Sequence record: MH992122.1
Source of the DNA: Escherichia phage OLB35
Direction: 5' to 3' (one strand)
Length of the DNA: 64,000 bases
This document shows, one piece after another, positions 1 through 64,000 of the stretch. The stretch's first letter is position 1. Each line of letters starts with the position of its first letter. The translations under genes and the position numbers were made by a program. A model generated the notes under the pieces. It saw nothing but the letters and a program-made list of their open reading frames with translations. It searched no databases and was not told where the DNA came from.

Positions 1-761
1 GTTTCCATGTATTTTTTGTTGATGACGAAGAAAAATACCGTCATGGCGTATTTGATATGCGTGGTTCTAATGTATTTGCTGTAACAAGAATTATAAGAAC
101 AAACGTTGGCTCTATTACTTCAATGGATGGTAACGCAACTTATCCATGGTTCACCGATTTCCTTTTAGGAATGGCTGGTGTTTCAGGTGGTATGGGCAGT
201 AATTGTGGTAAATTCTACGGCCCGAACGCTTTTGGCGCTGACCTCGGATATTATTCTCAATTAGTATCTTATATGGGTATGCTTCAAGATATGATTGCTC
301 CTCTTCCGGATTTTTGGTTTAACTCTGCAAACGAGCAATTAAAAGTAATGGGTAACTTTAGACAGAAAGATGTCATTATCGTTGAATCGTATGTTCGCTC
401 TTATATCGAGACCCATAAGATGGTAGGAAATACAGTAGGGTACGGTCAGGTCGGTCCTCGTGATTCATGGTCTATTTCTGAACGTTATGATAATCCAGAC
501 CATAATTTGGTAGGACGTCGAGTTGGTGAAGATCCTGCAACTAAACAAGGCGCATATAACAACCGCTGGGTTAAAGATTATGCAACTGCATTAGCTAAAG
601 AGCTTAATGGACAAATTCTTGCTAAACATCAAGGTATGATGTTACCTGGTGGTGTCACTGTTGATGGTGTTCGATTAATTGAAGAGGCTCGTTTAGAGAA
701 AGAAGCTTTACGAGAAGAGTTATATTTACTGGACCCTCCTGCAGGTATTTTGGTAGGTTAA
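1..761 (+). CDS. 13: Neck protein gp13, C-terminal part (5-prime end lies outside the window)
   Basis: Frame is open from the window edge to the stop at 761 and ends 2 nt before gp14; assignment is by conserved T4 order 13-14-15. Confidence 0.75.
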
Positions 762-762
762 T

Positions 763-1527
763 ATGGCAACTTATGATAAAAATCTTTTCGCCAAACTAGA
801 AAATCGTGGTGGCTATTCTAAAACTAATGAAACCGAGATTTTAAACAAATACGTGAACTTCAACAAATACGAAAATAGTCAAACCCTAGCTGATGTGTTA
901 GTAGCAGAAAGCATACAGATGCGCGGTATTGAATGTTTTTATGTTCCACGTGAATATGTTGCCGTGGACCTTATCTTTGGTGAGGACCTTAAAAATAAAT
1001 TTACTAAAGCATGGAAATTTGCTGCATATCTGAACTCTTTTGAAGGTTATGAAGGAGCGAAATCATTCTTCAGTAACTTCGGAATGCAAGTTCAAGACGA
1101 AGTTACATTATCTATTAACCCAGGTCTTTTTAAACACCAGGTCAACAATCAGGAGCCTAAGGAAGGTGATTTAATATACTTCCCAATGGACAACAGTTTG
1201 TTTGAGATTAACTGGGTTGAACCATATGACCCGTTCTATCAAGTAGGTAAAAATGCGATTCGTAAAATTACTGCAGGCAAGTTTATTTACTCTGGCGAAG
1301 AAATCAATCCGGTGCTTCAGAAAAATGAAGGTATCAATATACCTGAATTTAGTGACTTGGAACTTAACCCTGTTAGAAATCTTGACGGTATCCATGACAT
1401 TAATATCGATGAATATTCTGAAGTTGAGCAAATCAATTCAGAGGCAAGTGAATACGTTGAACCATATGTAGTAGTTAACAACCGTGGTAGACAAAATTCA
1501 CCATTTGACGATGGGTTTATGAATTAA
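763..1527 (+). CDS. 14: Neck protein gp14
   Basis: 254 aa (T4 gp14 about 256 aa); position between 13 and 15. Confidence 0.85.
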
Positions 1528-1579
1528 TAAATAGATAAGATAAAGCAAACACCGGTCGAAAGGCCGGTTAGGAGAAATG

Positions 1580-2401
1580 ATGTTTGGTTATTTTTACAAC
1601 TCGTCGTTCAGGCGATATATCACAATGATGGGCGATTTGTTTTCAAATATCCAAGTTAACCGTCAATTGACTACAGGCAATAAATTAATTAGAGTTCCTA
1701 TTACGTATGCATCTAAAGAGCACTTTATGATGAAACTTAATAAATGGACCTCTATAAACTCACAAGAAGATGTGGCTAAAGTCGAAACTATTCTACCACG
1801 TATAAATCTCCAAATGGTAGATTTCGTTTATAACCCAACGTTTAAAACGAATATATTGAATAACTCTCTTTTGAGTAAATCGACTAAGGATATTGTAGAC
1901 CAATACAACCCATCACCAATTAAAATGATTTTTGAACTGAGCATCTTTACTCGTTATGAAGATGATATGTTCCAAATCGTTGAGCAAATTATTCCATATT
2001 TTCAGCCGCATTTTAATACGACTATGATTGAGCAGTATGGACAGGATATTCCATTTGAAAGGGATATTAAAGTCGTATGGATGGCAGCAGCAATGGATGA
2101 ACAAATAGACGGTGATAATTTATCCCGTCGACGTTTAGAGTGGTCATTAACATTTGAAGTAAATGGATGGATGTATCCTCCGGTAGGCGCAGCTGAAGGC
2201 CTTATTAAAACGACTTATCTTGATTTTCATGCTAATGAACGAGACCTTCAAACAGCCGCCAGCGTTTTTGAATCAGTTGATACAGAAATTAAACCGAGAG
2301 ACGTTGAAGCACAAGATTGGAATGGTGAAGTTGAACAAACTTATACTCATGATATTCCAATCCCGACTCCACCAACCCCTCCTGGTCCTAGAAAACAATA
2401 A
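1580..2401 (+). CDS. 15: Tail sheath stabiliser / tail completion protein gp15
   Basis: Start placed at the second Met (MFGYFYNSSFRRY...), which matches the recalled T4 gp15 N-terminus; 273 aa. Confidence 0.85.
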   Translation: MFGYFYNSSFRRYITMMGDLFSNIQVNRQLTTGNKLIRVPITYASKEHFMMKLNKWTSINSQEDVAKVETILPRINLQMVDFVYNPTFKTNILNNSLLSKSTKDIVDQYNPSPIKMIFELSIFTRYEDDMFQIVEQIIPYFQPHFNTTMIEQYGQDIPFERDIKVVWMAAAMDEQIDGDNLSRRRLEWSLTFEVNGWMYPPVGAAEGLIKTTYLDFHANERDLQTAASVFESVDTEIKPRDVEAQDWNGEVEQTYTHDIPIPTPPTPPGPRKQ

Positions 2402-4727
<2,326 letters not shown>

Positions 4728-4754
4728 AAATAAAGCAAATTAAGAGGAATTAAA

Positions 4755-6737
4755 ATGGCACTTCTCTCTCCGGGCGTTGAGCTCAAAGAAACTACCGTAC
4801 AGAGTACTGTAGTTAATAACTCCACTGGTACTGCTGCTCTGGCTGGAAAATTCCAATGGGGCCCTGCATTCCAGATTAAACAAATCACTGATGAAGTTGC
4901 ATTGGTTGATATGTTTGGTACTCCTAATACGGATACAGCAGATTATTTCATGTCTGCTATGAACTTCCTTCAATACGGTAATGACCTTCGTGTTGTACGC
5001 GCAGTTGATCGTGATACTGCTAAGAACTCATCTCCTGTAGCAGGCAATATCGAATTCACAATCTCAGCTGCAGGTAGTAACTATGCGGTTGGTGATAAAA
5101 TTATCGTTAAGTATTTGTCCGAAACTGTTGAAGCAGATGGTTATGTCACTTCAGTTGATGTCGATGGTAAAATCCTTAACATTTATATCCCAACCGGTAA
5201 AATTATTGCTCGTGCAAAAGAAATTAATGAATATCCGGCATTAGGTTCTAACTGGACCGCCGAAGTTGCCGGTTCTTCTTCTGGACTCTCTGGCGTTATT
5301 ACAATTGGTTCTATCGTAACCGATTCAGGTATTCTGTTGACTGAAGTTGAAACTTCAGAAGAAGCTATTACTTCTCTAACTTTCCAAGAATCTATTAAAA
5401 AATATGGTGTCCCAGGCGTAGTTGCTCTTTATCCTGGTGAACTTGGCGACCGGCTCGAAATTGAAATCGTATCTAAAGCAGACTATGACAAAGGTGCTTC
5501 AGCCCAGTTAAAAATTTATCCTGATGGTGGTACTCGCGCATCTACTGCTAAAGCAATCTTTGGGTATGGCCCACAAACTGATGACCAATATGCGATTATC
5601 GTTCGTCGTAACGATGCTGTAGTCCAGAGTGTAGTTCTTTCTACTAAACGCGGTGAACGCGATATTTATGGTAGTAATATCTTTATTGATGATTTCTTTG
5701 CTAAAGGCGCAAGCAATTATATTTTCGCTACTGCACAAGGTTGGCCAAAAGGTTTCTCTGGTGTAATCAAACTGAGTGGTGGCTTATCATCTAATGAAAC
5801 GGTTGACGCTGGTGATTTAATGGAAGCTTGGGATTTGTTTGCGGACCGCGAATCTGTTAATGCGCAGTTGTTTATTGCCGGTTCTTGTGCAGGTGAATCT
5901 TTAGAAGTTGCTTCTACAGTTCAGAAACATGTTGTAGCAATTGGTGATTCTCGACAAGATTGCTTGGTTCTTTGCTCACCACCACGTGCAACTATAGTCG
6001 GTATTCCTGTTAATCGTGCAGTTGATAATCTGGTTGATTGGCGTACTGCATCAGGATCTTACACTGATAATAACTTTAATGTAAGTTCTACTTATGCTGC
6101 TATTGACGGTAACTATAAATATCAATACGACAAATATAACGATGTGAATCGTTGGGTTCCGTTAGCTGCTGATATTGCCGGTCTTTGTGCTCGCACAGAC
6201 AATATTTCTCAGCCTTGGATGTCTCCGGCCGGTTATAACCGCGGACAAATTCTTAACGTTATTAAGCTTGCAATTGAAACTCGTCAACCACAACGTGATC
6301 GTTTGTATCAGGAAGCTATTAACCCTGTTACTGGTACCGGTGGTGACGGATATGTTCTGTACGGCGATAAAACTGCCACTTCCGTTCCTTCACCATTTGA
6401 CCGTATTAACGTTCGTCGTTTGTTCAATATGGTTAAAACGAACATTGGTTCAGCATCTAAATATCGCCTGTTTGAATTGAACAACGCATTTACCCGTTCT
6501 TCTTTCCGTACAGAGACTTCTCAATATCTACAGGGTATTAAAGCTCTCGGTGGTGTATATAACTTTAAAGTTGTTTGTGATACTACCAATAACACCCCAG
6601 CAGTTATCGACCGTAATGAATTTGTAGCTACTTTCTACTTACAACCTGCCCGCTCGATAAATTATATTACGTTGAACTTTGTAGCAACAGCAACTGGTGC
6701 CGATTTCGACGAACTGATTGGTGCTGTAGGTGGTTAA
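4755..6737 (+). CDS. 18: Tail sheath protein gp18
   Basis: 660 aa (T4 659); TATAAATA late promoter at 4720 upstream. Confidence 0.95.
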   Translation: MALLSPGVELKETTVQSTVVNNSTGTAALAGKFQWGPAFQIKQITDEVALVDMFGTPNTDTADYFMSAMNFLQYGNDLRVVRAVDRDTAKNSSPVAGNIEFTISAAGSNYAVGDKIIVKYLSETVEADGYVTSVDVDGKILNIYIPTGKIIARAKEINEYPALGSNWTAEVAGSSSGLSGVITIGSIVTDSGILLTEVETSEEAITSLTFQESIKKYGVPGVVALYPGELGDRLEIEIVSKADYDKGASAQLKIYPDGGTRASTAKAIFGYGPQTDDQYAIIVRRNDAVVQSVVLSTKRGERDIYGSNIFIDDFFAKGASNYIFATAQGWPKGFSGVIKLSGGLSSNETVDAGDLMEAWDLFADRESVNAQLFIAGSCAGESLEVASTVQKHVVAIGDSRQDCLVLCSPPRATIVGIPVNRAVDNLVDWRTASGSYTDNNFNVSSTYAAIDGNYKYQYDKYNDVNRWVPLAADIAGLCARTDNISQPWMSPAGYNRGQILNVIKLAIETRQPQRDRLYQEAINPVTGTGGDGYVLYGDKTATSVPSPFDRINVRRLFNMVKTNIGSASKYRLFELNNAFTRSSFRTETSQYLQGIKALGGVYNFKVVCDTTNNTPAVIDRNEFVATFYLQPARSINYITLNFVATATGADFDELIGAVGG

Positions 6738-6750
6738 TAAGACGCCTGAT

Positions 6751-6768
6751 GGGCTATTTCGGTAGCCC
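6751..6768 (+). terminator. Hairpin GGGCUA-UUUCGG-UAGCCC downstream of gp18
   Basis: 6-bp stem seen directly; followed immediately by the gene 19 late promoter, no long U-tract. Confidence 0.45.
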
Positions 6769-6769
6769 A

Positions 6770-6777
6770 TATAAATA
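6770..6777 (+). promoter_or_regulatory. Late promoter TATAAATA (gene 19)
   Basis: Exact TATAAATA directly after the gp18 terminator hairpin. Confidence 0.7.
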
Positions 6778-6849
6778 TACTATATCGTTTAAAAATTAAT
6801 TCTATGGGCATCTGGTTAATCCTAAGCCCATATTACTACAGAGGCTAAT

Positions 6850-7341
6850 ATGTTTGTAGATGATGTAACTCGCGCCTTCGAATCTGGTGATTTCGCTCGC
6901 CCTAACCTGTTCGAAGTAGAAATCTCTTATCTTGGGCAAAACTTTAGCTTCCAGTGTCGTGCTACGGCTCTTCCTGCTGCAATTGTTGAAAAGGTTCCTG
7001 TTTCTTATATGAACCGTAAAATTAACGTGGCCGGTGATCGTACATTCGATGATTGGACTATTACAGTAATGAACGACGATGCTCATAGTATTCGTCAGAA
7101 ATTTGTTGATTGGCAAGGTATTGCAGCAGGTCAAGGTAATGAAATTACCGGTGGTAAACCTGCTGAATATAAAAAGACTGCTATCGTTCGTCAATTTGCT
7201 CGTGATGCTAAAACGGTCACTAAAGAAGTTGAAATTGTTGGCTTGTGGCCTACTAACGTTGGTGAAGTATCTCTTGACTGGGATTCGAATAACGAGATTG
7301 AAACGTTCGAAGTAACTCTTGCTCTTGATTGGTGGGAATAA
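6850..7341 (+). CDS. 19: Tail tube protein gp19
   Basis: 163 aa as in T4; late promoter at 6770. Confidence 0.95.
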   Translation: MFVDDVTRAFESGDFARPNLFEVEISYLGQNFSFQCRATALPAAIVEKVPVSYMNRKINVAGDRTFDDWTITVMNDDAHSIRQKFVDWQGIAAGQGNEITGGKPAEYKKTAIVRQFARDAKTVTKEVEIVGLWPTNVGEVSLDWDSNNEIETFEVTLALDWWE

Positions 7342-7389
7342 TCTGGTTGGGGAGAAATCCCCAGCTTCCCGTGATGACGGAGAAGTCCA

Positions 7390-7397
7390 TATAAATA
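7390..7397 (+). promoter_or_regulatory. Late promoter TATAAATA (gene 20)
   Basis: Exact TATAAATA about 30 nt upstream of the gp20 ATG. Confidence 0.7.
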
Positions 7398-7425
7398 TAA
7401 CTATAATTCCCATTCGGAGAATACA

Positions 7426-8997
7426 ATGAAATTTAATATCTTAAGTTTGTTTGCTCCATGGGCAAAAATGGACGAACGTGATTACAAAGACCAAGAAAAA
7501 GAAAATTTAGAATCGATCACCACACCAAAATTGGACGACGGTGCGAAAGAATACGAAGTATCTGAAAATGAAGCACAGCAAACATATAATGCTATGTTTC
7601 AGAGAATGTTCGGTAGCCAAGAACCTGGGCTCAAATCAACCCGTGAATTAATCGATACGTATCGAAATTTGATGACGAACTATGAAGTGGATAATGCAGT
7701 CTCTGAAATAGTTTCCGATGCTATCGTATATGAAGATGATACAGAAGTCGTTTCTATAAATTTAGACAACACAAAATTTAGCCCAAATATCAAATCAATG
7801 ATGTTGGATGAATTTAACGAAGTGTTAAATCATTTATCTTTCCAACGTAAAGGTTCAGACCATTTTAGACGTTGGTATGTGGATTCTCGAATTTTCTTCC
7901 ATAAAATTATTGACCCTAAACGCCCTAAAGAAGGTATTAAAGAGCTTCGTCGTTTAGACCCACGTCAAGTTCAATATGTCCGTGAAGTTATTACAACCAC
8001 TGAAGCCGGTGTTAAAATAGTCAAGGGTTATAAAGAATATTTCATTTATGACACATCACACGAATCTTATGCTTGTGATGGTCGCATATATGAAGCTGGC
8101 ACAAAAATAAAAATCCCTAAAGCCGCGATTGTTTATGCCCATTCTGGTTTAGTTGATTGCTGTGGTAAAAATATCATTGGTTATTTGCATCGGGCTATTA
8201 AGCCGGCGAACCAATTAAAACTTCTTGAAGATGCCGTCGTAATTTATCGTATTACTCGTGCTCCAGATCGTCGTGTATGGTACGTTGATACAGGTAATAT
8301 GCCTTCAAGAAAAGCAGCAGAACATATGCAACATGTTATGAATACGATGAAAAACCGTATTGCATATGATGCTACTACAGGCAAGATTAAAAACCAGCAG
8401 CATATTATGTCGATGACCGAAGATTATTGGTTACAACGACGTGATGGTAAAGCAGTAACAGAAGTTGATACATTACCGGGTGCAGATAATACCGGAAATA
8501 TGGAAGATGTACGTTGGTTCCGTAATGCGCTTTATATGGCTTTACGTATTCCTATTACCCGTATTCCAAGCGACCAAGGTGGTATACAGTTTGATGCTGG
8601 TACTTCTATTACACGAGATGAATTGTCATTTGGTAAATTTATTCGTGAGCTGCAACATAAATTTGAAGAGATATTCCTAGACCCGCTTAAAACTAATTTA
8701 ATTCTTAAAGGAATTATTACAGAAGATGAGTGGAATGATGAAATAAATAATATTAAGATAAAATTTCATCGGGATAGTTATTTCTCGGAATTAAAGGATG
8801 CTGAGATTCTGGAGCGTCGCATTAATATGCTTCAGATGGCCGAACCATTTATTGGTAAATATATTTCTCACAGAACAGCTATGAAAGATATTCTTCAGAT
8901 GTCTGACGAGGAAATTGAACAAGAGGCTAAGCAAATTGAAGAAGAGTCGAAAGAGGCTCGTTTCCAAGACCCCGACCAAGAACAAGAGGATTTTTAA
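7426..8997 (+). CDS. 20: Portal vertex protein gp20
   Basis: 523 aa (T4 524); late promoter at 7390. Confidence 0.95.
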
Positions 8998-9236
8998 TGG
9001 ACGATTTAATTCAAGCTATTAAATCAAACGACCTCGTTGCTACTCGAAAGTTTTTTGAAAGTGCAATGGCAGAAAAAACGGTTCGTTTGATTGAAGCACG
9101 CAAAGCAGAAATCGCTTCTCAATTTTTGATTGAAGGCGAAGAACCTGAAGAAGAAGAAAAGAAAGCTAAAGCTTCGGAAGACGACGCTGATGAAGGCGAT
9201 GACGACGAAGACGAAGATGATGAGGACGATGAATAA
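8997..9236 (+). CDS. 67: Prohead core protein gp67 (acidic C-terminal tail)
   Basis: 79 aa with a poly-D/E tail; position between 20 and 68 as in T4. Confidence 0.8.
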
Positions 9237-9661
9237 TGTATCTTATCCCTGAATCTTATGAATTGGTACTCGAAAATGTCGAAGCACTTATTCCTGAAGC
9301 ACAGGGCCGAATCGATGCATTGTCTTCTGCTCTCGATATTGACGATATAAATACTATTATCGAGAACATGCTTGAAACTGAAACGGATTTAGCTGTTGCA
9401 ATGGCTTCCATTATTAATGAAGAGCAGTTAAATGAGTTTATCGTTAAACATGTTTCTTCTCGTGGTGAAGTCACCCGCACTAAAGACCGTAAAACTCGTG
9501 AACGTAACGCGTTCCAAACAACCGGTCTTTCTAAAGCAAAACGTAGACAAATCGCTCGTAAGGTCGTTAAAGCTAAAAAAGCTAACCCTTCAGGCCAAGT
9601 TAAAGGCATGCGTAAGCGTAAAAAAGCTCTTAAACGTCGTAAAGCATTAGGATTAAGCTAA
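9236..9661 (+). CDS. 68: Prohead core protein gp68
   Basis: 141 aa as in T4; ATGA-type overlap with neighbours. Confidence 0.8.
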
Positions 9662-10302
9662 TGAATAAACCCGAGTTACTTATTGAAACTTGGGGTCAAC
9701 CCGGTGAGATTATTGATGGCGTTCCAATGTTGGAATCTCATGATGGAAAAGATTCTGGCTTAAAACCAGGGCTTTATATAGAAGGTATTTTTCTTCAGGC
9801 AGAGGTTGTTAACCGAAATAAACGTTTATATCCTAAACGTGTTTTGGAAAAAGCCGTAAGCGACTATATTAAAGAACAAGTCGCAACCAAACAAGCCCTT
9901 GGAGAATTAAATCATCCACCTCGTGCAAATGTTGACCCTATGCAAGCCGCTATCATTATTGAAGATATGTGGTGGAAAGGAAACGATGTATATGGACGTG
10001 CTAGAATTATTGAAGGTGACCATGGTCCCGGCGATAAATTAGCTGCTAATATACGAGCTGGTTGGATTCCAGGTGTTTCCTCTCGTGGTCTTGGTTCTTT
10101 AACCGACACCAATAAAGGGTACCATATCGTGAACGAAGGATTTAAATTAACCGTCGGTGTAGATGCCGTATGGGGTCCTTCTGCTCCAGATGCTTGGGTT
10201 ACTCCTAAACAAATATCAGAATCAGAAAATTCGGTGGAAATCACCAAAAACAGTGCTGATGAAGCATTTAAAGCTCTCGCAGAGAGTTTAAAAGCATTAT
10301 AA
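9661..10302 (+). CDS. 21: Prohead core protease gp21
   Basis: 213 aa (T4 212); synteny. Confidence 0.9.
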   Translation: MNKPELLIETWGQPGEIIDGVPMLESHDGKDSGLKPGLYIEGIFLQAEVVNRNKRLYPKRVLEKAVSDYIKEQVATKQALGELNHPPRANVDPMQAAIIIEDMWWKGNDVYGRARIIEGDHGPGDKLAANIRAGWIPGVSSRGLGSLTDTNKGYHIVNEGFKLTVGVDAVWGPSAPDAWVTPKQISESENSVEITKNSADEAFKALAESLKAL

Positions 10303-10335
10303 ATAATAATGTAATCTAAACCACAGGACACTAAA

Positions 10336-11148
10336 ATGATCAAAGAACAACTTTTGAAAGAAGCTCAGAATATCGAGACTTCAGTTGCTCTTAATAGTGT
10401 TTTCGAATCAGTAGAACTGTCTCCGGACGTTAAAGCTAATTTCAGCACTGTATTCGAAGCCACCGTTAAGCAGGAAGCAGTCAAACTAGCTGAATCTCAT
10501 ATCAAAGCTATCGCCGAAAAAGCCGAAGAAGAAGTTGAAAAGGCTAAAGAAGATGCTGAAGAGAAAGCTGATAAAAAATTGGCTGAACAAGCTTCTAAAT
10601 TCCTGGACCATCTTGCAAAAGAATGGCTCGCAGAAAACCAAATCGCAGTTGATAAAGGCATTAAAGCTGATTTGTTCGAATCCATGCTTGGTGGTCTGAA
10701 AGAACTGTTTGTTGAACATAACGTTGTTGTTCCAGAAGAATCTGTAGATGTTGTAGCAGAAATGGAAGAAGAGCTGGCCGAACATAAAGAAGAAACCGCT
10801 CGTTTGTTCGAAGAAGTTACCAAACGTGATGCATATATCAATTACGTTCAGCGTGAAACCGCTATTAATGAAAGCGTAAAAGACCTGACTGAATCTCAGA
10901 AAGAAAAAGTTATTGGCCTGGTTGAAGGTATGGATTATTCTGACGCATTTGGTACTAAGTTAACTGCTATTGTAGAAATGGTTAAAGGTTCTACTAAAGA
11001 AGAAGCCGCTATTACCGAAAGTATAAATACAGTTGACAATGACGCTGCCGGTCTTAATTTTGTTGCCGAAGCAGTTGACACTACCACAACTCAGGTAGAA
11101 CAGAATTCTAATGTAAGTTTATATGCGAAAGTCGCATCTCGTTTCTAA
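10336..11148 (+). CDS. 22: Prohead core scaffold protein gp22
   Basis: 270 aa, E/K-rich coiled-coil-like sequence; T4 gp22 is 269 aa. Confidence 0.9.
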   Translation: MIKEQLLKEAQNIETSVALNSVFESVELSPDVKANFSTVFEATVKQEAVKLAESHIKAIAEKAEEEVEKAKEDAEEKADKKLAEQASKFLDHLAKEWLAENQIAVDKGIKADLFESMLGGLKELFVEHNVVVPEESVDVVAEMEEELAEHKEETARLFEEVTKRDAYINYVQRETAINESVKDLTESQKEKVIGLVEGMDYSDAFGTKLTAIVEMVKGSTKEEAAITESINTVDNDAAGLNFVAEAVDTTTTQVEQNSNVSLYAKVASRF

Positions 11149-11165
11149 TTTAAAGGTTAACACAA

Positions 11166-12734
11166 ATGACTACTATCAAAACTAAAGCTCAGCTCGTAGA
11201 CAAATGGAAAGAACTGCTGGAAGGTGAAGGCCTGCCGGAAATCGCTAATAGCAAGCAGGCTATTATCGCTAAAATCTTCGAAAACCAGGAAAAAGATTTC
11301 GAAGTATCCCCTGAATATAAAGACGAGAAAATCGCTCAGGCATTTGGTTCTTTCTTGACCGAAGCTGAAATTGGTGGTGACCATGGTTATAATGCTCAGA
11401 ACATCGCAGCAGGTCAAACCTCTGGTGCAGTAACCCAAATTGGGCCGGCAGTTATGGGTATGGTTCGTCGTGCTATTCCTAATCTGATCGCTTTTGATAT
11501 TTGTGGTGTTCAGCCTATGAACAGCCCGACCGGTCAGGTATTTGCTCTCCGTGCAGTATATGGTAAAGACCCTATCGCTGCTGGCGCTAAAGAAGCTTTC
11601 CATCCGATGTATGCCCCAGACGCGATGTTCTCTGGTCAGGGTGCTGCTAAGAAATTCCCAGCTCTGGCTGCTGACACTACTACTGTTGTAGGTGATATCT
11701 ATACTCACTTCTTCCAAGAAACTGGTACTGTATATCTGCAAGCTTCTGCTGTCGTAACACTTGATTCTGGTGCAACTGATGCAGCTAAATTAGATGCAGA
11801 AGTTAAGAAACAAATGGAAGCTGGTGCACTGGTAGAAATCGCTGAAGGTATGGCTACTTCTATCGCTGAACTCCAGGAAGGTTTCAACGGTTCTACCGAT
11901 AACCCATGGAATGAAATGGGCTTCCGTATCGATAAACAAGTTATCGAAGCTAAATCTCGCCAGCTGAAAGCTGCTTACTCTATCGAATTAGCACAAGACC
12001 TCCGTGCAGTACACGGTATGGATGCTGATGCTGAACTGAGCGGTATTCTGGCTACAGAAATTATGCTAGAAATCAACCGTGAAGTTGTTGATTGGATTAA
12101 CTACTCAGCACAGGTCGGTAAATCTGGTATGACCCTGACTCCTGGTTCTAAAGCTGGTGTATTTGACTTCCAGGACCCGATTGATATCCGTGGTGCTCGT
12201 TGGGCCGGTGAAAGCTTTAAATCTCTGTTGTTCCAGATTGATAAAGAAGCAGTTGAAATTGCTCGTCAAACCGGTCGTGGTGAAGGTAACTTCATTATCG
12301 CTTCCCGTAACGTAGTTAACGTACTGGCTTCAGTTGATACTGGTATTTCTTACGCTGCACAGGGTCTGGCTTCTGGTTTTAATACCGACACTACTAAGTC
12401 TGTATTTGCCGGTGTACTTGGTGGTAAATACCGCGTATACATCGACCAGTATGCTAAACAGGATTACTTCACCGTTGGTTACAAAGGCGCTAACGAAATG
12501 GATGCAGGTATCTACTATGCTCCTTACGTTGCACTTACCCCACTGCGTGGTTCCGATCCTAAGAACTTCCAGCCGGTAATGGGCTTTAAAACTCGTTACG
12601 GTATCGGTGTTAACCCGTTTGCTGAAAGTTCCCTGCAGGCTCCAGGTGCTCGCATCCAGTCCGGTATGCCGTCTATCCTGAACAGCCTTGGTAAGAACGC
12701 TTACTTCCGCCGTGTATATGTAAAAGGCATCTAA
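11166..12734 (+). CDS. 23: Major capsid protein gp23
   Basis: 522 aa; N-terminus and long internal stretches match recalled T4 gp23 (LLEGEGLPEIANSKQAIIAKIFENQEKDF...). Confidence 0.97.
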   Translation: MTTIKTKAQLVDKWKELLEGEGLPEIANSKQAIIAKIFENQEKDFEVSPEYKDEKIAQAFGSFLTEAEIGGDHGYNAQNIAAGQTSGAVTQIGPAVMGMVRRAIPNLIAFDICGVQPMNSPTGQVFALRAVYGKDPIAAGAKEAFHPMYAPDAMFSGQGAAKKFPALAADTTTVVGDIYTHFFQETGTVYLQASAVVTLDSGATDAAKLDAEVKKQMEAGALVEIAEGMATSIAELQEGFNGSTDNPWNEMGFRIDKQVIEAKSRQLKAAYSIELAQDLRAVHGMDADAELSGILATEIMLEINREVVDWINYSAQVGKSGMTLTPGSKAGVFDFQDPIDIRGARWAGESFKSLLFQIDKEAVEIARQTGRGEGNFIIASRNVVNVLASVDTGISYAAQGLASGFNTDTTKSVFAGVLGGKYRVYIDQYAKQDYFTVGYKGANEMDAGIYYAPYVALTPLRGSDPKNFQPVMGFKTRYGIGVNPFAESSLQAPGARIQSGMPSILNSLGKNAYFRRVYVKGI

Positions 12735-12758
12735 TCTTAATTGATTAAATCTTATTTT

Positions 12759-12776
12759 GGGAGACTTCGGTCTCCC
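12759..12776 (+). terminator. Intrinsic terminator GGGAGAC-UUCG-GUCUCCC plus U-tract after gene 23
   Basis: Perfect 7-bp stem with UUCG tetraloop followed by AUUUUUGGUUUU. Confidence 0.8.
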
Positions 12777-12786
12777 ATTTTTGGTT

Positions 12787-13056
12787 TTATTTCTGTGCAA
12801 TTTCGATGTAAGTTTTCAAAATATTTTGCCAATTAGGCATACCTTCTTGGACATATGCTGGAGAACCGTCTTTGTTTTTGAATGATGCAAGTTTATCAGT
12901 GGCCCAATAGCCTTTAGCTCGAGCTTCAGAATCAACTTTCATCCATACTTTGTTGAAGGCATTACCATTAACTTTTGCACCATATTTTTCTACTAACTTA
13001 ACTGCTTCAGCTTCCAGAACTTTTAAAGTATCTCGTAAGAAACGTGCTTTAGTCAT
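12787..13056 (-). CDS. Hypothetical 89-aa protein on the opposite strand between genes 23 and 24
   Basis: ORF with a GAGGA Shine-Dalgarno about 9 nt upstream and its own early-type promoter (13087-13116); no recognisable motif. Confidence 0.55.
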   Translation of the reverse strand: MTKARFLRDTLKVLEAEAVKLVEKYGAKVNGNAFNKVWMKVDSEARAKGYWATDKLASFKNKDGSPAYVQEGMPNWQNILKTYIEIAQK

Positions 13057-13086
13057 TTTGTTTACTCCTCTGTAGTTGATAAGTCT

Positions 13087-13116
13087 ATAGTATCACATAC
13101 CAAATACGTTGTAAAC
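13087..13116 (-). promoter_or_regulatory. Early-type promoter (GTTTAC -35, 18-nt spacer, TACTAT -10) for the 89-aa minus-strand ORF
   Basis: Minus strand reads GTTTACAACGTATTTGGTATGTGATACTAT; same cassette as the other early promoters in the window. Confidence 0.6.
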
Positions 13117-13122
13117 AATCTT

Positions 13123-13130
13123 TATAAATA
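13123..13130 (+). promoter_or_regulatory. Late promoter TATAAATA (gene 24)
   Basis: Exact TATAAATA about 27 nt upstream of the gp24 ATG. Confidence 0.7.
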
Positions 13131-13156
13131 ATCTATATCACATAAGGAAAAATGCA

Positions 13157-14440
13157 ATGAGTAAAATCCAAAAATTATTGCGTGAATCTACAACGTCTAC
13201 TAGCAACTCAATTGGTCGCCCAAATCTCGTTGCTTTGACTCGCGCTACGACTAAATTAATATATTCTGACATTGTAGCAACACAAAGAACTAATCAACCT
13301 GTTGCTGCTTTTTATGGTATTAAATATCTTAACCCAGACAACGAATTAACGTTTAAAACTGGTGCTACTTATGCAGGTGAAGCTGGATATGTAGACCGAG
13401 AAAAAATTACCGAGCTCACAGAAGAATCAAAAGCCACACTAAATAAAGGTGATTTTTTCAAATATAATAATATCGTTTATAAAGTGTTAGAAGATACACC
13501 ATTTGCAGATATTCAGGAAAGTGATCTAGAATTAGCTCTTCAGATTGCGGTCGTTCATTTAAAGGTACGGCTATTTTCAGATGCAGCGGTAACAAGCAAA
13601 TTTGAAAGCTCTGGTAGCGAAATTTCTGATGCAAGATTCCAGATTAATAAATGGCAAACTTCAGTCAAATCTCGTAAACTTAAAACTGGCCTCACGGTTG
13701 AATTAGCGCAAGATTTAGAAGCGAATGGATTTGATGCCCCTAACTTCTTAGAAGATTTGCTTGCTACTGAAATGGCTGATGAAATTAATAAAGATATTCT
13801 TCAGTCTTTAATTACTGTATCGAAACGTTATAAAGTTACTGGAATTACTGACACCGGATTTATTGACTTGAGCTATGCTTCCGCTCCAGAAGCAGGTCGT
13901 TCGTTATATCGAATGGTGTGTGAAATGGTATCACACATTCAAAAAGAGTCAACTTATACTGCAACGTTTTGCGTAGCTTCAGCTCGTGCAGCTGCTATTC
14001 TTGCTGCTTCAGGTTGGTTAAAACATAAACCAGAAGATGATAAGTATCTTTCACAAAATGCTTATGGATTCTTGGCAAATGGATTACCTCTTTACTGCGA
14101 TACTAACAGTCCATTAGATTATGTGATCGTTGGCGTAGTAGAAAATATCGGCGAAAAAGAGATTGTAGGGTCCATCTTTTATGCTCCATACACTGAAGGA
14201 ATGGATTTAGACGACCCGGAACATGTCGGTGCATTTAAAGTTGTAGTTGATCCGGAAAGCTTACAACCGTCTATAGGTTTATTGGTTAGATATGCTTTAT
14301 CAGCAAATCCTTACACAGTAGCAAAAGATGAAAAAGAAGCGAGAGTAATTGATGGCGGGGACATGGATAAAATGGCAGGACGTTCAGACTTGTCTGTTTT
14401 ACTCGGTGTTAAATTGCCTAAAATTATTATAGATGAATAA
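13157..14440 (+). CDS. 24: Capsid vertex protein gp24
   Basis: 427 aa as in T4; late promoter TATAAATA at 13123. Confidence 0.95.
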   Translation: MSKIQKLLRESTTSTSNSIGRPNLVALTRATTKLIYSDIVATQRTNQPVAAFYGIKYLNPDNELTFKTGATYAGEAGYVDREKITELTEESKATLNKGDFFKYNNIVYKVLEDTPFADIQESDLELALQIAVVHLKVRLFSDAAVTSKFESSGSEISDARFQINKWQTSVKSRKLKTGLTVELAQDLEANGFDAPNFLEDLLATEMADEINKDILQSLITVSKRYKVTGITDTGFIDLSYASAPEAGRSLYRMVCEMVSHIQKESTYTATFCVASARAAAILAASGWLKHKPEDDKYLSQNAYGFLANGLPLYCDTNSPLDYVIVGVVENIGEKEIVGSIFYAPYTEGMDLDDPEHVGAFKVVVDPESLQPSIGLLVRYALSANPYTVAKDEKEARVIDGGDMDKMAGRSDLSVLLGVKLPKIIIDE

Positions 14441-14448
14441 ACGAAAAA

Positions 14449-14466
14449 GGGACCTTACGGTCCCTT
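14449..14466. terminator. Bidirectional terminator GGGACC-UUAC-GGUCCC flanked by A5 and T5 (gp24 / rnlB convergence)
   Basis: Hairpin between convergent genes with A-run upstream and T-run downstream. Confidence 0.75.
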
Positions 14467-14471
14467 TTTCG

Positions 14472-15479
14472 TTATGATACTAATTCAATCCATGCAGGAC
14501 GCAGAACATCTTGCACCATTCGGACTAATTCTTTCTTAACAAGATTCGGATTATCAGATGATGTTAATACAATACCTTCACGAGAAGTTTCTTCCAGAAT
14601 ATCTTGAACAGTCAATCCCATCACTTTGCCAAAATCTTTTGGCGTTACAGCCCCAATCTTAGAAATCACATTGTTAACACGATTTAATGTAACATAACAA
14701 GCTAGAACATCAAGCAAGTTTTTGTCAATTTCGGTTAATGGAACCTGAGTTTTAATAGGCTTATCAGACTTTTTCTTTTCACTGAATTTAGAGTTCTTGC
14801 ACTTAATAGCTACACGAGTACCGTTTGGCAGCCATTTAGGGAAACAAGGCTTCAGAACATAACCTTCTGCAGTATTATCACCAATAACATTAGCATCAAA
14901 TACACAATTATTTGCTTCGACAAGGTCTTCCGATGCCGTAGTGTTATAAGCGGCTAAGACGGAATCAAGGTCATTTGGAATCATGATAAGAGAATCAAAT
15001 GTTCCACGACCAAGCATTGGTGCCATTTTAAAACCGAATTCATTACAGAAATCTTGCATTTCGTAATCACTCATGTAATAAGTATCACCGCTTTCCGTGT
15101 TTATGATGATATCGAATACATAGAAATCTTTTTCACCGTAGTCAACACCTTTCTGAATTCCACCACCAGCGAATTCACCAAAGATTTGATATGTCACTGG
15201 CACTGAAGTTGAAATACTGCCCATGACTTCTTGAACACCTTTAATAGCCTTATCATACTTCTTGAGTACGATTTCATAACCATAAAAATCTTCTGCTGGA
15301 AGAATAGGGCCTGTGCGCTTGGCGCATGTGACGTTGTCACGTTCAATTATTAACGAGAAGTTAGTCCCATGGATTTTCTCACGTGCTACCCAAACACCAG
15401 TAGTCAAACCATTAGTGTAGAGTTTTTCAATAAACTTAGAGTTGTAGTGGTTTTCAAGACTGCTGTATTTCTTAAACAT
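14472..15479 (-). CDS. rnlB: RNA ligase 2 (Rnl2)
   Basis: 335 aa; N-terminus [21 protein letters not shown] and the nucleotidyltransferase lysine motif KIHGTN match T4 Rnl2. Confidence 0.95.
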
Positions 15480-15598
15480 AAATCACCATTATAAATAATA
15501 ATATCAAAATAATTAGCAGAGACTCTATCTCCGACCCGATGTTTAATTTGAATGGATAGAACCTAGATTCATTATACCATCAAAAAATGTAAAGCATA

Positions 15599-15850
15599 TT
15601 AGAACTTGATTTCTATCCAATGTCCATCACGTTGGTCATGATTAATTTTGTACTGAAAGCCGTTATCACGAAGCCATTGACCGACTTGCTCGGTGATAGT
15701 TAAATCATTCTTTGATGGATAGTACGTGAATTGTGTCTGGCCTTTGTCAGCGGCTTTCTCTGCCATCACAGAGAAGTTAGTAATAAAATCACTCAACAAA
15801 TTGGCTTTAGTGGCCAGAGCCCTTTCTCTTAATTCCTGTGCAAAACTCAT
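15599..15850 (-). CDS. Hypothetical protein (T4 24.2/24.3 position)
   Basis: 83-aa ORF between rnlB and hoc. Confidence 0.5.
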   Translation of the reverse strand: MSFAQELRERALATKANLLSDFITNFSVMAEKAADKGQTQFTYYPSKNDLTITEQVGQWLRDNGFQYKINHDQRDGHWIEIKF

Positions 15851-16047
15851 TTCTTCACCTTTTTGTTAATCAAACGTTTACGGTATACAACTTTTTCTTT
15901 TGCTTTAAACTTTGACCGAGCTGTCTCGGCTTTAGTCCATAGTAATCCAACTTCTTTAGGTTGTAAACCAATTTTTTGAGAAATTTCTACGAATGAAAAT
16001 CCCGCCTCATGTAATGTATAAACTTCAACTTCAGCTCTCATAATCAA
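15847..16047 (-). CDS. Hypothetical small protein with helix-turn-helix-like segment
   Basis: 66 aa; segment LHEAGFSFVEISQKIGLQPKEV resembles an HTH; basic C-terminus. Confidence 0.5.
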   Translation of the reverse strand: MIMRAEVEVYTLHEAGFSFVEISQKIGLQPKEVGLLWTKAETARSKFKAKEKVVYRKRLINKKVKK

Positions 16048-16122
16048 TCCCGTATTATTTGGTTTGTGCCATTATATACATCAATCTCAAGTTGTGTTTT
16101 GTATGCTTTAAAAACGAAGAAA

Positions 16123-16136
16123 GGGGCCGAAGCCCC
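16123..16136 (-). terminator. Terminator hairpin GGGGC-UUCG-GCCCC downstream of hoc
   Basis: On the minus strand the hairpin is followed by UUUCUUCGUUUUU. Confidence 0.65.
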
Positions 16137-16142
16137 TTACGA

Positions 16143-17273
16143 TTATGGATATGTATAGATGATACCAGTTTCCAAAGCAGTTTTATGGATGATGTATCCA
16201 TTACGTGATTCTTGAACATCAACTTCTGGATAGTCTTTCATCATCTTCTGAAGAGTGTAACGATCCAGGTAGTATTTACTATCTGGATCTTCAGTTTTCC
16301 AATCTTTACCTTCTTCAGTCATTTTTTGGATTTCATCCATAACCCACCAACCGCACCAGATGTAAGCTGAAGTACGATGTGGAAGAGGATGAACATAAGG
16401 TAATTCACCTTCTGGTTCAATTGGAGTCCGTTCAGCAATAACAACTTCAGCGGTTGAACTAATTGTCTTTGAAGTATAATTATCTTTAGTTAATACTGCT
16501 TCAACTTTAATTGTATGAGTACCCGCTGAGGAGGTATCAATACTGTAAGTATCGGTAGAATTACTTTCTGCTACGTTGTCTTTCTTCCAAGTATAAACAA
16601 TAGCAGTACCACTAGGTTGACTGCTTACAGATGCTGTTAAAGTTGTTGCTGTTCAATAATGTTGCCGCCGGAGAAGCCGGAGTAACAGCGATGGTAGAAT
16701 TATTGTCTTCTTATTAACAGTGATAGTTGTTGACGCTTCAGCTATTTCTGGATTTCCTGCGGAAAGTGCCGTAATTTGGGCAACACATTTAATTTTTTTA
16801 ACTCCGCTTGTGGTAGGAGTGTAATTGAATGTAGCAGAAGTTGCTTCGCTCACAGGAGAACCGTCAACGTGCCATTGATACGTAGCAGATGCGCCTGACG
16901 GTTGAGAAGCTAAAGCCGCAGTAAATTTAACAGCTGTTCCGATTACTCCAGCAGCAGGGCTATCAGGAGTTATAGCCAGAGTAGTTGTCTGAGTTTTATT
17001 TTTAACTGTGATAGTTGCAGTAGTTTCTGCTGTTTCAGCTTCAGCTTCTGGAACTGTATTTGTTGCAACTACTTTAATAGTCTTTTGACCGGCAGGTCCT
17101 TTTAGAGTATAATCCATTGTAGCAGCCGTAGAATCCTGCGCTATACCATCCAAAGTCCAGACGTTAGTAATAGTACCATCTGGAGTTTCACCTGCAGGTG
17201 TAGCAGTGAATGTTTGTGAACCTCCAATAACCCCTGTAGGAGTTAAAGGAGATAACGTGACAGTGAACGCCAT
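16143..17273 (-). pseudogene. hoc: hoc (highly immunogenic outer capsid protein) interrupted by two compensating frameshifts
   Basis: Total span is 1131 nt, equal to T4 hoc. The N-terminal 189 codons are Hoc-like (Ig-like repeats). About 17 codons then read out of frame and end at an in-frame TGA (16653-16655). The original frame is Hoc-like again from 16652 through the conserved C-terminus (ELPYVHPLPHR..WCGWWVMDEIQKMTEEGKDW...). Confidence 0.8.
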
Positions 17274-17282
17274 AAGTTATCC

Positions 17283-17951
17283 TTATTTTAATGTTACGAA
17301 AGAAGAATTACGAGTTTCACGAATTAGAACTGATCCATCGCGATTAATATAATAAATTAAGCTAAATAATGTTTGGTGGGCAGAAGCGTGCACAAAACTA
17401 GTTGGGCGAGATTTCCAATCTGGGGTTTCGGCTATCCATTGATAAATCCACCAAGGAACAGTAACATACCCTGGGCCTTTGCCTAATTTAATGAGTGTAG
17501 GACTAAAATTTTCAGGCAGAACAAATTTTACTTCTTTATTTACCTCTGACTCAGGCTCTTTTTCAGATTCAACAACCTGAGTAATTGCTTCTTCGAATTT
17601 ATCATGGTCGAATTCTTTTTCTTGTTCGACAACTTCTAATACTTCAACTTGGTCTGTTGGAGAATCAAACAACAGAATAGCTTCTTCTTTAACTTCTTCG
17701 TTGGTGAAATTAACACCGTCCACATCATCTGCGGCAGTAATTAAATCGGTGATAGATAATCCATCAGTTTCAGGTAACGGTTCATCAGCCAGTGCGTTAA
17801 GAGCTTCTTCGATATCAATAACAATATTATCGAATGATTTTGTTTTCTTAACACTAATGCCAAATTGTTCCGCATATTCAAACAGTTTAGCTTTGGCTTC
17901 CTTTTTATCAGAAAGAGCACGTAACTCTTCAATATAGTCTTTATCGATCAT
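17283..17951 (-). CDS. inh: Inhibitor of prohead protease (Inh)
   Basis: 222 aa (T4 about 226), acidic; position between hoc and uvsW. Confidence 0.8.
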   Translation of the reverse strand: MIDKDYIEELRALSDKKEAKAKLFEYAEQFGISVKKTKSFDNIVIDIEEALNALADEPLPETDGLSITDLITAADDVDGVNFTNEEVKEEAILLFDSPTDQVEVLEVVEQEKEFDHDKFEEAITQVVESEKEPESEVNKEVKFVLPENFSPTLIKLGKGPGYVTVPWWIYQWIAETPDWKSRPTSFVHASAHQTLFSLIYYINRDGSVLIRETRNSSFVTLK

Positions 17952-17964
17952 GGTATTTCCTCAT

Positions 17965-17972
17965 TATAAATA
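17965..17972 (+). promoter_or_regulatory. Late promoter TATAAATA (uvsW)
   Basis: Exact TATAAATA about 30 nt upstream of the uvsW ATG. Confidence 0.65.
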
Positions 17973-18001
17973 TAACTATATTTATTACATGGTAATTTGA
18001 C

Positions 18002-19516
18002 ATGACTGACATTAAAGTACATTTTTATGATTTTAGTCACGTGCGCATTGAATGCGACGAAAGCGTGTTCTATGAATTACGCGACTTTTTTAGCTTTGAA
18101 GCCGATGGGTACAAATTCAACCCGCGTTACAAATATGGGAACTGGGATGGTAGAATTCGACTTTTAGATTACAATCGTTTGTTACCATATGGACTTGTAG
18201 GACAAATAAAAAAGTTCTGTAACAATATGAGTTATTCTGTATGGATTGACCCTAAAATCTTTGAGACCGAAGACCTTACCAGGGAAGATTTTGACGCATG
18301 GCTTTCTAAACAAGAAATTTATTCAGGCAACGCCAAAATCGAACCACATTGGTATCAAAAAGATGCAGTATATGAAGGTCTAGTTAATCGTCGTCGAATT
18401 TTAAACCTTCCGACATCAGCAGGTAAATCACTAATCCAAGCACTTTTAGCTCGATATTATCTAGAGAACTATGAAGGTAAAATTCTCATTATCGTCCCTA
18501 CAACAGCATTGACAACCCAGATGGCTAATGATTTTGTTGATTATCGCTTGTTTAGTCATTCGATGATTAAGAAAATTGGCGGTGGTGCCGATAAAGCGGA
18601 CAAATCTAAAAACGACGCTCCAATTATTGTTGGCACATGGCAAACGGTAGTTAAGCAGCCTAAAGAATGGTTCTCTCAGTTCGGTATGATGATGAACGAT
18701 GAATGCCACTTAGCAACAGGCAAAAGTATTTCTTCAATCATCTCAGGATTAAATAATTGTATGTTTAAATTCGGTTTATCCGGCTCATTAAGAGACGGAA
18801 AAGCCAATGTAATGCAGTACGTAGGTATGTTCGGCGAAATCTTCCGTCCTGTTAGCACGTCTAAATTAATGGAAGACGGACAGGTAACTGAGCTTAAGAT
18901 TAATAGTATTTTCCTTCGTTATCCGGACGAATTCGCCACTAAATTAAAAGGTAAAACATACCAAGAAGAAGTTAAAATTATTACCGGACTAAAACGACGT
19001 ACAAAGTGGATTGCCCAACTTTCAGTCAAATTGGCCAAGAAAGACGAGAACGCCTTTGTAATGTTTAAACACGTTACACACGGTAAAGAAATATTTGAAG
19101 CTATTAAAGAGCTTGGATACGAAAAAGTTTATTACGTATCAGGTGAAGTTGATACTGAAACACGTAACGCGCTTAAAGTCATGGCAGAAAATGGTAAAGG
19201 CATTATTATTGTCGCATCATATGGAGTATTCTCTACTGGTATTTCAGTCAAGAATCTTCATCATGTTATTTTTGCCCATGGTGTTAAATCAAAAATTATC
19301 GTACTTCAAACAGTAGGTCGTGTGCTTCGTAAGCATGGTTCTAAAGCTGTTGCTACAGTTTGGGATCTCATCGATGACGCAGGTGTAAAACCTAAATCAT
19401 TAAATACTAAAAAGAAGTATACTCATCTTAATTACTTGTTAAAACACGGTATTGATCGTATCCAACGTTACGCTGATGAGAAATTTAACTATGTAATGAA
19501 AACAATTAATTTATAA
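18002..19516 (+). CDS. uvsW: UvsW RNA-DNA / DNA-DNA helicase
   Basis: 504 aa; Walker A (PTSAGKS) and DECH box (MMNDECHLATG); T4 UvsW is 503 aa. Confidence 0.95.
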   Translation: MTDIKVHFYDFSHVRIECDESVFYELRDFFSFEADGYKFNPRYKYGNWDGRIRLLDYNRLLPYGLVGQIKKFCNNMSYSVWIDPKIFETEDLTREDFDAWLSKQEIYSGNAKIEPHWYQKDAVYEGLVNRRRILNLPTSAGKSLIQALLARYYLENYEGKILIIVPTTALTTQMANDFVDYRLFSHSMIKKIGGGADKADKSKNDAPIIVGTWQTVVKQPKEWFSQFGMMMNDECHLATGKSISSIISGLNNCMFKFGLSGSLRDGKANVMQYVGMFGEIFRPVSTSKLMEDGQVTELKINSIFLRYPDEFATKLKGKTYQEEVKIITGLKRRTKWIAQLSVKLAKKDENAFVMFKHVTHGKEIFEAIKELGYEKVYYVSGEVDTETRNALKVMAENGKGIIIVASYGVFSTGISVKNLHHVIFAHGVKSKIIVLQTVGRVLRKHGSKAVATVWDLIDDAGVKPKSLNTKKKYTHLNYLLKHGIDRIQRYADEKFNYVMKTINL

Positions 19517-19530
19517 GGGCTTCGGCCCTT
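19515..19530 (+). terminator. Hairpin AAGGGC-UUCG-GCCCUU between uvsW and uvsW.1 (no U-tract)
   Basis: UUCG-tetraloop hairpin followed directly by the SD of uvsW.1. Confidence 0.4.
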
Positions 19531-19541
19531 AGGAGATAAAA

Positions 19542-19775
19542 ATGGTACTTGAATTTAAACAATTTTTATACGAAGCATCTATTGACGAATTCATGGGTAA
19601 AATTGCTAGTTGTCATACCTTAGAAGGGCTTGAAGAATTGGAAGCTTATTATAAGAAACGTATAAAAGAAACGGAATTAAAAGATACAGACGATATTTCT
19701 GTCAGGGATGCCTTAGCAGGTAAGCGTGTCGAACTTGAAGGCGACAATGATGAGGATGAGGAAGAAGACTTCTAA
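19542..19775 (+). CDS. uvsW.1: UvsW.1 small acidic protein
   Basis: 77 aa directly downstream of uvsW, as in T4 (76 aa). Confidence 0.75.
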   Translation: MVLEFKQFLYEASIDEFMGKIASCHTLEGLEELEAYYKKRIKETELKDTDDISVRDALAGKRVELEGDNDEDEEEDF

Positions 19776-20033
19776 TTAAAAAAAGGCCCGACCTTTTTGG
19801 AAGGGCCAAAAACCATAGGCAAAAAAGGTAACACTATAGTAAAAGTTGGGTTTCGTTCAATTGCTCTTCTGAACTTTCTGAAACCGGCAATTGTTGTACA
19901 TAATTATAACAAGGACCAGGATGTGCTGGACCTTTGTCTGTTTCAACAACCAATGCAGAATCGATTGGAGTTTTACAGACAACACAAATCTTATCTGACA
20001 TGATTGCCTCCTAAGTTGAAATTACATATCTAT

Positions 20034-20258
20034 TTATACTACTCGCATGCACATATCAATACCCATATCTTTTGTATAAAAATACTCGTCGATGTACCCG
20101 GCAAACTTCCCTTTAATATAAAGGACGTCTTCACCACAAGGGTGGTCTGCCAGGATACGAATATCCTGACGTCGTAGACGATACTTTTCCATTAAGAATT
20201 TAATTTCTGTTTCAAATTCTTCATCATTATTAAAGGCATCTTCAATTGAATAACGCAT
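20034..20258 (-). CDS. Hypothetical protein UvsY.-1
   Basis: 74 aa; position immediately downstream of uvsY as in T4. Confidence 0.7.
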   Translation of the reverse strand: MRYSIEDAFNNDEEFETEIKFLMEKYRLRRQDIRILADHPCGEDVLYIKGKFAGYIDEYFYTKDMGIDMCMRVV

Positions 20259-20671
20259 TATTGCCCCGCTTCAAATTCTCGCATATCTTGGATATGTTTA
20301 AGTGCAAAACTACGAGACTTGACTGCATCAAGTGCACCACTACAGAACTCAAGTAAAATTCCCCAGTATTGTAAAGTAGTCTCTATTTTAAGCACATCTT
20401 TATCTGCAGCCAGGACAGTTTTCATTTCAGATTTCTCATATCGGTCCATACTGAATTCATCACCGTCACCTCGTCCCGAGTAGTAGTCTAATCTTGCTTT
20501 TAGAGCAGTTTTCTTCTGAGTCTCTATACGCAACATTTCTTTACGAATAAATGAGTGTTTACGCAGCCATTTGCTGTATAACTTAACATTATTCGCCGTC
20601 TCATATTGCAACTTTGTCGTATCAATAGCTAAGTCTGCGTCTAACTCTTCCTGTAAATCTTCCAGCTTCAT
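20258..20671 (-). CDS. uvsY: UvsY recombination mediator
   Basis: Start placed at the internal Met (MKLEDLQEEL...), giving 137 aa as in T4 UvsY; the longer 164-aa ORF has a non-conserved N-extension. Confidence 0.9.
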   Translation of the reverse strand: MKLEDLQEELDADLAIDTTKLQYETANNVKLYSKWLRKHSFIRKEMLRIETQKKTALKARLDYYSGRGDGDEFSMDRYEKSEMKTVLAADKDVLKIETTLQYWGILLEFCSGALDAVKSRSFALKHIQDMREFEAGQ

Positions 20672-20751
20672 AATGTTCTCTCTTTTAACTAATAATCTCC
20701 CGGCTGTATCGGAAGGACCTAAAACCATTATACATAGGTTGCCTTGAAGCA

Positions 20752-21150
20752 TTACACTCTATTGCTTGATGCTAACTGAAGTTTGATTTGTTCGATATCA
20801 TCAGGGTTATCTACGACCGAAAATCTAATCTCTACTATAACCGTATAGTCATCATATACTGGCGTTACACTTACAGAAAGTTTGTCGATGCGTGGCTCAT
20901 AGTTACGGACGGCTGCTTGGATATTACGCTCAATAGTATCGGCTGTAAGTGGTGTCATGTTCTCGAAAAGTTCATCAACCAAATCGCATCCAAATTCAGG
21001 GTCGAAGGGGCGTGAGCCTTTTCTAGTTGTCACTATGCCAAGAAGACTATTTTTAATAGAACGAAGTCCTACAGAACGAGCAACGTCCTTGTTCCAATCC
21101 ATACGCATTTCTGGGTCGATATCTGAATAAAGTTTATTGATATTAGACAT
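20752..21150 (-). CDS. 25: Baseplate wedge subunit gp25
   Basis: 132 aa as in T4; synteny. Confidence 0.95.
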   Translation of the reverse strand: MSNINKLYSDIDPEMRMDWNKDVARSVGLRSIKNSLLGIVTTRKGSRPFDPEFGCDLVDELFENMTPLTADTIERNIQAAVRNYEPRIDKLSVSVTPVYDDYTVIVEIRFSVVDNPDDIEQIKLQLASSNRV

Positions 21151-21776
21151 TATAGTAACTCAAAGAATTCTTTGAGGCCTCGTATTGTGTGAACGTGTGA
21201 CGCCCCACATTTGGGACATTTAATAGGGGTTGCCAGATAAATTGATGGCGACACCAAAAGATTTTTAATATTGATCATGTCATCTTCTGTTATAAGGCCG
21301 TAAAGGTCGTTTATTTCTGCTTCAGTTAAATCTTCAACAGGGATGGACTCTCCATTGACAAAAACAGCCTCAATACATGAAGCAATCATTAATGCGATAT
21401 TTTTATCATCAAATAATTTAGGTTGACGGAACTTAATTTTAATACCGCTGAACGAATACCAGGGATCGGCCTGTTCATCTAATTGAGTGTGCAATAAATT
21501 CATATAGACTTGAAATGAATGCCCACAGGAACAATTCCAGGTGTGTTCTTGATTCACTTCACCTAATGAATGCGCCCAAAGATTTACCAACAATAGCTCG
21601 GCTTCTTGTTTAGACAAGTTTTTAGCATTAGAGCAATTAGTGATAATATTGTTCACTGCTGATTCAATAGTACCAGTAGCCCGAGCACCTATGAGCCCTA
21701 AATATTCTTTTAAAGTAAAGGCCCTACAATTCACTTCTTTATCACCTAAACGTACGGTAAACGTATATTTGTACAT
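21150..21776 (-). CDS. 26: Baseplate hub subunit gp26
   Basis: 208 aa as in T4. Confidence 0.9.
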   Translation of the reverse strand: MYKYTFTVRLGDKEVNCRAFTLKEYLGLIGARATGTIESAVNNIITNCSNAKNLSKQEAELLLVNLWAHSLGEVNQEHTWNCSCGHSFQVYMNLLHTQLDEQADPWYSFSGIKIKFRQPKLFDDKNIALMIASCIEAVFVNGESIPVEDLTEAEINDLYGLITEDDMINIKNLLVSPSIYLATPIKCPKCGASHVHTIRGLKEFFELL

Positions 21777-21794
21777 GTTAACTCCTTTATTGTG

Positions 21795-21802
21795 TATTTA
21801 TA
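21795..21802 (-). promoter_or_regulatory. Late promoter TATAAATA on the minus strand (gene 26)
   Basis: Forward TATTTATA is TATAAATA on the minus strand, upstream of the gp26 start at 21776. Confidence 0.6.
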
Positions 21803-21806
21803 AATA
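21799..21806 (+). promoter_or_regulatory. Late promoter TATAAATA (gene 51)
   Basis: Exact TATAAATA; part of the palindromic TATTTATAAATA shared with the divergent gene 26. Confidence 0.7.
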
Positions 21807-21823
21807 ATAGAAAAGGAGTAATT

Positions 21824-22576
21824 ATGGCTAATATAATTCGTTGTAAATTACCGGATGGTGTTCATCGTTTTAAGCCGTTCACTGTGGCGGATTATAGAGA
21901 CTTTTTACTAGTTAGAAATGATATCGAACATCGTTCGCCGCAAGAACAAAAAGAAATAATTGCCGATCTGATTGATGATTATTTTGGCGAGTACCCTAAA
22001 ACATGGCAACCATTTATATTCCTGCAAGTTTTTGCAGGATCTATAGGCAAAACAAAAGTTCCCGTTATTTTCACTTGCCCTAAATGCTCTAAAGAAAAAA
22101 CTGCACCATTTGAGATATATCAAAAAGAACTAGTCGAACCTGAACTTGATGTTGCTGGTATAAAAATACGTTTTTCTTTCCCTGAAAAGTTTTATGACAA
22201 TAAAGCATTAATGATAAGTGAAAACATAAAAGAAATATATTATAATGATGAATGGTACCCATGGAATGATTTGACTGAAGAGAACCAAATCCAAGTAATA
22301 GAAGCAATAGACATTGACTCTCTCGAGAAGGTTATTGCTTCTATGAACCCTATTAATTTGACCCTTAGATTAGGTTGTTGTGAACGCCATGTTAAAACAT
22401 ATACTGATATCTTAGAGGTTTTTAAATTGTTAGTTAACCCTGATGAGATTTTTACATTCTATCAGATAAACCATTCACTAGTAAAGAGTCAATACACATT
22501 GGATTCTATTATGCAAATGATTCCTGTTGAACGTGGTATTGCTTTAACATTAGTAGAAAAGGACCATAAAAAATGA
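21824..22576 (+). CDS. 51: Baseplate hub assembly catalyst gp51
   Basis: 250 aa (T4 249); divergent from gene 26 with shared late-promoter region. Confidence 0.9.
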
Positions 22577-23745
22577 CAGTATTCCAACGTCCAGGATATC
22601 CTAACTTAAGCGTTAAATTATATCAAGATTATTCGGCTTGGCAAGAAAATAGATACGTTGAACTCGCGGCAACAATAACAACTTTAACCATGCGAGATTC
22701 ACTATATGGAAGAAATGAAGGGATTCTTCAATTTTATGACACTAAAAACATCCACACTAAAATGGATGGTAGACAGATAGTCCAAATCTCTGTTTCAAAT
22801 TCAAACACACCTCTCCAAGTTAGAACTCGAATTTACGGATGTAGACATTATTCTGTGTCTGTGGACTCAAAAGGTGACAATATTATTGCAATTGAGCTTG
22901 GAACAATACATTCTATAGAGAACCTTAAATTTGGGCGACCATTCTTCCCAGACGCAGGCGAATCTATACGTGAAATGCTAGGTGTCATATACAAAGACCG
23001 TACGTTAATTACTCCGCCAATAAACACTATTAATGCTTATGTTCCTGATATTCCTTGGACAAGCACATTTGATGATTATTTGGCATATGTCAGAGAATTA
23101 GGACTTGCTACAGCGAGTGATAAGTTCGTATTCGTATGGCAAGATATTTTAGGCGTAAACATGATTGACTATGATACTCTTATTGGTCAGGAAGGCATTA
23201 AGATGATTGTAGGTGAGCCAAATACCGTAGGTCAGTATATTCAAGAGCTTGAGTATCCATTAGTATGGGATTTTACCTGGATGACTAAAGCCAACCAATT
23301 TACAAGAGACCCTATTAAAAACGCCACAATATTCGCCCATTCATTTTTAGATACATCTATTCCGGTTATTGTTACAGGTGATGGTGATAATGCTATTCTT
23401 GTGTCAAGATCTGGTGGATATTCTGAAATGACCTATCGTAATGGATTTGAAGAAGCAAGTCGTCTTCAGACAATGGCTCAATACGACGGTTATGCTAAAT
23501 GCACTACTACAGGCAATTTTAACATAACGCCTGCTACTAAAATTATATTTGTTGACCAAAAGAACCAATTCAAATCCGAATTTTACGTGGATGAAGTTAT
23601 TCATGAGTTATCAAATAACAACTCACAAACTCATCTGTACATGTTTACCAACTCAATGGTGTTAGAACCTGTTAACCCAGTTAAGGTTAAAAATGAACTT
23701 AAATCTGATTCTACCTCTAAAGAAAATAATTCTACCACAGTCTAA
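22573..23745 (+). CDS. 27: Baseplate hub subunit gp27
   Basis: 390 aa (T4 391). Confidence 0.9.
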
Positions 23746-24226
23746 TAAAAAGGTAATGATTCCCAAATTAGGGCTCAAACATTATAATCTTTTAAAGGAC
23801 GTTAAAGGCCCTGATGAAAACATGAAAATCTTAGCTGATTCTATTTGTAAAAATATGAGTCCTGCTGATTTTGATTTTGCATGTCTACATATATTGGAAT
23901 TTAATAACAAACTTAAGTCTGAAGTTGAAAAAGACGGATTCATATATAAGCTAGATGACGTCTATGTATGCCAACGAACAGAATTCCAATTCCAAGGCAA
24001 TACTTTTTATTTTAGACCTCCAGGCAAATTTGAACAATTCGCTACAATCAGTGAAATGTTATCAAATTGCTTAATAAAAGTTAATGACGAAGAGAAAGAA
24101 ATTTCTTTCCTTGAGATGCCTGCTTTTGTAATCAAATGGGCAGAAGACCTTTCGACAACTATTGCTATTCCAGGCCCTAATGGTCCTATTAAGGGTATAG
24201 CAGAAATTATTGGATTGCTTGAATGA
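23693..24226 (+). CDS. 28: Baseplate hub distal subunit gp28
   Basis: 177 aa as in T4; overlaps the gp27 3-prime end. Confidence 0.85.
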
Positions 24227-25998
24227 AACCTGAAGAAATGAAATCCATGCGTAGAAATAAGGTCATTGCCGATAATAAACCACAAAAAGTAGCTGCATCA
24301 GCAGCTACCGATTCATTAGAAGCATTGAATGACATTTCATCAAAACTAGACGATGTCCAAGCCGCGTCTGAACTCACATCACAAAGTGTAGAAGATAAAG
24401 GCAATGGAATTATTGAATCAATTGGAGACTTAAAGAATTCGACAGATAATACTGCTGAAGGCACAGAGCTTATCGCAGAAGTTATTGAAAAACAAACTGA
24501 AGTCACTAAAAGTATAAACGAAGTTTCTAGTGCAATAAGCTCTAAGTTAGACCGATTAGCTACATTATTAGAGCAAAAATTACAAACATCTACCGCTATT
24601 CAAAATACAGGAGGCACCTCTCTTGAAGTAATTGAGAACGCAATACCTGTTAAAGTGGTTGAGAATGAAACTTCTGATGAGTTGTTTAAAGCATTCCCTA
24701 CACCTGAAAAGATTGATAATAAGCCAGACGAAGATTTCTTCCCGGCTCCGGTTCAAGAAAGTGCTAATTCTACTTCTTCTGATTCTAAAGGTGGAATTAG
24801 CTTTAAATTGAGCGATAAAATTGCAATGCTCACCAAAACAGTTCAAACCGGGTTTAATAAATCAATATCAATTTCAGACAGAATTGCTGGAATGCTTTTC
24901 AAATACACTATAACGGCTGCTATTGAAGCAGCAAAAATGGCCGCACTTATTCTTGGTATTGTTATCGGTATTGATTTATTGATAGTCCATTTCAAATATT
25001 GGACAGACAAATTCACTTCTGCCTGGGATTTATTTGATGAAAACTTTACTAAATTCTCCGATGAAGCTAAAGAGTGGGGTAAATTCTTAAGTGATATATT
25101 CACTTCTATTGACTCGATAAAACAATTGTGGGAAGCTGGAGACTGGGGTGGTTTAACCGTTGCTATTGTCAAAGGTGTAGGAACAGCATTAATGAACTTA
25201 GGTGAACTAATTCAATTAGGAATGGCTAAACTCTCCGCGTCTATATTGCGTGCTATAGGTTTTGGTGATACCGCGGACGAAATAGAAGGACGTGCTTTGG
25301 AAGGATTCCAAGAAACTACTGGGAACAAATTAAAGAAAGAAGACCAAGAGAAAGTCGCTAAATATCAAATGAAGCGTGACGATGGGGAATTAGGAACCGT
25401 TTCTAAAGGTCTTGATATGTTACAACGCGGCAAAACATTCGTTACTAACTGGGTTCGTGGTAATGACAATAAAGAAGAGTTTAGTACAAGCGATGAGCGT
25501 GCTGCGGAATCAGCAAAATTAAAAGAGCTACCTGAAGAGGAGCGTAAAGAGGCATATATAAAAGCTAATGAAACTCGTGCGGCACTGGTTAGATTTGAGG
25601 ATTATATCGATAAAATCGATATGACTAATCCAGAAAATGCTAAAAACGTCGAGAAGTCTTATGCTGATTTAAGTAAACTTATTAAAGACCCTGAACTTAA
25701 TAAAACTCCTGTTGTTAAAAAGGAAATAGATGCTAGATTTGAAAAGCTAAATAATAAAATGGCTGAAGCCAAAAAGGCTCAGACAACAGTTAAGCCTGAA
25801 TCTTCAACTAAATCTCCGGAAGCAAAACAAGTTCAGTCAATAGAGAAAGGACGTGCTTCTGAATCTAAACAACAGCAACCGGTAGCGGCTATTAGTAACA
25901 CAAATAATGTCGTCAAAAAGAATACCGTAGTCCAGAATATGACCCCTGTAACAAGTACAACGGCTCCTGGAATTTTCCATGCCACCGGTGTTAATTAA
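24223..25998 (+). CDS. 29: Baseplate hub subunit / tail length determinant gp29
   Basis: 591 aa (T4 590). Confidence 0.9.
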   Translation: MKPEEMKSMRRNKVIADNKPQKVAASAATDSLEALNDISSKLDDVQAASELTSQSVEDKGNGIIESIGDLKNSTDNTAEGTELIAEVIEKQTEVTKSINEVSSAISSKLDRLATLLEQKLQTSTAIQNTGGTSLEVIENAIPVKVVENETSDELFKAFPTPEKIDNKPDEDFFPAPVQESANSTSSDSKGGISFKLSDKIAMLTKTVQTGFNKSISISDRIAGMLFKYTITAAIEAAKMAALILGIVIGIDLLIVHFKYWTDKFTSAWDLFDENFTKFSDEAKEWGKFLSDIFTSIDSIKQLWEAGDWGGLTVAIVKGVGTALMNLGELIQLGMAKLSASILRAIGFGDTADEIEGRALEGFQETTGNKLKKEDQEKVAKYQMKRDDGELGTVSKGLDMLQRGKTFVTNWVRGNDNKEEFSTSDERAAESAKLKELPEEERKEAYIKANETRAALVRFEDYIDKIDMTNPENAKNVEKSYADLSKLIKDPELNKTPVVKKEIDARFEKLNNKMAEAKKAQTTVKPESSTKSPEAKQVQSIEKGRASESKQQQPVAAISNTNNVVKKNTVVQNMTPVTSTTAPGIFHATGVN

Positions 25999-26006
25999 GG
26001 ATTATT

Positions 26007-27116
26007 ATGATTAGTGTAAAAGAAATAGTAGTAGATGCAAAGGATTTAAATAAAGCAATCCCAGTCTCAGAAAGTGCTGGGCAAAGCACTAAAACCGAAA
26101 CAACTACTAAAACTTATGTTGCTCAATTTCCTACAGGAAGAGCAGCCGGAAATGACTCCACAGGAGACTTCCAGGTAACAGACCTTTATAAGAATGGATT
26201 ATTATTTACCGCGTACAATATGTCTGCACGCGATTCAGGATCCCTCAGGAATTTACGTCCGGCATACGCTGGTACTTCATCTAATGGTATCATATCAGAT
26301 TTAACTGATAATGTGAAAGATGCAGTGACTAAATTCTCTAATGGGTTGCTTCCTGCCGGAGCTAATAAATCTACTATAAATAAAACTCCTGTTGCTAATA
26401 TACTTTTGCCACGTTCCAAATCTGACGTTGATACAACTTCACATCGTTTTAATGATATCGGTGATAGCCTTATTACTAAAGGTGGAGGTACTGCTACAGG
26501 TGTTTTAAGTAACATTGCTTCTACTGCAGTTTTTGGTGCATTAGATTCTATTACTCAAGGGCTTATGGCTGATAATAACGAGCAGATTTATACGACTTCT
26601 CGTAGTATGTATGGTGGTGCCGAGAACCGTACTAAAGTCTTTACATGGGATTTAACTCCACGTTCAACTGAAGACCTTATGGCTATTATAAACATTTACC
26701 AGTATTTTAACTATTTCTCATATGGTGAGACCGGTAAATCACAGTACGCCCAAGAGATTAAAAGTTATTTAGACGAATGGTATCGTTCAACGTTTATTGA
26801 GCCTATGACGCCAGATGATGCAGTAAAAAATAAGACATTGTTTGAAAAGATTACTGCGTCATTAACAAATGTATTAGTTGTAAGCAACCCTACAATTTGG
26901 ATGGTTAAAAACTTTGGTTATACGTCTAAATTTGATGGATTAACTGACGTATTTGGCCCGTGTCAAATTCAAAGCGTACGTTTTGATAAAACTCCAAATG
27001 GACAATTTAATGGTCTCGCTGTTGCTCCTAACTTACCATCAACATTTACGTTAGAGATAACAATGCGAGAAATTATTACATTAAACCGTTCTTCACTTTA
27101 TGCGGGGACTTTCTAA
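26007..27116 (+). CDS. 48: Baseplate tail-tube cap gp48
   Basis: 369 aa (T4 364). Confidence 0.9.
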   Translation: MISVKEIVVDAKDLNKAIPVSESAGQSTKTETTTKTYVAQFPTGRAAGNDSTGDFQVTDLYKNGLLFTAYNMSARDSGSLRNLRPAYAGTSSNGIISDLTDNVKDAVTKFSNGLLPAGANKSTINKTPVANILLPRSKSDVDTTSHRFNDIGDSLITKGGGTATGVLSNIASTAVFGALDSITQGLMADNNEQIYTTSRSMYGGAENRTKVFTWDLTPRSTEDLMAIINIYQYFNYFSYGETGKSQYAQEIKSYLDEWYRSTFIEPMTPDDAVKNKTLFEKITASLTNVLVVSNPTIWMVKNFGYTSKFDGLTDVFGPCQIQSVRFDKTPNGQFNGLAVAPNLPSTFTLEITMREIITLNRSSLYAGTF

Positions 27117-28078
27117 TGTACTCTTTAGAAGAATTTAATAACCAAGCTATAAATGCAGATTTCCAACGAAACAATATGTTTAGTTGTGTATTTGCTACTA
27201 CGCCATCGACCAAATCGTCTTCACTAATTTCGTCAATTGGTAGTTTTGCTTATAATAACTTAGGGTTGGATTCCGATTGGCTAGGATTGTCTCAAGGTGA
27301 TATCAATCAGGGCGTAACAACCCTGATTACAGCAGGAACACAGAAATTAATTCGAAAATCAGGTATAAGTAAATATCTGATTGGAGCAATGAGTCAACGT
27401 ACGGTACAAAGCTTGTTAGGTGAGTTCACAGTAGGAGCTTATCTGATAGACTTCTTCAATATGGCATATAATAATACAGGTTTAATGATTTATTCTGTAA
27501 AAATGCCTGAGAACCGATTATCTTATGAAACGGATTTCAACTATAACTCCCCGAACATCAGAATTACCGGCCGTGAAATGGACCCGTTAGTAATAAGCTT
27601 TAGAATGGATTCCGAAGCATCTAACTTTAGAGCAATGCAAGACTGGGTAAACTCGGTCCAAGACCCTGTAACAGGTCTTCGCGCTTTACCACAAGACGTC
27701 GAAGCAGATATTCAGGTTAATTTACATGCACGAAATGGTTTACCACATACCGCCGTCATGTTCACTGGATGTATTCCTGTTAGTGTCTCTTCTCCTGAGT
27801 TAACGTATGATGGTGATAATCAGATAACAGTTTTTGACGTAACATTTGCTTATCGCGTTATGCAATCAGGTGCTGTAAATAGACAGGCTGCTTTAGAATG
27901 GCTGGAATCAGGACTTATTAGTAGTGTTTCAGGAATGTTTGGAAATAATCAAAATGATTCTGGGCTAGGAAGTGCAGTATCAAGACTTTCTAGATTAGGT
28001 GGGACTGCTGGAGGTGTGTCTAATATAAACACATTGACAGGTGTGGTGAATTCTGCATCAAGAGTTTTAGGTCTATAA
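27116..28078 (+). CDS. 54: Baseplate tail-tube initiator gp54
   Basis: 320 aa as in T4. Confidence 0.9.
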   Translation: MYSLEEFNNQAINADFQRNNMFSCVFATTPSTKSSSLISSIGSFAYNNLGLDSDWLGLSQGDINQGVTTLITAGTQKLIRKSGISKYLIGAMSQRTVQSLLGEFTVGAYLIDFFNMAYNNTGLMIYSVKMPENRLSYETDFNYNSPNIRITGREMDPLVISFRMDSEASNFRAMQDWVNSVQDPVTGLRALPQDVEADIQVNLHARNGLPHTAVMFTGCIPVSVSSPELTYDGDNQITVFDVTFAYRVMQSGAVNRQAALEWLESGLISSVSGMFGNNQNDSGLGSAVSRLSRLGGTAGGVSNINTLTGVVNSASRVLGL

Positions 28079-28086
28079 GAAAAAAA

Positions 28087-28103
28087 GGGAGACGTTGTCT
28101 CCC
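28087..28103 (+). terminator. Terminator hairpin GGGAGAC-GUU-GUCUCCC after gp54
   Basis: 7-bp stem preceded by A6 and followed by UUUAGGGGUUUAUUU. Confidence 0.65.
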
Positions 28104-28112
28104 TTTAGGGGT

Positions 28113-28406
28113 TTATTTACGGAATGAAAGGAATGCTGGTGCTCGGAATGGAGTATCATCTTTAGAGTATTTAACTAATACGACCATTGGTACCTCTGTT
28201 TCTAAATGACCTGTCAGTACACCGATAAAAATTTGATCAGTGTGCTCAGGGTCACGAAAGTTTTTAAGAGGTTCCATAGCAATATGGAATGCACCTGGGA
28301 ATACTCGATTCAATTCGTCAATCACAGCTTCGTTAAAAACATCATCCGCTGGGATAGCATCTTCAACTACTAGTTCTTGACCATTAAAGCGAAGCATAGA
28401 TTTCAT
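28113..28406 (-). CDS. Hypothetical protein downstream of alt (alt.-1-like position)
   Basis: Start placed at the internal Met preceded by GAGGA; the longer ORF (to 28478) would contain the early-promoter motif at 28436-28465, so the short form is preferred. Uncertain. Confidence 0.5.
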   Translation of the reverse strand: MKSMLRFNGQELVVEDAIPADDVFNEAVIDELNRVFPGAFHIAMEPLKNFRDPEHTDQIFIGVLTGHLETEVPMVVLVKYSKDDTPFRAPAFLSFRK

Positions 28407-28435
28407 AACGTTTTCCTCATGTTGTTGATGGGATG

Positions 28436-28465
28436 ATAGTATCACACATCCATGTGCTTGTAAAC
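28436..28465 (-). promoter_or_regulatory. Early-type promoter (GTTTAC / TACTAT) at the alt 3-prime end
   Basis: Minus strand GTTTAC, 18-nt spacer, TACTAT, then leader CAACAACATGAGGAAAACGTT-ATG. Confidence 0.55.
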
Positions 28466-30552
28466 TATCCTTGAACAAATTTAAATGGAACCGATTCCAA
28501 ATCCATTAAAGATGCTAACAGTTTCAATCCTTTAGGAGCACTAGTTTTTTCTACAAATGTGGAGAACGATACCGGCTCATCTGATTCGATTTCACCAGTC
28601 ATAGCAACCACCTCGCCTGTTTCCATGAGAACATCGCCATCGTAAATGACTGCTTCATCCAACTGGTCCGAGGACATGACTTCAGCTTGAATAAATTTAA
28701 GGTTGGATTCTAAACCTGCACCGGTGTCAGATGACGCATCTGTAATTTTATTTATCTGCAAGAGAATGCCTCTAGGCAAAATAATTTCTTGCTCATTAGG
28801 GTGATTACTCAACTGTCCTGGATAAATCACGTTAACTTTATGAGCGCCATCAATAGCCCATCCAACGTTAACACGGATTTGTTCTGGTGCATGCATAGCT
28901 GTTCTTACTTGACTAGGAGAAATAGTAACACCTTCGTCATTATTGTCAATGCTAAGCTCTTTGCGAACTTCTTCAGGAGCAAGTCCAAGGGCAACGTTCT
29001 CTTTAAACCCGCCGAAAATAATAGGAGCTAGTGAAGTAGAAACATAGTTTCTGAAGTAGAATACCTTATTTTTAACCATTGCTTCGTAAATAGGCATTCT
29101 GATAGACTGAGCTCTATACAACGTTAGTCCTTCAGGTAAACGGTCTCCATTTAAAAACGCCGAATCAAGACCATCAATAGCGCGTTTAACTTCATCTTCA
29201 TCTGCAACATCATAAAAATCCGGTTTATAACGTCCTAACAACATATTATTGATATCGGTATACGCAGAAGAGGCATATTCACGAATAGCTCGTTTTTCAG
29301 CAACAGAGTATTGTTTAGGGTCACGATTCATTGTTATATTAAAGGTGCCTCTAGCCGATTCTCGTGCATAAGTATACATCACATTAGACAAGAACGCTGA
29401 TTTACGTTGTTTCCAAGTTTTTTCAGATACTTCAGCTAAAACGTCGTCAGCCAGTTGGAAATTATCTCGTCTAAAATCTTCAAACCATTCGTCTCTAATA
29501 GAGTCTGCAATTTCGTTTGCAGCTTCAACAAAAGCAGCTAATGCTTTAACAGATGTTGTTTTTTCAGTTTTAATTTTCTTAGCAAACTTTTCTAAAGTCG
29601 GCTTAATAACACTACCATAAGAAACTTCATCAGCAAATCTAAAGGATTCATCAATACGATTATAAATCTTATTTTCGATATCAGCAACTAAAGTGCCTTT
29701 TGCTGTAGACGATGCTTGGGCTAGTACGATTTCATATGCTTCAGGAAGTAATTCAGCTGTAGCTGGGCCACTAACTTCTTTAGCAGAATTTTCGTATTTC
29801 TGGAATAGCTCACCTTCTTGGCGGTCAGCTTCTAAAGATTGACTTGCTGCAATAGCGCGACGAGAAATTTTAGTACGAGCAATAACAGGCTTATCTTTAC
29901 GTTTTTCTTCTACAGCAGCAATAGAACCAGCGATAGCCGTTTCTTTGGTGACTTTTTCGCCAGTCTTTTTACTCACATAAACTTCACCAACATCAGAATC
30001 TACTTTCGTGTACAACTCTGTGTTAATGTTAGGGATGCCTTTAATATCTTCAATGTTGGCATTTTTACGAACCATCATCACATATGTGTGTTTACCTGTG
30101 AATTGATACATTGCAGACAATACTTTAAAACGACCACCGGTTTTAGTAGAAACTAAACGAGCAAGAAGAGTTTGAAGTTGTTGTCCACGTCCTTTCAATT
30201 TCTTGGTAGGGAATCGGAACAAAACTGCATCCATACGAAGAGCTTTAACCTGTTCATACACTGTATTGAAAATGGTGTTGATTGCATCAATAGGAGCAGG
30301 ACCAAGACCATTTTTCAATTCAGCGAGATTACCCTTTTCAGAAAGACTCATAATAACGACATGAGCGTATTTGTCACCAAGTTTAACTTGTTTTACAGCA
30401 TCGCCTTCGGAAAGGTAAGAGAATAAACGAACTACGATGTTTGTATCGATATCACCAATTTTCCAGACTTGTGGAACTTTGGCTTTAGGGTTCAAATTGA
30501 CGACAGGAAGACTGCCTTCAGATTCAAACACTTCATTTAATTGTTCAGACAT
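28465..30552 (-). CDS. alt: Alt ADP-ribosyltransferase (head-packaged)
   Basis: 695 aa (T4 Alt 682); position between 54 and DNA ligase. Confidence 0.9.
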   Translation of the reverse strand: MSEQLNEVFESEGSLPVVNLNPKAKVPQVWKIGDIDTNIVVRLFSYLSEGDAVKQVKLGDKYAHVVIMSLSEKGNLAELKNGLGPAPIDAINTIFNTVYEQVKALRMDAVLFRFPTKKLKGRGQQLQTLLARLVSTKTGGRFKVLSAMYQFTGKHTYVMMVRKNANIEDIKGIPNINTELYTKVDSDVGEVYVSKKTGEKVTKETAIAGSIAAVEEKRKDKPVIARTKISRRAIAASQSLEADRQEGELFQKYENSAKEVSGPATAELLPEAYEIVLAQASSTAKGTLVADIENKIYNRIDESFRFADEVSYGSVIKPTLEKFAKKIKTEKTTSVKALAAFVEAANEIADSIRDEWFEDFRRDNFQLADDVLAEVSEKTWKQRKSAFLSNVMYTYARESARGTFNITMNRDPKQYSVAEKRAIREYASSAYTDINNMLLGRYKPDFYDVADEDEVKRAIDGLDSAFLNGDRLPEGLTLYRAQSIRMPIYEAMVKNKVFYFRNYVSTSLAPIIFGGFKENVALGLAPEEVRKELSIDNNDEGVTISPSQVRTAMHAPEQIRVNVGWAIDGAHKVNVIYPGQLSNHPNEQEIILPRGILLQINKITDASSDTGAGLESNLKFIQAEVMSSDQLDEAVIYDGDVLMETGEVVAMTGEIESDEPVSFSTFVEKTSAPKGLKLLASLMDLESVPFKFVQG

Positions 30553-30592
30553 AGTGTTTTCCTTTTAGTAATAATTTATATTTATGCCAAAA

Positions 30593-30608
30593 AGAGCCCG
30601 AAGGCTCT
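30593..30608 (-). terminator. Terminator hairpin AGAGCC-UUCG-GGCUCU upstream of alt
   Basis: On the minus strand followed by UUUUUGG. Confidence 0.6.
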
Positions 30609-30796
30609 TAATCCACAATCGGAAGCAAAGTACGATAAACTTCAAAATTAGGGCCTTTTTCGTACTTATCAAAATTGTCCATAAAAATATTATAGGAATC
30701 GTTATTAGGAAAATCTAATACAATTTGGGAACAAGAGGTGGAAACATCACCACCATCTTTATTAGCGACAACTACTGTTTCTAAATAAGCTTTCAT
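30608..30796 (-). CDS. Hypothetical small protein between ligase and alt
   Basis: Start placed at the Met whose ATG overlaps the ligase stop (TAATG); the 69-aa alternative starts at 30817. Confidence 0.5.
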   Translation of the reverse strand: MKAYLETVVVANKDGGDVSTSCSQIVLDFPNNDSYNIFMDNFDKYEKGPNFEVYRTLLPIVD

Positions 30797-32289
30797 TATA
30801 AACCTGTCTGGGACCAAGGTCCAAATACGTCTTCAAATGAATCCGCTTCTGTTTTATCAAAACGGAACCCTTTAATAATTGGAAGGAAAATACCTACAGT
30901 ACCTTCACGGCCTTTAGAATGAACCCAACCATTACATTCGCAATCAGCAATACGTCCAATCAATTTACCTTCACGAGCTTCAGCCATTAATCGTTCACGG
31001 TCTAAATCATGACGCTCATCTAAAGGAATAAGAACCTTTACACCGTCAACTGTTTTATGAGTTGTATCTTTAAACCCTGAACCACAATCGGTTGTAATAC
31101 GACGACAACGTGATACAAGTTCGACACCACCTAATTTGTTAGGGTCTTTAGAGTGTTCATAGTATCCTACAACTTCTAAAGCGATATCAATAACTTCTTT
31201 AAATTTAATTAGGTTCTTAGAGCGTTTGTTTTCCCAATATGAATCACGGTTTTTAAGGATAATACCTTCAAGACCTTGGTCAACATATTTTTTATAAACC
31301 ACTTTAGCTTCGTCAAGATTACGAACTAACTGATTTTCAATTGGCTCAATTCGCTTAAAGCCTTCAGCCATATTTTCAAGAGCAGCAAAACGAACATCGT
31401 ATTTCTGACCTTTAATTTTGCCATCAGAATAGACTTCATCTAAAGGAACATAGTCCCAGGCTTGAAGAACCATACCTTCAGCTTCTTTAGGAGAAATAGT
31501 CCCTTGAAGAGATTTATTTGCTAAACCGTTTGAAGTGCTACGGTCTGCAACTTGTACTTCTTCGGATTCTTCATTATCGCCAAATAAGAACGACAGGTCA
31601 TTTCCTGAGCTCACAGCCTTTTTAATATCAAATGAATGATAAACTAATTCGCCGTCGATTAAAACCCCATTAGGGTGTCTTTCACGGGCTTCTTTAGTCA
31701 TTTCCATTAGTTCATCTGCTAATAGGGTAAGACCATGGTATTCGTTACCGGCACGAGAAAAGAATTGAACACCGTCATCACGAACTTCAGCGAAACAACG
31801 AGCACCATCTGCTTTTAATTGAGCAAATGCAGGCCATTTAATATTTTTAGTAATCAATTTCTCGTCATATGCAGATGCTAACATCTGCGGTTGCAATTGA
31901 ATAAGTCCAGGCCATACCTTATTCGCGATAGACACTGAAGCACCTACTTCAAGGTCTCGCATCATTACACGGCGTAGTACTTCAACATCATCAGGTTTAC
32001 CGTCGGCGATATAACCCATGAGCTCTTTAATTGCTGCATTACCAGTGAGTTTACGAGTGGCCAATGTGAACTCAATAAAATCCAACATGTCATCTAATTC
32101 AAGAAGACCATACGCTTGAGACCTTTCACCTGGTCCTGGCCATTTCTTAATATAATACTGGATACCACGTGCATATGTTAAACGATACACACGTTCAAGT
32201 AATTTGTTGTCCTTATTTTTCTTAAGGATTTCCTGTTTTGTTTTAGTAGAACCGATCGCAGCTATTTGGTTTAAAATATCTAAAATCAT
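30796..32289 (-). CDS. 30: ATP-dependent DNA ligase gp30
   Basis: 497 aa; adenylation motif AQLKADGARC (KxDG); T4 ligase is 487 aa. Confidence 0.95.
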   Translation of the reverse strand: MILDILNQIAAIGSTKTKQEILKKNKDNKLLERVYRLTYARGIQYYIKKWPGPGERSQAYGLLELDDMLDFIEFTLATRKLTGNAAIKELMGYIADGKPDDVEVLRRVMMRDLEVGASVSIANKVWPGLIQLQPQMLASAYDEKLITKNIKWPAFAQLKADGARCFAEVRDDGVQFFSRAGNEYHGLTLLADELMEMTKEARERHPNGVLIDGELVYHSFDIKKAVSSGNDLSFLFGDNEESEEVQVADRSTSNGLANKSLQGTISPKEAEGMVLQAWDYVPLDEVYSDGKIKGQKYDVRFAALENMAEGFKRIEPIENQLVRNLDEAKVVYKKYVDQGLEGIILKNRDSYWENKRSKNLIKFKEVIDIALEVVGYYEHSKDPNKLGGVELVSRCRRITTDCGSGFKDTTHKTVDGVKVLIPLDERHDLDRERLMAEAREGKLIGRIADCECNGWVHSKGREGTVGIFLPIIKGFRFDKTEADSFEDVFGPWSQTGL

Positions 32290-32555
32290 TTGATATCCTC
32301 GATTTTGGTTACGGTTCTATTATAAGCCACTTCATCTAGAAGCGATTTCAGCGTTTTCTGATAAGTGGTAATCCGTTTACCGAGTCCTTCAACATAGTAT
32401 TCTGAAATGTAGATGAACCCTTGTTCAACGCACTCTTTAAATATTTCTGCGTCTTTTACTGAACGAAACAACGGCCAGTCTCGAAAGAACATGTTAACAT
32501 GACCGTAGTCGCGTGTGGTGTTTTTGCCATCTGTAATATCATGAACTACAAACAT
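32286..32555 (-). CDS. Hypothetical protein (30.1-like position)
   Basis: 89-aa ORF with ATGA-type overlap with ligase. Confidence 0.6.
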   Translation of the reverse strand: MFVVHDITDGKNTTRDYGHVNMFFRDWPLFRSVKDAEIFKECVEQGFIYISEYYVEGLGKRITTYQKTLKSLLDEVAYNRTVTKIEDIK

Positions 32556-32564
32556 AATTAACCC

Positions 32565-33389
32565 TTAACAATTTTTAGACCAAGTCCATTTAGACGAATC
32601 TAAAGGAAAGTTTTGAATCGTCCACCATGGCTGCATATCGGTTGGTCCTGGGGTTCGCCAGGTATATGGAGTACGTGTTGTCGAGGGGCCACCAATTTGA
32701 TTAGGCCATGCGCCTGGACTTGTTGCACCAGATTCTTTAAGCAAATCGGCCAATCGTTTTAAAAGGTCTTCACGATCTGAATTTGAATTATGCTCGGGTG
32801 GAACCAATCGAGATTCAATATCATCCCACGTGTGTACACGTTGTGCAGTGCGAGGAATATCATCACGTTCACCACGAGCCAACCAATAAATCGGTACATT
32901 AAGAATTTCTGCCGCATGGTCACAGTGATGAGCTAAATCGTCAACGTAACAAATCACGTTATATTTTGTTTTAGCTAGTTCGAATAATTGTTCCTTTGAA
33001 GAATCATGACCACACATCATTACTTCAGAGAAAGCGCCTGGGAACAAAGCGTTCAAATTAAATTGTCTATTCAATCGAGCATCAATTGAATCACCTAGCG
33101 CCGTCACGGCTACAAAATTATAGTCTTCTTTTAGTTTATTGATAACTCGAAGAGCATCCGAATAAGGCGCTAAGTAACGAATAAAATCAGAGCGATTATA
33201 TTTTTCTATTAATTGTTTACCGAGGTTATCGTCGGTATTGAATAGTTTACCAGGAGAAATAAATTTTTCGTCCTGAATCATTTTTAAAATATGTTCTAAT
33301 GGAAGATTATATTTTTGGGCAAAATAAGGAAGTCCGGATTGCCAACTTAAACATACACCATCAATATCAGTCAAAATAGTAGGCTTCAT
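32565..33389 (-). CDS. HAD-superfamily hydrolase-like protein (30.2-like position)
   Basis: N-terminal DIDGV (HAD motif I, DxDG) and later YVDD; Trp/Pro-rich C-terminal tail. Confidence 0.7.
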   Translation of the reverse strand: MKPTILTDIDGVCLSWQSGLPYFAQKYNLPLEHILKMIQDEKFISPGKLFNTDDNLGKQLIEKYNRSDFIRYLAPYSDALRVINKLKEDYNFVAVTALGDSIDARLNRQFNLNALFPGAFSEVMMCGHDSSKEQLFELAKTKYNVICYVDDLAHHCDHAAEILNVPIYWLARGERDDIPRTAQRVHTWDDIESRLVPPEHNSNSDREDLLKRLADLLKESGATSPGAWPNQIGGPSTTRTPYTWRTPGPTDMQPWWTIQNFPLDSSKWTWSKNC

Positions 33390-33853
33390 AAAGAGTCTCT
33401 TAATAGGTTTAACACATCAATAAATTCAGCTTCAGTTAGTATTGTATCATCTTTTGTTAGGTGGCTAGCCATGCTGTGCTTCAAAATTTTTCCTTTAGAG
33501 GCTTGTAAGGCATCACGAAACCCCTTATTTTGGATCGCGGCTTCAAAATATGCATTTGTGTATAATTCTTTCCACGCTTCGGAGTATCTTGAAAACGGAA
33601 CTCCTAACCAGAAGAGAGTTCCATGGTCCTGGGCTCTTGCATAAGACCTTCCAGCTTGCTGTGCAGCCAATCCAGACAACCCAAATATACGTCTTTGTTG
33701 TTCAACATTTTTCACCTTACATCCTTGGAGAAATCCTTCAAGACCTCCGAATTGAATACCATCCATAACAAAAGGCCATTGAGCAAAGTTACTTAATGCA
33801 CATGACGGCCACTTGAAATTACTTCTTATTTCTAATTCAGACATCTTTAACAC
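33386..33853 (-). CDS. NADAR / YbiA-like domain protein (30.3-like position)
   Basis: LSNFAQWPFVMDGIQFGGLEGFLQGCKV aligns with the YbiA core FSNFAAWP..DG...SEHYFQAQKF recalled from E. coli; ATGA overlap with the downstream HAD-like gene. Confidence 0.65.
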   Translation of the reverse strand: MLKMSELEIRSNFKWPSCALSNFAQWPFVMDGIQFGGLEGFLQGCKVKNVEQQRRIFGLSGLAAQQAGRSYARAQDHGTLFWLGVPFSRYSEAWKELYTNAYFEAAIQNKGFRDALQASKGKILKHSMASHLTKDDTILTEAEFIDVLNLLRDSL

Positions 33854-34049
33854 TTATAATTTCAACATCAGCCCAATGGCCGTAACTAGGCAGACGGTCT
33901 TCAATAGATAAACCACCGTCATTTTTAAGCATTTTAATTGTCTTGATAAATGGTTCATCCTGTGGATGAATAGGCGAGCAGTCAGTTACACGATAAGTAA
34001 CTTCGATCATTTCTGTACCAAACAATTTCTGGATTAGTTTTTTAAGCAT
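33837..34049 (-). CDS. Hypothetical protein
   Basis: 70-aa ORF in the early 30.x cluster. Confidence 0.5.
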   Translation of the reverse strand: MLKKLIQKLFGTEMIEVTYRVTDCSPIHPQDEPFIKTIKMLKNDGGLSIEDRLPSYGHWADVEIISVKDV

Positions 34050-34053
34050 TTTA

Positions 34054-34341
34054 TTAGAACCTCATCTGAAAGCCATGTGATTTAACATTACCGCCGCCAA
34101 TATCAGAAATGTTAATTTCACTTGCAATCGAAGGATCGATGTCAATTTCACGATTAAGTTTAGTGATAGCTAAAGTATCATGCCCATTTACTGTACGAAA
34201 CTCCAAAGGACATACTACGTTGACATAGTGTTTAATTGACTCGCTAGTAGGTTGCAAATGGACCGGAAGGTCTTTAGGTGCTTTAGAGAAAACAACTTCA
34301 CAAAAGTTTTTGCGGGTATCAAAATAAGTGGTCATAAACAT
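34054..34341 (-). CDS. Hypothetical protein
   Basis: 95-aa ORF in the early 30.x cluster. Confidence 0.5.
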   Translation of the reverse strand: MFMTTYFDTRKNFCEVVFSKAPKDLPVHLQPTSESIKHYVNVVCPLEFRTVNGHDTLAITKLNREIDIDPSIASEINISDIGGGNVKSHGFQMRF

Positions 34342-34357
34342 AATATTTTCCTCAATT

Positions 34358-34373
34358 GGGAGCCGAAGCTCCC
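34358..34373 (-). terminator. Hairpin GGGAGC-UUCG-GCUCCC within the early 30.x cluster
   Basis: 6-bp stem with tetraloop in an intergenic gap. Confidence 0.5.
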
Positions 34374-34380
34374 AGTTAAA

Positions 34381-34746
34381 TTAGATATCGAATTCATTAA
34401 GAACTACATCAAAGATTGCTTCGAGATGTTCAGGTTTAGCTCGGTTACTCAGGATATGACGAATCCAAGTTTTAACCAAAAGTTTACGATTAACACCGTT
34501 CCAGCAAGGATGAGTACCTAAATCACGCTGACGGAAATCATCATCTAATGCAATTTTAAAATTTGAACCTTCCATCGTGATTGAAACCGTGATGCCATTT
34601 TCAAATCGCATATAAACGTAATTAGGAGTCATGCACTGTTCGATTTCACAAACTGTACCGTTTTTGTGTTTCCATAAGCAAATAACTTCAGAAGAACCAG
34701 CGATACCGTTAGAAACATATTTACGTTCGAAGTTGATGTAGTTCAT
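34381..34746 (-). CDS. Hypothetical protein
   Basis: 121-aa ORF preceded by the early promoter motif at 34788-34816. Confidence 0.55.
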   Translation of the reverse strand: MNYINFERKYVSNGIAGSSEVICLWKHKNGTVCEIEQCMTPNYVYMRFENGITVSITMEGSNFKIALDDDFRQRDLGTHPCWNGVNRKLLVKTWIRHILSNRAKPEHLEAIFDVVLNEFDI

Positions 34747-34787
34747 TTTATTCTCCAGATGTTTAAGTTGTTTGTTAGTACAGGTCT

Positions 34788-34816
34788 ATAATAACATAAC
34801 CTGTACCAAAGTAAAC
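34788..34816 (-). promoter_or_regulatory. Early-type promoter (GTTTAC / TATTAT)
   Basis: GTTTAC, 17-nt spacer, TATTAT upstream of the ORF starting at 34746. Confidence 0.55.
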
Positions 34817-34820
34817 TGTT

Positions 34821-35189
34821 TTATGCAACTTTAATCCAATTGTCTAAATTTAAAACACCTTTGGCTTTCATTTTTTCGATCAGGTTATCTGCTGTAATGC
34901 GTCCATTTTGATACCATGTAACATCTTCAGAGTAACCAGTTTCTTCGTCAACATATGTTTCTGAACGAATTTTACCTGTAATAATAGTTTTTAATTCGTA
35001 TGTGTCACCTGTGAAAAAGTTTGCTAACACAATTTTCCAAGAGAAATCATTTGAAGGACCTTCAGGAGTTGTACAACCTACGATCTCAAATTGCTCTTTG
35101 TATAACATCCACTGGAATTCTTTAATTTCGATAGCTTTATAACCGTCGTGGTCTTTACATTTGATGTATGAGTTCAGGTTGATTTTCAT
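34821..35189 (-). CDS. Hypothetical protein
   Basis: 122-aa ORF preceded by the early promoter motif at 35232-35260. Confidence 0.55.
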   Translation of the reverse strand: MKINLNSYIKCKDHDGYKAIEIKEFQWMLYKEQFEIVGCTTPEGPSNDFSWKIVLANFFTGDTYELKTIITGKIRSETYVDEETGYSEDVTWYQNGRITADNLIEKMKAKGVLNLDNWIKVA

Positions 35190-35231
35190 TTTGTTCTCCA
35201 GTTTGTTTTATTGATTAGGTGGTACAAGTCT

Positions 35232-35260
35232 ATAGTAACACATCCTACAGGAGAGTAAAC
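35232..35260 (-). promoter_or_regulatory. Early-type promoter (GTTTAC / TACTAT)
   Basis: GTTTAC, 17-nt spacer, TACTAT upstream of the ORF starting at 35189. Confidence 0.55.
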
Positions 35261-35296
35261 ATTTTTTTAAACTTTTTCTGCCCTAAACGCACAAAA

Positions 35297-35314
35297 GGGA
35301 GACCGAAGTCTCCC
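35297..35314 (-). terminator. Terminator GGGAGAC-UUCG-GUCUCCC after the small basic ORF
   Basis: Minus-strand hairpin followed by UUUUGUGCGUUU. Confidence 0.7.
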
Positions 35315-35319
35315 TAAAA

Positions 35320-35496
35320 TTATGCAACAACCTTTCCAAAACGAGAAGCATCATCTCGAAGAACTGCACGTGCTCTGCGCATGATCTTCTCAACTGTTTG
35401 ATTAATACGAGAGTTCGACCCACGCTTGTATCCAGCGCGTTTAGAATCACCGACTTTCTTTTCAACTGCTTTCTTTGCTTTAGTTTGTTTTGCCAT
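35320..35496 (-). CDS. Hypothetical small basic protein (58 aa; below the 60-aa cut-off of the ORF track)
   Basis: Hand-translated: MAKQTKAKKAVEKKVGDSKRAGYKRGSNSRINQTVEKIMRRARAVLRDDASRFGKVVA; AAAGAG SD-like upstream; followed by terminator hairpin 35297-35314. Confidence 0.45.
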   Translation of the reverse strand: MAKQTKAKKAVEKKVGDSKRAGYKRGSNSRINQTVEKIMRRARAVLRDDASRFGKVVA

Positions 35497-35713
35497 TATA
35501 AATTCTCTTTAAATGAAAATGCAGGACTTATTGACATTGCCTGCTCAAGCCCTCAAGGGGAACATAGGTTTTGGATATTTAACGACAGGATAACCATAAA
35601 CCCGTCATCATACCATATAGCTCTTATCTGTTGGGGGTAGCATGCACTTACCGCTATAAGAACAACATTCAAGAGGTACACCGTAAAACTGCCGGGGTCT
35701 TATTCTAAAATAT

Positions 35714-35731
35714 AATGATTCGCAAATCATT
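35714..35731 (-). terminator. Terminator hairpin AAUGAUU-UGCG-AAUCAUU plus U-tract after rIII
   Basis: 7-bp stem followed on the minus strand by AUAUUUUAG. Confidence 0.6.
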
Positions 35732-35763
35732 AATCAGACAATTCGACGGCTCCTCGATTTAAC

Positions 35764-36012
35764 TTACTTCAGGGTAATAACAAAATGACGTACTGCTTTA
35801 CGAGCTGCTGAAGCCAAAGGCTTAGCATATTTCAGTTCATCTTTTGCTTCCAGTTCAGCAGCCAGAGTAGCCTGAGCAGGATTCAGATGTTTGAAATACT
35901 GTAAGATTTCCAGTGCTTCGGCTTCAACATCAATTGAAGCGCCGTAGTTTTCGTGACCGTTATTCCATGCGTTGCGTTGCAGATCAAGAGCGTGTTGTAG
36001 TTGTTTAATCAT
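35764..36012 (-). CDS. rIII: rIII lysis-inhibition accessory protein
   Basis: 82 aa as in T4; adjacent to gene 31. Confidence 0.85.
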   Translation of the reverse strand: MIKQLQHALDLQRNAWNNGHENYGASIDVEAEALEILQYFKHLNPAQATLAAELEAKDELKYAKPLASAARKAVRHFVITLK

Positions 36013-36136
36013 TTTAAATTCTCAATTCGAGATAATATTTAGTAGCCACGTTCGTCTGAATTTCACCTTCTTTCGACAAGTCTCTCAGTTGTAGGCTACC
36101 GCTTAGAAGAGTGTTCTCTTCATATAGTTATTTATA

Positions 36137-36469
36137 TCACTTATAAAGACACGGAATAGCTTTATAGTGGCATGTTACGAATTTCTGTTTAATTTCTTTA
36201 GGTTGTTTAAGTCCCAAAGCCACAAATGGATGTGGAACATTTCGAATTTGTCCAACTGGTAGTGGAGTCAAATCACCGACTTCAACAAAACCTTCAGGAA
36301 CATCAGGACCTACAGAATGAACTACACATAGTTCAGGAACTTCACCTTGAACACGTTTACCAATCACAAGTCCTGATTCGGTAACTTCTTCATCACCTGC
36401 TTGAGCGGGTTCAGAAACCAGAATGACATATTCACCAACAGCACGAATTGGGAGTTGTACTTCAGACAT
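36137..36469 (-). CDS. 31: Co-chaperonin gp31 (GroES analogue)
   Basis: 110 aa (T4 111); position between rIII and cd. Confidence 0.9.
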
Positions 36470-36526
36470 CTTATTTCCTTGTTGTTTGACGATAGATTAA
36501 TAATACCATACTATTCGTAAAGCATA

Positions 36527-36835
36527 TTACATAAGAAGCAAACGTTCGACCGGAGTACCATCAACCGAAATTACTTTATCAAGGCGGAAAGAACGCCACT
36601 GACCTAACTTGGTATCGAATGCTCGAACTGATTCACGAGGTTCAGAACGAACTTCTGTTGATGGGTTACTATTTTCATATTTGACTTCAAGTTCATCGCG
36701 CGAAGCAAACATCGTACGAACATCACCGTTAGCCTTTTCAAATACAACACAATGAACGCCTACAGACAGAATAGTTTTAATACGTTCACGAAGAACCATA
36801 GTTTCTTGTTCAGTTAAAATCATATTATTCACCAC
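36527..36835 (-). CDS. Hypothetical protein (31.1-like position)
   Basis: 102-aa ORF between cd and 31. Confidence 0.6.
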   Translation of the reverse strand: MVNNMILTEQETMVLRERIKTILSVGVHCVVFEKANGDVRTMFASRDELEVKYENSNPSTEVRSEPRESVRAFDTKLGQWRSFRLDKVISVDGTPVERLLLM

Positions 36836-37406
36836 AAAAGTTTCGGATTTGTTCCCAATTCAGAGAACGAAGATTATTACGAGAGTACTGAATTACTTCA
36901 ATACCAGCTTGTTTTAGAATATCTGCCCAATTTTCAGGAGATCGGTCGTATAATTCTGCGTATACGACCTTTTTAATACCTGACTGCGTAATAGCTTTAG
37001 TACAATCAGGACATGGAGAAAGCGTCGTATATAACGTAGCACCTTCAATAGAATTACCTTTACGAGCGGCAAACAAAATTGCATTCAATTCTGCATGGAT
37101 TTCATTATTAGCAGACCATGCACTATGAGCAGCTCGATGTTCTTTGGCTAAAACAAAATTATCTACCCGTCCAAATGCTGTAGTGCCTTCTTTATGTCCA
37201 GCAACGATGACCGGACTTGGTTTATTCTTCAACCAACCATTTTCAGATGCATGTTCGCAACAGTTAACGCCACCTGCAGGTGAACCGTTATATCCAGTAG
37301 AGATAATGCGTCCATCTTTTTCAATGACGGCACCAACTTTCCATGAACAACATTTTGATTCTTGAGAAATCAGATATGCAATCTGAAGGTATGTGCTAGC
37401 TTTCAT
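36825..37406 (-). CDS. cd: dCMP deaminase
   Basis: 193 aa as in T4; zinc-binding deaminase motifs HAE and PCPDC. Confidence 0.95.
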   Translation of the reverse strand: MKASTYLQIAYLISQESKCCSWKVGAVIEKDGRIISTGYNGSPAGGVNCCEHASENGWLKNKPSPVIVAGHKEGTTAFGRVDNFVLAKEHRAAHSAWSANNEIHAELNAILFAARKGNSIEGATLYTTLSPCPDCTKAITQSGIKKVVYAELYDRSPENWADILKQAGIEVIQYSRNNLRSLNWEQIRNFCGE

Positions 37407-38398
37407 TATTGAACCTTATTAATATAAGTTAACAGCTCTTTAGTTTGTTCCCAACTGATGCACGCATCGGTAACGGAAACGCCATAGGACATATTATTAG
37501 AAATTTTTTGATTTCCTTCATGTAGGAACGATTCTATCATAATTCCTTTGACCAAATCATTAGCTGCTAAATTTTTACCAATACCAATTTGATTGCTATA
37601 ATGCCCATCAGCGTTTGCATGGCTACAGTCAACCATTACATAATGATTCAGACCTACTGCCCTTGCTTTGTTAGAAGCTTCTTGAATATCAGAAGAATGA
37701 TAGTTCGGGCCGTTGGTCCCGCCACGCAATACGATATGCGTATTCTGATTACCTTCAGCTTCAACAATGCCTACAGTACCATCGACGTCCATACCCATAT
37801 ACCGATGAGGCCAGGCGGCACTATACATCGCGTCTGTAGCTACTTTAATAGAACCATTGGTTGCGTTCTTGAAGCCTACGCACATCGGTAGACCCGAAGC
37901 AATTTCACGATGTGTCTGACTTTCAGTCGTACGGGCGCCAATAGCAACCCATGAGAAAATACCAGAAAGATACTTAATCGTGAATGGGTCTAATACTTCA
38001 GTTGCTAATGGAAGTCCCATACGTAGAAGTTTACGACACAATGTTCGTGCAACTATAAGACCGTGGTTCATATCAAAACTTCCGTCAAGATATGGATCAT
38101 TTACAAGACCTTTCCAACCTACGGTAGTTCGAGGCTTTTCAAAATAAACGCGCATCACTAACAGAACATTAGGAAGACGAGTTTGAAGTTCAGCCAGACG
38201 TTTGCCGTATTCAACCGCAGCAATAGGGTCATGAATTGAACAAGGACCTACAACAATAAGTTTGCGTGGGTCTTCACCGTTCATAATCGAATTAACTTGT
38301 TCGCGATGAGAAGCCACTTGTGATGCGTAAGCTTCCGACAAAGGAATAATCTCAGCCAGTTCTTTTGGAGAAATAAGTTTTCCGACGACAGGTAACAT
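37406..38398 (-). CDS. 3-deoxy-7-phosphoheptulonate (DAHP) synthase, class I (AroG/AroF-like)
   Basis: 330 aa; long collinear blocks match E. coli AroG as recalled: LIVVGPCSIHDP, VMRVYFEKPRTTVGWKGL, AIGARTTESQTHRE, VGFKN.T.G.IKVA, ILRGG..PNY, and the C-terminal HEGNQ...SITDACI.WE.T; stop overlaps the cd start (TAATG). Confidence 0.9.
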   Translation of the reverse strand: MLPVVGKLISPKELAEIIPLSEAYASQVASHREQVNSIMNGEDPRKLIVVGPCSIHDPIAAVEYGKRLAELQTRLPNVLLVMRVYFEKPRTTVGWKGLVNDPYLDGSFDMNHGLIVARTLCRKLLRMGLPLATEVLDPFTIKYLSGIFSWVAIGARTTESQTHREIASGLPMCVGFKNATNGSIKVATDAMYSAAWPHRYMGMDVDGTVGIVEAEGNQNTHIVLRGGTNGPNYHSSDIQEASNKARAVGLNHYVMVDCSHANADGHYSNQIGIGKNLAANDLVKGIMIESFLHEGNQKISNNMSYGVSVTDACISWEQTKELLTYINKVQ

Positions 38399-38518
38399 AA
38401 CAATCCTTAGGAGATATAAACAGATTCTGATTCAACAATACCTTTAACCGGATTAGACAGGCTAAGTTGGTAGTGCTCAGATTTATGACCATTCTCGATA
38501 GTAATGAGATAGCTCTCA

Positions 38519-38755
38519 TTATAGTGTTCCATATACTCGAGTTGCTTCAACAAGACCATCACTGCCTAATTTAAGATTAGTAATTTGGTCACCATCTTTA
38601 GGATTAACGATTATGAGAAAAGAACGTGGAGATTCTTGAATAACTCGTAATGTTGCATCCTGGAAACGTTCAGACACTTTATTGATGAGTGCTTGAGCAA
38701 ATTCTTTTACTTTAATCTGAAATTCGTGTACTGTAATTGGATTTTCACTTAGCAT
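38519..38755 (-). CDS. Hypothetical protein (cd.x-like island)
   Basis: 78-aa ORF; early promoter motif 38773-38802 upstream. Confidence 0.5.
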   Translation of the reverse strand: MLSENPITVHEFQIKVKEFAQALINKVSERFQDATLRVIQESPRSFLIIVNPKDGDQITNLKLGSDGLVEATRVYGTL

Positions 38756-38772
38756 TTCAATTTCCTCATTGT

Positions 38773-38802
38773 TGGTAGAGTCATCATATCACAACTCTAC
38801 GG
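38773..38802 (-). promoter_or_regulatory. Early-type promoter (GTTTAC / TATGAT)
   Basis: GTTTAC, 18-nt spacer, TATGAT upstream of the ORF starting at 38755. Confidence 0.5.
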
Positions 38803-38812
38803 TGTTGTAAAC

Positions 38813-39088
38813 TTAAATTGCAAAACATTTAATTTCTTGTGAATCGAAATCAACTTCACACTGAATTACTAGTTCAGCATCAAGACCAAACACAACAATC
38901 ACATGAGCCGAGCTGGGCAACAATGTAACAGACACAGAATCCACTTGGTCAGGCACCAGAGTATTCAAAACGTAGAGTAGTTCAGAGTGGACCTTAAGCT
39001 CGGTAGCAGTATCCAGCTTATCAAAGAAATGATTTGCGATAATCTGACTAAAAACGACCTTTACAATTTCAGAATATTTAGGGAACAT
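38813..39088 (-). CDS. Hypothetical protein (cd.x-like island)
   Basis: 91-aa ORF. Confidence 0.5.
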   Translation of the reverse strand: MFPKYSEIVKVVFSQIIANHFFDKLDTATELKVHSELLYVLNTLVPDQVDSVSVTLLPSSAHVIVVFGLDAELVIQCEVDFDSQEIKCFAI

Positions 39089-39095
39089 AATTACC

Positions 39096-39320
39096 TCAGT
39101 GTACAGTATTTACTTTAACTCTAACGACAAATTGCTCGGTCGGTTCGCCTACAGGAACAAACTCTACATGATATTCGCCTTTGTAACGAGTATTCAGGTC
39201 GTTACGAATTTCGGTAAGCTTGTTGATTAATGTAGAACTCATATTAAGTCCTACTAATTTACGAAGCATTTTGTATGCTTCATCTTCGATTTCATGATGT
39301 TTATCGTACATAATTTTCAT
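39096..39320 (-). CDS. Hypothetical protein (cd.x-like island)
   Basis: 74-aa ORF. Confidence 0.5.
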   Translation of the reverse strand: MKIMYDKHHEIEDEAYKMLRKLVGLNMSSTLINKLTEIRNDLNTRYKGEYHVEFVPVGEPTEQFVVRVKVNTVH

Positions 39321-39491
39321 TTAACCATTCAATTGCCTGGTCGACGTTATCAAATATACCACCGTCCAAACGTTCTTCATGCTCATAGTCCAGCACATCA
39401 ATACCGAACTGTCCATTTACTAAAGGCCAGGCTACAAACAAATATTCTTTATGCTGTTCGATGGCCTCAATCACTTCATATAATCGTTTCA

Positions 39492-39492
<1 letters not shown>
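39301..39492 (-). CDS. Hypothetical protein (cd.x-like island)
   Basis: 63-aa acidic ORF immediately downstream of pseT. Confidence 0.5.
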
Positions 39493-40578
<1,086 letters not shown>

Positions 40579-40579
<1 letters not shown>

Positions 40580-40878
40580 TATTTTATTCCTAAGAAAGTT
40601 TCAAGAATACGAATGTTATGCTCGCGTCGGTCTTTATTAATTTCAGCAACGTTTTTATTAATTGACGTACTTCTAACGTTTGAAGAAATAAATTTAATCA
40701 TATGACTTTTGAGTTGTTGCAAATCCAACCCTTTTTCTTTAGCAGCTTTACGAAGAGCTTTACCTGCTTCATCTAGTGCCTTTGCAGCATCTTTGTCATA
40801 ATTGTCAAGTGACGTTCCACGGCAGATATCAATATACTCATCAGACCGTTTTATGTAATTCTCTAGTAATGTTTTCAT
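40579..40878 (-). CDS. Hypothetical protein
   Basis: 99-aa ORF; consensus early promoter 40907-40936 upstream. Confidence 0.5.
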
Positions 40879-40906
40879 TTAGATTTCCTCAATTATCCAT
40901 AGGAGC

Positions 40907-40936
40907 ATTATACTCTGCTCCCGAGAGTTTGTAAAC
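40907..40936 (-). promoter_or_regulatory. Early-type promoter (GTTTAC / TATAAT)
   Basis: GTTTAC, 18-nt spacer, consensus TATAAT upstream of the ORF starting at 40878. Confidence 0.6.
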
Positions 40937-41160
40937 TATTTTACTAAAGATTCGATATACTCATGAAGAGCTTTAGTCGCTACTGCCCACTTGTTCTGAT
41001 ATTCATTTTTCAGATTAGCACGAGACTGAACTAACAAGCGGTCATTAGTCGGAGGCAAAGATTCTAATCGTTGAATCTGGCGCCCATAAATCATAGCCGC
41101 CATTTCAGATTCATAGATAAGCCCTTTAATGTATTCATGCTGTTCTTTAGTCATTGGCAT
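40936..41160 (-). CDS. Hypothetical protein
   Basis: 74-aa ORF. Confidence 0.5.
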   Translation of the reverse strand: MPMTKEQHEYIKGLIYESEMAAMIYGRQIQRLESLPPTNDRLLVQSRANLKNEYQNKWAVATKALHEYIESLVK

Positions 41161-41441
41161 TTTTCCTCTTTTAAACCACTACGATAATAACATAACATAG
41201 TCTTCTGGTCATGTACATATCTTTTTACGTCGTTTAACCAGATACGAAATTCTTGAGAGTCTTCAAATGGCATTCCAACCCATGGATTACCATCAATAAC
41301 CTTTACTTGCCATTTCTGGTTATATTCAACAATAGATTCAGGCCATTGCGGATGTAAAGTTTCTTTAGGGCTTAAGGGCACATCCTGGGCACATCCAGCC
41401 AAAATACCAATAGATAATACAACTGCGGCTAATTTAATCAT
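41151..41441 (-). CDS. Outer-membrane spanin (o-spanin, Rz1-like lipoprotein)
   Basis: Signal peptide with lipobox LAGC at residues 15-18 (MIKLAAVVLSIGILAGCAQ); overlaps the upstream i-spanin gene. Confidence 0.7.
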   Translation of the reverse strand: MIKLAAVVLSIGILAGCAQDVPLSPKETLHPQWPESIVEYNQKWQVKVIDGNPWVGMPFEDSQEFRIWLNDVKRYVHDQKTMLCYYRSGLKEEKCQ

Positions 41442-41794
41442 TCTGAGAGCTTCCTGAGGTCTTCTGCAAAGGAATCGAAGGACCTGTTGATTTGTTTTTC
41501 GACCAATCCTGGCTTACTTGCCACCACGTTCTTCTTCTTCGAATCCTTACGGAGCTTTTCATTTTCAGCCTTAAGTTGGTCAACTAAAACACGGTTCTTA
41601 TAAGTCATTTCTTCGATTGACTGATATTGAACTTTGAAGTCGTCTAATACTTTAGCATTGTTTTTAGCAGCCTCTTTAACAGAGGCTAATTCAGTATTCA
41701 ACGAATCAACTTTGTTGTTTAAGACAACTATTGTTACCGTAGAAACTAGAGCAAAAGCTGCTACTATAGCATAAATCGGATTTACTTTAAGCAT
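41438..41794 (-). CDS. Inner-membrane spanin (i-spanin, Rz-like)
   Basis: N-terminal transmembrane helix (IYAIVAAFALVSTVTIVVL) followed by a charged coiled-coil-like periplasmic region; adjacent lipoprotein partner. Confidence 0.7.
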   Translation of the reverse strand: MLKVNPIYAIVAAFALVSTVTIVVLNNKVDSLNTELASVKEAAKNNAKVLDDFKVQYQSIEEMTYKNRVLVDQLKAENEKLRKDSKKKNVVASKPGLVEKQINRSFDSFAEDLRKLSE

Positions 41795-42282
41795 GTTTTA
41801 ATAATCTCAATGATTTCATCTCGGGATAATCCATTGATAAGAACGGTTTTCAAACCATCACACTGGATTTTGTACGATTCAAACATTACACACAACTCTT
41901 CTGCTGTATGATACGGGCTTGAAATTCCGAGACGGTTGAATTTGTCGGTAAGAGGGTCGCAAATGATGTAGAATTTTATACCTGCGATATGTACGTTTGG
42001 TTGACTAATATTAATGAACACATTAGCGTCATATTTAGTCAAATTGTTTTGAAGAAATTCAACCATGGCATTAACCGCTTCCGGCATTGCTTCACGTTTT
42101 TCTTCAGCGTATCGAGTAGAATACTCTTTTTGTTTTACTTTCTTTTTAAGATTTTTGGCCAGTGTAACACGGAGGTCAGTAAGATAACCAACCGGACGTC
42201 CTTTCTTAAAGACTCGGATTCCGTCAGTTGTGTCTCCAAAAGCGGTTACGACCATATCGTTAGTAATCAATTGCATATTCAT
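41782..42282 (-). CDS. alc: Alc (inhibitor of host transcription on cytosine-containing DNA)
   Basis: Start placed at the internal Met (MNMQLITND...), giving 167 aa as in T4 Alc; lies between rnlA and the spanins. Confidence 0.85.
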   Translation of the reverse strand: MNMQLITNDMVVTAFGDTTDGIRVFKKGRPVGYLTDLRVTLAKNLKKKVKQKEYSTRYAEEKREAMPEAVNAMVEFLQNNLTKYDANVFINISQPNVHIAGIKFYIICDPLTDKFNRLGISSPYHTAEELCVMFESYKIQCDGLKTVLINGLSRDEIIEIIKTCLK

Positions 42283-42312
42283 AATTTTCTCCTCGTGTTG
42301 TTGATAAAAGCC

Positions 42313-42342
42313 ATAGTAACACCATCCTTGGTGTTTGTAAAC
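42313..42342 (-). promoter_or_regulatory. Early-type promoter (GTTTAC / TACTAT) for alc
   Basis: Lies across the rnlA stop, upstream of the alc start at 42282. Confidence 0.55.
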
Positions 42343-42344
42343 CA

Positions 42345-43478
<1,134 letters not shown>

Positions 43479-43495
43479 TCAGTTAGTTTTTTTAA

Positions 43496-43525
43496 ATTGT
43501 ACCACAATCCTTGTGGTATGTAAAC
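43496..43525 (-). promoter_or_regulatory. Early-type promoter (GTTTAC / TACAAT) for rnlA
   Basis: GTTTAC overlaps the denA stop codon; 18-nt spacer; TACAAT. Confidence 0.55.
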
Positions 43526-43935
43526 TACTTTTTCTTATGTTGGATATTCCAAGGCGGGTTGAACTTTTTGATAAAAAGCGGTTCTTCAAGGTCCATTGTT
43601 GCGATGGTCATTGAACCAAGTTCGTTGGTGACTGAAAGGTCAAAACATTGGCGGGCCCAGAATTCAACCTTTTTGCCTTGCATTAAGGCATCCAAAATCA
43701 TAAGTGATTTTCTTGAATCTGAAGTCTGGTCTTTTCGATTTATGGCTGTTCGATAATAGTTAATGCGTTTCTTTAAATTCTTGGTTTTACCAATATACAC
43801 AAGTTCGTCATCTATAGCAATAGCGTATATGACATTTTTCTTATTAGGGGCATCAATGGTTTTAATTGTTGCATCTTCTAATAGCTCCAATTCTATATAT
43901 TTAATAAAGGAATATTCGGCGGCAATATCTTTCAT
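43525..43935 (-). CDS. denA: Endonuclease II (DenA)
   Basis: 136 aa as in T4; GIY-YIG-like segment VYIGKT. Confidence 0.9.
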   Translation of the reverse strand: MKDIAAEYSFIKYIELELLEDATIKTIDAPNKKNVIYAIAIDDELVYIGKTKNLKKRINYYRTAINRKDQTSDSRKSLMILDALMQGKKVEFWARQCFDLSVTNELGSMTIATMDLEEPLFIKKFNPPWNIQHKKK

Positions 43936-43943
43936 AATAAAGT

Positions 43944-43957
43944 GGGACCGAAGTCCC
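43944..43957 (-). terminator. Hairpin GGGAC-UUCG-GUCCC between nrdB and denA
   Basis: 5-bp stem with tetraloop in the 26-nt intergenic gap. Confidence 0.45.
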
Positions 43958-43961
43958 GTCC

Positions 43962-45140
43962 TTAGAAATATTTTTTGTATGAATTGATTACATTTTGGTC
44001 TACATCATTATCAATTTGTGCGACAAGATAAGAACTGATTTCAACTTCCTGAGGAGCTGCTTGAACTAAATCGGAGTTCAGATATTCACGAATCCAAGGA
44101 TAAGGATGTTTGGTCGGAGCATCAGTAATTGGACACGGCAAACCACACTGTTTCATACGAGACACAGTCAAGTAATCAACAAAAGCACACATACTCTGTG
44201 TATTGATACCTGGACATGTACCGTCTTTAAAGAGGTGTGCAGCCCATTCCTTCTCTTGACTATTTACTTCCATAAAAATGTCAACTGCTTCTTGTTCACA
44301 TTCTTTAGCAATTTGAACCCACTCATCGCCATCAGTACCAGATTGAAGTTGACGGATAATGTATTGAGTACCCTTGAGATGGAGTTGTTCGTCACGAGCA
44401 ATGAACTTCATAATCTTTGCATTGCCTTCCATAATTTCCATATTTTTATGGAAGTTGAAAGTACATGCGAAAGATACATAAAAACGAATAGCTTCCAAGG
44501 CGTTGATAACATGCAAACAGAGATAAAGAGACTTCATTAGGTCATGTTTACATTCTTCCATGTGCATAAGACTATTTGAATATGCATCTAAATCATATTC
44601 GTTTTCGGAAAAACACTTAAAAATTTCTTTAGCATTTTCCCATTCACGGGTTTTAATCAGAACGTCATCATAATAACGTCCAATGGATTCAGCTCGTTTC
44701 ATAATAGCTTCATCTAATACAATTTCATCAAATACCTTCGATGGATCGGTATAAAGATTTCGCATAATATGAGTATACGAACGAGAGTGAATAGTTTCAC
44801 TGAATGTCCATGTTGCGACCCATGTATCTAATGAAGGGTCAGAAATAAGTGCCATAAGTACCGCAGATGGGGCCCTGCCTTGGATAGAATCTAATAATGA
44901 TTGATACTTAAGATTGTTTGTAAAGATGTCCTGTTGGAACTGAGGAAGCTTATTGAACTGCGCAGAGTCCAACATCAAGTTTACCTCTTCTGGGCGCCAG
45001 AAAAATGACAAGGATTTTTCTATAAGTTCTTCGAAAACTTTATGACGCTGAATATCATATCGTGCGAGGCCAAGACCAGAACCAAAGAACATCGGTTCAT
45101 TCAAAACATCGACTTGTTGCGTGTTAAAAACTGTACTCAT
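43962..45140 (-). CDS. nrdB: Ribonucleotide reductase small subunit NrdB (uninterrupted)
   Basis: 392 aa continuous ORF (T4 NrdB 388 aa). Confidence 0.95.
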   Translation of the reverse strand: MSTVFNTQQVDVLNEPMFFGSGLGLARYDIQRHKVFEELIEKSLSFFWRPEEVNLMLDSAQFNKLPQFQQDIFTNNLKYQSLLDSIQGRAPSAVLMALISDPSLDTWVATWTFSETIHSRSYTHIMRNLYTDPSKVFDEIVLDEAIMKRAESIGRYYDDVLIKTREWENAKEIFKCFSENEYDLDAYSNSLMHMEECKHDLMKSLYLCLHVINALEAIRFYVSFACTFNFHKNMEIMEGNAKIMKFIARDEQLHLKGTQYIIRQLQSGTDGDEWVQIAKECEQEAVDIFMEVNSQEKEWAAHLFKDGTCPGINTQSMCAFVDYLTVSRMKQCGLPCPITDAPTKHPYPWIREYLNSDLVQAAPQEVEISSYLVAQIDNDVDQNVINSYKKYF

Positions 45141-45194
45141 TATATTTTCTCACTTAGTTATAACTCATCCATGAGTAAATTATAATCAAAAGTC

Positions 45195-47450
45195 TTAAAG
45201 CTTACAAGCAGAACAATCTTCAGCTTTAGGTGTTTCTAATTCATAGTCATCTGTACCTGACCCATCACGAGTGTTATGATAGTAGAGGTTTTTTCCGCCA
45301 AAGTACCAGAAGTAAAGCAGATCGTCAAGCATTACTGACATTGGCACTTTACCTTTCTCAAATACTGCAGGGTCATAGTAAGTATTAGCAGAAGCAGATT
45401 GGCACACCCATTTCAACATGATAGCAACTTGGGTCAAATAAGGTTTATTACCTTTCTTAGCAAGTTTCCACGCATAGTCGTAAAGACTCATGTTATGTTC
45501 GATATTAGGAACAACCTGTCGGAAGTTGCCTTCTTTAGATTCTTTAATACTTACTGGACCGCGTGGTGGCTCTATACCGTTTGTGCTATTTGAGACTTGA
45601 CTGCTTGACTCACAAGGCATGAGTGCAGACAACGTTGAGTTACGAATTCCGTGTTCTTTGAGTTCAGCTCGAAGTTCTTCCCAGTCGCAGACGTAGTTCG
45701 GGGCTGCGATTTGGTCAATCTTTTTATTGTACCAGTCGATAGGTAATTCGCCTCTAGACCATTTAGTGTCTGAATAATACTCACAACGTCCTTTTTCTTT
45801 GGCGAGTTTGATTGATGCTTTGATAAGGCCATATTGCAATCTCTCGAACAATTCATGAGTCAAATCGTTAGCGTCTTCATATGAAGCAAAGTTAGAAGCT
45901 AACCATGCAGCATAGTTCGTCACACCGACACCGAGATTTCGACGTTTTTTAGCTTTTAAAGCTTCTGGGACCGGATAATCTTGATAGTCTAACAGGTTAT
46001 CAAGTGCACGTACTTGTACTTCGGCCAGTTCATTAATTTTATCTTGGTCTTGCCAATCAAATTTATCTAATACAAAAGCGGATAACGTGCATAAACCAAT
46101 TTCAGCATCAGGGCCATTCACATCATTAGTTGGAATAGCGATTTCACAACATAAGTTACTCTGACGAATTGGAGCTTTTTCACGAATAAATGGAGTGTAG
46201 TTATTCGTGTTATCAACAAACTGTGGATAAATTCGAGCAGTACCAGAACGTTCAGTCATGAACAATTCAAAGAGTTCTAGTGCTTTGATTCTTTTCTTTC
46301 TGATTGTTGGGTCTTTTTCAGCTTTCTCATAAAGCTCACGGAATTTATCTTGATCTTCAAAGAACGAGTAATATAGTTCGCCTGACATTTCGTGAGGGCT
46401 AAATAAAGTAATATAATCATTTTTGCCAAGGCGTTCCATCATGAGGTCATTAATCTGAATTCCATAGTCCATATGTCGAATACGGTTTTCATCCACGCCT
46501 TTGTTATTTTTCAGAACTAATAGGTTCTCTACTTCTAAGTGCCACATCGGATAATACGCTGTAGCAGCACCACCACGAATACCGCCTTGAGAACAAGATT
46601 TTACTGCAGTTTGGAAATGCTTCCAGAATGGAATAACACCCGTATGTCGAACTTCACCCATACCGATCTTAGAACCTTCTGCACGAAGCATACCAACGTT
46701 GATACCGATACCAGCTCGTTTAGAAATATATTCAATAATTGATGCCGAAGTTTTGTTAATAGATTTTAACGAATCGCCGGCTTCAATAACTACACAACTA
46801 GAGAACTGGCGAGTTGGAGTACGAGCACCTGCCATAATTGGAGTAGGCAATGAAACTTGATGAGTAGAAACGGCATCATAAAAACGAATAATATGTTTCA
46901 AACGGTCATGAGTTTCGTCTTGATGTAAGGCCATACCGATAGCCATGATAGCAAACTGTGGAGTTTCATAAATCTTCCCAGTTGTTTTATCTTTAACCAG
47001 GTATTTTTCTTTAAGCTGCATAGCACCAGCATAAGTCAGATCAAAATCTCGCTCATGTTTAATCCGAGAATCAAGATAAATGATTTCTTCTGCAGAATAT
47101 CTAGATAACAACTCAGGATCATATTTGCCTTCATTAACACAATACGAGATATGGTCGATAAAAGCAGGAGGTTCAAACTGACCATACACATCTTTACGAA
47201 GTGCAAACATTAATCCTTTAGCGGCAACATATTGATAATCAGGTTCTTCAACAGAAATCGAGTTAGCTGCAACTTTAATACAAATCTTCTGAATATCTTT
47301 GGTGCTCATCCCGTCAACAAGATGGGTCTTAATTTCTTCGTATAATTCATATGGGTCGATTTGTGTTCCTTCACACTGCCAAGTTAAGACTTGAATAATT
47401 TTCTGTGCATCAAAATTTTGGGATACACCACTGCTCTTAGTTACTTGCAT
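45195..47450 (-). CDS. nrdA: Ribonucleotide reductase large subunit NrdA
   Basis: 751 aa (T4 754). Confidence 0.95.
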   Translation of the reverse strand: MQVTKSSGVSQNFDAQKIIQVLTWQCEGTQIDPYELYEEIKTHLVDGMSTKDIQKICIKVAANSISVEEPDYQYVAAKGLMFALRKDVYGQFEPPAFIDHISYCVNEGKYDPELLSRYSAEEIIYLDSRIKHERDFDLTYAGAMQLKEKYLVKDKTTGKIYETPQFAIMAIGMALHQDETHDRLKHIIRFYDAVSTHQVSLPTPIMAGARTPTRQFSSCVVIEAGDSLKSINKTSASIIEYISKRAGIGINVGMLRAEGSKIGMGEVRHTGVIPFWKHFQTAVKSCSQGGIRGGAATAYYPMWHLEVENLLVLKNNKGVDENRIRHMDYGIQINDLMMERLGKNDYITLFSPHEMSGELYYSFFEDQDKFRELYEKAEKDPTIRKKRIKALELFELFMTERSGTARIYPQFVDNTNNYTPFIREKAPIRQSNLCCEIAIPTNDVNGPDAEIGLCTLSAFVLDKFDWQDQDKINELAEVQVRALDNLLDYQDYPVPEALKAKKRRNLGVGVTNYAAWLASNFASYEDANDLTHELFERLQYGLIKASIKLAKEKGRCEYYSDTKWSRGELPIDWYNKKIDQIAAPNYVCDWEELRAELKEHGIRNSTLSALMPCESSSQVSNSTNGIEPPRGPVSIKESKEGNFRQVVPNIEHNMSLYDYAWKLAKKGNKPYLTQVAIMLKWVCQSASANTYYDPAVFEKGKVPMSVMLDDLLYFWYFGGKNLYYHNTRDGSGTDDYELETPKAEDCSACKL

Positions 47451-47537
47451 ATATTCCTCAGTATAGGTTGATAGACATTACTCCAAACGGGATAGTATTT
47501 ATCCCGTTAATTTATTATACACTTTTAAACTGAAGCG

Positions 47538-47792
47538 TTAATTATTCTTAGCAATAATTTCTTTGTATTCTTTAGGTGTCAAGACTGTGATATCGAAATA
47601 AACCAATGGTTCTTTTTCCATACCGTAACCACCACAAAATTCACGATATTCATAAATTCGTTCATGTGAATAACAAATGAATCGTTCACCTTTAACTGTG
47701 ATTTCACTATTCGGTGAAGGGATATCTAGTTCGGTAGGATTTTTCATTTCAAAAATTGTGGTACCATATGAATTAATAAAACGTAAAATCAT
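47538..47792 (-). CDS. Hypothetical protein (nrdA.x-like)
   Basis: 84-aa ORF between td and nrdA. Confidence 0.5.
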   Translation of the reverse strand: MILRFINSYGTTIFEMKNPTELDIPSPNSEITVKGERFICYSHERIYEYREFCGGYGMEKEPLVYFDITVLTPKEYKEIIAKNN

Positions 47793-48653
47793 TTATACCG
47801 CCATTTTAGCTTTGATAGTTGGATGAGATTCGTAATTTTTAAGAACGAAATCAGAATGTGTCATCGTTCCAGTAACCCAGTCCATTTGGATTTTTGTAGG
47901 CCAATTCTCAAAATTACTAGGCCAATTAATTTCAAGAGAACACAACTCTTTAGGTTCACGACGAAGAACTTCTTTGCATTGTTCTACATGATTGCTGTAG
48001 ATATGCGTGTTGCCGCCTGAGAACACTAAATCACCTGGGATAAGGTTACACATCTTCGCTACAATATGCGTCAAGGCAGCGTATGAGGCAATGTTGAACG
48101 GCAGGCCCAAGAAAACATCTACACTGCGTTGATACCATTGTAAATCAAGATGCCCATTACGCACATTGAACTGATAGAACATGTGGCAAGGAGGAAGAGC
48201 CATTTGATTTATTTCGGCCGGATTCCAGGCAGAAACAATTTGACGACGATCAGTTGGTAATTTTTTAATACTGTTGATTGTTTCAACTAATTGGTCCACA
48301 CCACCGAAATCACGCCATTGTTTACCATATATAGGACCAAGTTCGCCGCTATGATATCCAAGGTCTTTTGCCTGATTTTCATAGTTGTCGTCCCAAATAG
48401 TTTTACCTTCAATTAGACTACCATGAGTACGAAGACGTAATTCATTAACATTAGTAGAACCGGACATGAACCACAATAACTCGGCAATACAAGCTTTCCA
48501 TGCTAATTTCTTAGTTGTTACTGCAGGGAATCCTTTAGTCAGGTCCCAACGTAATTTAGTTCCGAACAGAGCAATTGTTCCTGTGCCTGTACGGTCGTCT
48601 GTTTCGTAACCGTTTTCAAGGATATTTTTAATTAAATCTTGGTATTGTTTCAT
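47793..48653 (-). CDS. td: Thymidylate synthase (uninterrupted)
   Basis: 286 aa, the same length as spliced T4 Td; continuous ORF. Confidence 0.95.
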   Translation of the reverse strand: MKQYQDLIKNILENGYETDDRTGTGTIALFGTKLRWDLTKGFPAVTTKKLAWKACIAELLWFMSGSTNVNELRLRTHGSLIEGKTIWDDNYENQAKDLGYHSGELGPIYGKQWRDFGGVDQLVETINSIKKLPTDRRQIVSAWNPAEINQMALPPCHMFYQFNVRNGHLDLQWYQRSVDVFLGLPFNIASYAALTHIVAKMCNLIPGDLVFSGGNTHIYSNHVEQCKEVLRREPKELCSLEINWPSNFENWPTKIQMDWVTGTMTHSDFVLKNYESHPTIKAKMAV

Positions 48654-48666
48654 TTAGCACCTATAA

Positions 48667-49880
<1,214 letters not shown>

Positions 49881-49908
<28 letters not shown>

Positions 49909-50123
49909 TCAGCTTTAAACGATTCAACATCAGAGTGGTAAATCCAGAATCCTGCACTTTCACCATCTTCATAGAGTGGACATCCATCGCATTCATCTTC
50001 CCAACCCATATCGCGTAAAAGATGTTCAGCTTTTTCAACAAGTTCAGCGTCTTTACCGACGATGTTGAAGTACCATTTACCTCTAACTTCAGAATCTTTG
50101 ATGCTCTGGCGTTGCAATCTCAT
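49881..50123 (-). CDS. Hypothetical protein (frd.2-like)
   Basis: 80-aa ORF. Confidence 0.5.
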
Positions 50124-50186
50124 TTTATTCTCCTCTTCACTTTTATTTGATAGGGCTACTATAACATAACCCTATCTTGTTATAAA

Positions 50187-50579
50187 CTACTTTTTAAAAG
50201 TTTTTTGCAAAAGTTTGATGATTTCGTCGACGTTGGTTTCATCTACGATACAATGGATTTTTGTTACACCTAAAGTTATACCTTCGTTAGTAGGTTGAGG
50301 CTTTACTAAATCTACCTCAATAAAGTATTTGAACTCGTCAGGATAAATCTCAAAATAAGTTTCAATTTCACCACCGGCAGAACATACAGTACCATCTTCC
50401 ATAGTTACACTTACTACGTTTGACGTATCGCTATCATAATCAGGTTCCATTCCGTTTACAACAAAACTAGGCCCGTGGAGTTCAATTAATTTTAACATCT
50501 TAGCGTTATTGTGTGGTGCTTCTTGAACAAAGTCGTCTTTAAATAAAGGGTTAATGATATAAGATTTTCCGATTTCCAT
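50187..50579 (-). CDS. Hypothetical protein (frd.3-like)
   Basis: 130-aa ORF preceded by early promoter 50609-50637 and a GAGGA SD. Confidence 0.55.
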   Translation of the reverse strand: MEIGKSYIINPLFKDDFVQEAPHNNAKMLKLIELHGPSFVVNGMEPDYDSDTSNVVSVTMEDGTVCSAGGEIETYFEIYPDEFKYFIEVDLVKPQPTNEGITLGVTKIHCIVDETNVDEIIKLLQKTFKK

Positions 50580-50608
50580 TTTGATTTCCTCATGTTGTTG
50601 ATAAGTCT

Positions 50609-50637
50609 ATACTAACACATCCAGGGAAGAAGTAAAC
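50609..50637 (-). promoter_or_regulatory. Early-type promoter (GTTTAC / TAGTAT) for the frd.3-like unit
   Basis: GTTTAC, 17-nt spacer, TAGTAT, followed by leader with GAGGA SD. Confidence 0.55.
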
Positions 50638-50668
50638 AACTTTTTCGGCAATTTACAGATACTCAAAA

Positions 50669-50686
50669 GGGAGACCGAAGTCTCCC
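50669..50686 (-). terminator. Terminator GGGAGAC-UUCG-GUCUCCC after gene 32
   Basis: Minus-strand hairpin followed by UUUUGAGUAU. Confidence 0.7.
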
Positions 50687-50692
50687 AATTTA

Positions 50693-51592
50693 TTATAGAC
50701 CAGCTAACAGGTCATCAAGGTCGCCATCATCAGAAGACGAGGAACTCATGAAGTCATCTTCAGTTTTTGCAGAACTAAAGGCTTCCATGTCTTTATCAAA
50801 ATCGTCAAGGTCAGAAGCAACTTTATCTGCAACAGAAGCTGCTGCGGCTGCTGCACCACCAAGAGCGGCAGTACCAAGAACCTTAGCGAAAGATTCATTT
50901 AATTTTTCAAAGGATTTGAACTGGTCTTTAGCCGTCAAAGTAGTAAGGTCTACCATCTGGTCGTATAGTTCTTTCTGGAATGCTTCGTCATTAATACGAG
51001 GAATTTCAGATTGACCCAAGAATTTAGATTCGTCATAGTTGCTAAAACCAGAAACCTGCTTAGCTTTCAGAACGAAGTTAGCACCTTCAAACGGACAAGT
51101 AACATCAACTGGAGTTTCACCCATTTCGGTATCAACTGCAATCATTGCATTGATTTTGTCCCAAATCTTTTTACCGAAACGATATTTAAATACTTTACCT
51201 TCGTTATCTGGAGCTTGAGGGTCTTTAACAACCAGAATATTAGCCCAATAAGAAGTTTTACGTTTCAGTTGAGAATATTCAGTTTTGTTGGTATTGTACA
51301 GGTCATTTTTACTAATGTACTGACATACAGGACAAGAGTCGTAATCACCATGTGTAGAAGAGCAATTTTCAATATACCATTTACCATTTTTCTTGAAACC
51401 GTGGTTAACAAGAATTGCAAATGGTAGTGCATCATCAGTTTTTGCTGGCAAGAAACGAATTACCGCTTGACCATTACCTGATGCATCTAGCTTCAGCTTC
51501 CATTCGCCTTTATCTTCTGAAGAGAAACCTTTGTTACCGTTCAGTTTAGCCATTTGAGCAGCGAGGTCAGCAGTAGATTTACGTTTAAACAT
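50693..51592 (-). CDS. 32: Single-stranded DNA-binding protein gp32
   Basis: 299 aa (T4 301); acidic C-terminal tail; structured AU-rich leader upstream. Confidence 0.95.
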
Positions 51593-51663
51593 GGATTATT
51601 ACCTTTTATTTAGATTATTTAATTTATTTACAGTTGGTTGCTACGACACTTATACCTCGTAGC
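51593..51663 (-). promoter_or_regulatory. Gene 32 mRNA leader: hairpin plus AU-rich (U)UAAA-repeat tract, candidate autogenous translational operator
   Basis: 6-bp stem GCUACG/CGUAGC (51640-51645 with 51658-51663); then about 45 nt of AU-rich leader CUGUAAAUAAAUUAAAUAAUCUAAAUAAAAGGUAAU before the ATG. Confidence 0.55.
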
Positions 51664-51710
51664 TGGTATGATTTATTTATAAAGTAATTTTAACACACAA
51701 GAAATAAAGC

Positions 51711-52364
51711 TTAATACTTACATGATTTGATTGTTTCTATGAACAATTTCTTAGCAGCATTTCCATCGATTTGGAGTATTTTTCGATATGCCTTTAATTT
51801 GGTAGAATAATTTTGCCAGACTAAATTGTCAGTAAGTTCGTCATGCTTATCTATAATATTCAAGAATGAATCCAACAACAAGAAGGTTTCAAATGAAATT
51901 ATATTGCTTTGTAGCAATTTAAATATGTAGCTCGACTGAACTTTATTATTATAATCAAATATCTCTTGAAGCGCACTAACTTCCACTTTCTTACTGAAAT
52001 AGTAGATGTTACGTACATCTTCAGCAAACGTCTCCTTGGCTTGTTTGAGACGTCCAATATATTCCCTATAGAAAACTAATGCATCAGCGTCTGAGATCTC
52101 ACCAATCCATGCATCTTGGTTAGCAACTAAGTTACTGATGAATATCAAAGTGAGTTCCTTTAACTTATATTTCTCTGCTAGTTTCTCAAAGAAATATTTA
52201 TCTCGGCGTTTTTGATACGCATTATCCGAAACACGCATGCACCAGTTATATTTGATTACGTCATACCGACCACCAAAATGGTTTTTGCACATCAAGTATA
52301 GTTTATATACCGATTTTCCGTTAATATAACGTTCTCCATCAGGAGGCATGCGTATTTTAATCAT
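51711..52364 (-). CDS. 59: Helicase loader gp59
   Basis: 217 aa as in T4; close match to recalled T4 gp59 (MIK.RMP..GERYI.GKSVYKLYLM...). Confidence 0.9.
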   Translation of the reverse strand: MIKIRMPPDGERYINGKSVYKLYLMCKNHFGGRYDVIKYNWCMRVSDNAYQKRRDKYFFEKLAEKYKLKELTLIFISNLVANQDAWIGEISDADALVFYREYIGRLKQAKETFAEDVRNIYYFSKKVEVSALQEIFDYNNKVQSSYIFKLLQSNIISFETFLLLDSFLNIIDKHDELTDNLVWQNYSTKLKAYRKILQIDGNAAKKLFIETIKSCKY

Positions 52365-53040
52365 ATTTCCATCCGGGCCATTTTGAAGATTTAAGTCTAT
52401 ATGTAACTAAAGACGCAGAAATATTAAAAACATTTGAAACTTCTTTACACGAGGCGTATTTTATACCATCAATAATTATAGGTTTTTGTTTTTTAATAGT
52501 TCTTTCTTTAGAATGCGGCTTTGAATTTGCTATTCTAAGAGCTTCTTTGGTTGAATCAGGCATCGGCTTATTCGTTTTTCGCCCTTTTCGGACTTTACTC
52601 AAGGCCAATTTGTGAGCTTCAGATAGTTTCTTACCCTTATTAGGTGACGGTATTTTTCTTTCTAGTCTTGTTTTAGATACTTTAGCCTTAGTCTCTTCAG
52701 ATCTAGGTTTACCTAATTTAGAAAGTGAAATAGACCTTTTAGCTTCATCACTTTGTTTTTTACCAGGACCACCTTTACCACCGGGAACTAAGTTATAAGT
52801 ATCATCTCGCAAAACAAAATCTTCGTTAACCAATTCTGCTTCTTTTTTATAGGCGTCCTTGTCATTATCATATTCATAAAGAATTTCGGTATAAAAATTT
52901 TTTAGTCCATATTTAGCTTTGGCCGCTAATATAGCGCGGCCTGATCCAATATACCAATCTTTCTCTTTATGTTTTTTGTGTACGCCTATATAAATTTTAC
53001 CATTTATTTTATTGGTAGTTTTATACACAACGTATTTCAT
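52357..53040 (-). CDS. GIY-YIG homing endonuclease (Seg-like, free-standing)
   Basis: 227 aa; N-terminal GIY-YIG module (GKIYIGV ... WYIGSG ... R ... E ... N) and lysine-rich C-terminal repeats typical of Seg/I-TevI DNA-binding regions. Confidence 0.85.
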   Translation of the reverse strand: MKYVVYKTTNKINGKIYIGVHKKHKEKDWYIGSGRAILAAKAKYGLKNFYTEILYEYDNDKDAYKKEAELVNEDFVLRDDTYNLVPGGKGGPGKKQSDEAKRSISLSKLGKPRSEETKAKVSKTRLERKIPSPNKGKKLSEAHKLALSKVRKGRKTNKPMPDSTKEALRIANSKPHSKERTIKKQKPIIIDGIKYASCKEVSNVFNISASLVTYRLKSSKWPGWKYD

Positions 53041-53375
53041 AATAAGAAATCTAACGTATTAGTTTTTTCACCACGAGCAACTGATGGGCGAAGCATGTTT
53101 TCGTCAATTGCTTCGCTTGTAATTTTTTCAACAATTCCTGTAGGAATAAATTTAGCAAATTGTGTTTCTGGAATAGAATTTTCTTCCAAGAAAGCAGTTG
53201 TTGCTTCTAAATAAGACATACCAAATTGTTCAACCATGGATTCGATAATGAATCCGTTTTCTTGACGGTCAAGCAATTTAGCGATATCATCTTTATCGTG
53301 TTTTACTGCTAATTCTTGTTCAGATAAACCGGTCTCATCAACCGGTTTAATATCACTTAGTGAAAACTGTGTCAT
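53037..53375 (-). CDS. 33: Late transcription accessory protein gp33
   Basis: 112 aa as in T4; position between dsbA and 59. Confidence 0.9.
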   Translation of the reverse strand: MTQFSLSDIKPVDETGLSEQELAVKHDKDDIAKLLDRQENGFIIESMVEQFGMSYLEATTAFLEENSIPETQFAKFIPTGIVEKITSEAIDENMLRPSVARGEKTNTLDFLL

Positions 53376-53622
53376 AAAGCTCGACTACCTCTTCGTTTTC
53401 AGCTTCAAATTGGTCACGAGCATCTTTATGATAAAGAGCTAACAAACGATTAAACATTTTTCCATCGACGCCAAGCTCTTCTTTAGCACGAGTACGAATG
53501 TCTTTAATCAGTTCATTATAACCAGAAATTTTAAGTTTGTTATCGGAAGCTTCCTTGACTAGTTTAGCCAGTTCTTCACCATGCACATCTTGATTAAATT
53601 CAACTGCTTCTTTCTTAGCCAT
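53353..53622 (-). CDS. dsbA: DsbA double-stranded DNA-binding protein
   Basis: 89 aa as in T4. Confidence 0.85.
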   Translation of the reverse strand: MAKKEAVEFNQDVHGEELAKLVKEASDNKLKISGYNELIKDIRTRAKEELGVDGKMFNRLLALYHKDARDQFEAENEEVVELYDTVFTK

Positions 53623-53629
53623 GTTTACC

Positions 53630-54547
53630 TCAGAATTCGTTAATTACACTTGTTAATTTAGAAAGACCAGATTTTACAAAGTATGAATAAATCTTGCCTT
53701 TAGGTTGTGGTTGATATGAGTTATAATACTCTATAATGGTTGAAGCAATATTATCAGGAATATAATCAAAATCAATTAGAACTAAATTTTCCTGATACCG
53801 TTTATATTCTTCTGCACTTAATAATACTTCAGCTTGAGAACGGTCATTGGCAATTGCTTCAATAATCGTTGTTTTCATGCTTGGAGTTCGTTCGCCTTCA
53901 ACTCGAGTAAACCAGAAGTCACCACGAACTCGAACAGACGCAACACCATCTTTACGGTCGCCTTTAAGAATTTTAGTCATGCAATCAATTTCAGCAGAAC
54001 CATTCTTAATTTTAACCCATTTTTTCTGCGGTGGCGACCACTGTTTAACGTTAGGGTACTTGTGTAATTGTGTAAAGTCACCATCTGATGCAACAATACA
54101 CACCTTATGACCAGCTAATGACAAATATTTAGTTAATACACCGATATGGTCATCCGCTTCGTATTTGTCAATATCCATTACAACGTATGGCATATATTTC
54201 TTAATCTCATCAACAACTTGATGAAGTGCAGTAAAATATCCTTCCCAATCCCACTTTGAAGCTTCACGATCGGTTTTACGATTTTTCTTATAATAGTAAG
54301 CAAAGTCACGACGCCAATATCCAGAAGTAGCGTTATCCATGCACAATACAAATTTTGTATAACCTTGCTTACGGAACATCACTACGTTTTTACGAATTGA
54401 ATTCAAGACTACATGGCGAACCATCGGAACAGTAATTTTATCACCGTCTTCAAAGTTGTTTAATGCAGCTGCCAATGCAATGTTACTAAAGTCGGCAAGT
54501 GCAATACCTTCTTTGTAATCTTCATTCAACATCATTTCTAAATCCAT
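53630..54547 (-). CDS. rnh: RNase H (5-prime to 3-prime exonuclease, FEN family)
   Basis: 305 aa as in T4; N-terminus MDLEMMLNEDYKEG matches T4 RNase H. Confidence 0.95.
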   Translation of the reverse strand: MDLEMMLNEDYKEGIALADFSNIALAAALNNFEDGDKITVPMVRHVVLNSIRKNVVMFRKQGYTKFVLCMDNATSGYWRRDFAYYYKKNRKTDREASKWDWEGYFTALHQVVDEIKKYMPYVVMDIDKYEADDHIGVLTKYLSLAGHKVCIVASDGDFTQLHKYPNVKQWSPPQKKWVKIKNGSAEIDCMTKILKGDRKDGVASVRVRGDFWFTRVEGERTPSMKTTIIEAIANDRSQAEVLLSAEEYKRYQENLVLIDFDYIPDNIASTIIEYYNSYQPQPKGKIYSYFVKSGLSKLTSVINEF

Positions 54548-54625
54548 ATGAACCTCTTGTTCAGTTAGTCAACTTGGACTATAGTAACATACTAGTTCGA
54601 AAGCGTAAATAGTCTTTTACTCATT

Positions 54626-54633
54626 TATAAATA
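54626..54633 (+). promoter_or_regulatory. Late promoter TATAAATA (gene 34)
   Basis: Exact TATAAATA about 35 nt upstream of the gp34 ATG. Confidence 0.7.
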
Positions 54634-54667
54634 GTAAAATAGAACACATAATGATAAGAGGACTACC

Positions 54668-57600
54668 ATGGTTGACATCAAACGTAAGTTCAGGGCCGAA
54701 GATGGTCTTGACGCAGGCGGTGATAAGATAGTTAACGTTGCGCTTGCTGACCGCACAGTTGGCACCGATGGCGTGAACGTTGACTTTTTGGTGCAAGAAA
54801 ACACCGTACAGAATTATGACGATACGCGCGCGTATACAAAAGATTTTATTGTTCTTTATGATAATCGTTTTTATCAAGCTTTAAACGATATTCCAGCTCC
54901 GGCAGGCCCTTTCTCTTTGGCTAAATGGAAGGCAACTCGTACAGATGCAGAATGGATTACAGTTCAAGGCGGAGATTTCCAATTATCAGTAGGTAACTCT
55001 ATCGCGGTTGATACTTCAGCTGGCACTGATATTAATTTCACTTTGCCTCAAAATCCTTTAGATGGCGATACAGTTATTTTGTCTGATATTGGCGGTAGAG
55101 TAGGCTATGTAAAAGTTCAAATTACTGCAGCGGCTCAAAGTATTGTAAACTTTAGAGGACAACAGGTTCGTTCAGTTTTAATGACGCACCCAAAATCTAA
55201 AATGGTCTTCATTTTTAGCAACCGCCTATGGCAAATGTATGTTTCTGATTACGAACGTAATGCAGTCACAGTAACTCCTGCTAAGCCATATCAGGCGCAA
55301 CCTAATGATTTTATCATTCGACGTTTTACATCAGCCGCTCCTATTAATATTACATTGCCTCGTAATGCTAATAATGGCGATATTATTAATTTAGTTGATT
55401 TAGACAAATTAAACCCATTATATCACACAATTGTCAAAACTTACGATGATACAACTTCTATACGAGAAGCTGGTGTTCATGTAGCAGAAGGACGTAATAC
55501 TGCGGAAGCATTCTTTGTTTATGATTCTGCTAATAGCTTATGGCGTGTTTGGGAAGGTGACCAGAAATCTCGTTTACGTATAGTTCGTAATGATACTGAT
55601 TTACGCCCTAATGAAGAAGTTCTTGTTTTTGGAACTAATAATGATACAATCTCGACGGTAAATCTTACTTTGCCTACAGATATTTTGTCTGGTGATACTG
55701 TTAAAATATCGTTGAATTATATGCGTAAAGGGCAAACTGTAAAAATTAAAGCTGCTGAAGGCGATACAATTGCTAGCAGTATTTCTTTATTACAGTTCCC
55801 AAAACGTTCAGAGTATCCACCTGATGCACAATGGGTTTCTGTTAGTGAGCTGGAATTTAATGGCGATACTTCGTATGTACCTGTACTTGAGTTAGCTTAT
55901 ATAGAAGATTATTCATCTGAAACAAAATATTGGGTAGTTCAACAAAACACTGTAACCGTCGAACGAGTCGATGCATCGAGCAATACAACTCGAGCTCGTT
56001 TAGGTGTTATTGCTCTTGCTTCTCAAGCGCAAGCAAATGTCGATTTAGAAAATGCTCCTGGTAAAGAACTGGCTATTACTCCGGAAACATTAGCAAATCG
56101 TACAGCAACTGAAACTCGTCGTGGTATTGCTCGTATTGCAACAACTGCACAAGTTAACCAGAATACCGATTTTGCATTCCAAGACGACTTGATTATTTCT
56201 CCTAAGAAATTGAACGAACGTACAGCAACTGAAACCCGTAGAGGTGTTGCTGAAGTTGCAACTCAGGCTGAAACTAATGCTGGCACAGATGATACCACTA
56301 TTATTACTCCTAAGAAATTGGATGCCCGTCAAGGTTCTGAAGTTTTATCTGGTATTGTAAAATACACATCTACGACTGGTACTACAGCGGCTACTGTTCG
56401 TGGTAATGCTGGGACTAACGTTTATAACAAAGCCGTAGATAATTTAACTATTTCTCCAAAGGCTCTTGACCAGTATAAAGCTACCCCTACTCAACAGGGC
56501 GCAGTAATTCTTGCTATTGAAAGTGAAGTTATCGCTGGTGAATCACAAGCCGGTTGGGCTAATGCTGTAGTGACCCCTGAAACACTACATAAGAAAACTT
56601 CTACTGATGGACGTATTGGTTTAATTGAAATTGCTACGCAAGCAGAAACTAACACTGGAACTGATTATACTAGAGCAGTAACGCCTAAGACGTTAAATGA
56701 TAGGAAAGCTACGGAAGGATTATCCGGCATAGCCGAAATTGCTACGCAAGTTGAATTTGATACTGGAACTGACGATACTCGTATCTCGTCTCCACTGAAA
56801 ATTAAAACTCATTTTGATTCTTCTGACCGTACCAGTGTTAATTCTGATTCCGGACTTATTGAAGAAGGAACCTTGTGGAACCATTATACTCTTGATATTT
56901 CTAAAGCAAATGAAACACAACGTGGTACACTTCGCGTAGCGACTCAGGCAGAATCTAATGCCGGAACTTTAGATGATGTTCTTATTACTCCTAAAAAACT
57001 TTTAGGGACTAAGTCCACTGAAACGTCTGAAGGTGTGATTAAGGTTGCTACTCAAGATGAAACTGTAACGGGAACTTCCACTAATACCGCTGTATCACCT
57101 AAGAATTTAAAATGGATTGTCCAGGATGAACCAACATGGGCTGCTACTACGGCAATTCGTGGATTCGTTAAAACTTCATCCGGTTCTATTACATTCGTTG
57201 GTGACGATACTCAAGGTAGTACCCAGGATCTGAATCTTTACGAGAAAAATAGTTATGCTATTTCTCCATATGAATTAAACCGTGTACTTGCTAACTATTT
57301 GCCATTGAAAGCTAAAGCCGTAGATAGTAATCTGTTAGATGGTCTAGATTCTCTCCAGTTCATCCGTAGAGACATCGACCAGACGGTTAATGGTTCTTTA
57401 AGTCTTACTAAACAGACCAACCTGAGTGCTCCTTTAGTATCTACAAGCACTGCTTCTTTTGGATCTGAAGCATCTGTTACTCGTAGATTAACTCTTAATG
57501 ACTCTAGCGGTTCCGAAATAGTTTTCACTAAAGGAACCCAATCTCTTAGTAATAAAGAGAATTTCGTTGTTAGAGCATGGGGTAATAGCGCTACAGATGG

Positions 57601-58501
57601 TGCCCGTGATACAGTATTTGAAGCTGGTGACGAAACCGGATACCATTTCTATTCTCAGCGCGCTTCTGATAATAAAGTATCATTTAATATTAATGGAACA
57701 CTTTATTCAACAGGCATTGTTTCTACAAATGGATTAAATGTTACAGGTGTTTCTACCTTTACCGGGCCTATTAGTGCTACAGGCGAAATTGTTTCTAGTT
57801 CTCCTATTGCATTCAGAGCTATTAACGGTAACTATGGTGTTATGCTTTATAATGCTGGTAACAGTTCTTATATTGCATTAACTAACTCAGGTGACCAGAC
57901 CGGGACGTTTAATAACTTACGCCCGATTACGATTAACAATGCCACAGGATTGGTTCGTCTTGACAACGGTGTTCAAATCACAAGTGGCGCAACAATAACT
58001 ACCGGTGGGTTAACTGTAAATAACAGGATTATTTCTAACGGCGTTAAAACTGCTACGGTTTATACCGATAAACCAACAGCTTCTACTGTAGGTTTTTGGT
58101 CTATTGACATTAACGATTCTGCTGTATATAGCCAATTCCCTGGATACTGGACGCGTGATAACAAAGGTAACCGTGACCAAGAAATTAAATATCCTGGTAC
58201 TTTGACTCAATTTGGTAATAGCTTAGATTCGCTTTATCAGGATTGGATTTGTTATCCTACAGGTGCAAATGGTGGTAGTATTCGTTATACTCGTACCTGG
58301 CAGAAAAATAAAGATGCTTGGACTTCATTTGCAATGGTATTTGATAGTGGCAACCCACCTTCACCTAGCGATGTCGGTGCTATCCCATCTGATAATGCTG
58401 TTATTGGAAACCTTACTGTTCGAGACTTCTTACAATTAGGAAATGTGAGAATTGTTCCAGACCCGGTTAACAAAACCGTTAAATTTATATGGGTTGAATA
58501 A
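54668..58501 (+). CDS. 34: Long tail fibre proximal subunit gp34
   Basis: 1277 aa (T4 1289); internal tandem repeat motif; late promoter at 54626. Confidence 0.95.
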   Translation: MVDIKRKFRAEDGLDAGGDKIVNVALADRTVGTDGVNVDFLVQENTVQNYDDTRAYTKDFIVLYDNRFYQALNDIPAPAGPFSLAKWKATRTDAEWITVQGGDFQLSVGNSIAVDTSAGTDINFTLPQNPLDGDTVILSDIGGRVGYVKVQITAAAQSIVNFRGQQVRSVLMTHPKSKMVFIFSNRLWQMYVSDYERNAVTVTPAKPYQAQPNDFIIRRFTSAAPINITLPRNANNGDIINLVDLDKLNPLYHTIVKTYDDTTSIREAGVHVAEGRNTAEAFFVYDSANSLWRVWEGDQKSRLRIVRNDTDLRPNEEVLVFGTNNDTISTVNLTLPTDILSGDTVKISLNYMRKGQTVKIKAAEGDTIASSISLLQFPKRSEYPPDAQWVSVSELEFNGDTSYVPVLELAYIEDYSSETKYWVVQQNTVTVERVDASSNTTRARLGVIALASQAQANVDLENAPGKELAITPETLANRTATETRRGIARIATTAQVNQNTDFAFQDDLIISPKKLNERTATETRRGVAEVATQAETNAGTDDTTIITPKKLDARQGSEVLSGIVKYTSTTGTTAATVRGNAGTNVYNKAVDNLTISPKALDQYKATPTQQGAVILAIESEVIAGESQAGWANAVVTPETLHKKTSTDGRIGLIEIATQAETNTGTDYTRAVTPKTLNDRKATEGLSGIAEIATQVEFDTGTDDTRISSPLKIKTHFDSSDRTSVNSDSGLIEEGTLWNHYTLDISKANETQRGTLRVATQAESNAGTLDDVLITPKKLLGTKSTETSEGVIKVATQDETVTGTSTNTAVSPKNLKWIVQDEPTWAATTAIRGFVKTSSGSITFVGDDTQGSTQDLNLYEKNSYAISPYELNRVLANYLPLKAKAVDSNLLDGLDSLQFIRRDIDQTVNGSLSLTKQTNLSAPLVSTSTASFGSEASVTRRLTLNDSSGSEIVFTKGTQSLSNKENFVVRAWGNSATDGARDTVFEAGDETGYHFYSQRASDNKVSFNINGTLYSTGIVSTNGLNVTGVSTFTGPISATGEIVSSSPIAFRAINGNYGVMLYNAGNSSYIALTNSGDQTGTFNNLRPITINNATGLVRLDNGVQITSGATITTGGLTVNNRIISNGVKTATVYTDKPTASTVGFWSIDINDSAVYSQFPGYWTRDNKGNRDQEIKYPGTLTQFGNSLDSLYQDWICYPTGANGGSIRYTRTWQKNKDAWTSFAMVFDSGNPPSPSDVGAIPSDNAVIGNLTVRDFLQLGNVRIVPDPVNKTVKFIWVE
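56096..57120 (+). repeat. In-frame tandem repeats inside gene 34 (about 40-aa units)
   Basis: Near-identical 27-nt stretches (CGTACAGCAACTGAAAC(T/C)CGT(C/A)G(T/A)GGT) at 56098 and 56219; protein motif ATQAE.N.GTDDT.IITPKKL recurs at least five times. Confidence 0.7.
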
Positions 58502-58509
58502 GAGGTTAT

Positions 58510-59634
58510 ATGGAAAAATTTATGGCAAGGTTTGGACAGGGATACGTCCAAACGCCGTTTTTATCGGAAAGCAATTCAGTTAGATTTAAACTAAGTATAG
58601 CGGGTTCATGCCCGCTTTCAACAACTAATCCGTATATTTTGTTCCAAAATGAGCCTTTAGGGTTGCAGTCTTTTGGTATTGGACTAAATGTTAGGGTAAT
58701 AAATCCGGAAAATGGAACTATAGTTGATAGTAAATTATACAATTTTGCGCCTACAAATAATGCAACTTCGGCCGCGTTTATTTCGTTTGTTAATACATAC
58801 GCAGATAATTTCATTTTCGCATTTATTTCTAATAACAAATTTAATTTGCCGCCAGAAATAATTGAATGGTTTAAAGCTGCTGGGAGTTCAGTTATACCGT
58901 CAATTGAAGTTGCTAGTCTTGTTGATATTTCATATTCAGCGTTTTATGTTTCAGGTAAAAATACTATTGCATTAGAACACATAAAATACAGTAATAAGAA
59001 AACAATTTCTGATTACGCAACTCCATTAGATATTGTATATGACTCTATTGCTGATATAGGTGCTACCGGCTATCCTAGACGTACATATGAAGCTCTAGAA
59101 ACGTTTTTATCTCCTGTTGGAGGAACTAACAATGAAATAAAAAGGGTGCCTACATCATCCCTTGTTACTCCTATCGCAAACTATGGATTAAAGCCTACAG
59201 ATTTTCTTTATTTGAAATTTCAATTAATGGCTGATGAAGCATTACTAGAGGAAGGAACCACAAGACTTTCAATTCGTTTCTTTAAGACTCCATCTAGCTC
59301 TCCTATATTGTCTAAAGATATAAACTTTGACGGAACTGCTGGAGTGTGGAAGTTATACGAAGAATATGTTGAAATACCAGCCGAAGCCGATGGCTTTACA
59401 GTATATTGTTACCGTACGGCCCCAGTCGGTCAAGGTGGACTAAGAAATGTTATTTTCACTGAAGTATCATGTAACGGAAGTATAGCAAAACCTGCCGAGT
59501 TTGGCCTAAATGGTATTCGTGCTAATTACATCGATGAATCATTAATTGGTAATGATATAATGGACTTGCCTACCCAGTTATCTAACGACACGGGTAAGGT
59601 ATTTGGGCAAGAATTTAAAGAGTACACAGAATAA
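58510..59634 (+). CDS. 35: Long tail fibre hinge (knee) protein gp35
   Basis: 374 aa (T4 372). Confidence 0.9.
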   Translation: MEKFMARFGQGYVQTPFLSESNSVRFKLSIAGSCPLSTTNPYILFQNEPLGLQSFGIGLNVRVINPENGTIVDSKLYNFAPTNNATSAAFISFVNTYADNFIFAFISNNKFNLPPEIIEWFKAAGSSVIPSIEVASLVDISYSAFYVSGKNTIALEHIKYSNKKTISDYATPLDIVYDSIADIGATGYPRRTYEALETFLSPVGGTNNEIKRVPTSSLVTPIANYGLKPTDFLYLKFQLMADEALLEEGTTRLSIRFFKTPSSSPILSKDINFDGTAGVWKLYEEYVEIPAEADGFTVYCYRTAPVGQGGLRNVIFTEVSCNGSIAKPAEFGLNGIRANYIDESLIGNDIMDLPTQLSNDTGKVFGQEFKEYTE

Positions 59635-59635
59635 A

Positions 59636-59651
59636 GGAGACTTCGGTCTCC
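59636..59651 (+). terminator. Terminator hairpin GGAGAC-UUCG-GUCUCC plus U-tract after gp35
   Basis: Followed by UUUUCGCG, then the gene 36 late promoter. Confidence 0.7.
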
Positions 59652-59659
59652 TTTTCGCG

Positions 59660-59667
59660 TATAAATA
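59660..59667 (+). promoter_or_regulatory. Late promoter TATAAATA (gene 36)
   Basis: Exact TATAAATA directly after the gp35 terminator hairpin. Confidence 0.7.
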
Positions 59668-59693
59668 CTTTAATATTAATAAGGAGACACGAA

Positions 59694-60350
59694 ATGGCCG
59701 ATTTAAAAGCCGGAAGTACAGTTGGTGGTTCCGTCATATGGCATCAAGGCAATTTTCCTTTAATGCCAGCTGGCGATGACATCCTATATAAAACATTTAA
59801 ATTATACACCGAATATAACAAGCCAAAAGCGGCTGATAACGATTTCGTATCTAAAGCAAACGGCGGGACATATCTCAAAAAGGTAATCTTTAACGAAGGT
59901 GTTGCAGTCAAAACAGCTGATGACCAAACGAATGGTATTTTTTCTGGTGGTGGTGACGCCGCGACATTCGACCAAACAAACATGGATATTGTTTCATGGT
60001 ATGGTATTGGGTTTAAATCATCTCAAGGTACCGGTGAAAGAACTGTTGTAATTGATACTCGCACCGGTAATATAAGTTCTAAAGGCGTTATTGAAGCATC
60101 TCAATTCAGAGCCACAACGTTAGCACCTTTAAATAATTATGACCTTACTCGCAAAGATTATGTTGATAGTCAAATAAATACAGTTAATGCTAATGCAAAC
60201 AGTCGTGTACTCCGTTCAGGAGATACTATGACCGGGGCGCTAACCGCCCCAAACTTTTTCTCACAGAATCCTGCATCTCAACCCTCGCATGTTCCGCGAT
60301 TTGACCAAATTGTTATTAAGGATTCTGTTCAAGATTTCGGCTATTATTAA
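59694..60350 (+). CDS. 36: Long tail fibre distal connector gp36
   Basis: 218 aa (T4 221); late promoter at 59660. Confidence 0.9.
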   Translation: MADLKAGSTVGGSVIWHQGNFPLMPAGDDILYKTFKLYTEYNKPKAADNDFVSKANGGTYLKKVIFNEGVAVKTADDQTNGIFSGGGDAATFDQTNMDIVSWYGIGFKSSQGTGERTVVIDTRTGNISSKGVIEASQFRATTLAPLNNYDLTRKDYVDSQINTVNANANSRVLRSGDTMTGALTAPNFFSQNPASQPSHVPRFDQIVIKDSVQDFGYY

Positions 60351-60358
60351 GAGGACTT

Positions 60359-63300
60359 ATGGCTACTTTAAAACAAATACAATTTAAAAGAAGCAAAACT
60401 GCAGGAGCACGTCCTGCTGCTTCAGTATTAGCCGAAGGTGAATTGGCTATAAACTTAAAAGACCGTGTACTTTTTACTAAAGATGACCAAGGAAATATTA
60501 TTGATCTAGGTTTTGCTAAAGGTGGTAGTATTGACGGGAATGTTATTCATACTGGCAATTACAACCAAACTGGTGATTATACTTTAAATGGCGTCTTCAC
60601 ACAGACGGGTAATTTTAATTTAACTGGTATTGCTCGAGTAACTCGCGATATTATTGCCGCCGGGCAGATTATGACTGAAGGCGGTGAACTTATTACAAAA
60701 AGTTCAGGCACAGCACATGTTCGTTTTTTCGATAACAATAGTCGCGAACGCGGAATCATTTATGCCCCGGCTAATGATGGTTTAACTACACAAGTACTTA
60801 ATATCAGGGTTCAAGACTACGCCGCTGGTGATGAAAGCACCTATGCATTTTCGGGCAGCGGACTATTTACTTCACCTGAAGTATCAGCATGGAAATCTAT
60901 TTCGTCTCCACAAATTCTGACCAACAAAGTCATTACAAATGGGAAGAAGACCGGCGATTATGATATCTATTCATTATCAAATAACGTTCCATTGTCAGAA
61001 AGCGAAACGGCTATTAACCACCTCCGTGTCATGCGAAATGCTGTTGGTTCTGGTATTTTCCACGAAGTTAAAGTTAATGATGGAATAACCTGGTATAGCG
61101 GAGATGGATTAGACACTTATCTTTGGTCGTTTACCTGGAGCGGTGGAATTAAATCCAGTCACTCTATTTCTATCGGTTTACCAGGCGGTAATAAAGATTA
61201 TTCAATATTAGGACCATCTTCGATTGCTCTTGGCGATAATGACACCGGGTTAAAATGGCACCAGGATGGATATTTCCATACAGTAAACAATGGAACAAGA
61301 ACTTTCATCTACGGCCCTGCAGAAACACAAAGCCTTAGAAAAATGGTTATGGGTTATTCTCCAGATGGGCTTCTTATGACAACGCCACCGACAGAAAACT
61401 ATGCTTTGGCTACTGTTGTTACTTACCATGATAATAACGCATACGGTGACGGTCAAACTCTTTTAGGATATTATCAAGGCGGTAACTATCATCATTATTT
61501 TCGCGGTAAGGGTACTACAAACATTAATACTCACGGCGGTTTGTTAGTTACTCCAGGTAATATTGATGTTATTGGCGGTTCTGTTAATATAGATGGTAGA
61601 AATAATTCTTCTACACTAATGTTTAGAGGCAACACAACAGGATACAGCTCGGTTGATAATATGGATATTAAAGTTTGGGGTAATACGTTTGTTGATCCAA
61701 GCGGAGGTATCCGTAAAAACGTCATGGAAATTTCTGATGCAACTAGTTGGATGAGCTATATTCAAAGACTTACAACAGGTGAAGTAGAAATGAACGTTAA
61801 CGGTTCATTTGAATCATCTCGTGTTACTGCTGGAGATAGGGGAGTTTACACAACAGGCGAAATTTCATCTGGAGCAGTGAATGCGCTTCGTATTTGGAAC
61901 GCAGATTATGGAGCTATTTTTAGACGTTCAGAAGATAGTCTTCATATTATTCCAACTGCTTACGGTGAAGGTAAACACGGCGATATCGGTCCACTTCGCC
62001 CGTTTAGTATGGCTTTAGATACTGGTAAAGTTACTATTCCAGATTTACAATCAAAATACAATACGATCACTGCGAACGGCTATATTAAATTTGTTGGCCA
62101 TGGTGCAGGCGCTGGTGGTTATGATATTCAATATGCTCAAGCAGCTCCTGTTTTCCAGGAAATCGATGATGATGCTGTAAGCAAATATTATCCTATTGTT
62201 AAGCAGAAGTTTTTAAACGGTAAAGCAGTTTGGTCTTTAGGTACCGAAATTAATTCGGGTACATTCGTTATTCATCATCTGAAAGAAGATGGATCACAAG
62301 GCCATACATCTCGTTTTAATCAAGACGGCACAGTTAATTTCCCTGATAACGTTCTGGTCGGCGGCGGCGAAGCTGCTATTGCTCGTAATGGTAATATTTT
62401 CTCGGATATTTGGAAAACGTTTACTTCAGCAGGCGACGTAACTAATATTCGCGATGCAATAGCTACTCGTGTTGCTAAAGAAGGCGATACGATGACAGGC
62501 GCTCTTTGGATTAATAAAGATGCTGCTGGAATAGTTCTTAATCCTCCTTTGGCTAGTGATTCATCATTTATTCGTTCTGATACGGCCGGGGTCAATAATT
62601 GGTATATTGGTAAAGGCGGTGCCGACAATGGTCTAGGTTTTTACAGTTACATTACACAAGGCGGTGTATACATAACAAATACCGGTGAAATATCGCTTTC
62701 TCCTCAAGGACAAGGAACATTTAATTTTAATAGAGACCGCCTTTATATAAATGCTAGTCAATGGATTGCACATAAATCTGGCGCTTGGGGCGACCAATGG
62801 GGCTTAGAAGCTCCTGTATTTGTGGATTTTGGTAGCGTTGGTAATGATAGTTATTATCCTATTATCAAAGGAAAATCTGGTATTACTAATGAAGGTTATG
62901 TATCTGGTGTTGATTTCGGTATGCGACGCATTACTAATACATGGGCACAAGGTATTATCCGTGTAGGTAATCAGGAAAACGGTTCCGACCCACAAGCTAT
63001 CTATGAATTTCACCATAGCGGTACTTTTTACGCACCCGGTCTGCTTAAATCTAGTCGTGTTTCTGCGGGTGGTGGTGACCCTGCGTGGGGTAGTCCTTGT
63101 ATTGTATTAGGTGACAACGATACCGGATTTCTTTGGGAAGCAGATGGTATTTTCAACGCATATGCAAACGGCCAAGGCGTATTCAGTTTTAGAGCTGGTC
63201 TCGCACAAACGTTCGGTAACGTATCGTTAAACGTTAACGCAGGTATGTATGTTCGTGATAACATTGATGTTAACGATGTTTATATCCGTTCTGATATTCG

Positions 63301-63610
63301 TTGTAAGTCAGAAATTAAGCTTATTAAGAACGCTCAAGAGAAATCTAAACTCTTAGGCGGCTATACTTATCTGCTTAAAAACTCTGTTACAGACGAAGTT
63401 AAACCGTCTGCAGGTTTGATTGCTCAGGAAGTTCAAGAAGTATTGCCCGAACTTGTTTCTGAAGATAAAGAGACCGGACTGCTTCGTTTGAACTATAACG
63501 GTATTATCGGTTTAAATATTGCTACAATCAACGAGCATACTGACGAAATCAAGGAATTGAAATCCGAAATTGCTGAGTTGAAAGCATTAATTAAATCATT
63601 GATAAAATAA
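60359..63610 (+). CDS. 37: Long tail fibre distal subunit gp37 with C-terminal intramolecular chaperone domain
   Basis: 1083 aa; last ~106 aa (from SDIRCK...) carry the endosialidase-type chaperone signature [15 protein letters not shown]. Confidence 0.9.
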
Positions 63611-63641
63611 TAAAAGGGCCTTCGGGGCCCTGGAGGTTTAT

Positions 63642-64000
63642 ATGGCAGTAGTAGGAATTCCTGGTTGGATTGGGACTTCAGCCGTCGCTGAAACAGGCCA
63701 ACGTTGGATGACAGCAGCTTCTAGAGAATTGCGTCTTGGTAACCCGTCTTGGATGTCACAATTTGCTGGTAGGTCCCGTGAGATTATTCATACGCTTGGA
63801 GCTGACCATAACTTTAATGGTCAATGGTTCCGAGATAGATGTTTTGAGGCGGGTAGTGCGCCTATAGTGTTTAATATCACCGGAAATTTGGTATCATATT
63901 CTAAAGACGTTCCTTTATTCTTCATGTATGGTGATACACCAAATGAATATGTTACTTTGAATATTCATGGTGGAGTTCATATGTGGGGACGAGGTGGTAA
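63642..64000 (+). CDS. 38: gp38 receptor-recognising adhesin, T2/K3 type (3-prime end outside the window)
   Basis: N-terminus [22 protein letters not shown]....[43 protein letters not shown] matches the conserved N-terminal domain of T2-type gp38 adhesins, not T4 gp38. Confidence 0.85.

Follow-up and report, generated by a model that had tools for sequence, protein, structure and literature searches.

The distal end of the long tail fibre operon of Escherichia phage OLB35, a Mosigvirus, very probably encodes a receptor-binding module of the T2/S16 type, in which the fibre protein gp37 ends in a self-cleaving chaperone and is capped by the adhesin gp38. This assignment is based on the window, i.e. 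the entire stretch of 64,000 nt that was analysed, and rests on the identity of the protein domains, on conserved catalytic and docking residues, on gene order and on the contrast with T4; the data contain no evidence to the contrary. The Pfam scores for Peptidase_S74, Gp38_N and GP38 are all well above their cut-offs, and the resemblance to the S74 and gp38 families is therefore beyond chance. The arrangement as such is already known from T2 biochemistry in 1986, from the structure of S16 in 2018 and from curated Pfam models. The structure of the S16 long tail fibre tip, a (gp37)3-gp38 complex with the PDB code 6F45, is reportedly the work of Dunne et al. in 2018.

A mechanism that could link these components begins with gp37, which would be synthesised as a precursor of 1083 aa. 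The S74 chaperone, which makes up the final 106 residues, would drive trimerisation and, starting from the C-terminus, the folding of the beta-helical tip; following the correct folding of the trimer, Ser978, activated by Lys983, would cut every chain between Arg977 and Ser978 and so release the chaperone. The exposed tip (approximately aa 909–977) would be capped by one copy of gp38: three tryptophans of its three-helix N-terminal domain, Trp9, Trp22 and Trp37, would fit into three pockets related by symmetry. The distal, glycine-rich part of gp38, encoded beyond the window, would bind an outer-membrane protein by means of its hypervariable loops. Chaperone-driven folding of the trimer, cleavage, 3:1 capping by gp38 and receptor recognition by gp38 are steps that we infer from S16, T2/T6, T5 and K1F.

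The long tail fibre operon and its phage

The operon encoding gp34, gp35, gp36, gp37 and gp38 comprises five ORFs on the + strand, which also carries all features described below, and occupies the window's final 9.3 kb. The first three ORFs encode proteins of 1277 aa (54668–58501), 374 aa (58510–59634) and 218 aa (59694–60350), the last of which matches the Pfam family Phage_T4_gp36. Gene 37 (60359–63610; 1083 aa plus stop) encodes the precursor of the distal subunit of the long tail fibre, in agreement with the annotation of its relatives, and Pfam places a Gp34_trimer domain in the interior of the protein and Peptidase_S74 at its C-terminus. Gene 38 starts after a gap of 31 nt downstream of the gene 37 stop codon with an ATG at 63642, and its 5′-part, 119 codons, is seen before the window ends at 64000.

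The backbone of the phage, represented by positions 30000–54000 of the window, shares 96.7% identity with Shigella phage Shf125875 and approximately 96% with Escherichia phage AlbertHofmann. The records of both phages are classified as Mosigvirus, and the OLB35 window likewise belongs to a Mosigvirus, an RB69-like T-even phage. Gene 38 measures 780 nt (259 aa) in the Shf125875 and AlbertHofmann records, and the holin gene t comes next. Scans for Rfam families and tRNAs gave no match anywhere in the window.

The short intergenic region between genes 37 and 38 harbours a GC-rich hairpin (AGGGCCUUCGGGGCCCU, 63615–63631) with a 7-bp stem in the minimum-energy fold; it separates the stop codon of gene 37 from the ribosome-binding site of gene 38. 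The Shine-Dalgarno sequence GGAGG (63632–63636) follows immediately, 5 nt upstream of the ATG at 63642. The hairpin is kept in T4, RB51, Klebsiella phage 5N and the Mosigvirus relatives, including a compensatory change in the stem, and its folding energy, computed over a 65-nt stretch, is unremarkable when compared with shuffled sequences (z −0.67). A function as a + strand terminator between genes 37 and 38 was considered and rejected, because no T-run follows the hairpin on the 3′ side of this strand.

The gp38 adhesin, receptor use and host range

The visible part of gp38 carries two adhesin domains. Residues 1–42 (63642–63767) form the N-terminal attachment domain Gp38_N with Trp9, Trp22 and Trp37 (PF21721; E 2.9e-21, 75.6 bits, cut-off 25), and residues 47–119 (63780–64000) represent the start of the adhesin body (PF05268, GP38; E 5.8e-30, 105.2 bits, cut-off 25), a match that covers positions 1–73 of the 218 in the model, with 73 residues being available. 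Among solved adhesins, the fragment matches 9v85_A, a GFP-gp38 fusion (E 3.6e-43), and the gp38 of S16, 6F45_D (E 4.9e-26). The likeness to S16 gp38 runs from the three tryptophans through the start of the beta-helix to the ...GRGG that leads into the glycine-rich domain; Trp9, Trp22 and Trp37 align with the S16 tryptophans and are invariant among the relatives in alignment A1. In S16 gp38, three tryptophans at the apices of three N-terminal helices enter symmetry-related pockets in the gp37 tip (PMC6851490).

Over the visible 119 aa, gp38 is 98% identical to its counterpart in AlbertHofmann, 82% identical to that in RB51 and 100% identical to that in Shf125875; this part of the protein is, in other words, the same as in an already known phage. 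The AlbertHofmann record labels its gp38 'adhesin tip for distal long tail fiber'. A previous reading of the same DNA, made from the letters alone and referred to here as the sequence-only reading, had recognised an N-terminal gp38 attachment domain in the protein start that it quoted, and this start is indeed found at the ATG at 63642. It had also placed the glycine-rich, hypervariable part of gp38 outside the window. This agrees with the fact that the fragment ends with ...WGRGG at the window edge, precisely where this region begins in the 259-aa relatives: in the full-length gp38 proteins of Shf125875, AlbertHofmann and RB51, ...WGRGG is followed by glycine runs that are separated by variable segments. 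The 119 residues seen here correspond to part of a protein of about 259, and an intact adhesin body is assumed.

Which outer-membrane protein OLB35 recognises can be approached through its relatives. In the genera Tequatrovirus, Mosigvirus and Krischvirus, receptor use (Tsx, OmpF, OmpA) goes along with, and can be predicted from, the similarity of Gp38 (PMC12032242). OmpF is needed by AlbertHofmann (PMC8594841) and, among other factors, by RB69 and RB51 (PMC3157838). Since these three phages use OmpF, the best guess for the OLB35 receptor is OmpF as well, conditional on the unseen C-terminal half of gp38 resembling that of the relatives.

Besides gp38, the short tail fibres and the core of the LPS also contribute to host range in T-even phages (PMC8594841). 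Mosigvirus isolates need an intact LPS inner core, a requirement that correlates with the short-tail-fibre allele (PMC8594841), and the gp37 of OLB35, which has 89–91% protein identity with its nearest Mosigvirus relatives Shf125875 and AlbertHofmann, diverges most from them at aa 151–350, where the identity drops to 48–68% in some 50-aa blocks. Both observations would suit a scenario in which host range is mainly dictated by patches of the gp37 shaft, by the short tail fibres or by the LPS core, and in which gp38 merely provides generic porin binding. Such a division of labour is improbable, however, considering that Gp38 similarity follows receptor use in all three genera (PMC12032242), and that the OmpF-dependent AlbertHofmann (PMC8594841) has a gp38 N-terminus that is 98% identical to that of OLB35. 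The gp37 allele of OLB35 itself is a new mosaic, which is ordinary for tail-fibre genes. Even less likely, and with nothing positive speaking for it, is a new receptor specificity in the unseen half of gp38 or a second, lateral receptor site within gp37 aa 151–350. Gene 38 could also be defective in its part beyond the window, and nothing suggests so. With gp38 as the adhesin, gene 38 is the gene to target in any prediction or engineering of the OLB35 host range.

The C-terminal chaperone of gp37 and its predicted cleavage site

The extreme C-terminus of the 1083-aa gp37, comprising the 106 residues from Ser978 (nt 63290–63292) to the stop codon, is a predicted intramolecular chaperone (aa 978–1083; 63290–63607) that consists of a Peptidase_S74 core at aa 978–1033 and a helical tail. 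The sequence-only reading had interpreted the last ~106 residues of gp37 as an endosialidase-type S74 chaperone and had suggested a Pfam search for Peptidase_S74 as a means to verify it. This search matches PF13884 to aa 978–1033 (E 9.4e-12; model positions 1–57 of 58) with 45.5 bits, to be compared with the curated cut-off of 22 bits; together with the 6F45 match and with Ser978 and Lys983 being placed as in T5 pb1, it upholds the interpretation. The position at which that reading let the domain begin, 63290, falls exactly on Ser978, and the strings it quoted as well as the helical tail are all present in gp37.

In a phmmer search of the PDB, the last 136 aa of gp37 match the S16 gp37 chain 6F45_A (E 1.8e-23) and the human MYRF autocleaving domain 7dc3 (E 0.014); the K1F and T5 chaperone structures are not among the matches of this search, and the link to T5-type fibres was made by tblastn and alignment. 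By tblastn, the 106-aa domain turns up in tail-fibre genes from 1595 phage records; examples are the T2-like gp37 of RB51 (59.5% identity), Klebsiella T4-like phages and T5-like L-shaped fibres, as well as rV5-like, Vibrio, Thermus, Burkholderia and cyanophage fibres. The tail that follows the S74 core is readable as a heptad-like helix in the sequence; a single-sequence AlphaFold2 prediction of gp37 aa 963–1083 results in a poor model (pLDDT 45, pTM 0.27), in which the long C-terminal helix is the sole confident part.

The predicted autocleavage site, Arg977^Ser978, is followed by the stretch Ser978-Asp-Ile-Arg-Cys-Lys983 (63290–63307), which contains the putative catalytic Ser/Lys pair. The site was examined in an alignment of 11 rows (A2), composed of the MYRF chain 7dc3 and 10 phage fibre sequences from the OLB35 window, RB51, S16, Klebsiella 5N and T5-like, Thermus, Vibrio, cyanophage, rV5-like and Burkholderia phages. 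All 10 phage fibres have a serine at the Ser978 position, Asp979 and Lys983 (+5) are invariant in 11/11 rows, and a G..IAQEV..P..V motif is invariant or near-invariant. The MYRF chain keeps the lysine at +5 and has the sole alanine of the alignment at the serine position, putatively the result of a Ser-to-Ala mutation.

In T5 pb1, the chain is cut at Thr1263^Ser1264 and Lys1269 activates the serine, a mechanism that is common to the K1F endosialidase (PMC4690869). The spacing between serine and lysine is the same in OLB35 (Ser978/Lys983) and T5 pb1 (Ser1264/Lys1269); for the upstream T5 residues that sense correct folding, Asp1239 and Arg1250, no equivalents could be mapped in OLB35 gp37. In S16, autocleavage of the last 113 residues of gp37 at DLNVS^SDRRIKK exposes the gp38 docking surface, and the corresponding site in the fPS phages is DVYIR^SDGRLKI (PMC7917993). 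The OLB35 site, DVYIR^SDIRCKS, is in register with both. On account of this register and of the T5-like Ser/Lys spacing, autocleavage of OLB35 gp37 is predicted to occur between Arg977 and Ser978, producing a mature protein of 977 aa and a released fragment, Ser978–Lys1083. Mature gp37 would accordingly be better modelled with 977 residues instead of 1083.

The S74 domain might, in principle, be a remnant that no longer cleaves and is retained as a structural cap or trimerisation module on a full-length gp37. This is very hard to reconcile with a Ser978/Asp979/Lys983 motif that is intact and conserved, and with the geometry of the S16 complex, in which an uncleaved chaperone would cover the docking surface of gp38 (PMC7917993). 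Moreover, the domain is 86–100% conserved in relatives, a level of conservation that indicates selection.

Cleavage at the predicted site would leave Arg977 as the new C-terminus of an S16-like distal tip (aa 909–977; 63083–63289). The last 175 residues of gp37, aa 909–1083, match 6F45 chain A, the distal fragment of S16 gp37 that was crystallised together with gp38, with an E-value of 5.7e-30, and within this match the tip aligns with chain A residues 22–91. The S16 structure suggests that the tip acts as the docking surface for gp38 in OLB35 too (PMC6851490). Overall, the tip and chaperone of the two phages are homologous across aa 909–1083 and have the cleavage motif in the same register, whereas they differ in sequence (~45% identity in the chaperone region; DVYIR in OLB35 versus DLNVS in S16 before the cut), in the length of the released fragment (106 aa, predicted, versus 113 in S16) and in that OLB35 belongs to the genus Mosigvirus with E. 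coli/Shigella as host.

Comparison with other phage fibres

The K1F endosialidase and T5 pb1 share with OLB35 gp37 the same Pfam domain, the serine and the lysine at +5, the C-terminal location on a trimeric fibre and the helical tail. Their mature fibre bodies, in contrast, are unrelated, and it is the fibre or spike itself that binds the receptor, without a capping adhesin.

In T4, gp37 itself is the adhesin and gp38 is a chaperone. OLB35 resembles T4 in the order of the genes, in the intergenic UUCG hairpin and in the N-terminal two-thirds of gp37 (35% identity over OLB35 aa 1–680), beyond which the two gp37 proteins diverge: T4 gp37 has Collar and Phage_fiber domains according to Pfam, ends in a collar and receptor-binding domains, and lacks S74. 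T4 gp38 is an unrelated 183-aa chaperone without a Pfam match, and a BLASTP comparison of OLB35 gp38 with it gives a 5-residue match only (E 10), i.e. no similarity. The idea that OLB35 gp38 is a T4-style assembly chaperone that stays outside the virion, leaving gp37 to bind the receptor, could appeal to several database records in which the homologous gene is labelled 'distal long tail fiber assembly catalyst' or 'assembly chaperone'; these names have been inherited from T4, and the idea has next to no chance of being correct in view of the dissimilar T4 gp38, the strong matches to adhesin Pfam families and solved adhesins, and an OLB35 gp37 that is devoid of the T4 collar and receptor-binding tip and carries an S16-type tip and S74 in their place. 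The sequence-only reading, which had favoured a T2-type gp38 adhesin over the T4 chaperone, is thus corroborated by both Pfam adhesin models, by the matches to 9v85 and 6F45_D and by the dissimilarity to T4 gp38. The point has a bearing on annotation, since many records of close relatives still name gp38 'assembly catalyst' or 'chaperone' after T4; the protein would be better described as the receptor-binding adhesin, with the chaperone residing inside gp37.

The T2/T6/K3/Ox2-type members of Tequatrovirus, such as RB51, have the same gene order as OLB35, an S74 domain at the end of gp37 and both Gp38_N and GP38 in the next gene. They differ in sequence: the RB51 chaperone domain is only ~60% identical, and the gp37 tip of OLB35 (aa 901–1000) is 36–50% identical. 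The gp37 of T2 and T6 is reportedly cleaved at its C-terminus and capped by gp38 (PMC3157838, with reference to Drexler et al. 1986). Klebsiella phage 5N combines a gp37 that bears S74 with a downstream protein of 175 aa that has Gp38_N only. An S74-ended gp37 and a Gp38_N gene hence co-occur in the phages examined (OLB35, RB51 and Klebsiella 5N), a pairing that is absent in T4. At the level of sequence, the joint occurrence of a self-cleaving gp37 end and a gp38 attachment domain would fit a mechanism in which the chaperone is removed before gp38 caps the tip.

A mosaic gp37 and a probable shared module in the fibre

Compared block by block with its nearest relatives, Shigella phage Shf125875 and Escherichia phage AlbertHofmann, gp37 (60359-63610) is a mosaic. 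The tip, the chaperone domain and most of the remaining shaft are 80-100% identical to these relatives, and a divergent stretch at about residues 151-350 (nt 60809-61408) contains blocks in which identity to one or the other phage falls to 48-68%. Pfam also recognises the Gp34_trimer domain (PF21446, 32.8 bits) as an internal copy within gp37, at residues 452-550 (61712-62008), and gp37 also matches the solved structures of the gp34 C-terminus, 4uxe and 5nxf. This points to a module that the proximal and distal half-fibres have in common.

An apparently different head on the docking module

Klebsiella phage vB_KpnM_5N (our sequence L011, positions 1-2371) encodes a Jiaodavirus gp37 homologue that is annotated as 'L-shaped tail fiber protein' and carries, at its C-terminus, a match to the S74 chaperone domain of the window gp37. 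It is followed by a 175-residue protein annotated as 'assembly catalyst'. This second protein possesses the Gp38_N attachment domain and lacks the glycine-rich GP38 body; it appears to combine the same docking module with a different head.

The hairpin between genes 37 and 38

Scans of the entire 64 kb (1-64000) for tRNA genes and for Rfam families at the gathering threshold found neither. Between the stop codon of gene 37 and the Shine-Dalgarno sequence of gene 38, positions 63615-63631 form a GC-rich hairpin with a UUCG-type loop. Sequence comparison shows it conserved at the same position in T4, the T2-like phage RB51, Klebsiella phage 5N and the Mosigvirus relatives, with a compensatory change in the stem among these phages (GGGGC/GCCCC versus GGGCC/GGCCC). 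A search for a T-run 3′ of the hairpin on the + strand found none, and its terminator-like appearance is confined to the - strand. Stable C(UUCG)G hairpins have long been known from T4 intergenic regions, and this one resembles them.

An ILEI match in gp35

The proximal hinge connector gp35 (58510-59634) matches the Pfam model ILEI (PF15711, 'Interleukin-like EMT inducer') at residues 58-131, with a score of 30.3 bits (cut-off 27). T4 gp35 also exceeds the cut-off (35.9 bits), and the match seems to be a feature of gp35 in general, one that has drawn little comment.
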